Assembly (NCBI GenBank): GCA_963823665.1
Contig: CAWGMQ010000011.1
Span: 736,001 to 800,000 of the forward strand
DNA length: 64,000 nucleotides
DNA from: an uncultured Planctomycetota bacterium
Lineage (GTDB): Bacteria > Planctomycetota > Planctomycetia > Isosphaerales > Isosphaeraceae
Direction of reading: 5' to 3'
How positions within the stretch are numbered: the stretch's first letter is position 1; each line of letters opens with the position of its first letter. The notes below the pieces were generated by a model. The model did not search any database and was not told where the DNA came from. It worked only from the letters and a program-made list of their open reading frames with translations. Shown piece by piece: positions 1-64,000 of the stretch. The position numbers and the translations under genes were made by a program.

Positions 1-1
1 C

Positions 2-1189
2 GGCGCGGTTCTTACAGTGGCGTTCAGCCCGGATGGCCAGCGCCTGGCGTCGGGAAGCGAGGACAAGACCGTGAAGATCTGGGATTGCGCGACCGGCAAG
101 GAGATGTTCCCACTCACGGGCCATGCCGGTTGGGTCGCGTGCGTGGCGTTCAGCCCGGATGGCCAGCGGCTGGCGTCGGCAAGCGGTGACCAGACGGTGA
201 AGATCTGGGACAGCGCGACCGGCAAGGAACTATTGGCCCTCAAGGTCCATGCCGGTAGCGTCACCAGCGTGGCGTTCAGCCCGGACGGCCAGCGCCTGGC
301 GTCGACGAGCCTTGACCAGACGGTGAACATCTGGGACATGGCGACCGGCAAGGAGCTATTTGCCCTCAAGGGCCATGCCGGTTGGGTCAGGAGCGTGGCG
401 TTCAGCCCGGACGGCCAGCGCCTGGCGTCGGCGGGCATTGATAAGACGGTAAGGATCTGGGACAGCGCCACCGGCAAGGAGCTATCCGCTCTCAAGGGCC
501 ATGCCGGTGCGGTCGTGACTGTGGCGTTCAGCCCGGATGGCCGGCGCCTGGCATCCGGGAGCCAAGACGGCTCGATCAACCTTTGGGAGACAACGAGCGC
601 CTCTCGCGAAATCCAGCAACGTCGGGCGACCAATCAAATGGTGGCCGATCTCTTCGGACAGATGCACCTGCGTGCCGACGTCCTGGAGCGGTTGCGAACT
701 CTGCGCGGCATCAGTCTGTCCCGCAGGCAGAACGTCCTCGACGTCGCCCAGACGTACCCCGAAAATCCAATCCAGCTCAATGAGCTGGCCTGGGAATTGG
801 TAAGGTTGCCCGGCCGCGACATGCCGGGCTACCAGAAGGCCCTACGCTTCATCGAGGAAGCCTGTCAACTCGAACCCAAGAACGGCTATTACTTGAACAC
901 GCTGGGCGTGACTTATTATCGGCTCGGCAGTTATGAAAAAGCGCTGGACGCGCTCTCGCGCTCGGACAAGATCAACACTCTCCAAGACAATGGCTCACAC
1001 CCGCTGGACATCGCCTTCCTCGCCATGACGCACCATCAACTCGGCCACGCCACGGAAGCCCAGGCCGAGCTCCAGCGGCTGCGGGAGCGGATGAACGATT
1101 CGCGGTGGGCTCAGAATTCCGGAGCTCAAGGTTTCCTTCGCGAAGCGGAGGCACTGCTTGCAAAACCCAAGCCGCCCGGCAGCGAGTAG
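2..1189 (+). CDS. WD40-repeat plus TPR protein, 5' partial (probably the C-terminus of a planctomycete Ser/Thr kinase)
   Basis: Five GH..VAFSPDGQRLAS..D.TV.IWD WD40 units at a 126-nt period, followed by a TPR-like segment (LNELAW..YLNTLGVTYYRLG). The frame is open at the window start. Confidence 0.85.
   Translation, partial: GAVLTVAFSPDGQRLASGSEDKTVKIWDCATGKEMFPLTGHAGWVACVAFSPDGQRLASASGDQTVKIWDSATGKELLALKVHAGSVTSVAFSPDGQRLASTSLDQTVNIWDMATGKELFALKGHAGWVRSVAFSPDGQRLASAGIDKTVRIWDSATGKELSALKGHAGAVVTVAFSPDGRRLASGSQDGSINLWETTSASREIQQRRATNQMVADLFGQMHLRADVLERLRTLRGISLSRRQNVLDVAQTYPENPIQLNELAWELVRLPGRDMPGYQKALRFIEEACQLEPKNGYYLNTLGVTYYRLGSYEKALDALSRSDKINTLQDNGSHPLDIAFLAMTHHQLGHATEAQAELQRLRERMNDSRWAQNSGAQGFLREAEALLAKPKPPGSE
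17..590 (+). repeat. 126-nt tandem WD40-coding repeats
   Basis: GTGGCGTTCAGCCCGGA recurs at 17, 143, 269, 395 and 521. Confidence 0.9.
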
Positions 1190-1399
1190 ACGGTTGTGGG
1201 CGGCCTGAGTAACGTCTCGAGCGCTTCCGAGTGGAATCAGTCCAAGTCTCCGCAAAGCACCAAAGGATTCTGATAGCGCATCCGGGTCGTAGCGGTCCGT
1301 TACACAGCCGCCTGCTTCGGCAGGTCAGCCGAGCTGCTCCGGAACGCCTGCGAAGATTAATCTGGACTCTCTTGCGACCAGGGTACATCATCTGCAGAA

Positions 1400-3031
1400 A
1401 TGGAACAAATGACGAAATCGACCACAGCTCTGATCGGTTTCCTGATCGGATGCTTCGGTCCCGCGCTTACAGCCGTCGCGGACGATCGGCCGAATATCGT
1501 CGTCGTGCTCGTCGACGACATGGGATTCTCCGACATCGGCCCCTACGGCGGCGAGGTCCCGACGCCCAATCTCGACCGGCTTGCCGCTCGCGGAGTTCGT
1601 TTCACGCAGGCTTACAACGCGGCGCGGTGCAGCCCCACGCGGGCGTCGCTGTTGACGGGCCTCTATCCGCACCAGGCCGGAATGGGCTGGCTCGATGATC
1701 GGGTCGAGGCGAATTCGAAAGGCATTCGCGGCCGCCTCCTGCCCAGAGCGGTGACGATCGCCGAAGTCCTCCGCGACGCCGGCTACTTCACGGCGATGAC
1801 GGGCAAGTGGCACCTCGGTCAACAGCACGGTTGCACTCCCTGGAACCGAGGCTTCGATCGCTCGCTGAATTCGCGATTCGGCGAGGTCTACTTCCCCAGC
1901 GAGTCGGACAGGCCGGGCACGGCGACTCTCTACCTCGACGGCAAGGAGCTTCCCAAGGATTCGCCCATCTTCGGCAACGACTGGTACTCGACCGACCTCT
2001 TCACGGAGTGGGGTCTGAAAGTCGTTGACCAGGCGCGAGCGGAGAACAAGCCCTTCTTTCTCTACATCGCGCAAGGCGCTCTGCATTTTCCGCTTCGTGC
2101 GCCGGCGGAGACCATCGCGAAATATCGAGGCCGATACCTGAAAGGCTGGGACGTGCTCCGCGACCAGCGTTACGCGAAACAGCTTGCGCTGAGGGTGATC
2201 GACCCGAACTGGACGCTCGCCCCGCGCCCGCCGGAGGTGCCGGCCTGGGAGTCGCGGGCCGTCGAGCGGCAGAAGCGCTTCGACGAGATCATGGCGGTTT
2301 ACGCCGCGATGATCGAACGGATCGACATGGCCATGGGCACCCTGGTTGACGGACTGGAGCGCCGGAAAGTTCTGGATAACACGCTGATCCTATTCCTGAG
2401 CGACAACGGCGGCAATGCGGAGGGCGGTCCGCCGGGCGTCACGCGGGGCGACGGGCCGATCGGCGGGCCGCAATCGTACGTACTGCTCGGGATGAATTGG
2501 GCGACACTGGCGAACACCCCGTTTCGTCGCTTTAAGCACTTCACTCACGAGGGAGGCATCAGCACGCCGCTCATCGCTCATTGGCCGGCAGGCATTCCGG
2601 CGGAGCGCCGTGGCGCCCTCGAGAATCAGCCTGTGCACCTGATCGACGTCATGGCGACCGCCGTCGATCTCGCCGGCACCTCGTACCCTCGTGAGTTCCG
2701 CGGCAATGCCATCGAGCCGATGCAGGGTGTCAGCCTTCGGCCCGCATTCCTTGGAAAGCCGCTGGCCCGCACAGAGCCGATCTTCTGGGAGCACGAGGGA
2801 AACAAAGCGGTGCGCGACGGGAAATGGAAGCTGGTCCTCCGTCACCGACAGTCCTGGCAGCTTTTCGACATGGAGGCCGACCGAACCGAACAACACGATC
2901 TGGCGCAGCAACAGCCGGAGCGAATCACCAAGCTCGAAGCCGCCTGGAACGCCTGGGCTCGGCGAACCTTCGTTGACGACTGGCCCGGTCCTGATCATAC
3001 AGAATGGGGAGATGACATCAAACCACGCTAG
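1400..3031 (+). CDS. Arylsulfatase (formylglycine-dependent, Cys-type)
   Basis: Signal-peptide-like N-terminus, PNIVVVLVDDMG, CSPTR motif, GKWHLG, SDNG. Confidence 0.95.
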   Translation: MEQMTKSTTALIGFLIGCFGPALTAVADDRPNIVVVLVDDMGFSDIGPYGGEVPTPNLDRLAARGVRFTQAYNAARCSPTRASLLTGLYPHQAGMGWLDDRVEANSKGIRGRLLPRAVTIAEVLRDAGYFTAMTGKWHLGQQHGCTPWNRGFDRSLNSRFGEVYFPSESDRPGTATLYLDGKELPKDSPIFGNDWYSTDLFTEWGLKVVDQARAENKPFFLYIAQGALHFPLRAPAETIAKYRGRYLKGWDVLRDQRYAKQLALRVIDPNWTLAPRPPEVPAWESRAVERQKRFDEIMAVYAAMIERIDMAMGTLVDGLERRKVLDNTLILFLSDNGGNAEGGPPGVTRGDGPIGGPQSYVLLGMNWATLANTPFRRFKHFTHEGGISTPLIAHWPAGIPAERRGALENQPVHLIDVMATAVDLAGTSYPREFRGNAIEPMQGVSLRPAFLGKPLARTEPIFWEHEGNKAVRDGKWKLVLRHRQSWQLFDMEADRTEQHDLAQQQPERITKLEAAWNAWARRTFVDDWPGPDHTEWGDDIKPR

Positions 3032-3038
3032 CTTGTGC

Positions 3039-3461
3039 TCACCTGTGCGTCAGCCTGTTCATTTCTTCGTCGTCCGCGCCGAACCAGCAGAGTGCCTCGC
3101 TGATGGCCGTCAACAGGCTGAGGAACTCGATGGCCGCCTTGGGCCATCGCCTGGCATCTTTGGGAAACGTGTCCAACCACTCGTTGATCTCGCCACTGCG
3201 AGGAGCCACTGCGCGGGCAAAGGCCCGGATGTCCTCCTCGGGCGTCTTCTCGAAGTAGTCGCGCCGCGTGATGTCGCACGAGATGGCCCATCGTTCCACA
3301 TTCGGGATCAGGTCCCGCAGGTGTGGCGGCACCTCTTCCGGATTGACGACGATCCTCGGACGGTTCTCGGCATACCAGCCATATTTCCGTTGCATCTCGT
3401 CGCCAGGTCCGACGTCAAACTCGTGTCGTCCTTCGCCGTTGATCACCCGTTCCCTCCGCAT
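3039..3461 (-). CDS. Hypothetical protein (~140 aa)
   Basis: Protein-like ORF (MRRERVINGEG...VPPHLRDLIPNVERWAISCD...) filling the gap downstream of the sigma gene. Start codon uncertain. Confidence 0.65.
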   Translation of the reverse strand: MRRERVINGEGRHEFDVGPGDEMQRKYGWYAENRPRIVVNPEEVPPHLRDLIPNVERWAISCDITRRDYFEKTPEEDIRAFARAVAPRSGEINEWLDTFPKDARRWPKAAIEFLSLLTAISEALCWFGADDEEMNRLTHR

Positions 3462-3504
3462 AGAGGACCTGCCGATTGCCTGGCTCGCGCAACGCCGTCT
3501 GATT

Positions 3505-4791
3505 TTAACTCGCCCCACCGCCACCCGCCAACCGCGCCGCCTGCATGAGAAGATACGCGCGCTCGGCAAGGTTCCCGGTCCTCGCTCCGGCCCTCCGATA
3601 GTGCCGCGCCGCGTCGTCCCGGTCACCGGCCAGTTCCAGCAGATGTGCTCGAACCGCGTCCAGCCGGTGATGTTCCGCGACACGTGTGTCCGCGCTGAGT
3701 GCATCCAGCAATTCCAGCCCATGCGCCGCGCCGTGCACCATCGCCGCAGCAATCGCGTGATTCAACCGCACCATCGGGTTGTCAGTCATCCTCAGCAGAA
3801 GACTGTAGAGCGCCAGAATCTGCGGCCAATCGGTATCCTCCACCCGTGCCGCTTCATCGTGAACGGCAGCGATGGCGGCCTGCAACTGATACGGGCCAAC
3901 CGAACCTTTGGGCAACGTCGCCGAGAGCAGCGAGATTCCCTCCGCGATTTGCTGGCTGTCCCAGAGCGCTCGATCCTGCTGCGCCAGCGGGATCAGCTCG
4001 CCGCTGGCCCCCGTTCGCGCCAGGCGGCGAGCATCCGTCAACAACATGAGCGCGAGCAATCCGGCGACTTCCGTATCGCCCGGTTGTAGATCGTGGAGCA
4101 GCCGAGCCAGGCGGATTGCCTCGTGCGACAGATCGCCTCGGCGAAGCTCGCTCCCAGCCGTGCTTGTATAACCCTCGTTGAAAATGAGGTACAGGATGTG
4201 CAGCATGGCGCGGAGACGTTGCCCTCGCTGCTCCGCAGTGGGAAGCTCGAACGGAAGCTCGGAGCGCTCTATCGTTTGCTTCGCCCGGCTGATTCGCTGG
4301 GCCATCGTGGCCTCGGGTACGAAGAACGCCTTGGCGATCTCCGCCGTGGTCAAGCCGCCCACGGCTCGCAAGGTCAGCGCGATCGCCGACGCAGCGCTCA
4401 AGGCCGGATGGCAGCACATGAATAGCAGCACCAGCGTGTCATCCTCTTGGGGTGCCGATGAGTCGTACGCCGGCTCTGACAGGTGAGCCGCTTGCACGGC
4501 AAAATCGCACTCGCGTCGCCGGCGTGCCGAGTCGCTTCGAACCTGATCGGCCATCGACCGGAACGAAACCTGGGTGAGCCAGGCGTGGGGATTCTCCGGT
4601 ACGCCTTCCCTCGGCCACTGCACCGCTGCCGCCAGCGCCGCCTCCTGAACGGCGTCTTCAGCACCGGGGAAATCGTGGAATCTTCGGACAACCGTCGCGA
4701 GCACCTTCGGGATCAACGTTCGTAACAGATCCTCGATCGTAATGACCGACGGTTGTCCCGCTGTCGAAGCATTTGGCGGTGTCATGCTCAT
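3505..4791 (-). CDS. ECF sigma factor with long C-terminal TPR-like extension (ECF42-like)
   Basis: AEDAVQEA region 2, FMCCHPAL, LRAVGGLTTAEIAKAF, YLIFNEGY, GPYQLQAAIAAVH. Lies in a same-strand run with a YCII/DGPF gene. Confidence 0.9.
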   Translation of the reverse strand: MSMTPPNASTAGQPSVITIEDLLRTLIPKVLATVVRRFHDFPGAEDAVQEAALAAAVQWPREGVPENPHAWLTQVSFRSMADQVRSDSARRRRECDFAVQAAHLSEPAYDSSAPQEDDTLVLLFMCCHPALSAASAIALTLRAVGGLTTAEIAKAFFVPEATMAQRISRAKQTIERSELPFELPTAEQRGQRLRAMLHILYLIFNEGYTSTAGSELRRGDLSHEAIRLARLLHDLQPGDTEVAGLLALMLLTDARRLARTGASGELIPLAQQDRALWDSQQIAEGISLLSATLPKGSVGPYQLQAAIAAVHDEAARVEDTDWPQILALYSLLLRMTDNPMVRLNHAIAAAMVHGAAHGLELLDALSADTRVAEHHRLDAVRAHLLELAGDRDDAARHYRRAGARTGNLAERAYLLMQAARLAGGGGAS

Positions 4792-4804
4792 CAGAAGCTC
4801 CCGT

Positions 4805-5527
4805 TCAAATGTGCAAAGCCGAACGATGGCTTGCTGGCGCTCCCGCCGAGAGACCATCGGGACAACCCTTGCCGTCGCTGTTGTGACCTCGCAGTCGGAT
4901 CGCACGCCACGCAACAAACATCACCCAGGTGCAGTAGTTCACGATCAAAATCCTGTTGGGCCACCCGATCGGCACTCTGGGTACGCCAGGCTTGGGACGC
5001 AGAGTAAAGAAAGCGGCGACCATCAAGGCCAGGCTTACCCATGTTAGACAAGCGATCGCAAGCATCGCGTGTCGTGAAGACCGCCATGGTTGCGTGCGAC
5101 CGAGACTCACGCTGATCAGCATCGCAGCGATCGGCAGAGTGGGAATACCAAGGGCTCCCGCCAGATTGTGAGGCACGGGCCGCGTCAGATCAAATACGGA
5201 AGCCATGGCTTGCCCCAAGCCGGCAACAACGAGAAAGGCCAACCCGATCTGACCGCCACGCGTCGTGACGTGCGACCGTATCGCGAAGGCCAGCCCCCAG
5301 GAGCTTGTAGCCCAGGCAAGAAACATCACTGAAAGTGCCCACCCATGACGTCCCAGAGCATATTCACTCACGACACGCCACGTCGGATCAAACTCGGGGC
5401 TGAGCACATGCAAACCCACCAGACAGACAACTGTTGTCACGGACGCAGTTAGCGAGAGAACCGCTGCCCAGGCTGCGATCGTGCGCCGGTCTCCCTTGGA
5501 ACCGGCCTCGTTTGCGAATGTGTGCAT
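4805..5527 (-). CDS. DUF998-like membrane protein
   Basis: Multiple TM helices, LHVLSPEFDPTWRVVSEYALG, GWPNRI. Start overlaps the upstream stop (TGATG). Confidence 0.75.
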   Translation of the reverse strand: MHTFANEAGSKGDRRTIAAWAAVLSLTASVTTVVCLVGLHVLSPEFDPTWRVVSEYALGRHGWALSVMFLAWATSSWGLAFAIRSHVTTRGGQIGLAFLVVAGLGQAMASVFDLTRPVPHNLAGALGIPTLPIAAMLISVSLGRTQPWRSSRHAMLAIACLTWVSLALMVAAFFTLRPKPGVPRVPIGWPNRILIVNYCTWVMFVAWRAIRLRGHNSDGKGCPDGLSAGAPASHRSALHI

Positions 5528-5922
5528 CACAGCCACTCCTTTGGTGCCGTGGCCAGGACTTCCCTCACCTCGATGGGCATGCTTCCAGTCGTGCCCCCCG
5601 GACCGGGTGCCGCCGAAGCCCGCGCGGCGATGCTGTACGCCTCCTCCGCGGTCTCCACGTCGATAATCCAGAAACCAGCGAGAAACTCCTTGGCTTCGGG
5701 GAAAACCCCATCCGTGACAGGCTCGCCGTTGCGGCCTGAACGAACAACCTTGGCTTGATCGGGCGACGCCAGGCCATGAGTCGCCACGAACACTCCCGCC
5801 TCCTTGAGCTCCTCTGTAAACGCACGCATGAAAGTCATGTTCGCCAGCATGTCCTCCTTGGGCCATTTGAAGAAAGCGTCCCAATCGGCCTTCGTACCAT
5901 GCATCATCAGAATGTACTTCAT
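5527..5922 (-). CDS. YCII-related (DGPF-type) protein
   Basis: MKYILMM...VTDGVFPEAKEFLAGFWIIDV...IEVREV, the typical ECF42 partner. Confidence 0.9.
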   Translation of the reverse strand: MKYILMMHGTKADWDAFFKWPKEDMLANMTFMRAFTEELKEAGVFVATHGLASPDQAKVVRSGRNGEPVTDGVFPEAKEFLAGFWIIDVETAEEAYSIAARASAAPGPGGTTGSMPIEVREVLATAPKEWL

Positions 5923-5974
5923 GGCTCCGGGTCCTTTGTATTCTGGGCTCGAAAAATTCCTGGTTACCGTGATG

Positions 5975-6003
5975 GAGTCGGATCCGATTCCAGGTTCTCG
6001 ACA
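5975..6003 (-). promoter_or_regulatory. Putative ECF42-type promoter TGTCGA-N17-CGACTC
   Basis: Minus strand reads TGTCGA gaacctggaatcggatc CGACTC about 50 nt upstream of the YCII start, matching the TGTCGA...CGA consensus known for ECF42. Confidence 0.7.
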
Positions 6004-6145
6004 TCGCTGGAAGTTTTTTTCTCGGGGTGCCTTCGTGCGGACGAACGTTCGCGGCCCCACACGAGCGCGACGAGGGCCGCCACGAATCCGACGATGAGAC
6101 CGGTGATGCGCGGGCCGCACCCCACGCGCCCGACCTCGCTAAAGC

Positions 6146-9030
6146 TCAATGTTTGGCATCGCCCGCTGGAGCTTGCAGCTCTTTGATAATTCGCTGAAAG
6201 TCCGGCTTGGAGCGGATGCCGTCGAGGTCCGGATCGACCTTCAGCCGTTCGACGTCCCGCCACCCGCCCTGGCTGCCGCGTCGAATGGCGGCGATAGCTT
6301 CATCGGCGTAGGTGCGCGCGCGCACGGGATCGAGCTTCTCTGCGGCGCCGGCGCAAATCGCCAGGCCGCACGCGACCTCGACGTACGTCCCGGCCGCATT
6401 CGCCGGCAGACTCTTGATCGTGCTGCGGGCGATTAGAGCAGCCTCGACGTGCTCCCCGCACCGAGCCAGCGCCAGCATCAAATTGATCCGCGCAGTTCGC
6501 GCTTTCGGATCACGGGCCAGCTCCCGGCGCATGTCGCGGCACAGGCGGTACGACTGCATCGACGCGTCGTTCTCGCCGAGCCGAAGCAGCGCCGTCGCGA
6601 GGTAGTAGTGGGCAGTCGCCACGTCGCTGCGGTAGATGGCGCTCTCTGGGTCGCGCGGCAGGAGCGCAGAGAAGCCGTCGACGGCTTTCTGGTAGTAGTT
6701 GCGGGCGGTCTTCGGGTCGTTGAGCTGGAGCAAGGCGATGTGCCCGAAATCCTCGTACGACCGATAGATGTCGCGCAGGTTTGGCACGTTATCCGGCCCG
6801 TCCGCGGCGAGCGCCTGCCGAATCTCGAAAGAGCGTTGGAAGTGCTGGCGTGCCCGGTCAAGATCCCCCTGGCTCAAGCAGATGTGGCCCAGTTTTTCGT
6901 GCAGGCCCGAAAGCTCCCGCCGCACCTCGAAGAGGCTGCGCACCGGCTCGGGGATCGATTCGCGCACCCGCACCTCCTCGTCGAAATACGTTCGGGCCTC
7001 GGCCGTCCGGCCTCGGCGCAGCACGGTCGTGCCCAGCGCCCCAGCGCATTCGCGACACTGCGAAGTCGGCCGCCATCCTCCGGAGCCTTCGCCAGCAGAT
7101 CGCGGTACAGTCGCAGTGACTTCTGGAAGTTGCCCTCGGCCGCCTCCATGTTGCCGAGTGAGTAGAGCTGGTAGTGGCCCAGCGCGCCCTTGCCGATCGC
7201 GAGGGTCAAGAGGAAATTGTCGTCCTCCGCGCCGTATCTGGTCGCCAGGCTTTCCAGGATGCGATCCATCTCGGCGAACGGTTTTGCCGCCTCCGAGACT
7301 CGGCCGATCGAGACCAGCGTCTCGGCTGCCTGCTTGTAGATGCCAGCCATCGCTCGATCGATCACTCGGGTGTTTTTCTCGTCGGCGCGCACTGCCTCAT
7401 ACAGCGGCTTCATCTGCTGAAGCGAGTCTTCCAGGCCCCGCTTGACCTGCTCGAGCAGGCGGAGCTGGACCTGCTCCGTGCCGGGAATGCCCTGCAGGTC
7501 CTCGGACGAAGTCCTGCCAAAGCTGCGCCACGCGTTGATCGTCTCCATGTTCTGGTCCAGTGCCTTGGCGAGGTTGGCACGAGCCTCTTCCGTCTTCTGC
7601 TCTGCAATCTTTCGGGCGGCAAGCGCGGCTTCCTTCTGAGTCTCCGCGACGCCTTGCGCCTCACGGGCGGCGCGCTCAGCGCGCTCAGCGGCGATTCGTC
7701 GTTCATCCGCGACGCGCTTCGCCTCGGATTCACTCGCGAGTGATGAATTCAGGCGCGCGTTCTTGTCGCCCAGAATCCTGGCCGAAATGGCGAGCGTGGC
7801 TATGATGGTGATGAGCAGCAGCATAACCACGGCGATCGCCGCCGCATCGCGCGGGTGCCGCCAGGCCCAGCGCCAGAGGCGTTCGGGGGCCGAGACGGGT
7901 CGCGCCAGAATCGGCGCGCCTTCGAGGAACCGGCGCAGGTCGTCGGCCAGGGCACCGGCGTCGGGATAACGTCGTGCGGGTTCCTTCTGAAGGCACTTCA
8001 GGCAGACGGTTTCAAGGTCGCGGGGAACCTTGGGCTGAAGCTGTGAGGGAGGCAGAGGCTCGCGGTTGCGAACAAGGTCGAGGGTCTCGAACATCGTCGT
8101 CCCCTGGTGAGGGGGGCGGCCGGTGAGCATGACATAAAGGATGGCACCCAGAGAGTAGAGATCGGCGGCCGGCCCCGCCTCGTGAGTCAGGCCGTGCGCC
8201 TGCTCAGGCGCCATGAAACTCGGAGTGCCCAGGATCGAGCCGCTGCGGGTCTGCCCCGAGTCGGTCTCCAGGCGACGGGCCAGGCCGAAGTCGGTGATCT
8301 TCGGCCGGCCGGCGGAGGTCAAGAGCACATTGGCCGGCTTGAGGTCTCGGTGGACGATCCCCCGCGCGTGCGCCGCTTGCATGGCGCGGGCGAGGGCTTC
8401 CGCGATCTCAGCGGCCCACCTCGGGTCCTGCGGCCTGCCGCCCAGCCGCGCGTCGAGCGAGCCGCCGTCGACGTATTCGAGGGAAAAGTAGGGGAGGCTG
8501 TTCGTCTCGCCGATATCGAAGATCTGAATGATGTCGGGATTTTGAAGCGTGGCGACAGCCCGCGCCTCGGTGAGAAATCGCGCCACCTGCTCGGGGCCGG
8601 CATGCGAGCCGGCCAGGATCACCTTGAGCGCGACGATGCGGTTGAGCAGCGTGTGCTCGGCCTTGTAAACCACGCCCATGCCGCCGCGACCAAGTTCGCC
8701 GAGGATGCGATAGTTAGGAATGTTGATATGCCCGAAATCCGGGTCGAATTCCCCAGTCTCCGGATTGCAGGGCAGCGTATCGCGGCCCGATTCAGGGCCT
8801 GCGGCGACGGTCGGCGAGTCCGGATCGAGCTCGGTCTCGGCGCCTGCCGTGACGCCGAGCGTGGCGTCGGGGTCGTTGACGTCAAGTGACGCCTCGCATG
8901 GAGCACCCGTGGCCTCAAGCGCGCGTGCGAAGCCAGTGGTGGCGGCCGGCGAGGGAGACGCCGCGGTCGGGCCCACGGAAGACGGAGCGGCGGTCTCCTT
9001 GTCGTTCGCAAAGTTCTGCGGGTCGTCCAT
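6146..9030 (-). CDS. Ser/Thr protein kinase with TM helix, coiled coil and TPR repeats (one frameshift near 7040)
   Basis: GRGGMG, VALK, HRDLKPAN, DFG, APE in 6874..9030 and TPRs in 6146..7024. One extra G in a GGGG run joins them (VANALG-ALGTTVL). Confidence 0.9.
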
Positions 9031-9048
9031 CGCGGCCTCTTAGTGAGA

Positions 9049-10267
9049 TCAAAAGTAAGACAGCCATCCGCCAGGATGCCGCGCCCTGACCCCGGCGAAC
9101 CAGCGGCACGGGACGTATAGCACGGCGACCATCACGGCCCAGGCGATGTAGATCCCCGGGAGGCTCAGCTCCCAGCCCGCCGGAGGCTTGTCTAGCGCTG
9201 CCGGCGAGAACATCCACGCGACCGGCAATCCCCGCACCAGAGCCAGAAGCACGGCAAGCCCGTGGATCACGTACCATTGCAAGAGGTAATACAACAGCGG
9301 CACGCGCCCCAGCGTCACGACGGCACGGCCGAGCGGGCCGCGGATGCCCACCCGATCGATCACCGCCAGGGCCGCGATCGCCGGGCCAAGCGTCATCAGC
9401 ACGTACAGCAAAGACGGTGGTTGTTTCGTGCAGTTGATGAACGAGAGCGCCGTCAGCAGCGGAGTCGCCTCCGCCGTCCACGGGCTCGGTTCGCCATACC
9501 CGCCCCACGCCCGCAGAACCAGGAACGCCGCGGTCATGCCGCCGCCCGTGATCCTCATCACCCGCCGCCTGAGGCCTGGCTCGAGCCGGATGACCTCGCC
9601 GAAGCCATACCCCGCGGCGACCACCCCCAGCCAGGGAAGGAGCGGGTAGGCGACAACCACGGTCACGCCATCCGGCAGCGGCAACAATCCCCGTTGCAGC
9701 AGGAGCGCCACGGCCGCTCGCAACGCGGCGGGGCTCTCGGAACCCGGCGATAAGTCGCCGGCCAGGCCGTGCGTCGCGATGAGCAGCACCCCGATCGCCC
9801 CAACCACCCGGCTCGGAAGGAAGATCAGCCCGGCCAGCACCACGAATGAGGCCCCGATGGACCATAGAACGGTCAAGATCACCGGGGCGTTCACCGGGTC
9901 GAAAAACAGGCCGAGTCGGACGACCGTCACTTCGAGGAAGATCAACCATAGCCCGCGCGAAATGAGAAACACCGCAAGCTCGCCCCGCGACCGGCCCCGG
10001 GAGCCCATCGGATAGGCGCCTGTCCCCGCGAGGAAGGCAAACACCGGCGCAGAAGTGTGTGACCCATCGTGTCATGAAGAGCGCCGGACTCGCAAGCGAC
10101 AGGTCTGTGGGGTTGATCGACGCGTTGCCGAAATAGTCGCGGGTGTGATCGAGCACCATCAAGATCATCACGGCCCCGCGCAAGAAATCGACGGCGTCCA
10201 CACGTCGGGCCGCCCGCGCCTTGATGGCGTTTGCGTCGTCCGGTGGCTCGCCCGGCTCAATCGACAT
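9049..10267 (-). CDS. DUF1624 / HGSNAT-like membrane acyltransferase (frameshift near 10050)
   Basis: VDFLRGAVMILMVLDHTRD...RWVTHFCA, continuing in another frame as FAFLAG...KQPPSLLYVLMTLG. Confidence 0.85.
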
Positions 10268-10503
10268 CGCAATCCTCCTTTCCGCCAATCAAGCTGGATC
10301 GTTGCACGGACCATTCCGAGGGTACCACTCTCGCGGGGACGACCATGACCAGGAGATTCGCCGCGGTCTGGCGATTCCCGACGCGGCCTCGTGCGGCGGA
10401 ATATAAGATTCTCGTGATGCTACCCAAACATCGCGGCGCCGGCCAGCGGCGCGACCTTCTCGCGTGCCGTCGCCGACGGGGCCGGAATGGTCCTTCCGCT
10501 CGT

Positions 10504-12222
10504 TCAGGGCTTTGGTCCTTTGGCACGCTCGAGCAGGGCCTCGACGTCCGTCCACAGCGCCTGCCATTCCTTCCGCTCGGCCTCGGGCAGCTTGGCCAGG
10601 GCAACGGCATCGCGGATGCCAGCGAGGTCGGGGTCGGCCAGCCAGAACCGCAGCCAGCCTTGCACGTCCGCAGACGCAGTGGGCGAGCGGGCCGCCAGGT
10701 GCCTGACCTTGAATGCCAGGTGTTCTCGGAGCCAGCCCAGGGCGAGTCCGCGGCAACGAGCGCGCTCAGCCTCCTCGTTGGGGTGCGTCGTTCCCTCGGC
10801 CACAGCCAGCCAAGGCGGCGGCGCGGGCGGCGTCGTAGCGCCTGCCCGGTTGGACGCCGTCGGCGAGATCCGGATCTGCCGCGTAGGCGTCGACGTAAAG
10901 GCGAACGGCGGCGGCGAAGTACTTGCGATCGAAGCACATCGCAGCCAGTGCCAGCCGCTCGGCGTTATCTTTCGGAGGGTCTTCCCCCTTCAGGACGACG
11001 GTGAGACGCTCCGCCAGCGCCGCCGGCCGTTCGGCGTCGGCCACCCATCGTGCCGAGGCGTGGGGCCAGCCGGGCCCTTTGGTGCCTAGCTCGTGCCCGC
11101 GTCGGATCAGGGCGAGCGATCCGGCGAAGTCGCCTTGAACCCGGAGGATTCCGCCAAGATTGAGGTGGGCCAAGGCGTCGTCGGGCTTCTTCCGGATCGC
11201 CTCGCGGTACGTCGCGGCTTCGAGCGCCTCGCCAGCCTCTTTGGACAATCCTTTGGCCTTGAGCAACCTGCCCAGGCAGCCGAGTATCGTGGCGTAGCTC
11301 GTTGAGCTCGCGGTGGATCGCGATGGACTCGTCAAGTTCGCGCCGCTTCTCAAGCGCGTCGGCCAGCTCGTGAGCGGTTTCGGTCGGCGACGCGGGCGGC
11401 TGCGACCAATGCCGCCGGCCCGTATCCGCCGTCACTGGACCGGTCTTTTCGCATGCGAATCGCCGCCCAGTCGTCCAGCGCCCCGGCCAGCGCCAGTGCC
11501 ACCGCCGGCGAGCGAGCCTTGATATTGGCCCCCACCTCGGCGGGTTTCATATCGCGATGGATCACACCTCGAGTGTGGGCATAGGCCATCGTCTGGGCCA
11601 CGGCCGCGAAGATCGAAAGGAATCGGGGCAGATCCTCGGCCGGTCCCGAACGGGTTGCGAGGAGATTGGCCAGCGTCTGCCCTTTCACCAGCTTCATGCT
11701 GAAAAACGGCCGCTTGTCGGCGAACGTCCCGAGCTCATAGATCGGCACCACGCCGGGGTGCTGCAACTGGCCGCCGATCTGGGCTTCCTCGACAAACCGG
11801 CGGACGAGGTCGCCGTCTTCGCGGAGGTCTTCGCGCAGCACCTTGATCGCGACGTCGCGGCCCAGGTCGGGATCGCGTCCCTTCAGAACGGAGCCCATGC
11901 CGCCGCGCGCGATCTCGCCGTCAATCCGATAGCGAGTCGACGTCTCTTGCCCGTTCAAGGGCCGGATGATCGGCGAAGGCGTCTCACCGATGGCCGTATC
12001 CCGCAGCAGCACGCGCGGCACGTTGCCGAAGGTGGTGTCGAGCATCTCGAGGACGCTCGGGGCGGGAGAAGCATGGAAGGTTGTTTCCGGGCTGTCTTCG
12101 GGAAGATCGCTCCCCGAGTCGCTGCCCATCCCGGCCAGCAACATGCAGCGCGGGCAGAGGCTCTCCGGCGAACGGTAGGGCACTGGTGATCCGCACTTCT
12201 GACAAGTTCGAGGGTCGGCCAT
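10504..12222 (-). pseudogene. Internally deleted Ser/Thr kinase-TPR gene
   Basis: N-terminal CxxC..CxxC, then a kinase that stops at HRDMKPA with no DFG or APE. Fragments of the TPR and C-terminal region (WLADPDLAGIRD) follow in three frames. Confidence 0.85.
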
Positions 12223-12327
12223 CGCGGGTTCTCCCGGTCCACTTTCGAGCTGCTCACAAGCTCTGATACCGGAAAAGACTGAGGACCATACAGGGGACGG
12301 CGAAATTTGATGCGTCGACCATTCAGA

Positions 12328-12381
12328 TCAAGGCCCGAGGGCCGCGAAAAGGGCATTCAGCTCGTCGTCGACTTCGGCGTC
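12328..12381 (-). pseudogene. 3' remnant of an ECF sigma factor gene
   Basis: Encodes DAEVDDELNALFAALGP*, nearly identical to the end of the sigma at 13263 (DVEVDDELKALFAALGP*). Confidence 0.85.
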
Positions 12382-12469
12382 GTGTAGAATCGCCACGAAA
12401 CCTCTGAAGTCGAGTACCAGCGTGCACGAATTCGACAAGTGCGGCAAGTACCAGATCCAGCACCACATA

Positions 12470-12761
12470 GGCGTTGTTCGAGATTCTGGGAGGGCGTAAG
12501 GCCATGATCGAATCGCCGCTGGTTCAAGAGCTCAAGAAAGAATGGACCGAGGACGCGAAGCGCGCCGGACGCCGGGAATGACGCCGGGAAGGGGAGATCA
12601 AAGCCCTCATGACGGTCTTGATACGGCGATTTGGTGCGAAAGCTGAATCGCTCGAGCCCGAAATCAGGGCGACCGGGGATGACGCGCGGTTGAACGATTT
12701 GATCGGGCATGCCGCCACATGCCGTAGCCTCGCGTCGTTTCGCAAGATGCTCACAGCGTAA
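12470..12761 (+). pseudogene. C-terminal remnant of an Rpn/DUF4351-like protein with an in-frame TGA
   Basis: Own translation: LFEILGGRKAMIESPLVQELKKEWTEDAKRAGRRE*RREGEIKALMTVLIRRFG...CRSLASFRKMLTA*. The internal stop is at 12579-12581. Confidence 0.6.
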
Positions 12762-13191
12762 AGCGCTTGTCGACTCGGCGGCGACCGTTTCCGTATGCAG
12801 GCTGATCAGCTCCATGCCTGTATGTCCCGTCCAGCATCAGCCGCGACTTCGTTTTGTAGCCCAAGTCTCTGAGTGCGGACTCAACCGCGACGAGTTGGTC
12901 GCCCTGGAGCTCGATCACGCCGTTCTTGACGGTTCCGCCGGTTCCGCAGATTCCCTTGAGCCGCGCCGAGAGTGCTGAAAGGTCGTTTCCGTCGGGGTCG
13001 AGGCCCCAGACCGTTGTGACATGCTTCCCCTTGGGCCGTTTTTCCAGTCTTAGACGCGCGGCCTGCGACTCGGGGGGTATGAGCTTCTTCTCCACCACCG
13101 GCGGCGCGCAGGTGCATTCGCGCTCGAGCATGCCGCAACGGTCGCATCTGGGCGGGCGGTCCCACTCTGTGCCGGCGAAGAGGCGTCCCAT
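12751..13191 (-). CDS. yciH: Translation initiation factor SUI1/YciH family protein with N-terminal Cys cluster
   Basis: RLEKRPKGKHVTTV..LKGICGTGGTVKNGVIELQGD is the SUI1 signature. Confidence 0.9.
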   Translation of the reverse strand: MGRLFAGTEWDRPPRCDRCGMLERECTCAPPVVEKKLIPPESQAARLRLEKRPKGKHVTTVWGLDPDGNDLSALSARLKGICGTGGTVKNGVIELQGDQLVAVESALRDLGYKTKSRLMLDGTYRHGADQPAYGNGRRRVDKRFTL

Positions 13192-13262
13192 GTGTCTTTA
13201 GTACCGGAAAAAAGCAACGTCCATATAGAGGACGGCGGATTTTGTTGCGTTGACCATTCGGA

Positions 13263-13994
13263 TCACGGTCCGAGCGCCGCGAAAAGCGCTTTCAGCTCGT
13301 CGTCGACTTCGACGTCGTCGTCAACAGTGGCGGCGATCGCAGCCCGGAGGGCCGCGCGATAGCGCTTCCGGAGCCGGTGAACCGCAACTTGCGCGGCGGC
13401 CTCGGTCGTGCCCAGGCGTGCCGCGAGGTCGGCCTGAGAAACCTGGCTCGATCCTGCTTCGAGTACGACTTTCAGAACATCGAAGATCGCGCCGCGACCT
13501 GAGGCCTCGTACTCGCGGCGGATCGTCACCACGACGCGATCGAGCAGCGCCAGCGCCCAGTCGCGCTCGAACTGCCGCTCGGGTGTGTGCTCATGCGCAG
13601 GCTCGAGCTGGTACTGCCCTTCAGCGTCGCTCGCGTTGATCGAGAGCAGTGCCCGGCCTCCCCCGCGGCGAGCCGCGGCATCGCGCTCGCGCTGGTGCGC
13701 CAGAAAGTGACGGCAGTCGGCCAGCAACAACGAGCGGAAGCGGCCGAGCACCGGGTTCGCCGCCGCCACAGTCCCGCGCTCGAGCAAGCGGGCGAAATAC
13801 CCCTGCGTCAGGTCGAGGGCCTGCTCGGGCCCGTTCCCCTTGCGACGAATGAACGCATAGATCGGATACCAGTAAGCTCGGCACAGTTCCTCGAGCGCGG
13901 CCTGCGCCTCGGGCGCAGCAGGGTTGACCGCGTGAGCTACCTGGCTCCAGCGCGTCGTTGGAAATCCAGCCGGCGAGACGGACTCATTCATCAT
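13263..13994 (-). CDS. ECF sigma factor (FPTTRWS-type, usually kinase-associated)
   Basis: FPTTRWSQV, LCRAYWYPIYAFIRRKG, DLTQGYF, VAVHRLRKRY. Confidence 0.9.
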   Translation of the reverse strand: MMNESVSPAGFPTTRWSQVAHAVNPAAPEAQAALEELCRAYWYPIYAFIRRKGNGPEQALDLTQGYFARLLERGTVAAANPVLGRFRSLLLADCRHFLAHQRERDAAARRGGGRALLSINASDAEGQYQLEPAHEHTPERQFERDWALALLDRVVVTIRREYEASGRGAIFDVLKVVLEAGSSQVSQADLAARLGTTEAAAQVAVHRLRKRYRAALRAAIAATVDDDVEVDDELKALFAALGP

Positions 13995-14288
13995 CGGGAC
14001 CGTGAGGCGGATGAACAGGAGAAAGGGCCGGGGACATCCCTGGTGAGGAGTAACCCACTCTAACCACTTGCGTGCCAGGCGTCCAAAGGTCGCCAGATCG
14101 GACCATGCCTCGCACTCGCTCCAGGCCGGAGCGATTCGACTCGCCGCCACCGGCCGTGACCTCATGGAAAACGTCGGTCTCATGAATTATTCTTGACACG
14201 CAAAGTGCCACCGAGTCTGCTTCTCAATGCACGGATGGCACCCTTCGGCCGTCTTCGCAGGTCTCTTTCGAATAACATTGATCCATGA

Positions 14289-15653
14289 ATGAAATCCCAA
14301 CAGAAACTCACGCCCCGATCGCTGCCGCTCCCGTGTCCGATCGAGAACCGGCTCAAACTCATCGACGCACTCCGCGGCGTTGCCCTCCTGGGCATTCTGC
14401 TGATGAATATCCCGGGCTTTTCCATGCCCGATTACTCCACGGAATCGTTCAAGAGCGATCCGGCTAACGTCAACTTCTGGGTGTCGGCCGTGATCTCGGT
14501 CGTTTTTGAAGGCAAGATGCGGGCGCTCTTCGGCATGCTCTTCGGCGCAGGCGTTGTGCTGTTCGTTTCCAAAAAAGAACAGGCAGGGAGATCAGTAACC
14601 GGGCTCTTTTATCGGCGAATGTTCTGGCTTGTCCTGTTCGGCTTCATCCATGCTCACTTGATCCTGTGGATCGGCGACATCCTTTACCTCTACGGCTTCT
14701 GCGGCATGCTCGTGTATCTCTTCCGAAAGGTGAAGCCGATCTATTTGGTTCTGGGCGTTCCCTTGGTGGCGGTCGTCGATTTCACGGCGGGAACGCTGTT
14801 TTACCAGAACCTGAGGGACAAGCGCATCGCGTATGTGGAAGCCAGTGCCGTCGCCGCAGAACACAAACCACTCTCCGAGGCACAAAACAAGGCTCTCGCG
14901 CAATGGCGCGAGATCGAGAAAACGTTCATACCGAACCGCGAAGACGCCCGAGAGAACACGCGAAAAATGAAGTCGGACTACGCCACCGTTGCGAGTCACC
15001 TGCGGCCCCTGGCATGGAAGGTCGAGACCATTTTCTTGCCGATTGAGATCTGGGATTCGCTCGCATTGATGCTACTCGGCTTGGCTCTGTATCGATGGGG
15101 ATTTCTCTCGGGACAATGGTCGAATCGAGACTATGCAAGAGTCGCGGCGATCGGCTACGGCATAGGCTTGCCGTTGGCCGTTTACAGTTTCTATCACAGT
15201 TTTTTGTATAGCCCGAACCTGGAGACCAGCCTTCGTCGCATGGAACTCGAGCCCATCCAATGGGTCAGACTGATTTATCCCTTCCAACGGATATCTCTGG
15301 TCATGGCTCACGTCGCCGCGATCATTCTGCTGTACAAGGCGAAATATGGTCAGTTATTGTTCCGATGCCTCGAAGCCGTGGGGCAGATGGCGTTCACGAA
15401 TTACATCATGCATTCCGTTATCTGCACACTTTTCTTCTTCGGTTACGGCTTGAACTATTATGGCGAACTGGAGTTCTACCAGATCTACTTCGTTGTCTTG
15501 GCCGTCTGGATCGTGCAGTTGATCGTCAGCCCGCTCTGGCTGCGGTTTTTCCTCTTCGGCCCCCTCGAATGGGTTTGGCGGAGTCTGACGTACTGGAAAT
15601 GGCAGCCGTTCATCCGCCGAGGACAAGTGGCAGCAGCGGGTATCGTCGGGTAG
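14289..15653 (+). CDS. DUF418 (YeiB-like) membrane protein
   Basis: DALRGVALLGILLMNI, GKMRALF, GQMAFTNY, GPLEWVWRSLTY. Confidence 0.9.
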   Translation: MKSQQKLTPRSLPLPCPIENRLKLIDALRGVALLGILLMNIPGFSMPDYSTESFKSDPANVNFWVSAVISVVFEGKMRALFGMLFGAGVVLFVSKKEQAGRSVTGLFYRRMFWLVLFGFIHAHLILWIGDILYLYGFCGMLVYLFRKVKPIYLVLGVPLVAVVDFTAGTLFYQNLRDKRIAYVEASAVAAEHKPLSEAQNKALAQWREIEKTFIPNREDARENTRKMKSDYATVASHLRPLAWKVETIFLPIEIWDSLALMLLGLALYRWGFLSGQWSNRDYARVAAIGYGIGLPLAVYSFYHSFLYSPNLETSLRRMELEPIQWVRLIYPFQRISLVMAHVAAIILLYKAKYGQLLFRCLEAVGQMAFTNYIMHSVICTLFFFGYGLNYYGELEFYQIYFVVLAVWIVQLIVSPLWLRFFLFGPLEWVWRSLTYWKWQPFIRRGQVAAAGIVG

Positions 15654-15667
15654 CTCTGCTTGACCCG

Positions 15668-16443
15668 TCACACCGGCGTCGGCGCGACCGCCTCGCTCCC
15701 CTCGACCACCGCTTCGGCGATCTCCGCCCCAGGCGCCCGCGGCAATCGCACCACAAACCGGCTGCCCCTGCCTGGCTCGCTCTCCACGCTGATCGTGCCG
15801 CCGTGTGAAAGGGCAATGCGCCGCGCCACGGCCAGGCCCAGCCCGACCCCCGCGCGGCCCAGCCGGCGCGCCGACTCGGCGCGATAGAATGGCTCGAACA
15901 CCCGCGCGAGGTCCTCGGCCGGGATCCCGCATCCGCGGTCCTCCACCTGGAGCACAACGGCGTCCGGCTCGCACCACGTGCGCACGATGATCGGCGTGCC
16001 CGGCCCGCTATACTTGCAGGCGTTCTCCAGCAGATTTTCCAGCAACTGGCCGAGCAGCGGCCGATGCGCCCGGATCCAGAGCCGTTCGCCGTCGTTTCCC
16101 CCGAAGCGAAGGTCGGCCGCCCGCTCGTGGCCCGACCAGGTCCGAAGGTGGTCTGAGGCCCACGCGCCCAGGTCGAGGCATTCCAGGTCCGGCAGCCCCG
16201 CGTCGGCATCGGCCCGCGCAGAAACAAGAGCGCCTCGACGACTCGCCAGAACCGCACCGCGTCGCCATGAAGTCCGTCCAGCACTCGCTCGTGCTCCTCC
16301 ACGGTGCGCCGCCGGCGCCGGGCGACCTCGATTGCGGCGATCAGCGCGGCCAGCGGCGTGCGGAGCTGGTGTGAGGCCTGGCCGGTGAACTGCCTCTGTC
16401 GCTCAAGTGCCACGTGCAAGCGGTCGAGTAACCCGTTGAAACT
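15668..16443 (-). pseudogene. 5'-truncated sensor histidine kinase (HisKA plus HATPase)
   Basis: FNGLLDRL..FTGQASHQLRTPL H-box, NLLENACKY, DRGCG, GLGLA. No sensor or TM part; frameshift near 16220. Confidence 0.85.
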
Positions 16444-16445
16444 GC

Positions 16446-16655
16446 TTCATCGACGCCGAGAAGGAGGGTTACGACGCCTACCTCAAGGAGCTGCTCCCCT
16501 ACGTCCGCCCCGGCGGCCTGATCATCGCCCACAACATGAGAAGGCCTGCCCCCAATGAGCGCTACGTCGAGGCGATCACCACCAGCCCCGACCTCGACAC
16601 GTCCTTCGTCCTCATGGACGGCGCCGGGCTCGGGATCACGCTCAAGAAGCGCTGA
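16446..16655 (+). pseudogene. 5'-truncated O-methyltransferase (C-terminal 69 aa)
   Basis: Own translation: FIDAEKEGYDAYLKELLPYVRPGGLIIAHNM...GLGITLKKR*. No start codon or SAM-binding motif I. Confidence 0.8.
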
Positions 16656-16874
16656 GACAAAGCCGGAAAAGCTCGAGCAGACATGCCCCCGCCCTGGTCG
16701 CCGAACGGCTCGCTGTCGAGCCCAGCGCATCAGGGCGGGGCGCTCGGCGCCCTGCGGGAGAAAGAGTGACGGAGCCCTCAATGCAGAAGCTCCCTCCTCG
16801 GCGGCGATTGACTAAATAGTATTGCACGATCATGCGACTCAGGTGGGTGGAACTAGCTTCGCCGGAAGTCCGGT

Positions 16875-16904
16875 GTAGCAGGCACACTCCGTGTGCCGTC
16901 CGCC
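16875..16904 (+). repeat. GTAG-type REP-like palindrome
   Basis: GTAGCA followed by hairpin GGCACAC-TCC-GTGTGCC, intergenic. Confidence 0.65.
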
Positions 16905-17049
16905 GAAGTTGCCGGTCGGTGGCACTGTCCAAGTCAGCGCTCCATGCTCGGGCGAATCGCCGTCCTGGAATCGGGGAAAGCCAATTAGGTCGGAGTCATC
17001 TTTCGAGTTCATCGATCGCCATCGACTTGAGGCGGTAACGCTTAACGTT

Positions 17050-17058
17050 TGGTACATT
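17050..17058 (+). promoter_or_regulatory. Possible extended -10 element (TGgTACATT) upstream of the NACHT gene
   Basis: Consensus-like motif in a locally AT-rich patch about 190 nt upstream of the ATG at 17243. Confidence 0.35.
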
Positions 17059-17242
17059 ACTAACGAAACGGCAATTCGCAATCTTGTGAGTGCGAGGCTC
17101 CCGCCGAGCCGCGCTGGCGCTCGCCCCACCGTCCGACGCCGTGTCCCAGATCGCGAAACTTATTGACGTCGCTCGTCTCCTGGCAGACATGATTGGTCCC
17201 GATCCGACTCGACGCCACCAATGACTGGGAAGAACGCTGGCC

Positions 17243-20200
17243 ATGGCACTCTCCCCGCGCCCACTCAAACAGTACCACGTGTTCCTCGCCTCGCCCGGTG
17301 ATGTCCCGGCGGAACGGCAGCACGTGCGCAAGTTCTTCGACGAATACAACCGCCACACTGCCCACATCTGGAAGGCTCGGTTCGAGGTCATCGACTGGGA
17401 GAACTACGCGACGATCGGCGTCGGCCGTCCGCAGGAGCTGATCACCCAGCAGACCCTGGAAAAGTATCAAGACTCCCTGGCACTGGTCGTGGGCATCATG
17501 GGCCAGCGGTTCGGCTCGCCGAGCGGCAAGGCGGAGTCCGGCACAGAGGAAGAGTTCAACTGGGCGATGGAGAGCCACAAGAAAGACTCTGGCTTTCCGG
17601 AGATCAAGTGGTTCTTCCGCAAGGTGGATAAGCTCGAGCTCCCAGCCGATCCCGACGAGGCCGACGCGGCGCTCGACCAGTGGAAAAAGGTCCGCGCCTT
17701 CCGCAAGCGGATGCAGGATTTGAACGACCCGGTCTTCTACACGGAATACCCAGGCGCCGCCGGCTTCGCCGAGGTGTTCGAGCGCGATCTCAACCAATGG
17801 CTGGCGGATCCGGCACGTCCGTGGGCGGCGGAGCGTGCGGCCTCAGGTGTGCAGCGGACAGCGTGGCCGTCGCACTGCCCGCCGAGTTCGATGCGGAAGG
17901 CTACCAGGCCGCGCTGCTCAAGCGATTCGACAAGCTCAACTTCGAGATGCTCGACACGACCGGCGCGTTCTACAGCGGCGTCCGGCTGTGGAGCGTCTTC
18001 GTCCCGCAGTCGGTGCGGGAATGCCACCAGTACAACCCCCGCCTGCTGGAGATTCCCAAGGAACACCAGGAGCGGCTGCTGAAAGCCGGCGAGATCACCG
18101 CCGCGGAACTGGAGGAAGCCGAGCGGCAGGCCGATCGGCTGCGCCAGGAGTACTTCAGCCAGCCGCTCCGCCCCGTGCTGGACGTCGTCGACGAGGCCCT
18201 CCGGGCAACGTCGTCGCGGGCCGGGCAGAAGCTCGTGATCCTGGGCGACCCGGGTTCCGGCAAGTCGTCGCTGATCCGGTACCTGGCCCTGCGCTGGGCG
18301 CGTATCGCCGAATCGACGGTCCGCGACACTCAACCGATTCCGCTGGTGATCGACCTGCGCGAGTACGGCCGGTGGCAGTGCGAGGGGCGTAAGGGATTCG
18401 TCCGATTCCTGGAAGAAGGCCCGGTCTGGCACGAATGGCGCCGCGGCCTGCTGCCCCGGCTTCTCGCGCAACCCGGTCGCGTGGTGCTGCTGCTCGACGG
18501 GCTGGACGAGGTGTTCGACGTGCAGGCGCGCGAGGCAGTCATCAACGACGTCCAGCGCTTCAGCAGTGAATCCGCCCACACGTCGATCCTGCTGACGTCG
18601 CGCGTCGTGGGCTATCAGCCGCACCGGCTGCGCGACGAAGGGTTCCGTCACTTCATGTTGCAGGACCTGGCCACCGATCAAATCACCGCTTTTGTCGACC
18701 GCTGGCATGCAGAGACCTTCGCCAGCGAGGAGCAAGCGGCGCCGAAAGGCGAGCGGCTGAAAAAAGCCATCAAGGATTCGAAGGCGATCGCCATGCTGGC
18801 CGGCAACCCTCTGCTCCTCACGATGATGGCAATCCTGAACCGCAACCAGGAACTGCCGCGCGATCGGGCCGACCTGTACGCCCAGGCGTCCCGGGTGTTG
18901 CTGCATCAATGGGACACCGAACGGGCGCTGGTGGACTTCCCCGGGCTGCGAGCCGATGTGGGTTTACGCGAAAAGACCGATATCCTGCGCCGCGTGGCCT
19001 TCCACATGCAGTCGGGACCGAGTGGTCTGAAGGGAAACCTGATCGACGGCGCAACGCTTAGCCGCCTGATCGAGGACTATCTGCGTGAAGAGCTGCATTT
19101 CGACCCGGCCCGCGCCGCGGCGCGTGCGGTGGTCGACCACCTGAGGCTGCGCAACTTCATCCTTTGTTTCGTAGGCGCGGACAGCTACGCCTTCGTGCAT
19201 CGCACGTTTCTGGAGTACTTCTGCGCGGCCGAGTTCGTGCACCGGTTCAACGTCACGAAAACTCTGGACATGGACGGACTGATCCAGTTGTTCGACGACC
19301 ACTGCCGCCATGACGAATGGCGCGAGGTCCTGCGGCTGATCTGCGGCCAGATCGACGAATCGTTCGTCGGCAAGATAGTCGAGCACCTGGCCGCGCGGAG
19401 GGTTTCAGAGACCTGGGACGGCGAATCGCCGCGGCCGGAATTGCTGTTGGCGATCGGGTGCTTGAGCGAGGCGCGGAACATCGCACGGCTCGAGGACTTT
19501 GCGCGACTCTCGTCGACGCGCTACTGCGAATTTACATACCTGGGGACGGCGTAAAGGAGTTCCACGACCGGCTCCTCGCTTCGCAGCGGGAAATAGGTAC
19601 CCGATGGCCGGGAGCCGGGGCACTCTGGACGACGGTTCTCAAGCGCGAAAGAGAAATCAATGAAACATGGGCGGCGGTATTCCTGGTCAAGTTTCTGGCA
19701 TGCGTTCGCCCCGAGCGACAACTCGTGGAGCAGCTTCTGGCATCGAAGAATTATTGTCTGCGTTGGAGCGCAATTGAGGCGTTGGCCGAGCACTGGCCCG
19801 ACGAGGCGACCCGCGCCGTGCTGACTCGGCACGCCGTACAGGATGGCGAGTACCCTGTCCGTGGCGCCGCGCTTAAGACGTTGGCCGAGAATTGTCCCGA
19901 TGAGGCGACGCGTTCCCTACTGATGCAGCGTGCGGTGCAGGATGACAACGACGCTCCCCGCCAAACCGCGCTTGAGGCGTTGGCCGCGAAGTGGCCCGAC
20001 GAGACGACGCGTGCGTTGCTGTCGGAGCGGGCTGTGCAGGATGACAACGGCGGTCCCCGCCAAGCCGCGGTTCGGGCGTTGGCCGATAAGTGGCCCGACG
20101 AGACGACGCGTGCGTTGCTGTCGGAGCGTGCGGTGCAGGATGACAACGACGTTCCCCGCCAAGTCGCGCTTGAGGCGTTGGCCGATAAGTGGCCCGACGA

Positions 20201-22085
20201 GACGACGCGTGCGTTGCTGTCGGAGCGTGCGGTGCAGGATGACAACTACGCTCCCCGCCAAGCCGCAGTTCAGGCGTTGGCCGCGAAGTGGCCCGACGAG
20301 ACGACGCGTGCGTTGCTTTTGGAGCGTGCTGTGCAGGATGACAACAACGGTCCCCGCCAAGCTGCGGTTGAGGCGTTGGCCGCGAAGTGGCCCGACGAGA
20401 CGACACGTGCGTTGCTGTCGGAGCGGGCGGTGCAGGATGCCAACTACGATCTCCGCCAAGCGGCGGTTCGGGCCTTGGCCGCGAAGTGGCCCGACGAGAC
20501 GACGCGAGCCCAGTTCGCCAAGTGGACGACCGAGGCGGCAGCGCCCGATGTACGCAGCGCTGCGGTTCAGGCGTTGGCCGCGAAGTGGCCCGACGAGACG
20601 ACGCGTGCGTTGCTGTCGGAGCGGGCTGTGCAGGATGACAACGGCGGTCCCCGCCAAGCCGCGGTTCGGGCGTTGGCCGATAAGTGGCCCGACGAGACGA
20701 CGCGTGCCCTACTGACGCAGCGTGCGGTGCAGGATGACAACTACCCTCCCCGCCGAGCCGCGGTTCAGGCGTTGGCCGATAAGTGGCCCGACGAGACGAC
20801 GCGAGCCCAGTTCGCCAAGTGGACGACCGAGGCGGCAGCGCCCGATGTACGCAGCGCTGCGGTTCAGGCGTTGGCCGCGAAGTGGCCCGACGAGACGACG
20901 CGTGCGTTGCTTTTGGAGCGGGCTGTGCAGGATGACAACTACGCTCCCCGCCAAGCCGCAGTTCGGGCGTTGGCCGAGAAATGGCCCGACGAGACGACGC
21001 GCGCCCTGCTGATGGAGCGTGCCGTGCAGGATGACCACCGCGCTCCCCGCCAAGCTGCGGTTGAGGCGTTGGCCGATAAGTGGCCCGACGAGACGACACG
21101 TGCGTTGCTGTCGGAGCGGGCGGTGCAGGATGCCAACTACGATCTCCGCCAAGCGGCGGTTCGGGCCTTGGCCGCGAAGTGGCCCGACGAGACGACGCGT
21201 GCGTTGCTTTTGGAGCGGGCTGTGCAGGATGACAACTACGCTCCCCGCCAAGCTGCGGTTGAGGCGTTGGCCGCGAAGTGGCCCGACGAGACGACGCGTG
21301 CGTTGCTGTCGGAGCGGGCTGTGCAGGATGACAACAACGGTCCCCGCCAAGCTGCGGTTGAGGCGTTGGCCGCGAAGTGGCCCGACGAGACGACGCGTGC
21401 GTTGCTGTTGGAACGGGCTGTGCAGGATGCCAACTACGATCTCCGCCAAGCGGCGGTTCGGGCCTTGGCCGCGAAGTGGCCCGACGAGACGACGCGAGCC
21501 CAGTTCGCCAAGTGGACGACCGAGGCGGCAGCGCCCGATGTACGCAGCGCTGCGGTTCAGGCGTTGGCCGCGAAGTGGCCCGACGAGACGACGCGTGCGT
21601 TGCTTTTGGAGCGGGCTGTGCAGGATGACAACTACGCTCCCCGCCAAGCCGCAGTTCGGGCGTTGGCCGAGAAATGGCCCGACGAGACGACGCGCGCCCT
21701 GCTGATGGAGCGTGCCGTGCAGGATGACCACCGCGCTCCTCGCCGCGCAGCGCTTGAGGCGTTGGCCGCGAAGTGGCCCGACGAGGCGACTCGCGCCTTG
21801 CTGGCCCAGCGGGTTGTCCAGGATCCGGACGATCAGGTGCGAGGCCTCGCCTTTTCCGCGTTGGCCAGGACCCACTCCCCGATTGGCCGCATCCTGCCGA
21901 CACGAGACTTGGATGGCGTGGGCCCGTATCTCGATCCACTGCAACCGATTCCACTTGACAATATCCGAAAGGCCGCCAAAAGGCTCAGCATCCACCCCGA
22001 CGAAATCGACGCCCAGGTCGCGTCGCTCTCGGCGCACTTGGGTTGGGATATCACCCGCGGCGCGAAGCCATCGGGTAAAGAATAG
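17243..22085 (+). CDS. NLR-like STAND protein: DUF4062 (TIR-like) + NACHT + HEAT-like repeats (frameshifts near 17850 and 19500)
   Basis: VFLASPGDV..ER..GQRFGSP..SGTEEEF (DUF4062); Walker A GDPGSGKS; Walker B LLLDGLDE; NPLLL; FVHRTFLEYF; then about 21 33-aa repeats. Three overlapping ORFs in domain order. Confidence 0.85.
19839..21870 (+). repeat. Tandem array of 99-nt (33-aa) HEAT-like coding repeats, about 21 units
   Basis: Units start at 19839, 19938 ... 21819 at an exact 99-nt period. Consensus QDDNxxPRQAAVxALAxKWPDETTRALLxERAV. Confidence 0.97.
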
Positions 22086-22209
22086 CTCAGAAGCAATCCT
22101 ACCAGAAAGGAACGCGAACTCGGCGAGTGAGCGCGCGAATCCAACCGGACCGGAACGCAACGGATACGGATCGCACACACCGCCCGCCATGCCCCGCCCC
22201 CAAATCCCA

Positions 22210-22238
22210 TTGAGCTTGGACCACCGCCCCGCTAAGCT
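22210..22238 (+). promoter_or_regulatory. Putative sigma70 promoter TTGAGC-N17-TAAGCT (copy 1)
   Basis: Canonical spacing, conserved in both duplicated units. Confidence 0.55.
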
Positions 22239-22276
22239 GACGTGTGTCGCCGTCGCGGCAATGGAGTCCAGCCGCC

Positions 22277-22879
22277 ATGCAAACTCAACTCGTCATGATG
22301 CTGATCCTGGCTTCAACCGCTCAGTTGAAAGCAGACGACAGGCCCCGTCCCGAGCCTCCGCGCGTCTGGCCGGTGACTACCATCCACTTCCGGACCGCTG
22401 GCGAAACTCACGCCCTCACGCTCGAAATGCCACCGCCGGCTGCCGCGGACGCCGAGGACGACGATCCGCCTCCCGCACAGCCGGTCGGGCGTTTCAATTT
22501 GAATACCGCCATGCTGGATCGCGACAACTTCGACCGCTGGCTCTTCCCCCGCGAGCTCTCGGAACGCGCCCGGTACGATCATTTGAAGGAAATCCTCGAT
22601 GCAAGGATCGTTGTCGTGGCCCAGGCGAACAAGCTGACAGACCACGAGCGCGCCAAACTCCGTCTCGCCGGACGCGGAGACATCAAGCGATTCTTTGATG
22701 AAGTCCAGAAGCGGAAGGATCAGTTCGAGATTGACAGAAAGTCTTTCAACACCGGCCTCGCAACCCTGCGCCGCCTCGACGAGCTCTCGCCAACCTACCG
22801 GGACGGCCCCTTCGGCGCTGACTCGCTCTTCGTGAAGATACTTCATAAAATCAGGAACGACCGGCAGACTGGCGGTTAG
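22277..22879 (+). CDS. Hypothetical exported protein, tandem paralog 1
   Basis: Signal-like N-terminus, AKLRLAGRGDIKRFFDEV motif, GGAG upstream; paralog of 22982..23575. Confidence 0.8.
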   Translation: MQTQLVMMLILASTAQLKADDRPRPEPPRVWPVTTIHFRTAGETHALTLEMPPPAAADAEDDDPPPAQPVGRFNLNTAMLDRDNFDRWLFPRELSERARYDHLKEILDARIVVVAQANKLTDHERAKLRLAGRGDIKRFFDEVQKRKDQFEIDRKSFNTGLATLRRLDELSPTYRDGPFGADSLFVKILHKIRNDRQTGG

Positions 22880-22914
22880 CGCCGGCGGTCCCACATTGGC
22901 ACCCCCCAATCTCA

Positions 22915-22943
22915 TTGAGCTTCGACCACCGCCCCGCTAAGCT
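22915..22943 (+). promoter_or_regulatory. Putative sigma70 promoter TTGAGC-N17-TAAGCT (copy 2)
   Basis: Duplicate of 22210-22238, 705 nt downstream. Confidence 0.55.
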
Positions 22944-22981
22944 GACGTGTGTCGCCGTTGCGGCAATGGAGTCCAGCCGCC

Positions 22982-23575
22982 ATGCAAACTCAACTCGTCA
23001 TGATGTTGATCCTGACTTCAACCGCTCAGTTGAGAGCAGACGAGAGGCCCCGTCCCGAGCCTCCACTCGTCTTGCCGGTGACCACCATCCACGTCCGGAC
23101 CGCTGGCGAAACTCACGAGCTCACGCTCGAAATGCCGGCGCCGGACGACGAGGGCGACGATCCGCCTCCCGCACAGCCCGTCGGGCGCTTCAATTGGAAT
23201 ATGGCGATGCTGGATCGCGACAACTTCGACCGCTGGCTGTTCCCACACGAGCAATCGGAAACCGCGCGGCAGGAGCATTTGAGGGACATACTCGACGCCA
23301 AGATCGGTGTCGCAGCTTCGGCGCACAAGCTGACGGATCTAGAGCGCGCCAAGCTCCGTCTCGCCGGACGGGGAGACATCAAGCGATTCTTCGATGAAGT
23401 CCAGAAGAGGAAGGATCAGTTCGAGACCGACAGAAAAAACTTCAATACCGGCCTTGAGGCGCTGCGCCGTCTTGACGCGCTCTCGCCAACCTACCGGGAT
23501 GGTCCCTTCGGCCCTGGCTCGCTCTTCGCCAAGACACTCCACAAGATCGACAACGACCGCAAGACTGGCCGATAG
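22982..23575 (+). CDS. Hypothetical exported protein, tandem paralog 2
   Basis: Collinear and highly similar to 22277..22879. Confidence 0.8.
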   Translation: MQTQLVMMLILTSTAQLRADERPRPEPPLVLPVTTIHVRTAGETHELTLEMPAPDDEGDDPPPAQPVGRFNWNMAMLDRDNFDRWLFPHEQSETARQEHLRDILDAKIGVAASAHKLTDLERAKLRLAGRGDIKRFFDEVQKRKDQFETDRKNFNTGLEALRRLDALSPTYRDGPFGPGSLFAKTLHKIDNDRKTGR

Positions 23576-23747
23576 CACCCGCAGACCCTCATTGCGGTCG
23601 CGTGCACGACCCGTTAGATTCACGCATGCCTCAAATGCGCGTGTGCGATAAACGTCGACGGCCGGGCCTGCGCCGTGACCCGGCTGAAGGTTCATCCGCG
23701 GCTCTCGCCGGTGTCAACGCCCAAGACGAATAAGAGGATGTGCACAC

Positions 23748-25253
23748 ATGGCGCAGCGGGGCAATGCCAATGTCCAATTCGAGGGCCAGACCATCGACGA
23801 GATGGTCGCGGCGTTCATGAAGGAACACCGCATCCCGGGAATGACCCTGGCAATCGTGCAAGCCCCGTACATCCCGCGCGTAGTGGGGTACGGCGTCTCC
23901 GACGTCGAGAAAGGGCTGCTGGCTTCGCCGAAGACGCTGTGGAACGTCGGCCAGATCACGCAGGCCTACACGGCCGTCGCGATCATGCAGCTCGTCGAAG
24001 AGGACAAGCTCGCCTTGGATGATCCTGTCAGCCGGCACCCCCCGAGCTTACCGGGCCCTTGGCAAGGCATCACGGTGCGGCAGCTCATGGCCCACGCCTC
24101 CGGGTTGCCCGACTACACCAGGCAGCCGTCCTTTCAGCCCGCTCGCGAGTACACTCCCGACCAGGTGATCGCCTTGGTCAAGGACATTCCCCTGGCCTTC
24201 ACGCCCGGCACGCGCGTCGAAAACAGCGCCACCAACTTCTTCCTGCTCGGGCTGGTCGTCGAGCGTGCAAGCGGAATGAGCTACGAGGAGTTCGTCACCA
24301 AGCACCAGATCGAGCGCCTCGGGCTGAAGAACACGTTGTTTCCCTCCAAACTCGCCCAAATCAAGTCGGAAGGGCTCGAACCCGGTTCGGCCAAGCACCA
24401 GAAGTTTCTGAGCGAGCGGCCCTACATCGACCCTACGGAGCTGGCCACGGGTTACACCGAGAAAGACGGCAAGATCACACCGGTTCCACGCAACAGTCAG
24501 AGCGCCTGGTATGCGAGCGGCGCGATACTCGCCTCGGCCGAGGATATCAGCCTCTGGGACATCGGGCTCGCGGGTAACCTGCTCGTCCGCAAAAAGGAAA
24601 ACCGCGACTTCCTCTATCATGGCATCGCGCTCAGCGACGGGACGAAGGTCCCGGCGCATTGCGGTTGGCGATTCCCGGGGCGCCCGGGGCTCATGGACGT
24701 CCGAGGAAATGTGCCCGGGTTCTCGTGCTACCTGAGCCGGCTCACGGTCGATCTCGTCTGTGTCACATTATGCGCGAACAAGGAAGGAGTAGACCTCACC
24801 GAGCTAGGAAGGCGCATCGCCGGGGCGTTCGACCGCGCGCTGGGGCCGCCGGTCAGCCCCAAGGTGATGACCTGCCTCGAAAGCTGCTTTCCCGTCGCGA
24901 CGACCGCCGACCGCCTGGCCGAGTTTCTCCGGACCAACGGCGTCGAAGTCGTCGCACGCATCGACCACGCCGCCGCGGCCCGGAAAAAGGGATTGGCAAT
25001 GAGACCCACGGAAGTGCTCATCTTCGGCAACCCATCCCTCGGCACGCACCTGATGCTCAGCCGGCCCAGCGTGGCACTCGACCTGCCGCTGCGCGTTGCG
25101 GTCTGGCAGGAGGTAGACGGAACCGTGTGGGCGGGCTATCACGATGTTTCCGACCTCGCCAGCGGCCACGGGATCACCGACCGCGCGGAGACGCTCGAAG
25201 CGATGAAGTCCGGCCTGACCGCCGCGCTCGCCCATGCCACCGCGCCATATTAG
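23748..25253 (+). CDS. Beta-lactamase-fold (serine hydrolase family) protein fused to DUF302; catalytic motifs degenerate
   Basis: IPGMTLAIV, TVRQLMAHASGLPDY, ERLGLKNT; C-terminal RIDHAAAA..VLIFGNP..ALDLPLRVAVW. Confidence 0.85.
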   Translation: MAQRGNANVQFEGQTIDEMVAAFMKEHRIPGMTLAIVQAPYIPRVVGYGVSDVEKGLLASPKTLWNVGQITQAYTAVAIMQLVEEDKLALDDPVSRHPPSLPGPWQGITVRQLMAHASGLPDYTRQPSFQPAREYTPDQVIALVKDIPLAFTPGTRVENSATNFFLLGLVVERASGMSYEEFVTKHQIERLGLKNTLFPSKLAQIKSEGLEPGSAKHQKFLSERPYIDPTELATGYTEKDGKITPVPRNSQSAWYASGAILASAEDISLWDIGLAGNLLVRKKENRDFLYHGIALSDGTKVPAHCGWRFPGRPGLMDVRGNVPGFSCYLSRLTVDLVCVTLCANKEGVDLTELGRRIAGAFDRALGPPVSPKVMTCLESCFPVATTADRLAEFLRTNGVEVVARIDHAAAARKKGLAMRPTEVLIFGNPSLGTHLMLSRPSVALDLPLRVAVWQEVDGTVWAGYHDVSDLASGHGITDRAETLEAMKSGLTAALAHATAPY

Positions 25254-25519
25254 CTCGAGTGAAATGCTCGGATGCCGGTTGCGCTCGTAGAATCGACGAC
25301 GGTCGCTTTCCTCGTAGGGTCCGCCCCGACCGTCCGCCCCGCAATGCCATCCCCGCAAGAAGCCCGACCTGCCTCTCCGCAGCGCATCAGCGGTGTCACG
25401 AAGCGCTCGATGCGTTACGATACATGTGTCGGTAACGTAATCAGCGTAAGAAGATTTCAAGTACCCTCACAACCGGAGCTAAGCGTTGCCCACTTGGTGG
25501 CCCTTCCGAAAATCCCCAC

Positions 25520-26421
25520 CACCCCCTCGCCCCGCTCCACTCGACGCGACGGCAATCGTCCGCCGAGCGCCGTCGCTTGCGCTTCCGCGTCAAGCCCGGC
25601 GCCGTCTCGCAGCTCGCCGGTGCCTACCATGGCGCCCGGCCGGGGATCGGCCTCACCTTCGCTGAGCTTCGCGCCTACGAGCCCGGCGATGACGTCCGCC
25701 ACATCGACTGGAACGTCACCGCCCGCCAGGGCCGGCCGTTCGTGCGCCGCTACGTCGAAGAACGCGCGCTGTCGCTGTGGCTCGTGGTGGATGTCTCCGC
25801 CAGCATGCGGTTCGGCCTCGAGCGGGCCACCAAGGCCGATCGCGCCGCCCAGGCCGCCGCTCTTCTCGCCACCGCCGCCGTGCAGAACGGAGACCGGGTC
25901 GGCCTGGCCTTGGTCAGCGATCGCATCGAGCTCGAGCTGGCCCCAGCCGGCGGCGTGCGACACCTCTCCCAGTTGGTCCGCGCTCTTGTCGCCACGCCCA
26001 CCACTTCCCCCGGCACCAAGCTCAGTATCGGACTGGCAAGAGTCCGCCGCACCGCCCGGCGGGCCATGCTCGTCGTGATCAGCGACTTCGTGAGCGAAGA
26101 GCCCTCGCTCACCTGGCGCCGCGCCGCCCGGCGCCACGATACGATCGCCATTCGCGTCGTCGATCCCCGCGAAACCAAGCTGCCCGACGCCGGTATCCTT
26201 TCTCTCGAGGACGTCGAGCGCGGCAAGAAACGCTTCGTCGACTCAAGCTCGCGCCGCCTCCGCCGCGACTATGCAAAGGCAGCGGTCGATCGCACCAGTC
26301 GTTCCAGCGCTGGTGCGGCAACTCCGGCATCGAGCCGTTCACGATGATGACGGACTCGGATCCGATCATACCGTTGATCGAGCTGTTCTCACGACGCAAC
26401 ACGCGCCGGGGTGGCTTGTGA
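25520..26421 (+). CDS. DUF58 family (MoxR/VWA-associated) protein; frameshifts near 25565 and 26295, start uncertain
   Basis: FAELRAYEPGDDVRHIDWNVTAR, VDVSASM, GDRVGL, ISDF. Confidence 0.85.
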
Positions 26422-26993
26422 AGCGAGCCGACCGCGCGATCTCTGGTCCCGCCGCGACCGAATCTGGGCCCGGAGCCCTGGTCGAAATCCCCGGCCGCGG
26501 TCGCACCTGGCTCGTCGTCCCGGCGCTGTTCGCGCTCGTCGCAGCGTGGCTCGCCTGGAGGATCGTGTCGCGCTCGGCGCACGAGGTCGCCTCAAGAAGC
26601 TGTCTCGCTCGAGCCGCTCGACCAATCGCCGCGCGGCCGTCTGGTCGCTCTCTCGTCCTCCGCAAAAACCGCGCTCGCCGCACGTTTTGGCCCCGCGCTG
26701 GCGCGCCAAGACAACCGAGGAACTTGCGGTTGAGCCCGCGCTCGCGGAGCTGCTCGGCCCGGATCTGCTCCGTGAGCTGATCGAGTTCCTCGACCGGACC
26801 GATCGCCTCAAATTCGCCCCGCACCGGTCCAACCAGGCCGGCCGGTCGCTCGAGGAAGAGCTCGCCGCATGGGACCCGCGCGTCGCCGGCTTGATCGGCA
26901 AGATCGGCGCGAGATCCAACGGTCGTCCGGACAAGCACGCTCAGCGCGCAGCGCGGCTCCTGCTTCACCAGCCCGATGATCGCCCGCGGCTGA
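26418..26993 (+). CDS. Hypothetical membrane-anchored protein (BatB/DUF4381-like), frameshifted, boundaries approximate
   Basis: TM segment WLVVPALFALVAAWLAW in one frame and RAKTTEEL..DRLKFA in another; follows DUF58. Confidence 0.5.
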
Positions 26994-27016
26994 GGCGGAG
27001 ACCCGTACGCTCGCCT

Positions 27017-28252
27017 TCACGGATTCAGCTCACTTCTCTTGAACTGCACCGCGAGTATGTCGGAACGGTAAGGGCCTGTTCGCAGGCGGATGCGCCACGT
27101 CATCTCGTCGCCGAGGCGATCCTCGCTCACTGGCTCACTCGTTACCAGGGTCTCCGCGCTTTCACCCGGTTTCAGGTCCGGGAACTCCTGACCCACGATC
27201 AGCCACTCACTCTCGACGGCCAGCGGATAAAGCTCGATCCTGCCCCCGTTCGGGGTAGCAACGAACGACCGGTCCAGCGCCGATCCTGCATCCCGGATCA
27301 GTGTCCTCGCCAGCGGCGTGAGCGAGTAATTACTGGACAGGTTGGTCAGCTTGAATCTCAGAACGAGTGAGCTCATCTCCTCGAGGCGATACTCGGCCGG
27401 CTCGATCTTGCGCTCGAGCTCCGCGGGTCCGAATGAAACCGAGAGCGGCGTGATGTCAACGTCGCCGATTCGAATCGTCTGGCCGACCAGCGCGACGTTT
27501 GCCGGCGGAATGGGCGGAAGCTCGACCTTTGCTGCGGCATCAGCGGTTTTCGCGGCCCGCGGATCGTCCACCCGGGCGCGCGTCGTCCCGGCCCCGCTCT
27601 TCGGCCGGATGGATCGCGCGCCCCGACCAGAGCACCCAGCCCAGTCCCAGCGTGACCGCGCTGGAATAGCTCAGTAACAGAAGCTGCATCCAGATGCCGC
27701 GGCCGTCGCCGGCGCTCTCGTCGTCATCCGAGCCCGAGTCCACCCGGCGAATCTCGCCCGTCCGGTGCGGCGCCGGGATGGCGTCTCCTGAACGCCGAGG
27801 CCCGCTCGAGCTCGCACGCGAGCGGCCCGCGCCCCCCTTGAAAAGCGAGAGGAGCTTGCCCCACCCGCTCCCGCGGATCGAATGCTCGCCCGAGCCGTGC
27901 CGCACGCCTTGGAAGATCTCCGCCGTCGCCGGATCCAGCGCTTTCTCCGCGGCGGCTGGGTCATTCGAATGGAGCGCCGGGTCCGGGTGGAAGTCAGGCC
28001 CGGAGAGCTGCAAGTCAAGATCGTCGACGCACGAGTCGAAAACCATTTCGTCAAGGTCCAATTCCGGTGACTTCTCAGGCTCCGCCCCACCCTTCGCGCT
28101 CGCCCCCGCTCGGCGGCGTTCGCGCCTGATCCGGGTGCGGGGTCGGCAATGGTTTTTCTCGGATTTCCGACGACATCTTCCTCACCACGAGTTCCAAACG
28201 CACCGCTCAGGCAGGAAAAATCGGCCAGGAAAAGAGGGGTGCCATCAATCAC
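27017..28252 (-). CDS. Hypothetical membrane protein, split over three frames
   Basis: Overlapping ORFs 27671..28252, 27540..28061 (TM LLLLSYSSAVTLGLGWVLW) and 27017..27571 (beta-rich domain). Confidence 0.55.
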
Positions 28253-28310
28253 ATCATGATCGTTTTACCGCTCAGGAATCAATCCCCGTCCGCCGCCGTG
28301 TTCTCCCGCT

Positions 28311-29102
28311 TCATCCGCGCCGCCGGAACCACACGGTCGTGCCGGCGCCCGCAGTGAGCTGCCGCCCGGCATCACCATTGACCACCGCCACCTCCACCCA
28401 GCCTGCGCTGCCGACCAGCGCGATCAGCGTTCCCGTCGGACGCTCGCCGTAAGTTCGCAGAACGCCCGTGATCCGCTCGCCGGCAATCTCGATTTCCCAA
28501 TCACCACGCGATGTTTCGCCCAGGTACTCCGCGTTGATATTCGTTATCAGGTTGCCGAACGTGTCGCGAAAAATCACTTCGCCCACGAATCCGCGCTCGT
28601 CAGCCGTCGGCTCGAAATTCCTGAGCTTGATGAATTGATCTCGGCTTGGGCCGAGCAACGCCGGATCCCCCCCGCGCAGCAAATGCGCGGCCGCCGGCGC
28701 CAGGATGTCACGCCCGTGGAATGTCGCCGAGACGATCGAACGCTGCAGCGCCGGGTTGGTAAGCTCCCAGATCCCGCCCGATGCTCGCCCCCGCGCCACC
28801 CCCGTGATCAGCCCGTTGTCCGGCAGCACGAACCACTGCTCGGCGAACATGGCCGCGATCAACCGCCGCTCCGTGCCCACTCCCGGGTCCACGACGACAA
28901 GGTGCACCGTCCCCTTCGGAAAGACATCGACAACCCCCGCCAGGATGAAGCCCCCCTCCAGAATATTCTGCGGCGAAATCGTGTGACACACGTCGACGAG
29001 CTGCGTTCCCGGAGCCAGCTCGAGCAACACACCCTTGAGGGCGGCGACGTACGACCCGGTCAAGCCGAAATCAGTCGTCAGGGTCAATATCCGCTGTTCC
29101 AT
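28311..29102 (-). CDS. SAM hydrolase / SAM-dependent halogenase family (DUF62)
   Basis: LTTDFG, VVDPGVGT, PDNG, SATFHGRDI, DTFGNLITN. Confidence 0.95.
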   Translation of the reverse strand: MEQRILTLTTDFGLTGSYVAALKGVLLELAPGTQLVDVCHTISPQNILEGGFILAGVVDVFPKGTVHLVVVDPGVGTERRLIAAMFAEQWFVLPDNGLITGVARGRASGGIWELTNPALQRSIVSATFHGRDILAPAAAHLLRGGDPALLGPSRDQFIKLRNFEPTADERGFVGEVIFRDTFGNLITNINAEYLGETSRGDWEIEIAGERITGVLRTYGERPTGTLIALVGSAGWVEVAVVNGDAGRQLTAGAGTTVWFRRRG

Positions 29103-29115
29103 CGCTCCTCCAGGA

Positions 29116-29466
29116 TCAAGGGACCGCAGCCTCATAGACAGCCGTGACCCGCGCGGTGATTCCCCCGCGCGCATTGAACTGCCCCATGACTCTCATTCGC
29201 CTGGGACGGCAGCTCGCCGTCAGATCATCGAGTATCGTGTTCACCACGTGCTCGTAGAAAATGCCCCGATTGCGAAAATCGAACAAGTACAGCTTCAAGC
29301 TCTTCAGCTCGAGACAGGCCGCCGCGGGCACGTACTGGATCACGATCGTGCCGAAATCGGGCTGCCCCGTCTTGGGGCACACCGCAGTAAACTCCGGGCA
29401 AGTGATCTCGATTTCGTACTCTCGCCTCGGAAACTCGTTCGCAAAAGTCTCGACCGCCGAAGGCAT
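29116..29466 (-). CDS. queF: NADPH-dependent preQ0 reductase (preQ1 synthase), type I
   Basis: EFTAVCPKTGQPDF, ELKSLKLY, FNARGGI. Confidence 0.97.
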   Translation of the reverse strand: MPSAVETFANEFPRREYEIEITCPEFTAVCPKTGQPDFGTIVIQYVPAAACLELKSLKLYLFDFRNRGIFYEHVVNTILDDLTASCRPRRMRVMGQFNARGGITARVTAVYEAAVP

Positions 29467-29631
29467 CGCGTTACTCCATCTCTTCCTGTTGGCCCGCAGC
29501 TCCCGCTCCCAATTGCTATTCTAGTCGAGTATGGTATCGGCTCGGAAGTTCCCTGGCTTTCGCTTCCGCGCGCACACACACCCGCGTGCTGCCTCGCAAC
29601 ACACTCTTTTCTCCTTCCAAGGATCGCTCAA

Positions 29632-30528
29632 ATGGAAACGCGACGGTTCGGCAAGATGGACATGAAGGTGAGCCCGCTCGGCTTCGGCGGGGCTGAGATC
29701 GGTTTCGAGAAGCTTCAGGTCGACGCCGTGGCACGCCTCCTGGGCGGTGCCCTGGACGCCGGGCTCAACGTCATCGACACGGCCGAATGCTATCTTCAAA
29801 GCGAAGAGCTGATCGGCCAGGCCCTGGCCTCGCGGCGCAAGGAGTTCTGTCTCTTCACCAAATGCGGTCACCCCGAAGGGCCCTACAAGGAAGACTGGCG
29901 GCCCGATTCCCTGCTCCAGAGCATCCGGCGCAGCCTCCAGAGGCTCAAGACCGATCGCGTCGACCTGGTCCAGCTCCATAGCTGCTCGGAGGCCGAGCTC
30001 CGCCAGGGTGATGTCATCGCCGCGCTCCAGCGCGCCCGCGAGCTGGGCTACACGCGCTATATCGGATATTCCGGCGATGACGTCGCGGCCCGCTTCGCCG
30101 TCGGCTGCGGCGCATTCGACGCGCTGCAAACATCCCTCAGCATCGCCGATCAGCAGTCCATCGACCTCACGCTCCCCCTGGCCCGAGAGCGGGGAATGGG
30201 CGTGATTATCAAACGGCCGATCGCCAACGCCGTCTGGAAATACACTCAGAAGCCCGAGAACACCTACGTTCAGCCTTACTGGGAGCGCCTTCAGAAGCTC
30301 GACTACGACTTCTTGAAGGGCGACGCCAAGAAAACGGCGGCCGTCGCACTGGGGTTTGCCCTGCACTGCCACGGCGTGCACACCGCGATCGTCGGCACGA
30401 CCAAGCCCGACCGCTGGCGAGAAAACGCCGCGCTGCTTGAATCAGACCCCCTGCCCCACGAGCAGTTCCAGGCCATTCGCGCTCGCTGGCGCGAGGTCGC
30501 TTCCCCGGACTGGATCGGCCAGACCTGA
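29632..30528 (+). CDS. Aldo/keto reductase
   Basis: VSPLGFG, IDTAECY, TKCG, SLQRLKTDRVDLVQLH. Confidence 0.93.
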   Translation: METRRFGKMDMKVSPLGFGGAEIGFEKLQVDAVARLLGGALDAGLNVIDTAECYLQSEELIGQALASRRKEFCLFTKCGHPEGPYKEDWRPDSLLQSIRRSLQRLKTDRVDLVQLHSCSEAELRQGDVIAALQRARELGYTRYIGYSGDDVAARFAVGCGAFDALQTSLSIADQQSIDLTLPLARERGMGVIIKRPIANAVWKYTQKPENTYVQPYWERLQKLDYDFLKGDAKKTAAVALGFALHCHGVHTAIVGTTKPDRWRENAALLESDPLPHEQFQAIRARWREVASPDWIGQT

Positions 30529-30532
30529 GAAG

Positions 30533-31976
<1,444 letters not shown>

Positions 31977-31980
<4 letters not shown>

Positions 31981-32801
31981 GGCGTCGCTTCCTCGCTTGC
32001 GCTCTCTCTGTGGCGTGCTTCGATCGTGCCGGCGACAATTGCGGCGGCCCATGGTTCATCCGCCGGCCGCAGGGGCGGGTCGGGGGGTTGAGAGTAGTCG
32101 ACGACAAGGTCATATTGAGCTCGCTCGATCAACGCGTGCAGCACGCCGTTCAAGCCGAGCAGCGGCTCGTCATCGCCGGGAAGAAGCGGGATTGGAATTG
32201 GCGGGATCGGGCTCGTGTAAGGAAACGTCGTCAAGACGGAATTCCCCCTGCTGTGCGCGCGACAGACCAGAATGCGGTAATCCGACGACGGCGGCGCAGG
32301 CATCACCGGCATGGGTTCACCGTCGCGCAGCAGGTCAATCTCCACGAGGTTCACGCGCGCTCGTCTCAGGTCACTGCGCTTCTTCAAATAATCAGCTCTC
32401 CCGTCCGCGGTATTCTTGTTCGTCGGCGACAAAACTTCAATGACCGTCACGAGTTTGCGACTGGGCAGCTCCAGAATTCTGATAAACCTCTCTTCAACCT
32501 CTTCATCATCCAGCACCGATACCGTGAAAGTTTGCACTTCGGGCAGTTCGAGCACCGCCAAGTTTGCTTCGCGAACTCCGGCCCGCGATGGAGTCGCTTG
32601 GATCGCAACGTCCAGACGGTACAGCTGCGCGACATCGACGCCGGCAAGTATTGTCGTCCGTGATTCCACACCGACGAAATAGCGAGGTCGCAGGAGAGGA
32701 GCAAGCGTGTCGCGGATCGATTGTATTAAGCTGATATGCACGTCCGCCCAAAGCACCGGCCCCTCAAGCCACGGATCCATTCCAGGAAATGGCGCTCTCA
32801 T
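31977..32801 (-). CDS. DUF4058 family protein
   Basis: PFPGMDPWLE N-terminus, VIEVLSPTNK, LVEIDLLR. Confidence 0.9.
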
Positions 32802-32806
32802 GTCCC

Positions 32807-35800
32807 TCACTCCTTCGTGATCGTCTCATCAAGATTGAGCAACACTCGCGCCACCACCGTCCACCCAGCCAGATCCGCCGCCTTCGCACCCGCCGGCAGT
32901 TCCACGTGCTTCGCCGAATCACCGGTGGCCACCGTCCACACGTCCGCTCCCGGCGCCTCGAACCGCCGCATCTCCTTCTCCAGAAGCTCGAGCAACGTCG
33001 CCTTCTCGGCCTCGCCCGGCGCCCGCGCCAGGCACCGCCGGAATGCATAGTCCAGCCTGTCGGTTGGGGTGCTCCCTCCCCGCTCGAGCGTCAAGAGCGC
33101 CAATGCCCGCGCGCATTCCAGGTAGATCGGCTCGTTCAGTGTCGTCAGCGCCTGCAGCGGTGTATTCGACCGCGACCGCCGCACGCAGGCAAAATCGCCG
33201 TTGGGCGCGTCAAACGCTTGCAGCATCGGGTATGGAACCGAGCGATAGCGGAACGTGTAGAACGCCCGGCGGTACCGTTCCATTCCGAGCGCTTCGTTCC
33301 ACACCTTGGGCCCGTAGCTCACCGGCGGCTGGAACAAAAAGGCCGGCGCCGGCGGGCACACGCTCGGACCGCCGATCTTGGGATCGAGCAGCCCGCTTGC
33401 CGACAAGGCAATGTCGCGCACGATCTCGGCGTCCACCCGGAAACGCGGGCCACGCGCCAGCAAGCGATTGTAAGGATCGCGATGCAGCAATGGCCCGGTT
33501 ACCCGCGACGACTGCCGGTACGTGGCCGAATTGGCGATCAGCCGGTGCAAGTGCTTGAGGCTCCAGCCGCTTTCCATGAACTCGACGGCCAGCCAGTCCA
33601 GCAGCTCCTGGTGCGACGGCGCTTCGCACTGTACCCCCAGGTCCTCGGCGGTTGCCACGATGCCCGTTCCGAAATAAGCCTGCCACACCCGGTTCACCTG
33701 CGAGCGCGCCGTCGTCGGCGACTCCCGGCTCGCCAGCCATTTCGCGAATGTCAAACGGGTAGACCTCTCCGCCTGCGCCACGCCGCCCAGGAATGCCGGC
33801 ACGCCTGGCGTCACCGACTTGCCCGGCTTGAGAAATTCACCGCGCTGGAGGATGTGCGTCACTCGCGGCTTTCGGTCGCGCTCGCGCAGCACCAGTTGCG
33901 ACGTTCCTTCCGGATGCTGCCGTTCGAGCGAATCGATCCAGTTGTTCGCGTCCTTCCATTCCGGCACGGTCGTACGCCAGTACCCAAAGACTCGCGCGAC
34001 CTGTTCCGGACTGCGCAAGTCTGCCTTGATCGCCAGGATGGTCCGAACCTCCGCCGGGATCTCGTCGGCCCTGGCATCGGCCGCGGTCGTGACCGAGAGC
34101 CGGAATCGCCCCAGGTTGTGGCTCTGGTTGTCGTCGCTGTTCCAGCCGCCGTGGTTTTGCTTGAGGTTGAAGGTGATGATCGCTCCGCCTGGTATTTCGA
34201 TCGGTTTCGCCAGCACGAACACCGCATTTCGCGGATGATTTCGCCGCTCCGGACCGATATCAGTGCCCCACGCGGTCTCGTCTTTGCCGTCAATCGCCAT
34301 CGCAACGGGACCCGTGACCCGCTTGCGCTTGCTGTGGTCGTCAAAGATCGCATCAAGTGGCGTCTCCGGCGGATTGACGTCCGCCGTGGCGCTCGCGATC
34401 TTGAAATCGACGGCTTTTCCTTTGCCGTCACCGGGCGCGGCCTCGATCCGAATTTCCGTCAAAGCCCCCGTCCCCTTGATCGACCGGCCGGGGCCGCCCA
34501 GCGGCAGGTTCGGGTCGTTGAGCAATTCCAGCCGAACCGCCCGGATCGGCGCGATCGTGGTCTTGACCGTCATCTCCACCGTGTGCTTGGTCGGCGCATA
34601 TCCTTGCGCAGGAACGAGCCGTCATCCATCAGGATGTACTTCTGCCCCCCGGTCGATTCCTCATCCACCTCAGGGGGCACGATCACCCACTCCGGTGACT
34701 GGGTGGAAACATGCTTCTCCCACGCGGCCATTCGTTCGCGCCAGTCGGGGTTCTGATGCTTGATCAAGTCTTCGATTTCACCGGCCTTCCGATTGATCTC
34801 GGCGATCTTCTGCCGCTCGCTGCTCGTATAGACCGGAATACTGGCCTCATGCGCATTATTGAGAAACGCGAACATGCGGTAGTAATCTTCTTGGGTGAGG
34901 GGGTCGTACTTGTGATCGTGGCATTGGCCGCATTGAATCGTCAGCCCGAGGATCGCTTTGCCCACGCAGTCCATGCGGTCGAACATCGCCTCCATCCGGA
35001 ACTGCTCGGGATCGATGCCGCCTTCCTCGTTGATCATCGAGTTCCGCAGGAACCCGGTCGCGGTGATCTGGTCGGCGGTGGCGCCCTTGATCAGGTCGCC
35101 GGCAATCTGCTCGATGATGAACTGGTCGTACGGCAGGTCGCGGTTGAGTGCGCTGGCAACCCAGTCGCGATAGAAATACACCTGGCGCGACTTGTCTTTC
35201 TCGTAACCGTCTGAATCAGCATAGCGAGCGGCGTCGAGCCAGATCCGTCCCCAGCGTTCGCCATAGTGCGGAGAATCAAGCAGCCGCTCGACCTGTCTCG
35301 CGTGGGCGTCGCCTGCGCGATCGGCCACAAACGCGTTTTCCTCTTCGATCGCCGGCGGCAGGCCCAGGAGGTCGAGAGAGAGACGCTTGAGCAACGTCGC
35401 CCGCTCAGCCTCGGCTGAAGGCTCGAGCCCATTCGCTTCGAGCTTCGCAAGGATGAAGAAATCGATCGGGTTGCGGCACCAGCCCCGGTTCTTGACGGCC
35501 GGCAACGCGGGCCGAACCGGTGGACTGAATGCCCAGTGCCCCTCGTACACGGCTCCTTCCTCGATCCATCGCTTGAGCAGGTTGATCTCGGCCGAGGAGA
35601 GCGATTTACCGCTATCCTTGGGCGGCATGCGCTCTTCAGCATCCTGAGACGTGATCCGCGCGTAAAGCTCGCTTTCCTCGATCTTCCCCGCCGTGATCGC
35701 CACGCTGCCGGAGGCCACAGGCCCTTTGGCGTCGCGCTCGTTGTCGAGCCGCAGCTTGCCTTTCCGTTGCTTCGCGTCGGGCCCATGACACTTGAAGCAC

Positions 35801-35964
35801 TTGTCCGCCAGGATCGGGCGGATATCGCGGCTGAACGAGAGCTTGGCGGACCCGCGAACAACGTCGTCCGCCACCAATTCCGGCGCTCCCGCCGGGAACA
35901 AGATCAAGAGCGTAAAGCCGGCTGTAAGTACCGGCCCGATCGAACTTCCCGACATGCGGATCAT
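32807..35964 (-). CDS. Planctomycete cytochrome c / DUF1549 / DUF1553 (PSD1) protein (frameshift near 34608)
   Basis: CFKCHG heme motif, HWAF, YGERWGRIWLDAARYADS, CGQCHDHK, NRVWQAYFG, NTPLQAL. Confidence 0.93.
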
Positions 35965-36110
35965 GCGGCGTCTTCCTCGGCAGGCGGGATCGCACGGAGG
36001 CGTGGTGACTACCAGACCATTCTAATCGGAGGCGCGGTTGATCTCCACAGCCAGTTCGGCCGTCAGGCAACTCGGAACAGTCTCAAACGCCTGGCGGCCG
36101 CCCTGCCAGT

Positions 36111-37877
36111 TCAGTGTCGCCCTTCCCTCCGCGAAGGGATTTCTTGACCCGGTGGCGGCCGCGCGGCTCGAATCTGCTCCCAGACGTAGAGCGACCCGAT
36201 CTCGAACCGCGCGCGATACCCGAGCCTGGTCAGCGGCTCCGCGAGCCCGTCGATCCTTGGATCTTTGGAGGTCGTGATGACGAACCGGACCGACCCGTCC
36301 GTCAAGGCGCTGCGCAACCAGGTCGACCGCGGCTCGGCTCCATGCACCGACTCGAAAACCGGGTAGAGCCAGTGGTCGAAGACCAGGTCGGTCCGCCCGT
36401 ACTGACGGTTCCTCCCGGGATCGGAAGCAAAATAGAGGTCCGAAGTTGGTTCCGCCAGATTGCTGACGATCAGCTCGGACTTGAGTCGCTCGAAGCGCAT
36501 GCGGGCGTACGTGACGTATGCCTCCTTGAAACCGAAGCACACGAGCACGAGCGCCGCGACCGCAAGCGCGACCAACGACATGCGCAACCGCGCCGCATCG
36601 CACGCCCGTGCCAGAGACCGTCCCGTCAAGATCGCCGCGAAAACGATGCCTTGGATCGCATAATTGACCCACGCACCGGTGCTGGCCAGGCAAAGGGGCA
36701 CGACAATTGCGATCTCGGCGGCCACAAGGAGACAGAGCGCCTCGTCAAGCTCGCTTCCGAACAGGGCGCGTCGCTCGAGCATCGCGCAGGCGGGGATCAC
36801 GAACAACAGGCAGACAAAAGGCGCCGCCGACATCGCCAGGTTGGTTACCACGCCCGGACGGAACTCGTGCACCACCGGAAGCACGAGCATGCTCTCGGCA
36901 ATGATCGTTCCGGCGATGGCTACCGCCAGCCTTCCGATGCCTCGCTTCAGTGTGACCTGCGCCAGCGCCGCCAGCGTCAGCAGAGCGATCAGACACGAGC
37001 TTCCACCGCCGATATTCCCCAGCACGATCGCCCCGCGCACCCAGTCGGTGGGATGCACCCGCGCCGTCGCCATCGCGGCAACAAAGATCGCTTGCGACAT
37101 CCGCCCTCCCGTCGCCAGCTCCTCGACGACATAAACGACGGCCACGATCGCGGCAGCCGTGAGCACCCCCAGCCCGGCCAGCCGCACCGAAGCCCTGCCC
37201 CTCCAGGCAGCCCGGATGAGAAGTACGGTGGCGACCAGCGGCCCTCCCAGGAAGTGCTGCTTGGCACCTATCGCCAGCCCAAACGCGGCAAATCCGCCTG
37301 CGACGGCGATTGCGCCCGGCCGCCTGGATTGCAGGGCCAAGAAGATCAGCCAGACGCCGGTCGTTTGGAGCCCGGCGGCGATCATATCGGGCCGCACGGT
37401 GAACGGTATCGCCCCCACCACCGGCGCGCTCGCCAGCAGACAAACCGCCCACCAGCTCGCCCGCGCGGGGGCCCCATCCAATCGGGCAATCTGGAAAGCA
37501 CTCCATCCCGCCAGCAAAAGCCCGGCGAACGAGAGCATTCTCGCCGCGAGCCGCGCCGCAGTGATCGCGTCCAGCCCCGAAGTGTGCAGCGGCCAGGCCA
37601 GGAGTGCCGCAAGGTGATAGTAAAGTGGCGCGTGGATGAGCACCAATGGGTTCTGCCTGCCAAACGGCCCGTACAGTGCCCACGGCCCAAGGTCGAGCTG
37701 CCGCGCAACCGAAAGCATGAGCGGCGATTCAAGAGGCTCGGTGTCGCCCGGGCCCAGGGCCGCCCAGATTCCAGAAGCAATCGCAGTGGCCGCGGCAATC
37801 GCCAGCATCGCGGTGATCCAGCGGCAAACCCAGCTACGTATGCGGTCGATCGAGGTTGTACCATGCTGCATCGTCAC
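36111..37877 (-). CDS. Polytopic membrane protein, possibly GT-C/ArnT-like
   Basis: Many TM helices; HAPLYY, VRPDM, AKQH motifs. Confidence 0.65.
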   Translation of the reverse strand: MTMQHGTTSIDRIRSWVCRWITAMLAIAAATAIASGIWAALGPGDTEPLESPLMLSVARQLDLGPWALYGPFGRQNPLVLIHAPLYYHLAALLAWPLHTSGLDAITAARLAARMLSFAGLLLAGWSAFQIARLDGAPARASWWAVCLLASAPVVGAIPFTVRPDMIAAGLQTTGVWLIFLALQSRRPGAIAVAGGFAAFGLAIGAKQHFLGGPLVATVLLIRAAWRGRASVRLAGLGVLTAAAIVAVVYVVEELATGGRMSQAIFVAAMATARVHPTDWVRGAIVLGNIGGGSSCLIALLTLAALAQVTLKRGIGRLAVAIAGTIIAESMLVLPVVHEFRPGVVTNLAMSAAPFVCLLFVIPACAMLERRALFGSELDEALCLLVAAEIAIVVPLCLASTGAWVNYAIQGIVFAAILTGRSLARACDAARLRMSLVALAVAALVLVCFGFKEAYVTYARMRFERLKSELIVSNLAEPTSDLYFASDPGRNRQYGRTDLVFDHWLYPVFESVHGAEPRSTWLRSALTDGSVRFVITTSKDPRIDGLAEPLTRLGYRARFEIGSLYVWEQIRAARPPPGQEIPSRREGRH

Positions 37878-38106
37878 CGTCGCTTTGCCCCGCCTCGAGA
37901 TGGTCGGTCGCCCTGAACCTACCCGAGAGTATCACAGTTCATGACGCGGCATCCCTTCAGGCCGCGGCAATTTCCTGCCAGTTCCTGGCCGAGTCGGTGT
38001 TGTCGGGCAAGCCGCGCCCGCGTAAATTGAACGGCGCATCGGGTCGATGCGAAGGCGAGGCCGGTGTCATCCGGAAAGTCCATCTGAATCGAGGAGTCGG
38101 TACGCC

Positions 38107-39801
38107 ATGAGCACCGGAACGGAAACCCGCTCGCGCGGCGCGACCGGCCAGCCCGGGCCGTTCGAGCCCCTACGCGAGCTTCCGCCTCTGCCCCCTCACT
38201 GGCGTAGCTTGCCCAGAGCTTTCGTTCACCAGGCGCGCGCCCTGGCACCCCGGAATGCGATGGCCGACAGCACCGGGGCCAGCCTCACCTACGGGCAGAC
38301 GCTCCTCCGAGCGCTCGTCCTCGGCCGCGTGCTCGAGCGCGAGTGGGGCCCCGCGGCCCATTTCGGCCTGATGGTGCCCCCGACCGTTCCCGCCGCCGTC
38401 GCCAACCTGGCCGTTTCCCTGCGCGGCAAGATCCCCGTTAACCTCAATTACTCGGCCAGCCAGACCCTCGTCGATTCCTCGATCGACCAGTGCGGAATCA
38501 CGCACGTCCTGACCTCGTCCAAGGTGCTCGATCGATTCAAGATCACTCCCAAGGGAAAGATCATCCTGCTCGAGGACATACCGCCCAAGGTGCGCTTGAC
38601 CGACAAACTCTGGGCGGCCGCTGTCGCCAGGCTCGTGCCGGTCTCCCTGTTGCCGGGATTCGTGCCCGGACTGAAGGGCGAAAACCTCGACGCAACCGCA
38701 ACCGTAATCTTCACGTCCGGCTCGACCGCCGATCCCAAGGGCGTCATCCTCTCCCACCGGAACATCCTGAGCAATGTCTATCAGATCGAAGAACATGTCC
38801 ACTTGAAGCCGGAGGAGGTTCTGCTCGGCATTCTGCCGTTCTTCCACGCCTTCGGATTCACGGTCACCATCTGGGCCGGTCTGTGCCTGGGCAAGAAGAT
38901 CGTCTATCACTTCAATCCCCTCGATGCCAGGACAATCGGCAAGCTCTGCGAAGAACACGGCGCAACCCTCCTTGTTGGCACCCCGTCCTTCATGAGGCTT
39001 TACCTCAAGAGCTGTGATCCCAAGCAGTTCCGAACATTGACGCACTTGCTATTGGGCGCCGAGAAACTCAAGCCCGAGCTTGCCCGCGACATCCAGCAAG
39101 CGCTGCACATCGACCCCGTCGAGGGCTACGGCTGCACCGAGCTTTCACCGGTCGTCGCCGTCAATGTACCCAACGACGTGGTGATGCCGGACGGACGTAC
39201 CTTGAGCGGAAATCGCCTGGGAACGGTCGGACAGCCCTTGCCGGGCACCGCGATCAAGACGGTGGATCCGGAAACCGGAGCCGACCTCCCGCCGGGCACG
39301 GAGGGCATCATCGCGGTCAAGGGGCCGCAGGTGATGGTCGGCTACTTGAATCGTCCCGAGGCCACCGCCGCGGTCAAGCAGGACGGCTGGTACTCAACCG
39401 GCGACCTCGGTTATCTCGACCCGGACGGCTTCCTCAAGATCACCGACCGCCTCAGCCGGTTCTCAAAAATCGCCGGCGAGATGGTGCCGCACCTGGGAGT
39501 CGAGACCGCCATCATGGACGTGACTGGAGTTGACGAGCATCACGTCGCCGTGACCGGAATTCCCGATCCCAAACATGGTGAGCGCCTTTGTGTTCTCTAT
39601 ACCGAGCTGGGAATGTCGCCGGCCGAGCTGCACTCCAAGTTGACGCACGGGACGATTCCGAAGGTTTGGCTCCCTTCGCAGCGCGATTTCTTTAAAATAG
39701 CCGAAATCCCGATCACGCCCACGGGGAAGGTTGACCTGCGCATGCTCAAGCAAATCGCAACGGAGCATGCCGCCGGAGCGGGCCTTGCCTCCAAAGGCTA
39801 A
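38107..39801 (+). CDS. AMP-binding acyl-CoA/acyl-ACP synthetase (Aas C-terminal-like)
   Basis: FTSGSTADPKG, EGYGCTELSP, TGDLG, RLSRFSKIAGEMV. Confidence 0.92.
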   Translation: MSTGTETRSRGATGQPGPFEPLRELPPLPPHWRSLPRAFVHQARALAPRNAMADSTGASLTYGQTLLRALVLGRVLEREWGPAAHFGLMVPPTVPAAVANLAVSLRGKIPVNLNYSASQTLVDSSIDQCGITHVLTSSKVLDRFKITPKGKIILLEDIPPKVRLTDKLWAAAVARLVPVSLLPGFVPGLKGENLDATATVIFTSGSTADPKGVILSHRNILSNVYQIEEHVHLKPEEVLLGILPFFHAFGFTVTIWAGLCLGKKIVYHFNPLDARTIGKLCEEHGATLLVGTPSFMRLYLKSCDPKQFRTLTHLLLGAEKLKPELARDIQQALHIDPVEGYGCTELSPVVAVNVPNDVVMPDGRTLSGNRLGTVGQPLPGTAIKTVDPETGADLPPGTEGIIAVKGPQVMVGYLNRPEATAAVKQDGWYSTGDLGYLDPDGFLKITDRLSRFSKIAGEMVPHLGVETAIMDVTGVDEHHVAVTGIPDPKHGERLCVLYTELGMSPAELHSKLTHGTIPKVWLPSQRDFFKIAEIPITPTGKVDLRMLKQIATEHAAGAGLASKG

Positions 39802-39907
39802 TGTGCCGACGCGCGAATCAAAATACGAAATATTGGGTTTAATCCCCTGTGGAGAAGCTTGCCAGAACGCGTGATTCACTTCAGAATGGCATTGAGGTGA
39901 CAGGGAA

Positions 39908-41239
39908 ATGCCCGTTGTTCTCAAGGTAACTCTGGGCCCGCACTCCGGTCAGGAATACCAGATCGACCGCCCCGATACGTTCACGGTCGGGCGCTCGAGC
40001 CACGCCGAATTCGCGATGACCCAGGACCTCGTCCTGTCGCGCAAGCACTTCCAGGTCGAAAATCGTCCACCTTTGTGCCATCTCGTCGACCTGGGAAGCA
40101 CGAATGGCACCAAGGTCAACGGCTTGCGTGTCACGCAGGTGGCCCTCCGCGAAGGCGACGTGATCACCGCCGGCGACAGCACCTTTATCGTCCACTTCAA
40201 GGAAGATTCGAAGGACACCCACGATTTCGCCGGCTGCGCGGGCTGCGGCGGGCGGATCCCGATCGGCTCCGCCGACGGCGAAGCTCGGCCGAACAACGAG
40301 ATCATTCTCCCCGGCGGGAAACCCAGCGTCTGGCTCTGCGAAGGCTGCCTGGCCCGTCGGCTCAAGTTCCCCAAGACCGCGCCGGACTACCTGATCGAAG
40401 AATGGATCGGCGGCGGCGGCATGGGCGAGGTCTTTCGCGCCCGCCAGCTTTCTCTGAACCGCCCGGTCGCCATCAAGATGATGAGCACCAACAGCGCCAT
40501 CGGAGACAAAGCCGGGAGCTACTTCAGGCGCGAGATTGAAGTCTTGCGCGACCTGCTGATGCCGGGCGGCCGTTCGCATCACAGCATCGTCAGCTTCTAC
40601 GAGATCTACGAGGTCGACACCCAATTTCATCTCGTAATGGAATACATCGACGGCATGAACGCCCACGAATGGCTGGCGAAGCTCGAGGAGCCCCTTCCGG
40701 TTTCGAGTGGCGCAACCATCGGCCGGCACTTGCTCCAGGCCCTTGATTTCGCCCATTCCAGGGGTTATGTGCATCGCGACGTGAAGCCCTCGAACCTCTT
40801 GATCTTTGGCCCGATGCATCGGCCCCGTGTGAAGCTGACCGACTTCGGGCTTGCCAAGAGCTTCGCCGAGACCGAGGGTCTGACGTCCCTGACGCGGCAG
40901 GGCGACATCGGCGGCTCGATCGGGTTCATCTCCCCGGAGCACATCCGTCACTTCAGCGAAATCCGCGAGCCCGCCGACATCTACAGCGCCGGAGCGACGC
41001 TGTTCTATCTTCTGACCGGCAAGTACCCGTATCTCGGCTTCGACCCCCGCCAGCCCGACTCCTATCAGATCATCCTCCAGCACCCCCCCCTCCCCCTCCG
41101 GGCGTTCCGCCCGGATGCCCCCGAGGGTATGGAGCGAATCCTCTTGAAGGCCCTCCAGAAACAACCAAAAGACCGCTGGAAATCCGCCGGAGCCATGGCG
41201 GGCGCCCTCAGGGCCTTCAGCACACCATCGAACACCTGA
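39908..41239 (+). CDS. FHA domain + Cys4 linker + Ser/Thr kinase
   Basis: VGR..SRKHF..DLGSTNGTKVNG (FHA); CAGC..CEGC; GGGGMG, HRDVKPSN, DFG. Confidence 0.93.
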   Translation: MPVVLKVTLGPHSGQEYQIDRPDTFTVGRSSHAEFAMTQDLVLSRKHFQVENRPPLCHLVDLGSTNGTKVNGLRVTQVALREGDVITAGDSTFIVHFKEDSKDTHDFAGCAGCGGRIPIGSADGEARPNNEIILPGGKPSVWLCEGCLARRLKFPKTAPDYLIEEWIGGGGMGEVFRARQLSLNRPVAIKMMSTNSAIGDKAGSYFRREIEVLRDLLMPGGRSHHSIVSFYEIYEVDTQFHLVMEYIDGMNAHEWLAKLEEPLPVSSGATIGRHLLQALDFAHSRGYVHRDVKPSNLLIFGPMHRPRVKLTDFGLAKSFAETEGLTSLTRQGDIGGSIGFISPEHIRHFSEIREPADIYSAGATLFYLLTGKYPYLGFDPRQPDSYQIILQHPPLPLRAFRPDAPEGMERILLKALQKQPKDRWKSAGAMAGALRAFSTPSNT

Positions 41240-41284
41240 CCGTAAGTCCGGCACTCCTGTCGGAGTTCACCCCAACGCGACACC

Positions 41285-41304
41285 AACCCGAAGCGCCAGC
41301 GAGG
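41285..41304 (+). repeat. Planctomycete-type interspersed repeat AACCCGAAGCGCCAGCGAGG
   Basis: Intergenic 20-mer that I recall as an abundant planctomycete REP-like element; single copy in this window. Confidence 0.55.
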
Positions 41305-41389
41305 TAATCCCCCCCAAAATCCGCGGCACTCCAAGAATTCTTTGGTTCGCCCCGCGCAACACGTCGTCTTATCATGGGTAGGACGATCC

Positions 41390-41941
41390 ATGATAACCCA
41401 AGAGGCCGAGCGACTACTGGAGCCGTTCCGCCCGTACCTCACGGTGCTGGCCGAGCTGCATTTGGACCGCAAGCTGCGCGGCAAGCTTGACCCATCGGAC
41501 ATCGTCCAGCAATCGTTCCTGCGCGCCTATTCCGCCCTGGCCGAGGTGCGCAGCCCCGAGCCCGAAGTACTGGCCGCCTGGCTGCGCAGAATCCTGGCCA
41601 GCACGCTGGCCGACGCGGTCAAGCACTACGACCGCGACAAGCGTGCGGTGGCCCTGGAGCGCTCACTCGAAGCCGACATCGACCGCTCCGCCTCCGGCTT
41701 CGCCGCCTGGCTGGCCGCCGACCAGACCTCACCCAGCGGCCGCGCCGAGCGAAACGAAGAATTGCTGCGCCTGGTCGAAGCCCTCGCGCATCTCCCCGAC
41801 CCGATGCGAGAAGTCGTGGTCCTGAAGCACTGCCAGGGCTGGACCCTCCAGCAGATCGCCGAACGAATCAACCGCACAGTGCCCGCGGTGGCGTCGTTGC
41901 TCCGTCGTGGCCTGGAGGAACTGCGCCAGCGGTTGAAGTAG
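41390..41941 (+). CDS. ECF sigma factor, planctomycete-specific kinase-associated type
   Basis: LRGKLDPSDIVQ, AWLRRIL, QTSPS, VASLLRRGL. Confidence 0.92.
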   Translation: MITQEAERLLEPFRPYLTVLAELHLDRKLRGKLDPSDIVQQSFLRAYSALAEVRSPEPEVLAAWLRRILASTLADAVKHYDRDKRAVALERSLEADIDRSASGFAAWLAADQTSPSGRAERNEELLRLVEALAHLPDPMREVVVLKHCQGWTLQQIAERINRTVPAVASLLRRGLEELRQRLK

Positions 41942-42055
41942 TCCGGCGCGAGGGTGGCAGCCAGAACGCTCATGGGTGCCAACGGGATGCGATTTAGTGT
42001 AAAATGCAGGTGACAATTGCAAGTGCCTCATTGTCTCGAATCACCCGGTGCGCAC

Positions 42056-42319
42056 ATGAGTCTCACACTGGCTGAAGCCCTCGGGCAGGTGGATCTCGAG
42101 GCCGGGCGTGTCTACCGCTGCCAGGTCAAGGGGCACTGGGTCGAGCTCCGCGTGCTGCATTCCGCCGACATTCTGCCATCGACCCGCTACGATGAGTCGG
42201 ACGTGATGCTCGATCCGTGGGTCGAGTTTCCGCATCCCACCTCCGGAATCGTTATCCGCGCCAAACAGGGGACGCTCCCGCTGCCAAGCGTTCCGGAGAT
42301 ACCGAGGGATGAGGATTAA
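42056..42319 (+). CDS. Small hypothetical protein (antitoxin-like partner)
   Basis: 87-aa ORF with an acidic tail; stop is 2 nt before the next ATG. Confidence 0.7.
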   Translation: MSLTLAEALGQVDLEAGRVYRCQVKGHWVELRVLHSADILPSTRYDESDVMLDPWVEFPHPTSGIVIRAKQGTLPLPSVPEIPRDED

Positions 42320-42321
42320 TC

Positions 42322-42828
42322 ATGATTTACATTCGCCCGTCGCCGCTGGACGGGATCGATCAAGGGGACATCATCGAATCGTGCCCGATCACTTTCGTCT
42401 CGAGCTTCGATCTGGACGACCTTCAGCGAAGTGAAATCGAGTATGTTCCGGCTCGCGTGATCGTTCTAACCCAAACGTGCGACCTGGCGAACCAAAAGAC
42501 CCTATCGACAACCGTTGCGCTCGTCCACGACGCTGCAAATCTTGTTAGCCAGAATCTGCTGAAACCAGCCGATATTCGAGGACCAGTGCGAGCCGGCAGG
42601 GTGTTCGGCTGGTACTTTCTGCCCGCATGCGTCGATCACAGTCTTCCGGAGATGATCGTCGACCTGCGGGAGCTTCATACTGTTCGAATAGATCTACTCA
42701 CCACGCTGTGCCGCCGCGGCCGACGACCTGCGCGTTTGCTCTCGCCGTATCGTGAGCACCTTGCAAAGCACTTTGCGGACACTTTCAGCCGGATCGGATT
42801 GCCCGACCCGTACGAAACACAAACCTGA
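42322..42828 (+). CDS. Hypothetical protein with QGDI...VLTQTCD motif (possibly PemK-like)
   Basis: 168-aa ORF with a GAGG RBS inside the upstream gene; motif pattern reminiscent of PemK/MazF-fold proteins. Confidence 0.7.
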   Translation: MIYIRPSPLDGIDQGDIIESCPITFVSSFDLDDLQRSEIEYVPARVIVLTQTCDLANQKTLSTTVALVHDAANLVSQNLLKPADIRGPVRAGRVFGWYFLPACVDHSLPEMIVDLRELHTVRIDLLTTLCRRGRRPARLLSPYREHLAKHFADTFSRIGLPDPYETQT

Positions 42829-43029
42829 CGATCGCCACACGCCCGAGAGCAATACTCCCGGGGCACTCTCGCTGGGATTCTACCTCGATTCGCGATTATT
42901 GTGGTTTGACTCGGAGACAACGTCGTCTTAATTGGATAGTGCGATTCGGTCCCGCCTATCGCGACGCACCATCGCATCACAACCTGCACGATGGCGGAAT
43001 CCGAAAGTCAGCGCAATCGGAGCAAACCC

Positions 43030-46000
43030 GTGACAACGCCGCGCGACCCCACAATGTCACACAGCTCTCTCGACGCAGTGATCGCCGCATACATGCAAGC
43101 CGTCGAGGCCGGCGAGGTGCCCAATCGGCAGGATTTGATTGAGCAGCACCCCGCGATCGCGGACAAGCTCCGCGCGTTCTTCGCCGACTTCGACCGCATG
43201 GACCGAATCGCCTCCCCGCTCAGAAACGCCGCCGGACTCGACGCCACGAGCGACGTCGACGGAGCCGGCCCCGCCGCCCTGCCCACCGTCCGCTACTTCG
43301 GCGACTATGAATTGCTGGAAGTAATCGCCCGTGGCGGCATGGGCATCGTTTACAAAGCCCGTCAGTCCTCGCTCAACCGGATCGTGGCCCTGAAGATGAT
43401 TCTTCGAGGAACATTCGCCTCGTGCGCGACATCCAGCGCTTCCGCGCCGAGGCCGAATCAGCGGCAAACCTTGATCATCCTCACATCGTGCCGATCTACG
43501 AGGTCGGTGAGCACGACGGCCAGCAATACTTCTCGATGAAGTTCGTGGAAGGCAGTTCGCTGGCGAAGCACCCGCAGACCGACGCGCGGTCCGAGGTCAT
43601 CCGCTTTCTCGAGGTCGTCCGCGCAGTGCACTACGCCCACCAGCATGCCGTCCTGCACCGCGACTTGAAACCGTCAAACGTGCTGGTCGATCCCCAAGGA
43701 ACGCGCTTCGTAACCGATTTCGGCCTGGCGAAGCGACTGACCGACAGCGCCGGCGACCACTCTTTGACCGAGCCCGGCCAGGTCCTCGGCACGCCCAGAT
43801 ACATGGCCCCCGAGCAAGCCGCAGGCAGAAAGGATCTGACCATCGCCGCAGATATCTACAGCCTCGGCGTGATCCTCTACGAGCGGTTGACCGGACAAAC
43901 GCCCTTCGCCGGCGAGAACGCCCTGACGCTCTTGCGCCAGGTTCGCGAGACAGAACCGCCGCGCCCGTCGACGATCCGGCCCGGTCTGGACCGCGACCTG
44001 GAGACGGTCGTGCTTGAAATGCCTCGACAAGGAGCCAGCGCGTCGATATGCGTCGGCGGAGGGGCTGGCAGAAGACTTGTCGAACTGGCTCGCCGGGCGG
44101 CCCATTCATGCGCGCCCGGTGGGCCAGGCGGAACGCGCTTGGCGTTGGTGCAAGCGGAATCCGGCGGTGGCGGGCTTGATCGGGGCAGTGGCGTCGTCGC
44201 TGGTTGCCGGGGTGGTGGTGTCGACGTTCTTCGCTCTGGCGGAGCGCCGAGGGAGAATTCGGGCCGAGTCGGCCGAGGATCGCACGGAACGTACATTCGC
44301 CCAGAGCCTGGTGCGTCCGTTCGATTTGCGGGGCGGCGAGGCTCTTTCGGAGCCCGAAATCACGGCGGTGTGGGAGCTATCCCGCCACCAGCGTGAGCCG
44401 ATCGCGTTGCGTTTCCTGGATGAGGCGACCCGTGATCCGATTACGGCCGTGCAGCTCCGGACTCGGTCAGAGCCTGCACTGATTGCCGCGATCGGGCTCG
44501 ACCCGGAACGTCGAACCCGCGCTTACTTGTTACTTAATTCCAAGCTGCACGACCCGAAAATCGAGCCATCGATCAAGATCGAGTCGGCGCTGTTGGCGCT
44601 TGAGCTAGAGGATCGTCCCGGTCCCGTGACTGAGGCAGCCGCCGGGGCGATCGCCGCGGTGCTTCGTGGAGGGTTTCCCGAAGAGGAACGAGAGTCCTGG
44701 ACACACCATCTGGTTGATCAGGCTGGTCGAATTGATCCGAGTGCGGCAATCTCGCTGCTCGAACAAGCTCTCGAGGGGGAACGCAGTCGCGCCGCTCGGT
44801 TGGTGATCACGACGAGCCTCACAAGGATCGCGGGGCACATGGAGCCGCACGCAAGAGCACAGTTCCTGTGCGAGCTCCTCGAACGAGAGGCACACGAACC
44901 CGTCACCGACGATCGTGGATCAATCGGCGCGGCCACGACGACAAACGTGCCCGAGTCACCTGTCCAGGTGGCGGCAACCGCGCTTGAGATTGCACTGCGG
45001 AAAATGAAACGGTCGGAGGCCGCGAGCATTTCACGCCGCGCTGGGATGGCTTTGGCATCGGCGCTGGATGGCAAACGCGACGAGCAGCACGTTATGGCGT
45101 GTGCCAAACACTTGGCGACGCTGACGGCGTCGCTGGATCTAGCCGAAGCGTCACGAATCTGCGGCCCGGCCGCGCGGAACGTGGCTTCCCAGCTCTTGCA
45201 AGCGACCGTGTGGTACAACCTTGCAGACGCACTGTTGATACTCGCACCGCGTTTGAATTCATCCGACGCTCGTGGCGTTGCCGTCACCATGCTGGAAAAG
45301 CTGCTGAAAGAACCCCCCCAGAATACCAGCGAGATCATGCCGAAAGCTCTGATCGCACTGTCCGATCGCATCGAGCCGATCGAGGCGAGCCAATTCTATC
45401 TACGTATTGCCGGCGGAATCTCTGAAAACCTCCTGCGAGAATCGAGCACGAGCACCCCCGAGCACTTACGCCTGGCTTTGAACGTGGCGGCCGATCGCAT
45501 CGATCCGACCGAGGCGAGGCGACTCTATTCAAGACTTGCGGAACGCCTTGCACTGACCGTCCAGAAGGGCACCAAGGCCGACGACCGTGACGGGCCGATC
45601 GCTTGGCTCGCGGCAATCGCGAAGCGGGTCGATCCTGCCGAGATGCAACGATCTGGAAACCCGGTGATCCAGATTCTGAAAACCGCCGTCCAGGGCGAAA
45701 AAACTCCCGAGGCGCGGGCAAGCATTGCGTGGGGGTTAGCGCCGCTGTCCGAGCGGCTTGGGCGCGAGAAAGCCGCAGAGATCTGCGAGCCTTTGGCCGA
45801 GAACCTCATCGCCTCGATTGGAACAACTTCCAGTAAGAACGCGAGGGTCGCACTCATCCGAGGAATTTCCGCGCTTACGATTCGACTTGCGCCAGCGCAG
45901 GCCATCGGAGTCGTTCGACTCATCGCGGCTCGAATGGAGGAAAGTGGGGATTGGTTGCTCGATCCAGGTGATAACGGCTCGCTGCCGACGACCTTCTACT

Positions 46001-47543
46001 ATCTTTTCAACGAGCTCGACGTATCGGACCGCAAAGGTGCTGCCAAGCTGCTCGTGGCGGCGCTAGCAGACGAGAAGGACACGAGGATTCGTGCGTCGCT
46101 GGGAACGGGACTGTGCTGCATCGCCGTCGGGATGGACCCCGAGGAAGCCGCAAGGGTTTGTGGTCCGGTCGCCGGTGATATGGCAATGGCGCTCGCATCG
46201 AAGCCCGGCTATGTGTTCTATGTCGCGGACGGCTTCGATACGATGGCATCACACCTCGGCTTCGCCGAGGCCTCCCGGGCCGGACGTGTATTTTCCGAGG
46301 CGCTGAAAACCGAGCCGAGGGAATGGATCCGCTTGCGTTTGGCGTCGTCACTCGCAAGACTTGCGAGCCGGATGGAACGCGCCGAGGCGCGACAGACGCA
46401 TCAAGTACTCGCCCGGGTCTTGGTGGACGTGCTGAAAGTGTCGTCTGACGATCTCGATTTCACCGGCACCACTCGCGGGATGTTGTCGTCGTTGGCCAGC
46501 GACACAGAGGCTCTTGACGGCAGCGCATTCTTGACTTTGGCAGTGGATCACGCGACCAGTCGCAGTTCGCCCAAATTCACACCATTTGTCATTGATGGCT
46601 TCATGACGACGGTCGCCCGACTGGTGCGGACGACCGTGCGCGAATTTGCGGTTCGGTTGCCGCGTCTCTGCAGTCCCGAATCCGGCGGGATCAGAGTCCT
46701 GCTTGGCTCGATGAACTGGTTACCGCAATTCTGCGAATTGCGGCCCAGATGAATCGCGCCGAAGCGAAACGGATCTGCGGTGAAGTCGGCAGGCGGTTCC
46801 TTTCTTGGATTGAGCTAGAGTCAGATCCTCTTCGGCGCAAACAGTTCGCGTGGTCACTGGGCACCATCGCCGAAGCCATCGAGCCAGCCGACGCTTCACG
46901 CCTCTGCGACAAGGCCGTTGGCTCACTGATACGCGACCAGATTCAAGAGCCCGATGCTTCCGAGTCAACCTATGACACCGTTGCTCATCTTCTGGCGAGA
47001 CTTGACCCCGCAATGGCGAGGCGGCATGCGGGCGATGTCGCCGTTCTCCTTGTCGGCGAATGGAACCGGGGAGGAGAGTTTTCCGGCACCGGCGGTGTTC
47101 TCGCGACGCAACAGCCAGGTCCACGAGTGAACCGCGATCCCGAGACCCTCAACTCAATCCTGACGGACAACAGTGCGCAACAGATTCTGTTGCGAACGAC
47201 TCAGATCGCCAAAACCGCCGGCGCTGGAATCGAAGGCTCGCTAGCTGTCGCTGCGCGGATATGGACGGAGCCATTGCCTTGCCGGTTGACAACGCAGGAG
47301 CTGGTGGACCTCCTCAAGATGCCGACATGCATCGGTGAAGCCCGCCGCGTCATACTCGACCACCTTGGCAACCGCTATCATCGCCGGTTCGTCAACCCCT
47401 GGGCGTTCAGTCGCTTCGCGACCGAACAAAAACTGGATATCGATCTCGAAAGTCCGCCGAAGCGTCCCGCGGCACCGATCGTCCCTTACCGGAGTTCGAC
47501 GCGCGGGTGGAACGCCCCTGCAAGTGGTTCCGGCCCGTTCTGA
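43030..47543 (+). CDS. Giant Ser/Thr kinase with TM and helical-repeat C-terminus, paralog 1 (frameshifts near 43422, 44015 and about 46620)
   Basis: Four consecutive ORFs collinear with the intact paralog at 47598; [11 protein letters not shown] and APE present. Confidence 0.88.
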
Positions 47544-47597
47544 ATGTAGCGGCTCATTGAGGGCTGATGAGATACACGTTTCAATCGGAGCAAACCC

Positions 47598-50500
47598 GTG
47601 ACAACGCCGCACGACCCGACGATGTCCCATAGCTCACTGGACGCCGTGATCGCAGCGTACATGCAGGCCGTCGAGGCCGGCGAAGTCCCCAACCGCCAGA
47701 GCCTGCTGGACCAGCACCCGGCCATCGCGGAAAAGTTGCACGCATTCTTTGCTGATGTTGACCGCATGGACCGCATCGCCTCGCCGCTCAGAAACGCCGC
47801 CGGTTTGGATGTGACGAGCGACGTCAACGGAAACGGCCCCGCCGCCCTGCCCACCATCCGCTACTTCGGCGACTATGAATTACTAGAAGAAATTGCCCGC
47901 GGCGGCATGGGCATCGTCTACAAAGCCCGCCAGGCATCGCTGAACCGGATCGTGGCGCTGAAAATGATCCTTCGCGGAACATTCGCATCGGCTCGCGACA
48001 TCCAGCGCTTCTGCGCCGAGGCCGAGTCAGCAGCAAACCTTGATCATCCTCACATCGTGCCGATCTACGAAGTCGGCGAGCACGACGGCCAGCAATACTT
48101 CTCGATGAAGTTCGTGGAAGGCACCTCGCTGGCGAAGCATCCGCAGGCCGACGCGCGCTCGGAGGTCACCCGCTTCCTCGAGGTCGTCCGCGCCGTGCAC
48201 TACGCCCACCAGCACGCTGTGCTGCACCGTGACTTGAAGCCATCAAACGTGCTGGTCGATCCACAAGGAACGCGATTCGTCACCGATTTCGGTCTGGCCA
48301 AGCGTCTGACCGAGACCGCCGGCGACCACTCGCTAACGGAGCCCGGCCAGGTCCTCGGCACGCCCAGGTACATGGCCCCCGAGCAAGCCGCAGGCAGAAA
48401 GGATCTGACTGTTGCCGCGGATGTCTACAGCCTCGGCGTCATCCTGTACGAGCGGCTCACCGGGCAAACGCCTTTTGCAGGAGAAAACGCCCTGACGCTC
48501 TTGCGCCAGGTCCGCGAAACCGAGCCCCCGCGGCCGTCAACGATCCGACCGGGCCTGGATCGCGACCTTGAAACCGTCGTGCTCAAGTGCCTGGACAAGG
48601 AACCGGCCCGCAGGTACTCGTCAGCCGAGGCATTGGCTGCCGATCTGGAGAACTGGCTTGCCGGTCGCCCCATCATGGCGCGGCCGGTCGGCCAGACAGA
48701 GCGAGCCTGGCGCTGGTGCAAGCGCAACCCCGCAGTGGCCGGGCTGGCCGCCTCGTTGGCCCTGGCGCTTGTTCTGGGTGCAGTCATCTCGGGCTTCTAC
48801 GCCGTCGCGGAGCGGCGAGGGCGTATCCGGGCCGAAGCCGCCGAGGATCGGACGGAACGCACCTTCGCCCAGAGCCTCGTTCGGCCGCTCGATCCGCTGG
48901 GCGCTGAGAGACATCATGAGACGTTATCGGAGCCGGAGGTAGCGGCTCTGTGGGAACTTTCACAGCTCCAAAGTGAATCGGTTCGTCTCCACTTTTTGGA
49001 AGAGGCAGCACGTGACCCACTGAGGGCGCGCCAGCTCCGGGCTCGATCCGAGCCGGCTCTGATCGCCGCGGTAGGCGTTGATCCCGTCAGACGCGATAGA
49101 GCGGCCCGGCTGCTGAGCGCGGTACTCAATGACACGGGCCTTACACAGCCGAACAGGGCCGACGTATCCCTCGTTGCTCTAGAGCTCGAGGATCAGCCTG
49201 GTCCGTTCACCGACGCCTACGCCAGGACGATTGTAGAGACGCTCGCGGGAAACTCACGCGATTACGATCAGTCCGTGTGCAAAGAGCATTTGCTTAGCGC
49301 CTCGGATCGATTGGATCCGAGCACTGTCGCGCGCGTGCTCGCTCCCGCATTAGAGCGACCGACGTGGGACGAGGCTCGCTCCAGGTTGGTGGAAGTTCTC
49401 TCCTCGTTTGCTAATCGATTGGAACCCGCCGCGGCGAACGCAATGCGTGCCCGGATCGCGCAATCACTCGCCGGTTCCTTTATTCTGGGACAGGCTAACG
49501 AAGTATCTGGCTTCCAAAACTCGAGTCGAGGGCTAGAGGAACAGCTAGCGAGCGTATCAGCGCGGTTAGAACGCACGGAAGCATTGAGAATTGCGCACCT
49601 CCTCGCAGTCGCCCTCTCAGGGCAAACCGATGCGCCTACCAAACGGTCCTTGGTCAAAGCCTTCATGACAGTGGTCGGCCGGCTGGACCCTCGCATTGCC
49701 GTTCAGGTGCTCGAGGAAACACTAACTTCCGAGACGTTGAATTCCTATCCTGAAATTCGGTTCCCTCTCGAGGAGGGGCTGTTATGCGTCGCGGAGCGGT
49801 TGGAGTCGATCGAGGCGAGCCGTATCCAGGCCAAAGTCTCACACAGGCTCTCGATCGCATTCGAGAAGGCAGCAAACGTCGAGGATCGTTCGAGAGCAGC
49901 ATCGAATCTCGCTTCGCTGGCCGATCGTTTGAAACCGAAGGATCCATCGCCGCCCTGGGCACCACCGGCTTTCGTCCCGGTGATCCGCGACTTACTGGCG
50001 ACGATTCAAACGGAAATGGGTCCTGAAGTTCAGGGAAGCTCGGCGTGGAATCTGGCTCCGCTTGCGGAGCGTCTGGGCCATCCCGAAGCCCCGCGCATTT
50101 GTCTTCTCGCAGCCGAGAAGCTAACCGCGACACTGTCGACAGAGACGAACGCGCAAGCTCAGGGTTCCCTCATCCGAGGGCTCGCAGCCCTGACGATTCG
50201 ATTGGCCCCAGCTCAGGCCACTCGAATCACTCGGATGCTTGCCGCTCGCGCACAACGGGAATTGGACGGACACCCGAGCAGAATCTATGGCGAAGGCTCA
50301 GTAGCCTCGGTTTTCTACGACGTCACCGCCTCTCTCACACCAGAAGACGCCGACCGGGCGGCGCGGGTGCTCACCGCGGCTTTAGCCGCGGAGACGGACA
50401 GCAAGGTCCGCCCATGGTTGGTCGCCGGATTATGTTTGGTGGCAACGCGGTTGCACGAAGCCGAGGTCAGCGAAGTCTGTGGCCCCTTCGTAAAGGAGAT

Positions 50501-51572
50501 GGCGGAAGCCCTGGCAACAAAGGACGCTGTCTACAGGGAGCACATCGCGGATGGCTTCATGGCTGTTGCGTCTCGTGTGGATGCGTCGCGAGCAAAGATG
50601 GCCGTGGATGTATTGGCGAACGCGCTCGATCGCGAAACGGTCGCCAGCTACCGCGGAATGTTGGCATCAGCCCTCGCCTCGGTTGCGGGGAGAATGGACC
50701 CGAGCGAAACGTCCGGAAACTGCGATCGAGCCGCGCATGTGCTTATTGCCGAACTCGGAAGATCAAAGGAAACCATTGAACAAGGGAGAATGTGTAAGGC
50801 TCTTGCAGAGGTGTGTGATCGGATGCAGCCCGCCGTGGCGGCCTCGATGCTCATCGCGGCCCTACAACATGTAGGAGACCCGTGGGGCCGAGAGTCCGTT
50901 TTCTCGGGTCTTTCATCAGTCACGCGGAAACTCAAGCCAGCGGACGGGGCTCGTGTGCTCGTTGACGCGTTGCAGCGTGCTCCAGACGACCCTTGGAGCG
51001 GAAAGTTTGTCTCGTCTCTGGCGACCGTGGCGGGTCGAATGGAGTTTGATGAGGCTGACCGTGTTTGCCAGGGTGTGATCCAATTCCTTTTCCAAGCGAG
51101 CCCGGCACAAGTGTTGGGTAGGGCCGACGATATAGCAACTCTGCTATCACATATCGAGCCCGCCAGGGCTCATGCAGCGGCTCGGGAATTGGCCACCCTC
51201 ATCTGCTTGCAGCCGGACATTGACGCAAGCACACTGTCCCGGCTCCTGACTGACATCAGCCGCGCTCAGTTAACCCGTCGAGCAGCAATGACGGCGGCAG
51301 CGACGATCGGGCAAGGAATCGAAGGGCCGTTTGCCGCGATGATTCCTTTATGGTCCGACCCCTTCCCCTGCCGCCTCACCACTCAGGAGCTCATCGAACT
51401 CCTCAAGATTCCCACCTGCTCGGGCCCCGCCCGCCGCGTCGTCCTCGACCACCTCGGCAACCGCTTCGGCCGCCGCTTCGTCAACCACTGGGCCTTCGTC
51501 CGCTACGCCACGGAACAAAAACTCAAACTCGACTTCACCACCCCACCCCGCCGGCCGGAGCCGGTACGCTAA
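47598..51572 (+). CDS. Giant Ser/Thr kinase with TM and helical-repeat C-terminus, paralog 2
   Basis: 1324-aa [26 protein letters not shown] helix; C-terminal [12 protein letters not shown] motif. Confidence 0.93.
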
Positions 51573-51750
51573 ATCGCGGCGACGAGTCCGGAGATTGCGA
51601 GTTCTTGCGCGGAAGTATAAAAACTCGCCGCGCGAATTTGTGTCCACACTGCAACTCTTGAGCGGTCAGGGGACATTTGACCGCCGAATTCGATATGATA
51701 CCAGGGCGAGTATTTCGTTCGTTTGCCTCGCCGTCGGGGAGACACTACTG

Positions 51751-51975
51751 ATGAGCGCGGTCGTGGAAGCACCAATCGAAATGGTTGAGGCCGTGGCAGT
51801 GCTCAGGCTGCCACCGCGAGGAGACCGCCGGTTGCAAGTCCTGATGGATCGCGATACGAATGGCACATTGACTCTCGAGCAAAAAGAGGAGCTGGAGGCC
51901 TTGGTCGAGCTCAGCGAGACAATTGGGCTGGTGCGCGCGCAAGCACTCCGCGTTCTCGGGCGGAAACCTGGATGA
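51751..51975 (+). CDS. Small antitoxin-like hypothetical protein
   Basis: 74 aa, RLQVLMDR..GTLT..KEELEALVE; GGAG RBS upstream. Confidence 0.65.
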   Translation: MSAVVEAPIEMVEAVAVLRLPPRGDRRLQVLMDRDTNGTLTLEQKEELEALVELSETIGLVRAQALRVLGRKPG

Positions 51976-52096
51976 ACTCGTTGTGTTGAACGTCAATCAC
52001 TTTCGTCGAGTCTTGATTCGACAAGCGGAACAAGTTTTCGATCGCTTCCCGCCGTGAAGTTCTCCAACGCGCGAGAAACGTTCGAGGAGTCATTCG

Positions 52097-52306
52097 ATGA
52101 CTATTAACAGCGAGCGTGAAATCGAACTTACGCGAGAGAAACTCCGTCTCCTCGAGCAGACATACGCGGACGCACAGCGCAATTCGAAATCCTCCGCCCA
52201 CACCCGCGAGTTGACATTGCGCTCGCTACGTGGACTCATCAACCAACTGACGGAAGAAATCGCCCGCCACGAAGCGCGTGCGAAAAATCCAGTTCAGGCT
52301 CCTTGA
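52097..52306 (+). CDS. Small helical hypothetical protein (antitoxin-like)
   Basis: GAGGAG RBS; INSEREIELTREKL..SLRGLINQLTEEIARHE. Confidence 0.7.
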   Translation: MTINSEREIELTREKLRLLEQTYADAQRNSKSSAHTRELTLRSLRGLINQLTEEIARHEARAKNPVQAP

Positions 52307-52554
52307 TCCAGCTCTCGCCGCACATCCTCGGCCGAGAGACTCGCGCCGTTGCGATATTCCTGTCGAGTTCGCTCAATGATGGCATTGAAAGCTGGGTTAA
52401 GACTCAAGGCCATGGACTCGAGATTCGCGTCATCGAATGGAAGGAGCGCGGCGATTGCATGTCCCCCGTCCGTCAGTACGAGAGGCTCCTTCTCTAGCTC
52501 GCGGCCATAATGTTCTAGCGAATTCGTAGCCTGTGTTAGCTCGATGTTCTTCAT
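52294..52554 (-). CDS. Phd/YefM-like antitoxin, no adjacent cognate toxin
   Basis: EPLVLTDGGHAIAALL and C-terminal LSAEDVRREL; GAGGA RBS. Confidence 0.7.
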   Translation of the reverse strand: MKNIELTQATNSLEHYGRELEKEPLVLTDGGHAIAALLPFDDANLESMALSLNPAFNAIIERTRQEYRNGASLSAEDVRRELDQGA

Positions 52555-52632
52555 CGATCATGTTCCTCATCACCGATCCACAGGCGTTCCCGGAATTGAC
52601 AGAACCTGATGCCAACCCTCGTGCGAGCGTGC

Positions 52633-53022
52633 CTACCACTCGACCTGAACACCAGGGTATTGGCGGATCAACGGGTCAGGCGTCAACAAAACGAGCCCAC
52701 CCGCGCTCGCCTGGCAAATCAGCGCACGATCAAACGGATCCTTATGCAGCTTCGGAAGGCGATACTCCATCAAGCTACTCGCTTCGTCCAACGAGAGACT
52801 CGCGATGCCATGCCTCTGGCGCTCAGCGGGGACGAACTGGTCAGGAGGGGTCGGCAGTGGCAGCCGACCCAGGGAGTATTTGATGCTGATCTCCCAGGCC
52901 GAGACGACGCTCAAGAACACCTCGTCGGCAGGGTCGAGGAATCGCTGACGAGCGTGCGACGAGAGTAACGGATCGTCCGTCGCGATCCAAAGAAACGTGC
53001 ACGTATCCAGAAGGATCTTCAA
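52633..53022 (-). CDS. vapC: VapC-family PIN domain toxin
   Basis: LLDTCTFLW, SAWEISIK, HKDPFDRALICQA, LLTPD. Confidence 0.93.
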   Translation of the reverse strand: MKILLDTCTFLWIATDDPLLSSHARQRFLDPADEVFLSVVSAWEISIKYSLGRLPLPTPPDQFVPAERQRHGIASLSLDEASSLMEYRLPKLHKDPFDRALICQASAGGLVLLTPDPLIRQYPGVQVEW

Positions 53023-53263
53023 GACCCTTCCTCATAGAATGAATCAATCAAATCAGCAGGCAGCGGCTCATAAAAACTCTCGGGAATCTCGAACGCCCCG
53101 CGCGCAATCCGATCGCTCTAGGTGTTTGTACCCGCGCCGCAACCGGCCGCAACTCCGCGATCGGCTCGTTGTCGCGGGTCACCAGAATCGTCTCACCTCG
53201 AGCAACCTGCTCGAGATAATGCGTCAAGTCCGCCTGGATACGAAGTACATCGACCTGCACCAT
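53019..53263 (-). CDS. Phd/YefM antitoxin, cognate to vapC (frameshift near 53105)
   Basis: LEQVARGETILVTRDNEPIAELRP. The shifted frame continues ARGAFEIPESFYEPLP..EEGS* and its TGA overlaps the toxin TTG start. Confidence 0.85.
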
Positions 53264-53385
53264 CTGAAAACACCCCTTCAGCCCAGCCCGTGGAATCACG
53301 CCGTTCATTATATACTTTCAACAGACACCGACCAACCGCGCCAATACGTTCGCTCGCGCCGGGCGTTTGCTTCGCTACGCCTCCC

Positions 53386-54015
53386 TCAGAAGCCGGCTCT
53401 TTCGTCTTCCGCCTCGATTTCCGTATCAACGATCTCACGCCAGGCATCCAGCACAAAATTCGGCGCGCCCGATTCTCGCAGGCGATCAGTAACCTGGCCC
53501 TTCCAAGATTTCAGTTTCGGGAAGGCCAGCAGCAATCGGTAGATATCAGAGAGTTCCATCATCTCCCGAGCTGTCCCCGGGTGGTTGGTCATGCTTGCCA
53601 CCCTCTGGCAAATCAAATCGGTCGGCTGGGCCACCAAGACTTCCTCGATAACCTGGTGGACCGGAATGCTCTCGATGTTTCTCACAACAACGAGGAGGCG
53701 GTTCTTGGGCTTGCGTACCTGTTCCAATCGATAGGGAATCCCACTCCCTTCGTTGCGAGTCCTGACCTCCATCTGGAACCGCCCACACGGAAGTACACGC
53801 AACTCCTCCGCCAATTCCGCCGCCCGCGGCGACAAGATATCGACACACTGACTCATTCTAGGCTGGTCGATGTACGCGTTGATCGCTTGTGTACCCCAGA
53901 GCACGGCATCGGTCCGCCCGCGCAAGAACTCGAGCACTACGTCGTGGATTATCGCCAGCGGCAATGGCTCGCGCGTCGCGAACTCTCTGAATGTAAGTGA
54001 GCCATCCCCGAACAT
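53386..54015 (-). CDS. Nucleotidyltransferase-fold protein (AbiEii-like)
   Basis: VLWGTQAINAY..PRMSQCVDIL resembles the G..A....R.T.D.D motif; GGAG RBS. Confidence 0.7.
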   Translation of the reverse strand: MFGDGSLTFREFATREPLPLAIIHDVVLEFLRGRTDAVLWGTQAINAYIDQPRMSQCVDILSPRAAELAEELRVLPCGRFQMEVRTRNEGSGIPYRLEQVRKPKNRLLVVVRNIESIPVHQVIEEVLVAQPTDLICQRVASMTNHPGTAREMMELSDIYRLLLAFPKLKSWKGQVTDRLRESGAPNFVLDAWREIVDTEIEAEDERAGF

Positions 54016-54200
54016 AGACTGTTCTCCTTGATGACAAATCGTATCCCGGCTCCGCGACGAAGACCAGCCGAGCCCATGACCACACAGCCTCGCCCTGAGG
54101 CCCGCCGTGGCATCCACGGCCTTCCGCGGTTAGAATTCCTTTGAATCAAACGAGCCGTATCGCCGCGCTCGTTCTCTCGTGCACCGCAGAGGCTCACTCC

Positions 54201-55083
54201 TTGAACCGTTTCGGCACCGCGGTCATCATCGGCGTCGGATTGATCGGCGGGTCAGTCGGGCTGGCGCTGCGCCCGGAAGATCGCGTCGAATGTGATCGGT
54301 GTCGGCCGCAATGCCGCGTCGCTTGAGCAGGCCGTTCGGCTCGGTGCGATCGATCGCGGCGCAATTGACCTCGACTCCGCCGTCGCCGACGCCGACCTCG
54401 TCGTCGTCTGCACGCCCGTAAATCGAGTAGCCGCTGATGTCGTCCGCGCCGCTGGCGCCGCGCCCTCCGACGTGCTCATCACCGACGTGGGCAGCTCGAA
54501 ACGCCAGATCGTCGAGGCCGTCGAGCGAAATTCGCGCGCCGCCGCGGCTTTTGTGGGCGCTCATCCGATCGCCGGGTCCGAGCGCCGCGGGCCCGCGCAT
54601 GCACGGGCCGATCTTTTCGAAGACCGCGTCTGCGTCATCACGCCCACGCCGAGAACCCCGCTCGACCGCACCCGCGAAACGCTCGCACTCTGGACCTCGC
54701 TCGGCTGCCGCGTCGTCGAAATGTCACCGGCCGAGCACGACGAGATCCTCGCTTACACCAGCCATCTGCCACACGCCGTCGCCGCGGCACTCGCCGCTTC
54801 AGTGCCCGCCGAATGGCTGCCGCTGGCCGCCGGCGCGTATCGCGACTGCACCCGTGTCGCCGCCGCCGATACCGATCTATGGGCGGCTATCTTCCGCGAA
54901 AACCGCGGGCCCATGCTCAAAGCTCTAGGCACTCTCCAGAACTGTCTGGATGCATTCAAGTACGCCCTCATGACCGACGATGAGACCGCCATTCGCGCGT
55001 GGTGGGAACAGGCCCGCGCCCGCCGCAGACTCTACGCGGCCGACTTTGACCCGGGCGACCCCGCTCCCCCGCATCCGTCTTGA
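54201..55083 (+). CDS. tyrA: Prephenate/arogenate dehydrogenase (frameshift near 54270)
   Basis: IIGVGLIGGSVGLAL, TDVGSSK, GAHPIAGSE, HDEILAYTSHLPH. Confidence 0.93.
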
Positions 55084-55179
55084 ATCCAGCCTCTTTCTCT
55101 TGCTAAGTTTAACATTTGACGATGAACTTGCTCCGCTGTCTTTGTGTATCCATTTTGTGTCCGCGAGTTTTAACGCATC

Positions 55180-58059
55180 ATGCTCTGGCACATCCGGATT
55201 GAACCCGGTCATTCCGTTCCAGACTCACTCGGCCAGCGCCTCGCTGCGCAAGCCGTCGAGTCCGGCCTGACCGGCACGTGGTCGGTTCAGACCAGCCGCG
55301 GGTTCTTGATCGAGGGAGAGATCTCCCGTGAACAACTCGATCGCGTCACGCGGGAGGTTCTGGTTGATCCCGTCGTGGAAACCCACACCATCGAGCCCAC
55401 GAACACGCCCGCTAATGGGCCCGGCTCGATCATCCACGTCATGCCCAAGCCGGGCGTCACTGACCCGGAGGGCTCAAGCGCACTCGAGCTGCTACACCAC
55501 CTGGGCCACCAAGTTTCAAACGTCCGAACGATCAAAACCTACCGCGTACACGGACCGGCCGACTCAATTCCGCGGTTCATCCAGCGCGTGCTGGCCAACG
55601 ACGCCGTCGAACAGACCGTCCGCGGCACGCTCGCTCTCGACCGGCTCGACGCGGGGCAGCCCTATCGTTACCGGCGCGTTTCCGTGCCGATCCGTGACTT
55701 GCGCGACGCCGATCTCTTGCATCTGAGCCGCTCCGGCCAGCTTTCGCTCAGCCTCCCCGAAATGAAGTGCATCCAGCGCCATTTCATCGAGCTCGGCCGC
55801 GATCCCACCGACTGCGAGCTCGAGACGCTGGCCCAGACCTGGAGCGAGCACTGCTCGCACAAGACCTTGCGCGGCCGCATCGCGTTCCGCGGGCGCACGA
55901 TCGACAACTTGCTCAAACAAACGATCTTCAAGGCAACCCACGACCTCAAGTGCGACTGGCTGGTGAGCGTCTTCTCCGATAACGCCGGAGTCGTCCGCTT
56001 TGACGACGAGCACGACGTCTGCTTCAAGGTCGAAACACATAATCACCCCTCAGCGATCGATCCCTATGGCGGCGCCAACACGGGCTTAGGCGGTGTGATC
56101 CGCGACGCGCTCGGCACCGGGCTGGGCTCGAAGCCGATCTGCAACACGGATGTCTTTTGCGTCGCGCGCCCCGATCTTCCGTTCGACGAGCTTCCACCGG
56201 GCACGCTCCATCCCAAGCGCGTGCTCAAGGGCGTGGTGGCCGGTGTGCGCGATTACGGCAATCGCATGGGCATCCCCACGGTGAACGGCGCCCTGGCCGT
56301 CGACCCGGGTTACCTCGCAAATCCCCTTGTTTTCTGTGGAACGGTGGGGCTGCTCCCGCGCGGCAAGTCGGCCAAGATGGTGGCCCCGGGCGACCTGATC
56401 GTCTCGATCGGGGGGCGAACCGGTCGCGACGGCATCCACGGCGCCACCTTCAGCTCGATCGAGCTCACGTCGCAGAGCGAAGCAACTTCCGGCGGCGCGG
56501 TTCAAATCGGCAACGCCATCACCGAGAAGATGATGCTCGACGTGATCCTCCAGGCGCGCGACCTCGGCTATTTCCACGCGATCACCGACTGCGGCGCCGG
56601 CGGCTTCAGCTCCGCCGTCGGCGAGATGGGCGCAGCTCTTGGCGCGGAGGTCGATCTCGAGCGTGCCCCGCTCAAGTATCAAGGACTGTCGTATACCGAG
56701 ATCTGGATATCCGAAGCACAAGAGCGCATGGTGCTTGCCGTGCCGCCGGAAAAGTGGCCTCTCCTGCTCGAGCTTTGCCGGCGCGAGAACGTGGAGGCGA
56801 CCGAGCTCGGCCGATTCGTCCCGAGCGGCCGGTTGTTGCTCCGCTATGAGGGTGAGACGGTCGCCGATCTCTCGATGGATTTCCTGCACGAGGGCCGCCC
56901 TCCTGTCGTTCGTGAGGCAGAATGGACGGCACCGCCCTATCGTCCGGTCGAAGAGCCCGCAAAGACCGATTTCACGGCCGATCTGCTCGCCGTGCTGGCG
57001 CATTGGGACGTGTGCAGCAAGGAGTGGATCATCCGCCAGTATGACCATGAGGTGCAGGCACGCACGGCCCTGAGGCCGCTGGTGGGCGCAAGCGACGACG
57101 GCCCCGGCGACGCAGCCGTGATCGTGCCGGTGCGCGGCTCCACTCGCGGTCTCGCCGTCGGCTGCGGTTTGAACCCGCGCTATGGAAAGCTCGATCCATA
57201 CGCCATGGCCGGCTGTGTGATCGACGAGGCGATTCGCAACTGCATCGCCGTGGGGGCCGACCCGGAGCGCATCGCCTTGCTCGACAATTTCTGCTGGGGC
57301 AACACCGAGCGGCCGGCAACCCTGGGCTCCCTCGTGCTCGCCGCGCAGGCTTGCCACGACGTCGCGCTCGCCTACGGCACACCATTCATCTCGGGAAAGG
57401 ACAGCCTGAACAACGAACACTCACACGACGGAAAGAGCCTGGCCATCCCGCCGACTCTCCTGATCAGCGCCATCGGCCAGGTGAACGACGTGCGTTCCTG
57501 CGTGACGATGGACCTGAAGGAGCCCGGCAACGTTCTCTTGCTCGTCGGCCTCACTCGAAACGAGCTGGGCGGGTCGCTCTGGTGCCAGGTTCACTCGCAA
57601 GATGGCGGGCGCGTTCCGCAAGTCGACCCATCCCTGGGGAAAAGTTGCATGCGGGCCATCCACGCCGCCATCAGCCGCGAGCTGCTGCGAAGCTGTCACG
57701 ATCTGAGTGAGGGGGGCCTGGCCGTGGCGCTCGCGGAAATGGCCTTTGCGGGCGGCCTTGGCGCCCTGGTGGCACTCGCCGATGTTCCCCGCGAAGATGA
57801 CGCCTCGAGCGATCTCGTGCTACTATTCTCGGAATCACCGAGTCGCTTCGTGGCCGAAGCTCGGCCCGAATGCCTCGATGAGCTCGCCGAGGTCTGGAAC
57901 GGCGTACCGTTCTGTCGCCTCGGCGTTGTGATGGGCCCGGCCTCCGGAGGCACCGCCTCCAGGCCGCAATTGACAGTGCGTGGACGTGGTGGCTCGACCG
58001 TACTGGATGCCGCCACGGCAGACCTCAAGAGCGCTTGGCAAGAACCGCTGAATTGGTAG
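55180..58059 (+). CDS. purL: Phosphoribosylformylglycinamidine synthase PurL with N-terminal PurS-like region
   Basis: WSEHCSHK, KVETHNHPS, DCGAGG, SEAQERM, HDLSEGG. Confidence 0.97.
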   Translation: MLWHIRIEPGHSVPDSLGQRLAAQAVESGLTGTWSVQTSRGFLIEGEISREQLDRVTREVLVDPVVETHTIEPTNTPANGPGSIIHVMPKPGVTDPEGSSALELLHHLGHQVSNVRTIKTYRVHGPADSIPRFIQRVLANDAVEQTVRGTLALDRLDAGQPYRYRRVSVPIRDLRDADLLHLSRSGQLSLSLPEMKCIQRHFIELGRDPTDCELETLAQTWSEHCSHKTLRGRIAFRGRTIDNLLKQTIFKATHDLKCDWLVSVFSDNAGVVRFDDEHDVCFKVETHNHPSAIDPYGGANTGLGGVIRDALGTGLGSKPICNTDVFCVARPDLPFDELPPGTLHPKRVLKGVVAGVRDYGNRMGIPTVNGALAVDPGYLANPLVFCGTVGLLPRGKSAKMVAPGDLIVSIGGRTGRDGIHGATFSSIELTSQSEATSGGAVQIGNAITEKMMLDVILQARDLGYFHAITDCGAGGFSSAVGEMGAALGAEVDLERAPLKYQGLSYTEIWISEAQERMVLAVPPEKWPLLLELCRRENVEATELGRFVPSGRLLLRYEGETVADLSMDFLHEGRPPVVREAEWTAPPYRPVEEPAKTDFTADLLAVLAHWDVCSKEWIIRQYDHEVQARTALRPLVGASDDGPGDAAVIVPVRGSTRGLAVGCGLNPRYGKLDPYAMAGCVIDEAIRNCIAVGADPERIALLDNFCWGNTERPATLGSLVLAAQACHDVALAYGTPFISGKDSLNNEHSHDGKSLAIPPTLLISAIGQVNDVRSCVTMDLKEPGNVLLLVGLTRNELGGSLWCQVHSQDGGRVPQVDPSLGKSCMRAIHAAISRELLRSCHDLSEGGLAVALAEMAFAGGLGALVALADVPREDDASSDLVLLFSESPSRFVAEARPECLDELAEVWNGVPFCRLGVVMGPASGGTASRPQLTVRGRGGSTVLDAATADLKSAWQEPLNW

Positions 58060-58173
58060 CGGCTCGCCGCCGGGCGTAGGCGCGGCGATCGTTCGGTTGT
58101 GTGTGCTCCGGTAAGTAGTTCGTCACGGTTGGTTGGTTAACTTTTCTTAGGTCCGTATTGAAATGAGGATATC

Positions 58174-59007
58174 ATGATGCTCCGCTTCGTCACGTTCGTG
58201 GATGGGTCGAATCTCGACGGTGTGTTAAAACATCTGAATCTGCGAGTCGATGATTATGGCTCTTTTTATCGTCATGTCTTCGAGCAGAGCGTACAGTACT
58301 GGGGCCGAACCTTTGCCGATGGTGCCGACTGGCCCACTGCCCAGCATTCGCGCATCTACTGGTACGTCGTCGGCAAGATGGACGAATGGGATTTGAACGA
58401 CCCCAAGGCCGAGGCCCGCTTGCGCGCTCGCTTCGAGATGAATCCCCGGCTGCGCGACGCCTACCTGGAAGACGCCAGCCGCCGGCTTTCCGACATGCCG
58501 ATCGACCGTCGGGCCGAGGAAGCCTGGAACTTCTGTTTCTCCGAAACCCGCGAATGGTATGAGAGCAAGCGCCGGGCGCTCGAGCGAAAGAAGCGGTTCT
58601 ATCACGGCGTCCAGGCCGCGACCGACTTCGTCGAAATCCGCCAGGAAGGGCACTGGAAGGTCGACCTGCTTCACCACTCAGTGAATGAAAAGGGTCTCGA
58701 CACCAGTCTCGCGGTTGACATGGTGGCATTGCAGGATACCTACGACATCGCCCTCTTGATCTCGGGCGACGCCGATGGAATTCCCGGCATCAACTACGTC
58801 AAGAGCCGCTCGAAGCACGTCGGCGTGGCCGAATTCCGGCGCGGGTCTCCGGCCGACTTCCCCACCAAGGGAACCTCATCGCGGTTGAAGATCGCAGCCG
58901 ACTTCGTCGTCCAGGTCTATGAGTCGGAGCTGCTTCGCCGCAACCTGGCGTATCGCGCCGAATCCGACTATTCCACTCAGTTAGGGGGCAACGAGCCGCC
59001 GTATTGA
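58174..59007 (+). CDS. NYN domain (LabA/DUF88, PIN-like) protein
   Basis: FVDGSNL, EKGLDTSLAVDM, LISGDAD, ADF. Confidence 0.9.
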   Translation: MMLRFVTFVDGSNLDGVLKHLNLRVDDYGSFYRHVFEQSVQYWGRTFADGADWPTAQHSRIYWYVVGKMDEWDLNDPKAEARLRARFEMNPRLRDAYLEDASRRLSDMPIDRRAEEAWNFCFSETREWYESKRRALERKKRFYHGVQAATDFVEIRQEGHWKVDLLHHSVNEKGLDTSLAVDMVALQDTYDIALLISGDADGIPGINYVKSRSKHVGVAEFRRGSPADFPTKGTSSRLKIAADFVVQVYESELLRRNLAYRAESDYSTQLGGNEPPY

Positions 59008-59088
59008 GGGTTTCGCAGAGAGAGCGCGATGACCGGAGCTTCGTTCCAGCGCAGACCCCGGGTTTTTTCGCGCGCTCTGAGCCTGCGC

Positions 59089-59682
59089 TCACCCGAAGAC
59101 CTTGTCCACCTCGATCCGCCACCCCGGTACCGCCGGTTCGGCGTGAGCAACCTGACCGCGCGCAAAGACCACCAGCTCTTCGGGCGCATCGGCGCGATAG
59201 GAACGGATCAATTTCGCGACGGAGTCGACGTCCCACATCACTTTGGTACCGGCTTCAAAATAGTCACGACGTTTGGCGGCGATCTCGTTTTCTGCCGCGG
59301 GACCGAAGTCGTTCTCGCTTCGCACCTCGACCGCAAGAGTCGGCGGCCCGCTCACGAACCGCATCTCGTTCGCCGGAAACACACCATCGTAAAACGATGC
59401 GTCCGGAGAAAACGATTCGCGACCGGAGCGCAGTCTCGGTACGCCGAACCCCATATTGTCCGTATACGCCTCGCCTCGACCTACGGCTTGGGCGTAATCA
59501 TCAAGGCTGCGAGTAATTCGAAATGCAATTCGATTCGGAAGACGACCAGTCGCCATGAGAGGAACGATCCTTCCACCGATCAGTTCTGCCTTTCCGTCGT
59601 AGCGGTAAAGATCGTCGAGAGTCGCGGCCGGCTCAGCTTGCGGCCTGGGCTGCGGCTCAGATCTCGTTCGAGCGACACCCAT
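59089..59682 (-). CDS. Uma2 family endonuclease-like protein
   Basis: KAELIGGRIV, FSPDASF, PTLAVEVRS, KRRDYFEAGT..WDVD. Confidence 0.92.
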   Translation of the reverse strand: MGVARTRSEPQPRPQAEPAATLDDLYRYDGKAELIGGRIVPLMATGRLPNRIAFRITRSLDDYAQAVGRGEAYTDNMGFGVPRLRSGRESFSPDASFYDGVFPANEMRFVSGPPTLAVEVRSENDFGPAAENEIAAKRRDYFEAGTKVMWDVDSVAKLIRSYRADAPEELVVFARGQVAHAEPAVPGWRIEVDKVFG

Positions 59683-59810
59683 GATGAGATTCCCCTCCGA
59701 TCGAGCCGCGCTTGACTCTCCTCGCCGAGCGCGAATACGATCTGAACACGATGATACCGGAATTGGCCCCAACGGACAACGCGACGCGCCCGCTAACCTG
59801 CTGCGTCCCT

Positions 59811-59856
59811 GGCCACCTTTCCCCCCCTTAAGAAGGGGGGGTTAGGGGGGGTGGCC
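59811..59856. repeat. C/G-run palindromic REP-like element
   Basis: Inner stem CCCCCCCTT-AAG-AAGGGGGGG and outer arms GGCCACC...GGTGGCC. Confidence 0.75.
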
Positions 59857-59894
59857 GCACAGTCGCGCCGACATAAAAAGTACCAAACACCCAG

Positions 59895-60665
59895 ATGTCC
59901 TCACCTCACGCAATCGTCCTCCGAGCACCCGGCACCAACTGTGACGAAGAGGCAGCGTACGCCCTCGGTCTCGCGGGTGCTCTCGCCGAAACCTGGCACA
60001 TCAACCAGGTGATTGAATCACCGGCCGCGCTCGATCGGTTCCAGATCCTGGTGATTCCCGGCGGCTTCTCGTACGGCGACGACCTGGGTGCCGGCCGCAT
60101 CCTCGCGACCAGAATTGCCACCACGCTCGGCGAAGCGCTTCGGCGTTTTCACGAACGCGGCGGCCTGGTTCTCGGCATCTGCAATGGGTTTCAAGTACTG
60201 GTGCGCAGCGGCCTGTTGCCCGGTGGTCCCGCCGCGTCGACCACGCTCGCAGCCAACCAATCCGGCCGGTTTGAAGACCGATGGGTGAAACTTCTGCCCC
60301 GGGCCGGGTTCTCGCCGTTCGTCACGTTCTCGGAGCCGATCGAGCTGCCGGTGGCTCACGGCGAGGGCCGCTTCCTCATGTCCGACAGTGCGGCCGTAAG
60401 CGCACTCGAGCGCAGCGGCCAGGTCGTGCTCCAATACTGCGGCGCCGACTCCCGTCCGACCCAGGATTATCCGGCAAACCCCAACGGGTCCGCAAGCGCA
60501 GTCGCCGGCGTATGTGACCGGACAGGGCGAATCTTCGGTCTCATGCCGCACCCCGAGCGATTCGTCGAGCCCTGGCACCACCCCAGGTGGACACGCCGGC
60601 CGAACGGATCGCGAGCTCAAGGAGAAGGTCTGCGCATCTTCGAAAGCGCCGTCCGAGCCTTCTGA
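59895..60665 (+). CDS. purQ: Phosphoribosylformylglycinamidine synthase glutaminase subunit
   Basis: PGTNCD, PGGFSYGD, GICNGFQ, AHGEG, MPHPER. Confidence 0.97.
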   Translation: MSSPHAIVLRAPGTNCDEEAAYALGLAGALAETWHINQVIESPAALDRFQILVIPGGFSYGDDLGAGRILATRIATTLGEALRRFHERGGLVLGICNGFQVLVRSGLLPGGPAASTTLAANQSGRFEDRWVKLLPRAGFSPFVTFSEPIELPVAHGEGRFLMSDSAAVSALERSGQVVLQYCGADSRPTQDYPANPNGSASAVAGVCDRTGRIFGLMPHPERFVEPWHHPRWTRRPNGSRAQGEGLRIFESAVRAF

Positions 60666-60702
60666 ACGAGCGGACGATCCGGCTCCGCGCCGCACGAATC
60701 GC

Positions 60703-61818
60703 TCACCGTTCACCAAAGGCCACCATCTGGCGCACCACCTCGACGAGATTCTGTGTCTCTTCGAATGCTCGAAGCTGCATGACCGATCCGGTCGGCCCGT
60801 CGGCCATGTCGTGCAACCTCTCAAGATGGGCAACGCAGTCGAGTTCGCGAGCGCGCTCGTGCAGCCGCTCGGCGAGTCGATGGACGACGTCTCTGGCCGG
60901 CACGACCTTGTGCGTCGCCGGGTCGACCAGCCGCGCGCCCATCCCGTAGCGGCACGCCCGCCATTTGTTCTGGCGGATCAAGAAAGGATGGCAATCGAAC
61001 TGATACATTCCCTGGTCAATTTCCTGCGAGAGGTCGTGCACCAGGCACTGGATGAGCGCCGTGATTCCCATGACCTGGTCGAGGCAGGGCGGCATATCGC
61101 AGATTCGCACCTCGACTGTTCCAAAGTTGTGGTGTGGCCTCACATCCCACCACAGCTCGCGAATGGTTCTGATGAAACCGGTGTCGACCAGGTTGTTGAG
61201 CAGCCAGGCATACTCCGACCAGTTGCGCATGAGCGGCGGCAAGCCGGCCGTCGGCAAGGTCTCCATGATCTTGCTGCGCTCGGAGTGCAGCCCCGTGTTC
61301 CGCCCCTGCCAGAACGGGCTGTTCGCCGAGAGCGCGAGCAAGGTCGGCAGATGCTGAAGGATGCGGTCGCAGATCATGATCGCCTTGTCGCCGGAATCGA
61401 CCCCGACGTGAACGTGCAACCCGAACGTGATGATCCGCCGCGCAGTCTCCTGAAGCAGCTCGATCAAGTCGCGATACCGCTCGATCGGCGTGACCTCCTG
61501 CACCTGCCATGGTGAGAATGGATGAGTTCCGCTCCAGAACAGCCGCATGCCCTGCCGGCCCGCAATCTCCGTGACAACCTTGATTTTCTCCGTGAGGTCT
61601 CGATTTGCCTCATCAACGCTTTCGCACACCTTGGTGTTCAGCTCGATATAGCACTGGAAGAGCTCGGGCTTCACCGCGGCTTCCAGCTCGCTGGGAATCT
61701 CGGCGAGGATCTGCGTCACCCCGCTCCTGAGCGCCATGGTCTGGCTGTCGACGAGATTGAGCTCGATCTCGACGCCCAGCGTGGGGCGCTCGTTCCTGAC
61801 AAATCGATAGGGGGGCAC
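60703..61818 (-). CDS. Glutamate--cysteine ligase family 2 / carboxylate-amine ligase (YbdK-like)
   Basis: TLGVEIE, FGLHVHVG, SANSPFW, WWDVRP, TVEVRICD. Confidence 0.92.
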   Translation of the reverse strand: MPPYRFVRNERPTLGVEIELNLVDSQTMALRSGVTQILAEIPSELEAAVKPELFQCYIELNTKVCESVDEANRDLTEKIKVVTEIAGRQGMRLFWSGTHPFSPWQVQEVTPIERYRDLIELLQETARRIITFGLHVHVGVDSGDKAIMICDRILQHLPTLLALSANSPFWQGRNTGLHSERSKIMETLPTAGLPPLMRNWSEYAWLLNNLVDTGFIRTIRELWWDVRPHHNFGTVEVRICDMPPCLDQVMGITALIQCLVHDLSQEIDQGMYQFDCHPFLIRQNKWRACRYGMGARLVDPATHKVVPARDVVHRLAERLHERARELDCVAHLERLHDMADGPTGSVMQLRAFEETQNLVEVVRQMVAFGER

Positions 61819-61894
61819 GATACACAGCTCCGATCGCGATCTGCTCACGACTGCTTGTAGAGCTCGAATGACCCGCTGCGCGAACGAGGTGAAA

Positions 61895-63727
61895 TCAGCG
61901 GCCCGCGGCCCCGCGCATCGCCTGACCGTACGGCTCGAGCAGACTGTACTTGGATTGCCAGGTCGTGTACATGAACCCGATGACCCCCGGAACATCTCGC
62001 GCAGCCTCGTCCCACTGCCGGAAGTTCGAGAGGTCGTCAACGTCATAATACCCGGCGATGATCTGTTTGTGTCCGCGGTCCGCAAAGAATGACAGGCTTT
62101 CCTTCGCCTTGCCGCCGTTCCAGTTGGCGATGATGACGTCGCGCGAAAGTCCCTCCCACGAGCCTTTGAGCGAGCCGTTCACCAGGTAATAGCTGTCGAC
62201 GGCATTGTGGTTCGGATCGAACATGTCCGACCACACAACAATCCGGGCGCGCGGGCTCACCGACTTGATGATCTCGGTGCATTTCCGTACGTTGTCCGCC
62301 AAGAGCCCACCCGGAGTGAGCTTCCGATCCTGGCAGGCGCGGCACCAGTTCGCCACGCGAATCTCATCGTGCGACATGAAAAACGTCTTGGGCCGGAACA
62401 GCTCATTCACCATGCGGGCCTGCGCGCGAAGTATCTCGTACAGCTTCGGCTCGCTCGGGCAGCACATCACCTGGAATCCGTGCGTGATGATGGGGTGATA
62501 CCAGCTCACGCGCAGCCGCTCGCCCGACCGGATCCTCGAGCGCGAGGTGATCCGGATCACAGCACCGGGATGCTCGAATTCATATTCACCGGGCCAGGGA
62601 ACCTGACCCAGCTTTGCGTCCGCGACTGGCTCAAAGTCGCGGCCTTCCTCGTACGTCGTCTTGCCGTCCGCTGATTTGATAACGAACGGGCATCCCTTGC
62701 GCCTGAGCAGATTGACGAGTGCCAGCTCTTCCAGAACGAGGTCGTCGATCCAGAACGTGCCCTTGCCTTCGCCCCAGAAGCCCGCGTACAGGCTGACTTC
62801 GCGCTCTTCGAGACTATTGAAGACGACGTCGATCTTCTTCCAGTCCGCGGTCGGCTCGAGCCCTCCTTCGTGAAACGTGAGCGACTTGTTCTCTTTGCTG
62901 GTGGCGAGCGCCAGCAAGTGAAACGATCCGGTCGGAGCCAGGTCCCTCGTCTTGACCCAGCATGAATAGCGATAGGCGGTGTGCGGGCGCACGCTCACGC
63001 GCTGTACGAGCCGCAGGTTGGGTGACGTATGGCCTTTGTCCTTCGTCCCGGCCTCCAGACGGCATGAAACAAGGCCGCCGTGCACCACCGTGCGATCGGC
63101 GAACGTTCCGGCCCCCGGGTCGTCCTGGAACGAATAGTTGAGAAACTTGTCGCCGCTCGTTTCTTCGAGCCCGCCATTCCGGATTTGCACGGCCGGCTTC
63201 GAATCGAGAACGGCCTCCAGCCGCCCGCTCCGCGCCGGTGCTGCACCGGTCTTCTTCGGTCCGGCGCGCGTGGCGGCCGCGCCGGAAACGGTTTTGACCA
63301 CATACGGTTGGTCAACGACCGGCAGTCCCTCCGCCAGGTTCACGTCGTGCGCCAGATGCCCGTTACTGTAGCCGATCGAGAACACGGCTGGCACCAGCTC
63401 AAGCCCGGCTGCGTCGGCCGCCGACTTGATCTTTTCGACGTTCCGGAAGTAGTTGTCCGTGACCCGGTCCAGGACCTGCAGCTTGTAGTCCGAGAACAGG
63501 ATTCCAGTGTACCCGCTCCGCTTGGCCCGATCGAAAAGCTCCGCGAGCTGCGGCACGGACGCGTCGACTTGAAGATTCGTGCTGCAATAAAGCCAGCGCT
63601 CCGAATAGGGCGCAACGGCTCGTTCGCCTTCGGCTTTTGCCGTGACGCTCGAGAAGGCGCACAACCAAACGGCATGAAACACGGCCGCGATCGTCGCGCG
63701 GGCCCCGCGGCAGTTCCGGATGTTCAT
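61895..63727 (-). CDS. Exported glycoside-hydrolase-like protein with inserted CBM-like domain
   Basis: Signal peptide; FFMSHDEIR and VWSDM resemble GH20-like barrel motifs; NGGLEE..YRYSCWVKT..WIDDL resembles CBM4/9. Confidence 0.6.
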   Translation of the reverse strand: MNIRNCRGARATIAAVFHAVWLCAFSSVTAKAEGERAVAPYSERWLYCSTNLQVDASVPQLAELFDRAKRSGYTGILFSDYKLQVLDRVTDNYFRNVEKIKSAADAAGLELVPAVFSIGYSNGHLAHDVNLAEGLPVVDQPYVVKTVSGAAATRAGPKKTGAAPARSGRLEAVLDSKPAVQIRNGGLEETSGDKFLNYSFQDDPGAGTFADRTVVHGGLVSCRLEAGTKDKGHTSPNLRLVQRVSVRPHTAYRYSCWVKTRDLAPTGSFHLLALATSKENKSLTFHEGGLEPTADWKKIDVVFNSLEEREVSLYAGFWGEGKGTFWIDDLVLEELALVNLLRRKGCPFVIKSADGKTTYEEGRDFEPVADAKLGQVPWPGEYEFEHPGAVIRITSRSRIRSGERLRVSWYHPIITHGFQVMCCPSEPKLYEILRAQARMVNELFRPKTFFMSHDEIRVANWCRACQDRKLTPGGLLADNVRKCTEIIKSVSPRARIVVWSDMFDPNHNAVDSYYLVNGSLKGSWEGLSRDVIIANWNGGKAKESLSFFADRGHKQIIAGYYDVDDLSNFRQWDEAARDVPGVIGFMYTTWQSKYSLLEPYGQAMRGAAGR

Positions 63728-63746
63728 GGGGCTTTCTCGCACGAGC

Positions 63747-64000
63747 TCAGCCGATACGGCCGGTGATGTACGCCTCGGTGCGCTTGTCTTTGGGTGTAGT
63801 GAAGAGAAGGTCGGTAGAGCTGAACTCGACGAGGATGCCGGTGCGATGGCCGTCGGCTGCGGCCTCGTCGAGCATGAGGCAAGCCGTCAGATCGCTCACG
63901 CGGCGGGCCTGCTGCATGTTGTGTGTGACGATCACGATCGTGTAGTCTTGCTTCAAGTCTTCCATGAGATCTTCGACGCGTGCGGTGGAGATCGGGTCCA
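63747..64000 (-). CDS. pstB: Phosphate ABC transporter ATP-binding protein, 3' part
   Basis: [33 protein letters not shown]. Confidence 0.95.

Follow-up and report, generated by a model that had tools for sequence, protein, structure and literature searches.

DUF4062 is presented in three 2026 preprints (10.64898/2026.09.04.749371, 10.64898/2026.05.01.722283 and 10.64898/2026.06.25.731849) as a TIR-like anti-phage NADase domain, NIR, that also occurs in NLR-like proteins. Passages of these preprints report NADase activity and Glu-dependent defence, and all of the bacterial DUF4062 proteins tested there were anti-phage. The gene analyzed here occupies 17243..22085 on the + strand of the window, by which we mean the whole 64,000-nt stretch of DNA under study. 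With PsAvs2, Vulcan and Vesta (10.64898/2026.09.04.749371), Swarozyc (10.64898/2026.05.01.722283) and Evangelion (10.64898/2026.06.25.731849), as those passages depict them, it has in common an N-terminal DUF4062 domain, a conserved aromatic motif in the first strand and a Glu close to residue 100. Its order of domains, NIR(DUF4062)-NACHT-cassette-HEAT array-wHTH, is like the NIR-STAND-repeat order of PsAvs2, but with a NACHT rather than an Avs2-type STAND module and with HEAT rather than TPR repeats; Vulcan, from the same bioRxiv preprint, is described as a direct NIR-HEAT fusion, whereas here NACHT intervenes and the gene falls outside the Vulcan definition. The main-text passages of the NIR preprints describe no NIR-NACHT-HEAT family, homogenised repeats or swappable cassette.

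The bNACHT proteins (Kibby et al., bioRxiv 10.1101/2022.07.19.500537) share the NACHT module and its D[GAS]hDE signature, as defined for bacterial NACHT in that work; HEAT repeats are among the sensor types listed, and "DUF4062" is absent from the main text. In bNACHT01 the rapidly diversifying SNaCT lies directly C-terminal of NACHT, a position that the cassette of our gene resembles; here, however, the variable region is internal: conserved flanks enclose it, and a homogenised array and then a wHTH cap come after it. Near-identical repeats with few hypervariable residues, and gain, loss and shuffling of units, also characterize the fungal HNWD/HET-E and HIC NLRs in the relevant passages of PMC13449251, which note HIC NLRs in bacteria as well as old alleles common to several lineages, as found for the gene here. 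Our gene differs from the HIC NLRs in its NIR effector and in a swapped pre-array cassette that has no counterpart in those passages. The literature searched held no paper on a DUF4062-NACHT-HEAT family or on such a cassette, and four homologue accessions and the term "DUF4062" were absent from seven supplements of PMC13581612. We read the gene, with a probability of about 60%, as a stand-alone, horizontally spread bacterial NLR-like receptor that depletes NAD+, the specificity of which is re-rolled via cassette and repeats, and the frame breaks of which are sequencing errors.

One gene across three frames

The assembly divides the gene into three consecutive open frames on the + strand (17243-~17845, ~17860-~19500 and ~19506-22085), and intact homologues are collinear with all three; from these relatives we infer a single continuous protein. 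The effector-NTPase-repeat architecture claimed in the preliminary description was confirmed by Pfam domains and Walker motifs, and occurs in one polypeptide in intact homologues; in the assembly it holds only across two frame breaks. Break 1 (17843..17862, + strand), in a linker, is marked by length differences from relatives: contigs from four of four sequencing runs, mostly of relatives, give a net +4 nt, and the six of eight intact loci that aligned differ by +4, -2 or +1 nt. At break 2 (19495..19506, + strand), the alignment to the homologue P0008 changes frame at 19506. Across 19471-19761, relatives from three of the four runs have 287 letters compared to 289 here, and a 200-nt contig with one mismatch over 19358-19556 has one gap somewhere within that span, which includes the break. 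No sequencing run matched half of the words of 17000-20000, and no RNA run was listed as a match. Several further genes in the window look split.

Because relatives are in frame at both breaks and rpoB, our single-gene control for indels, also changes frame in this assembly, both breaks are probably assembly or sequencing indels. It is quite unlikely that the strain instead carries a genuine pseudogene, the remnant of a receptor that once worked and was inactivated as toxic or obsolete. Such a history would fit two breaks in about 2.5 kb, the two extra bases relative to the homologous locus L031 at break 1, which lie outside any homopolymer, and the breakage of both paralogues in the genome. 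Truly broken copies do occur in the family, since 10 of 36 related loci stop early, one of them in an isolate genome. However, all catalytic motifs are intact and the homologous parts have no premature in-frame stop, the end branch of the gene on the tree is short (0.021), and a 99%-identical contig has its one gap within the span of break 2; the frameshift in rpoB and the split appearance of other window genes also weigh against inactivation.

Effector domain, NACHT module and cap

The first 198 aa (17243..17836, + strand) form a NIR/DUF4062 TIR-like effector domain, as indicated by Pfam, PADLOC, predicted structure and an invariant Glu. The Pfam match to DUF4062 (PF13271, aa 13-108) is marginal, at 24.9 bits against a cut-off of 24.7 (E 2.4e-5); one full-length homologue scores 20.4 bits. 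TIR domains are the top two fold matches of the model (pLDDT 78), namely TIR-STING (Z 10.1, rmsd 3.4, 134 aligned) and Cat1 (Z 9.3, rmsd 3.7, 134 aligned), with Z-scores (9-10) only about 1-2 above those of unrelated flavodoxin-like folds. Neither sequence nor profile searches linked the domain to a solved structure, and Foldseek returned nothing at E <= 0.001 for this model or that of the array. A DUF4062/TIR-like N-terminus, a check proposed earlier, is borne out by a score just above the cut-off and by the best fold matches. The domain contains F14 and the presumed catalytic E104 (codon 17552-17554), which sits in SGTEEEF, the Glu-rich TEEEF motif already recognized in the preliminary description, and is invariant across all 118 aligned sequences. 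By motif position rather than direct alignment, E104 would be equivalent to the tested E97, E98 and E108 of characterised proteins. The nucleotide-cleaving role suggested earlier for this effector agrees with its publication as a TIR-like NADase, and the activity is predicted for the protein here.

Known defence profiles overlap with the gene only in part. PADLOC PDC-S60 has the N-terminal DUF4062-like region in common, with E-values of about 1e-25 to 1e-27 (1.4e-27 for the gene), but in five full-length homologues the best match spans no more than profile positions ~3-183 of 906. No named Avs profile in PADLOC 2.0 or NCBIfam matched, newer Avs families perhaps lying outside both libraries, and NCBIfam gave only a partial EruA NACHT match, far below the cut-off.

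The NACHT module (17860..19490, + strand), assigned by Pfam and motifs, comprises Walker A, Walker B, and helical and winged-helix parts (NACHT E 5e-11; PF05729 43 bits vs 26.7). Walker A, GDPGSGKS at 18244-18267, fits GxxGxGKS/T, and Walker B, DGLDE at 18496-18510, fits the D[GAS]hDE signature; both are intact, as had been claimed. Among 110 homologues of at least 480 aa, Walker A is kept in 106 and Walker B in 108. The protein ends in a cap with a wHTH-HSP90_Na-assoc domain (PF24410; 21870..22082, + strand; 35.9 bits vs 23 on the isolated tail), a feature conserved in the family and absent from the preliminary description.

A homogeneous array behind a hypervariable cassette

TRF, HEAT_2 and unit alignment define an array of alphaRep-like HEAT repeats at 19791..21869 (+ strand), made of exactly 21 in-frame 99-nt units of 33 aa without any indel (TRF period 99, 19.8 copies, score 2239; HEAT_2 E 4e-72 in Pfam). 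Mean identity among units 3-20 is 82% in DNA and 75% in amino acids, with six fully identical pairs, whereas units 1, 2 and 21 are more divergent. The earlier estimate of about 21 near-identical repeats therefore holds for the number, "near-identical" being slightly strong for 75% aa. Three of the 21 units are of a divergent W type, at 20484..20582 (+ strand) with identical copies at 20781-20879 and 21474-21572. This type is common to distant homologues, the central 48 nt being 77% identical to the W unit of the locus L025 and 38% identical to neighbouring units; no silent donor was found elsewhere in the genome. Units have recombined (Rm at least 6), adjacent sites being less incompatible than shuffled ones (p = 0.002). 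Under the HIC criterion of a repeat similarity of about 0.7 or more, taken here as plain identity and not as T-REKS Psim, units 3-20 qualify at 75% aa, as do 21 of 47 homologous arrays at 0.7 or above; the HIC criteria also include recombination among units and their gain and loss, and these too are found.

Residues vary at unit positions 12, 21, 22, 29 and 33, and less so at 25. The designed alphaRep unit has 31 aa; the natural unit here has 33, with an extra variable site, position 12, in the first helix. These artificial binders (PMC3754942) are the sole PDB sequence matches of the array and the top fold match of its model (Z 16.1, rmsd 5.5, 173 aligned), and unit positions 21, 22, 25, 26, 29 and 33 align with the randomised alphaRep positions 18, 19, 22, 23, 26 and 30. 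Relative to array-wide pS, pN/pS is 1.47 at these six positions and 0.18 elsewhere among 12 distinct non-W units, in a comparison made outside a codon model and confounded by recombination; in 12 other arrays the values are 1.40 and 0.42. Only 0.011% of random position sets match or reach the six-position set. At unit codons 21-22 of the other arrays, however, pS is 0.66 against a pN of 0.51, and with this high silent divergence site-wise positive selection does not emerge cleanly. The pattern suggests that the HEAT positions randomised by engineers in alphaReps are also the ones varied by evolution. HET-E-like repeat behaviour, as proposed earlier, is supported by recombining units and by the clustering of variable residues at the putative binding face.

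Between NACHT and the array lies a hypervariable cassette of ~95 aa (19490..19760, + strand), which comes in discrete allele types that do not track the flanks. Even between homologues with 94-97% identity on both flanks, cassettes are ~30% identical. Over 58 pairs with NACHT cores at least 90% identical, mean cassette identity is 32%, falling below 30% in 33 pairs, and 63 cassettes form 34 clusters. The cassette of our gene is 70% identical to that of P0008 (core 85%) and only 17-33% identical to those of three proteins with 90-91% core identity. In the closest pair with DNA sequence, the loci L032 and L037, the cassette is saturated at silent sites: fourfold sites agree at 319 of 358 positions upstream and 47 of 52 in the cap, but at 4 of 16 in the cassette. 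The cassette is an allele block that has been swapped separately from its flanks, and a strong candidate for the specificity determinant. A diversity-generating retroelement was considered but found no support, since cassettes differ by indels and silent saturation and the sole RT-profile match nearby is a DnaG primase.

The preliminary description had seen the HEAT array as the variable sensor. Variation at the putative binding face agrees with this; the most variable part of the sensor end, however, is the cassette, which is far more divergent than the array. An unlikely account is that the same NAD-depleting receptor draws its specificity from the cassette, with the cap, and that the homogeneous array is either a spacer of variable length or a side effect of unequal recombination, the 21 copies representing runaway expansion. 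Forty-nine complete homologues have 1 to 15 repeat matches (1 to 21 in the family with our array included), and because seven of them have a single match, array length may matter little. The high local pS at codons 21-22 and the less homogeneous arrays of two paralogues in the same genome (47% and 60% aa) also fit a passive array. Yet amino acid variation is concentrated at alphaRep binding-face positions in this array and 12 others, the W-type unit is kept across distant hosts, and repeat counts may be too low in short-read assemblies.

A mobile family and a proposed mechanism

The NIR domain was matched in 498 longer proteins. The best 120 of these have 72-92% identity, with 110 of the 120 at least 480 aa long and 75 containing the 33-aa unit. 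The family has members in many phyla, at identities of 60-92%. Of 36 genome loci, 18 encode at least 935 aa in one frame. Among kin the family is patchy: only 4 of 121 family genomes have a homologue above 70%, and a same-genus genome lacks the gene at the syntenic slot. On a 36-row tree, the Planctomycetota rows require eight changes. The viral contigs searched contained no relative, and the plasmids searched contained only distant matches (<60%) annotated DUF4062. Judged from sequence, the family is horizontally spread and patchy in distribution. The earlier label of a planctomycete NLR thus fits the host, given planctomycete-type PSCyt1/PSCyt2/PSD1/DUF1501 genes in the window and a nearest homologue in an Isosphaeraceae record, but not the family.

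Neighbours of the gene include kinases, ECF sigma factors, a sulfatase, a beta-lactamase-like protein and a DUF58/vWA gene, and no defence gene was recognized within about 15 kb (48 ORFs, Pfam only). Upstream, a multi-copy non-coding interspersed element lies at 16810..16995 (no strand assigned), where most of 47 genome matches to 16640-17240 fall; its link to the gene is not established, and no sigma-70 promoter or terminator was found upstream of the gene. Around homologues, 25 of 225 ORFs match PADLOC, mostly via generic domains, and about 3 of 23 loci have a convincing defence-like context, a count without a background control. The defence-island association named earlier as a check was therefore not recognized in the window and looked weak in relatives.

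This weak association, the lack of any conserved partner gene among the scanned homologue loci and repeat dynamics like those in the passages on fungal allorecognition NLRs (PMC13449251) would suit a role in non-phage conflict or self/non-self recognition, directed at effectors of competitors, predators or plasmids or resembling fungal het-like kin discrimination, and acting through loss of NAD+ or through an ADP-ribose signal. We consider such a role very unlikely: all bacterial DUF4062 proteins tested in the passages of the three preprints are anti-phage, one homologue adjoins cas1/cas2/cas3 and a WYL regulator while another sits between HNH and AAA_21 genes, and 75-90% identity across unrelated phyla fits a shared threat better than kin recognition.

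Under the preferred reading, the receptor-like protein probably kills the infected cell by destroying NAD+, by analogy with characterized relatives. At rest, the sensor end would keep the NACHT module as an inactive monomer, as in characterised NIR and STAND proteins. A foreign protein, most likely from a phage, would dock onto a surface to which the cassette and the concave side of the HEAT solenoid both contribute, whereupon NACHT would swap nucleotide and oligomerise, clustering the NIR domains. Specificity would be re-rolled at two levels. At one, long-diverged alleles would take the place of the cassette, for which the conserved end of NACHT and the homogeneous array could plausibly act as homology arms; at the other, repeats would be gained, lost and shuffled. 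We suggest only tentatively, as a somewhat doubtful extension, that these levels make up a two-tier recombinational diversifier, in which even distant bacteria trade a ~95-aa specificity cassette that sits between a conserved NACHT arm and a homogenised HEAT arm, while the repeats serve as a natural alphaRep library with old shared unit alleles such as the W type. One NADase could thereby be retargeted to new phage proteins without a dedicated mutator enzyme.

If only the architecture holds, the gene is one more NLR-like defence gene. Through this family, the newly described NIR NADase now reaches a widespread NACHT-HEAT group. The family also supplies natural alleles by the dozen, 94-97% identical apart from one cassette and repeat content. 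Swapping these parts and screening against a phage-gene library, with loss of NAD+ scored, should therefore be a simple way to map sensor specificity.

Architecture and reading frame of the gene

The gene runs through three successive open frames on the plus strand (17243-22085). Pfam profiles matched DUF4062 (24.9 bits against a cut-off of 24.7), NACHT (E 5e-11), HEAT_2 (E 4e-72) and, at the C-terminus, wHTH-HSP90_Na-assoc (35.9 bits when the tail was searched alone). Three motifs are intact: Walker A, a Walker B of the NACHT type (DGLDE) and SGTEEEF. Thus, the effector-NTPase-repeat architecture, the intact Walker motifs and the Glu-rich DUF4062 motif claimed in the preliminary description were borne out.

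Intact homologues are collinear over all three frames, which switch near 17840-17860 (break 1) and at 19506 (break 2). Contigs from relatives show a net gain of 4 nt at break 1 in four of four sequencing runs, and 287 letters at break 2, versus 289 in the window, in three of four; either change brings the frame back. One 200-nt contig over 19358-19556 has one mismatch and one gap somewhere inside. Assembly error is probably the cause of both breaks. That the gene is a true pseudogene is unlikely, although break 1 is no homopolymer slip and both paralogues on contig C4 are also broken. The rpoB gene also switches frame in the host assembly (G000:C3, L061 ~266), at a place that two relatives read straight through, and in that of the same-genus genome G029 (L065 ~1387); therefore split genes in these assemblies, taken without reads, are no proof of pseudogenes. 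Among 36 related loci, 18 read at least 935 aa, 8 reach a contig end and 10 stop early.

The paralogue pair (L022/L023; G000:C4:810600-814600 and 824800-828040, ~13 kb apart) has the same architecture, with both members frameshifted in the assembly. Their N-terminal domains are 73-75% identical to that of the gene, they form sister rows on the tree, and their arrays are less homogeneous (12 and 4 motif matches; 47% and 60% aa identity). The host genome also encodes, at G000:C8:616068-617219 (L007, L024), a NACHT protein that is less closely related (~30% identity, open frame of 1032 aa).

The variable cassette and the HEAT array

Between the NACHT end and the first regular repeat (~19490-19760) lies a cassette of mostly 90-110 aa that was absent from the first reading. 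It was delimited in 62 of 120 homologous proteins and in the window, with the automatic end running long in about ten, and falls into 34 clusters at 45% identity. Cassette identity barely correlates with that of the NACHT core (Spearman 0.11): the 58 pairs with cores at least 90% identical average 32% in the cassette, and pairs with 95-97% core and 83-100% C-terminal cap identity mostly show 24-48%. Seven close homologues share an identity of 0.77-1.0 as far as column 700; over columns 721-860 it drops to 0.18-0.48, and it rises again where the array begins. Loci L032 and L037 agree at 319 of 358 fourfold-degenerate sites upstream and 47 of 52 in the cap, versus 4 of 16 in the cassette, a chance-level figure from just 16 poorly aligned sites. 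Because silent sites are saturated, faster protein evolution alone is insufficient; judging from these alignments, recombination has either brought in or maintained alleles that diverged long ago. The gene's own cassette is 70% identical to that of protein P0008 (core 85%) and 17-33% identical to those of its three closest cores; contigs aligned to the window skip exactly this stretch.

The array (19791-21869, plus strand) comprises 21 units of exactly 99 nt, as first counted, but "near-identical" slightly overstated their likeness: units 3-20 average 82% identity in DNA and 75% in amino acids, with six identical unit pairs and a longest exact duplicate of 266 nt. The 49 complete homologues have 1-15 repeat matches each, so this array is the longest seen, with the caveat that assemblies may under-count; internal identity is at least 70% in 21 of 47 arrays. 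Another internally conserved repeat protein, with 126-nt WD40 repeats (85% matches, 4.3 copies), lies at 17-552, cut by the window start.

The HEAT units recombine. Their mosaic make-up shows in 70 incompatible pairs among 190 pairs of sites (Rm at least 6, permutation p = 0.002), and for 69 of 81 units the closest other unit lies in the same array. A divergent W-type unit, present in three copies here and also in L025, L029 and 7 of 120 proteins, matches the L025 W unit at 77% over its middle 48 nt, versus 38% for its own neighbours, and its ends are 90% like neighbouring units.

AlphaReps, artificial HEAT-like binders, were the only PDB sequence matches of the array and the first fold match (Z 16.1) of the structure predicted for the final repeats plus cap (pLDDT 96.5; two helices per unit). 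Unit positions 21, 22, 25, 26, 29 and 33 align with alphaRep positions 18, 19, 22, 23, 26 and 30, the variable concave binding face according to the available text of PMC3754942. At these six positions pN over array-wide pS is 1.47, versus 0.18 elsewhere (12 distinct non-W units); in 12 other arrays, from loci with at least three units detected, it is 1.40 versus 0.42, a variability equalled by 0.011% of random six-position sets. Since those 12 arrays have a local pS of 0.66 at codons 21-22, the pattern may reflect old codon blocks in an otherwise homogenised frame instead of recent positive selection. Position 12, outside the face, varies too. The proposed variable sensor thus gains recombining units and variation at face-equivalent positions, whereas the high local pS counts against it. 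That the array is a mere spacer is somewhat doubtful, and would be compatible with the rest of our reading.

A mobile family and its surroundings

Of 1404 candidates, 498 longer proteins matched the N-terminal 198 aa, and the top 120 of these are 72-92% identical. The 36 genome loci, at 60-90%, come from Planctomycetota, Acidobacteriota, Pseudomonadota, Chlorobiota, Cyanobacteriota, Verrucomicrobiota, Bacteroidota and others; within the host family, 17 of 121 genomes match at all and just 4 exceed 70%. Phyla intermingle on a 36-row tree (33 loci, the window gene and two paralogues, leaving out L058-L060) with mostly weak branch support, and in G029 the flanking genes are syntenic and other genes occupy the slot. 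The gene and its family are mobile; the label "planctomycete NLR" suits the window, which has planctomycete-type genes, but not a family spanning many phyla. The N-terminal domain also occurs with TIR (P0030), in an FGE-sulfatase-type protein (P0107), and with NACHT plus a C-terminal PNP domain in place of repeats (P0077).

No defence genes were recognised by Pfam among the 48 window ORFs. Elsewhere, 225 heuristically called neighbour ORFs (20 of 36 loci and two paralogue regions; L032 downstream ORFs, syntenic with L026, left out) gave 25 PADLOC matches, mostly generic and without a background control. Pfam-confirmed defence-like settings are L063:1-6200 (genome G043), where cas3, cas2, cas1 and a WYL regulator lie directly downstream of an intact homologue, L031 (two HNH, AAA_21) and L029 (TIR-CHAT-ATPase).

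Several other features were observed in the window. A ~180-nt non-coding, MITE- or REP-like element (16810-16995) has ~40 genome copies and many in G029. A short GC-rich repeated element (17066-17158), with a few other copies in the genome, has two matches at the G029 syntenic slot, just upstream of the gene-content difference. At 22206-23574 a gene of ~210 aa, unmatched in Pfam, is tandemly duplicated, whereas the G029 syntenic site has one copy. PIN, NYN and Uma2 domain genes are mixed among purine biosynthesis genes at 52636-59841.

Effector domain and proposed mechanism

In the available text of three preprints (10.64898/2026.09.04.749371; 10.64898/2026.05.01.722283; 10.64898/2026.06.25.731849), DUF4062 is a TIR-like domain of anti-phage proteins, in which NAD+ loss and defence require a Glu at position 87-108. 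The first calls the domain NIR, tested NIR-STAND-TPR (PsAvs2) and NIR-HEAT (Vulcan), and mentions that further NLR-like proteins, with repeats of several kinds, also carry NIR. In our alignments all 118 sequences (the window and 117 of the best 120 matches) have E104, and F14 is invariant in 28 of 28. The predicted NIR structure (pLDDT 78) best matches TIR domains (Z 10.1 and 9.3), which exceed other flavodoxin-like folds modestly. Together with the published Glu dependence, these data lead us to infer that the domain is an NADase; the suggested nucleotide-cleaving effector thereby gains a TIR-like fold and an invariant Glu, its activity being deduced.

Each part of the system is already known, and bacterial NLRs with highly conserved repeats are reported for ANK, TPR, WD40 and LRR in the accessible part of PMC13449251. 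Over its full length the gene matched no named defence system among PADLOC and NCBIfam profiles, nor did PMC13581612 describe one that fits. We found no published description of a DUF4062-NACHT-HEAT family or a swapped cassette in a search that covered subscription literature thinly and preprints by their main text.

STAND proteins pass through an autoinhibition-oligomerisation cycle. By its likeness to Avs/bNACHT proteins, the gene would work as such a receptor with a NIR effector. That it senses non-self other than phage is improbable. In the reading we favour, at roughly 60%, which draws its ligand, oligomerisation, NADase activity and defence from available accounts of PsAvs2, Vulcan, Swarozyc and bNACHTs (Kibby et al.), a ligand would bind the cassette and HEAT groove, upon which NACHT would oligomerise and the NIR domains cluster, and the clustered NIR would hydrolyse NAD+, leading to abortive infection.

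Follow-up and report, generated by a model that had tools for sequence, protein, structure and literature searches.

The window analysed here, a stretch of 64,000 nucleotides of bacterial DNA, contains a gene, interrupted by two frameshifts, whose product would combine an N-terminal effector region, a NACHT module and, towards the C-terminus, a long array of near-identical HEAT-like units (Table 1). The effector region is assigned to DUF4062 by a Pfam match that lies barely above the cut-off (PF13271, E 2.4e-5, 24.9 bits against 24.7); it also matches PADLOC PDC-S60 (E 1e-27) and is 92% identical to residues 1–200 of the intact homolog P0080. A GTEEEF segment at residues 100–105, close to where the Pfam match ends and common to P0039, is presumably a candidate for the catalytic-glutamate motif of a DUF4062 NADase; a search by sequence for a solved DUF4062 homolog found none. 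The central module has the PF05729 match together with a Walker A motif and a Walker B motif of the D[GAS]hDE type, the latter given as a NACHT signature in the bNACHT preprint (10.1101/2022.07.19.500537). The C-terminal domain region shows 60–77% identity in the closest homologs. The original prediction dealt with the repeats and overlooked the role of the array, which, from the domain matches, forms the sensing end of a DUF4062-NACHT protein. A tRNA search of the whole window and an Rfam search of positions 14000–26000 gave no match, and among 30 neighbouring ORFs from six loci, searched with Pfam only, no defence genes were recognised.

Table 1. Features of the DUF4062-NACHT-HEAT gene (positions within the window)
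Feature	Position	Strand	Remarks
DUF4062-NACHT-HEAT gene	17243-22085	+	HEAT array at its C-terminal end; two frameshifts
N-terminal effector region with DUF4062 (TIR-like NADase family)	17243..17842	+	Pfam match ~17279-17566
First frameshift, between effector and NACHT regions	17843..17862	+	homologs change frame at same place
NACHT (STAND) module and helical domains	17851..19500	+	PF05729, E 5e-11
Walker A GDPGSGKS	18244-18267	+	read from sequence
Walker B DGLDE	18496-18510	+	read from sequence
Second frameshift	19495..19505	+	homologs change frame at same place
Array of 21 in-frame 33-aa HEAT-like units	19794..21872	+	PF13646, E 4e-72
Variable face, codons 20-21	19950..21737	+	first 19950-19955, every 99 bp thereafter
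Variable face, further positions			24-25, 28 and 32 on same side of helix B; 18-19 in preceding loop
Type-B unit, W at position 13	20487..20585	+	identical copies 20784-20882, 21477-21575
C-terminal wHTH-HSP90_Na-assoc domain	21888..22007	+	PF24410, E 5.5e-6; stop codon ends 22085

The effector-NACHT-repeat layout is split by the two frameshifts here but unbroken in P0080, which is 85–92% identical to the window protein across the N-terminal and NACHT parts, and in other homologs. Five sequencing runs were listed (best share 0.16), and the comparison with run X1 covered the non-repeat stretch 15000–19790. A 200-nt X1 contig (1 other letter, 1 gap, depth 3.5) has one base more after 19500, and the second frameshift is probably an assembly indel; at the first, a related X1 contig (56 other letters in 772) carries a net four additional bases, and both frameshifts are probably assembly errors. 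Two paralogues on contig C4 of the same genome are frameshifted as well, leaving all three paralogues broken. Together with the frameshift contradicted by another data set, this suggests an indel-prone assembly, and part of the regularity of the array might be an artefact, in which long-read consensus over near-identical units inflated the number of copies or created mosaics. The exact repeats of 266 and 185 bp inside the array would fit such an origin. However, the 2079 bp of the array are free of indels and stops, and independent homologs share its internal conservation, mosaic units and variable sites, which makes an artefact very improbable; the number and order of the 21 units nonetheless come from one assembly.

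Each unit is exactly 99 bp long and forms a HEAT/alphaRep-like helical hairpin, with helix A at positions 4–16 and helix B at 20–33. An AlphaFold model of 10 units has a pLDDT of 92.4, and its top Foldseek matches include alphaRep structures, whose units are 31 residues long; designed armadillo repeats are fold neighbours. The array comprises two caps, 16 standard units and three identical type-B units, and 16 of the 21 units are distinct. Mean identity among the standard units is 87.6% at the nucleotide and 82.6% at the amino-acid level, inside the 70–100% range of high internal conservation (HIC). A type-B-like unit (W13 ... APHxDVR) recurs in about 11 of the 120 homologs listed.

The repeats had been described before over 19938..21818, that is units 2–20 and the beginning of unit 21, with two adjacent hypervariable codons, numbered 5 and 6, which are positions 20 and 21 when the unit is counted from its W. 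The variable pair NNC-NNT is indeed found in 20 of 21 units, the last cap reading GAT-CAG. The individual codons at both positions read as described, and all nine di-residues named are present, DA, GG, DV, YA, NG, YD, YP and RA in standard units and PD confined to the three identical type-B copies, and the second variable site (E/R/Q: GAG/CGG/CAG) corresponds to position 28, seven residues past position 21. Position 11 (M/S/L/T), in the other helix, was overlooked and is just as variable (piN 1.0 at each). The KWPDETTRA core had been called nearly invariant even at silent sites, a description which holds for WPDET and fails at T6, R7, A8 and K33, where there is silent variation. Nor are the fixed third bases of the pair a special signal, as 16 of 33 codons share an invariant third base among the 13 distinct standard units and two given codons would both do so with P = 0.23. 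They are not a rule either: codon 21 is GNT rather than NNT in 12 of the 13 distinct standard units, and one homologous array has the NNC-NNT form in just 4 of 11 units.

The same third bases had prompted the proposal that a diversity-generating retroelement (DGR) acting in trans made the variable codons by adenine mutagenesis of an AAC-AAT template. Codon 20, as NNC, is compatible with an AAC template, and the genome, at 91.9% completeness, carries a real DGR beyond the window, with a reverse transcriptase (RT; IGSLTSQ and YMDD) at about 131.4–132.5 kb of contig C8, a template behind it, an adjacent target in which 18/18 mismatches fall on template adenines and, on C5, a remote target of the CLec type. 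Only one of the 22 RT matches in the genome has the GxxxSQ motif, which we take to be typical of DGR enzymes, and this RT serves CLec-type targets. Against the proposal, the local score of the DGR template on the array was attained by 21 of 200 shuffles, and non-A identity is 0.57–0.64, compared with 1.0 for the true target. The best copies of the unit outside the gene in a genome search are the two paralogues, at 66–68%, and a 29-nt pattern allowing up to three mismatches gave 16 matches, all within the gene. The adenine rule fails too: A never appears in 19 of the 37 variable columns, the first base of codon 21 among them, while nine adenine columns are invariant. Codon 20 is GAG or GGG in 7 of 11 units of L069, a homologous locus from a metagenome, and position 20 holds E, Q, K, M or W, which NNC cannot encode, in 143 of 460 homologous units. 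With no template copy, no adenine rule and a DGR that serves other targets, we reject a retroelement origin for the assembled genome and give it next to no credence.

Within the units, amino-acid variation clusters where helix B begins and along one of its sides. Against PDB 4JW3 chain C, the variable sites match alphaRep positions 18, 19, 22, 23, 26 and 30, a mapping made by alignment and helix period rather than from model coordinates; the variable binding face of alphaRep consists of six positions, including the adjacent pair 18–19 (PMC3754942). Across 28 conserved homologous arrays, mean entropy is highest at positions 21, 20, 19 and 24 (0.58, 0.48, 0.47 and 0.45) and low at positions 25 and 32 (0.13 and 0.21). 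Of 26 amino-acid changes, 15 fall on the six face positions, which make up 13.5 of the 74 sites (p 8e-6 against the rest), and the same test in L069 gives p 4e-4. The alphaRep alignment, the model helices and the homolog entropy all support the earlier expectation that the variable residues share one predicted face, and the variable codon pair is predicted to be part of the binding surface of an immune-receptor-like protein.

Selection on this face was estimated by counting along per-codon minimum spanning trees rather than with codon models, and the values saturate. The counts used 13 of the 21 units, leaving out the two caps, the three type-B units and three exact duplicates; those for L069 used 10 units, leaving out the first unit and one missed by the motif. 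Omega at codons 20/21 is about 2.4 (p 0.036, one-sided, for codons chosen post hoc among 33) and 2.0 in L069 (p 0.15). For the face as a whole it is 1.5 (p 0.17), or 1.5–1.6 overall and not significantly above 1 (pooled face p 0.07), against a scaffold omega of 0.24 outside the face. On the proposed per-codon check, omega above 1 was established neither at the pair nor over the face. Six of the eight codon-20/21 variants are one base from a neighbouring variant, and the spanning tree consists of 4+4 single non-silent steps, giving eight non-silent and no silent steps at the two codons (p 0.016 pooled with L069). These counts do no more than suggest diversifying selection on the face. A neutral history could be read from some of the same data, if the array grew recently by slippage, exposed helix-B sites tolerated change with omega near 1 and the gene were possibly decaying. 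The face values not significantly above 1, the variation of the same positions in all alphaRep-like natural repeats and the two frameshifts agree with this. On the other hand, the unbroken array and constrained scaffold do not look like decay, one frameshift is missing from a near-identical contig and the pair shows no silent step; moreover, repeat proteins that carry an ATPase are enriched for high internal conservation, with an odds ratio of 4.78 for WD40/ANK/TPR/LRR repeats (PMC13449251). We consider neutral expansion unlikely, though worth keeping in mind.

Within the gene, units are duplicated and recombine with one another. All four gametes occur at 78 of 210 informative site pairs, in 22% of near and 44% of far pairs (permutation p 0.0017), a level reached by 18 of 500 clonal simulations. 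In a set of 12 hand-picked homologs and the window protein, the nearest neighbour of a unit lies within the same protein for about 101 of 125 units (100.8 against 10.8 expected). Repeated di-residues sit within 15-nt blocks that are identical in every copy save one base in RA; given these nearly identical blocks and the 16 distinct units among 21, the units are not independent. Both the four-gamete test and the resemblance of units within their own gene support the unit exchange that the original prediction had preferred as part of its reading. Nothing points to exchange between genes: in this genome, the two paralogues have divergent units. Unit number varies widely among close homologs: eight with NACHT identity of at least 82% have 5, 3, 5, 7, 14, 9, 9 and 3 units, compared with 21 here. 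The same NACHT region is present in 105 of the 120 homologs listed. A six-unit query against 400 other genomes of the phylum, with eight candidates scored per genome, gave 0/400 at E 1e-10; a scan of genome contigs found one truncated locus, and a metagenome scan found seven loci, of which L069 alone has a long array and L072, L073 and L075 have no extractable units.

An adjacent variable pair in a near-identical scaffold with a fixed 33-residue period, repeated 21 times, invites comparison with TALEs: the di-residue of each unit would read one element of a linear ligand and unit order would spell the target. That designed armadillo repeats, which are modular peptide binders, are fold neighbours adds to the appeal. 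The variation, however, extends beyond a pair to a stripe of six or more residues on helix B and its preceding loop; 460 homologous units hold 144 different di-residues, the commonest in 30; unit net charge ranges from −4 to 0, neutral to acidic; and the closest homologs have 3–7 units. The pair also sits at the start of helix B, whereas TALE repeat-variable di-residues are at positions 12–13, in the inter-helix loop. We find the code unsupported and quite improbable. In another reading, which we rate as a long shot, the array would be a natural, recombination-programmed alphaRep library in which unit faces (20/21, 24 and 28) recognise one element each of an invader ligand that is extended or periodic, the family-wide type-B units serve as punctuation and reordering within a lineage rewrites the target that fires the NADase. 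If true, this would be a bacterial protein-level recognition code without a retroelement.

The best reading is of a high-internal-conservation, HET-E-like, NLR-like sensor linked to a TIR-like NADase. On this view a bacterial NLR-related (NACHT) protein carries a DUF4062 effector and has the array as its C-terminal solenoid for sensing ligands, a proposal to which we give a probability of about 0.72. Slippage or unequal recombination would homogenise the scaffold and reshuffle blocks, while ordinary point mutations at the face would be tolerated or favoured before copying spread them, which would also explain why a variant codon retains the ancestral third base. By analogy with related systems, an invader protein that binds the face may release the NACHT switch, the released protein would oligomerise, and the clustered DUF4062 domains could then destroy NAD+, so that the infected cell is arrested or killed. 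DUF4062 is described as an NADase and antiphage effector in a recent report (10.64898/2026.05.01.722283). On this best reading, the HET-E way of diversifying receptors extends to a bacterial NACHT-HEAT family of more than 100 members, and a HEAT sensor is joined to a newly characterised NADase, for which NAD+ loss offers a simple read-out in ligand finding. The natural variable sites coincide with the engineered alphaRep sites, making the family a source of natural binder diversity, and the true DGR in the same genome lets two ways of diversifying sensors be compared cleanly side by side.

A literature search found no description of this exact family, although the supplements of the bNACHT preprint and PMC13581612, which lay outside the search, may list it. 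The effector family is that of the DUF4062 antiphage NADases Swarozyc (10.64898/2026.05.01.722283) and Evangelion, as far as the accessible descriptions go; in that of Swarozyc a small auxiliary domain senses the portal and no NACHT-HEAT sensor appears. DUF4062 also stands beside NACHT in human TEP1, NWD1 and NWD2 (DUF4062-NACHT-WD40). The DGR-diversified NACHT-CLec sensors of multicellular bacteria (PMC10907252) are likewise putative antigen sensors with fast-changing sites, but the HEAT array has neither template nor adenine rule. Fold and six variable positions are shared with alphaRep binders and natural HEAT_2 (PBS-lyase-like) repeats (PMC3754942; PDB 4JW3), whereas the units here have 33 residues and are natural, fused to NACHT and diversified in vivo. 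The N-terminal effector, Walker A and DGLDE motifs and C-terminal HEAT sensor resemble HEAT-bearing bNACHT proteins of the antigen-receptor type; the main text of that preprint has 0 occurrences of DUF4062, and we found in it no treatment of near-identical HEAT units and the sites at which they vary (10.1101/2022.07.19.500537). Bacterial NLRs with conserved WD40, TPR, ANK or LRR repeats (10.1101/2020.01.06.895854; PMC13449251, section 12) are STAND sensors with a similar internal conservation of 80–90%, proposed to permit fast diversification; HEAT repeats lie outside the cross-domain survey, and the 2020 preprint does not mention them (0 occurrences). With the fungal HIC NLRs, Podospora HET-D, HET-E and HNWD (PMC1805685, PMC4986451, PMC13449251), the protein shares near-identical units that are exchanged and a small set of hypervariable residues on the predicted binding surface; the effector-NACHT-repeat layout, split by frameshifts here, and a unit number that differs among homologs are further probable parallels. 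It differs in its bacterial host, alphaRep-like HEAT unit, DUF4062 effector and exchange within the gene only, and positive selection is shown in fungi and only suggested here. One Podospora NACHT gene even has conserved 33-residue HEAT repeats. Repeat shuffling of this kind has precedents in fungal receptors and in other bacterial ones, and the array belongs with these rather than with a new kind of system.

The gene at the centre of this analysis encodes an NLR-like protein of a bacterium whose putative sensor, a HEAT repeat array, homogenises itself, and is a real, well-formed example of one. The repeat array forms the 3′ part of this single gene, which runs through three reading frames in the present assembly; both frame breaks are bridged in alignment by intact homologs. 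The homolog P0080 is 92% identical to the gene product over the first 200 residues and 85% over the next 565. A 200-nt soil-metagenome contig (depth only 3.5) carries one extra base behind 19500 and differs by one other letter, so the second break probably reflects either an indel of the assembly or a very recent event, and another, more distant contig has a net four additional bases at 17843-17862. The source genome (16.46 Mb, 12 contigs, 91.9% complete) has two paralogues on contig C4 that share this layout, with divergent units; both are frameshifted too, L053 twice and L054 once. A DUF1559 gene is also present on C4. The NACHT domain is 82% identical to that of an Isosphaeraceae-labelled homolog, which together with the DUF1559 gene suggests a planctomycete. 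In three of the 120 listed homologs (P0051, P0052 and P0091), a KAP NTPase (PF07693) replaces NACHT beside matching HEAT repeats.

Features of the window and of related loci in the source genome
Feature	Position	Strand	Remarks
DUF4062-NACHT-HEAT gene	17243-22085	+	
DUF4062 domain	within 17243-22085	+	PF13271
NACHT domain	within 17243-22085	+	PF05729; motifs GDPGSGKS and DGLDE
HEAT_2 repeats	within 17243-22085	+	domain match
wHTH-HSP90_Na-assoc domain	C-terminal end of gene 17243-22085	+	domain match
Type-B unit (W13, without DDN loop)	20487-20585, 20784-20882, 21477-21575		three identical copies
Paralogous DUF4062-NACHT-HEAT genes	C4 810.7-814.6 kb (L053), 824.8-828.0 kb (L054)		10 kb apart; units non-homogenised
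Complete DGR: CLec-type target gene, small ORF, RT, template	C8 about 131.3-133.3 kb (L055 1340-3300)	minus	
WD40 array	17-552		end of a gene starting before the window; 126-bp units, 85% alike
Tandem similar ORFs	22244-22879, 22949-23575		211 and 208 aa; signal-peptide-like starts, duplicated upstream segment
Probable dispersed repeat	16860-16916		upstream of gene; depth 137 in contig of metagenome run X1, about 5 elsewhere; many loose ends

Of the 21 indel-free 99-bp units in the array, 16 are of the standard type, three are type-B and two are caps; only 16 of the 21 are distinct. A type-B-like unit with W13 recurs in at least about 11 homologs among the matches listed, so the family has retained two unit classes. 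All the codons and the nine di-residues originally reported at the variable pair (positions 20 and 21, counting from the W) are present in the unit alignment, and recurring di-residues lie in copied 15-nt blocks. The NNC-NNT pattern holds in 20 of 21 units, but its fixed third bases are a by-product of chance, 16 of the 33 codons having one among the 13 distinct standard units compared (P 0.23). Silent invariance of the KWPDETTRA core extends only to WPDET. Variants at each codon of the pair can be linked by four single non-silent steps, as would be expected if ordinary point mutations arose and were then copied.

In ten units modelled with AlphaFold (pLDDT 92.4), helix A spans positions 4-16 and helix B spans 20-33, with positions 20/21, 24/25, 28 and 32 predicted to be spaced by the helical period. 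AlphaRep structures took ranks 1, 4 and 5 in Foldseek, and a sequence search of the PDB returned a sole match, alphaRep 4JW3 chain C (E 0.005), in which positions 20, 21, 24, 25, 28 and 32 align with 18, 19, 22, 23, 26 and 30, described as the randomised binding positions (PMC3754942). Of 237 homologs, 120 were listed, 66 of these had at least four units and 28 of those were at least 70% alike internally; in these 28 arrays mean entropy was highest at 21, 20, 19, 24, 18, 22 and 28, position 21 being among the three most variable positions of 19 arrays and position 20 among those of 14. The peaks mostly agree with the alignment and the helical period in placing the variable residues on one face, as anticipated, although 25 and 32 vary little in homologous arrays whereas loop 18-19 and position 22 are highly variable. 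In the window array, position 11 is as variable as 28. That the units read a modular recognition code we consider very improbable.

Non-silent changes are enriched at the six face positions, both in the window array (p 8e-6) and in the homologous metagenome array L069 (p 4e-4). Purifying selection acts on the scaffold (omega 0.24). Diversifying selection may act at the pair: omega was 2.4 (p 0.036, post hoc; pooled p 0.016), but 2.0 in L069 (p 0.15). For the whole face omega was 1.5-1.6, with p 0.07 for the two arrays pooled. Unit exchange is supported by 78 incompatible pairs among 210 informative site pairs, incompatibility being commoner at greater distance (p 0.0017) and its observed level being reached in 18 of 500 clonal simulations. 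Across 12 hand-picked homologs, units were most like those of their own gene in 100.8 of 125 cases, against 10.8 expected, and a strict motif count gives 3-14 units in the eight closest homologs among the matches listed. A query with units of the array found no match in 400 further genomes from the phylum, and the family appears to be patchily distributed.

The original prediction also entertained a diversity-generating retroelement (DGR) acting in trans from an AAC-AAT template. Of 22 reverse-transcriptase (RT) matches in the genome, 21 lie in genes with the SP-type motif of retron-like enzymes and group II introns; the remaining one carries IGSLTSQ together with YMDD, presumably the DGR class. 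This RT belongs to a true DGR, as there is a template behind it and the adjacent target gene differs from that template at 18 of 124 bases, 18/18 at template adenines. The small ORF is presumably HRDC-like, and the targets, to our eye, read like FGE-sulfatase CLec ends. A remote CLec-type target (C5:1153404-1153527) shows 25 differences, 17 at adenines, and weaker targets lie at C4:620247 and C10:1519975. This target class has been described (PMC10907252). A group II intron-type RT lies ~3 kb from the C8 DGR, and seven equal-scoring copies of a 634-aa RT frame of that type occur on C3, C6, C8 and C11 (L021-L033), in several cases with another intron-type RT ~2 kb away.

The assembled genome has a DGR RT, but no template matching a HEAT unit was found in it. 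The score of the C8 template against the units was matched by 21 of 200 shuffles, with non-A identity of 0.57-0.64 versus 1.0 for the true target, and the two are unrelated. Outside the gene, the best matches in the genome's DNA were the C4 paralogues (65-68%), and all 16 matches to the pattern around the pair fell within the gene. Within the array, A is absent from 19 of the 37 variable columns and nine adenine columns never vary; NNC-NNT occurs in only 4 of 11 extracted L069 units, and in 143 of 460 homologous units the residue at position 20 is not encodable by NNC. With no matching template, the adenine rule broken and the C8 template unrelated, a DGR origin of the array is refuted, and the missing 8% of the genome offers no rescue because the rule fails within the array itself.

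The HEAT fold, the variable face and the copying and exchange of units are demonstrated here; we infer that recombination keeps the scaffold uniform while shuffling the variants of the face. By analogy, ligand binding would switch on NACHT oligomerisation, and the clustered DUF4062 domains would deplete NAD+; these two steps draw on other systems, namely bacterial NACHT proteins with HEAT-type sensors (10.1101/2022.07.19.500537), STAND proteins that sense phage proteins (PMC13581612) and the TIR-like NADase DUF4062 (10.64898/2026.05.01.722283). In PADLOC the effector end matched PDC-S60, a candidate system, and neighbouring genes gave no defence support (30 ORFs, 6 loci). Elsewhere in the window, the WD40 array, with most of its variation at the residues that follow GHAG and RLAS, resembles a further sensor with internal conservation; the tandem ORFs had no Pfam match and the probable dispersed repeat neither an Rfam nor a tRNA match.

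Our literature search found no account of the present DUF4062-NACHT-HEAT family, which supplementary tables may nevertheless list. Internal conservation in bacterial NLR repeats has been noted for WD and TPR (10.1101/2020.01.06.895854), and a cross-domain account covers ANK, TPR, WD40 and LRR, omitting HEAT, and reports that HEAT repeats are conserved in one fungal NACHT gene (PMC13449251). NACHT is not mentioned in the available portion of a survey devoted to tandem repeat proteins that bind DNA (PMC11417379). The window array is in a regime like that described for Podospora HET-D/HET-E and their kin (PMC1805685, PMC4986451), and the kind of system, an NLR-like protein with a self-homogenising repeat sensor, is already known.
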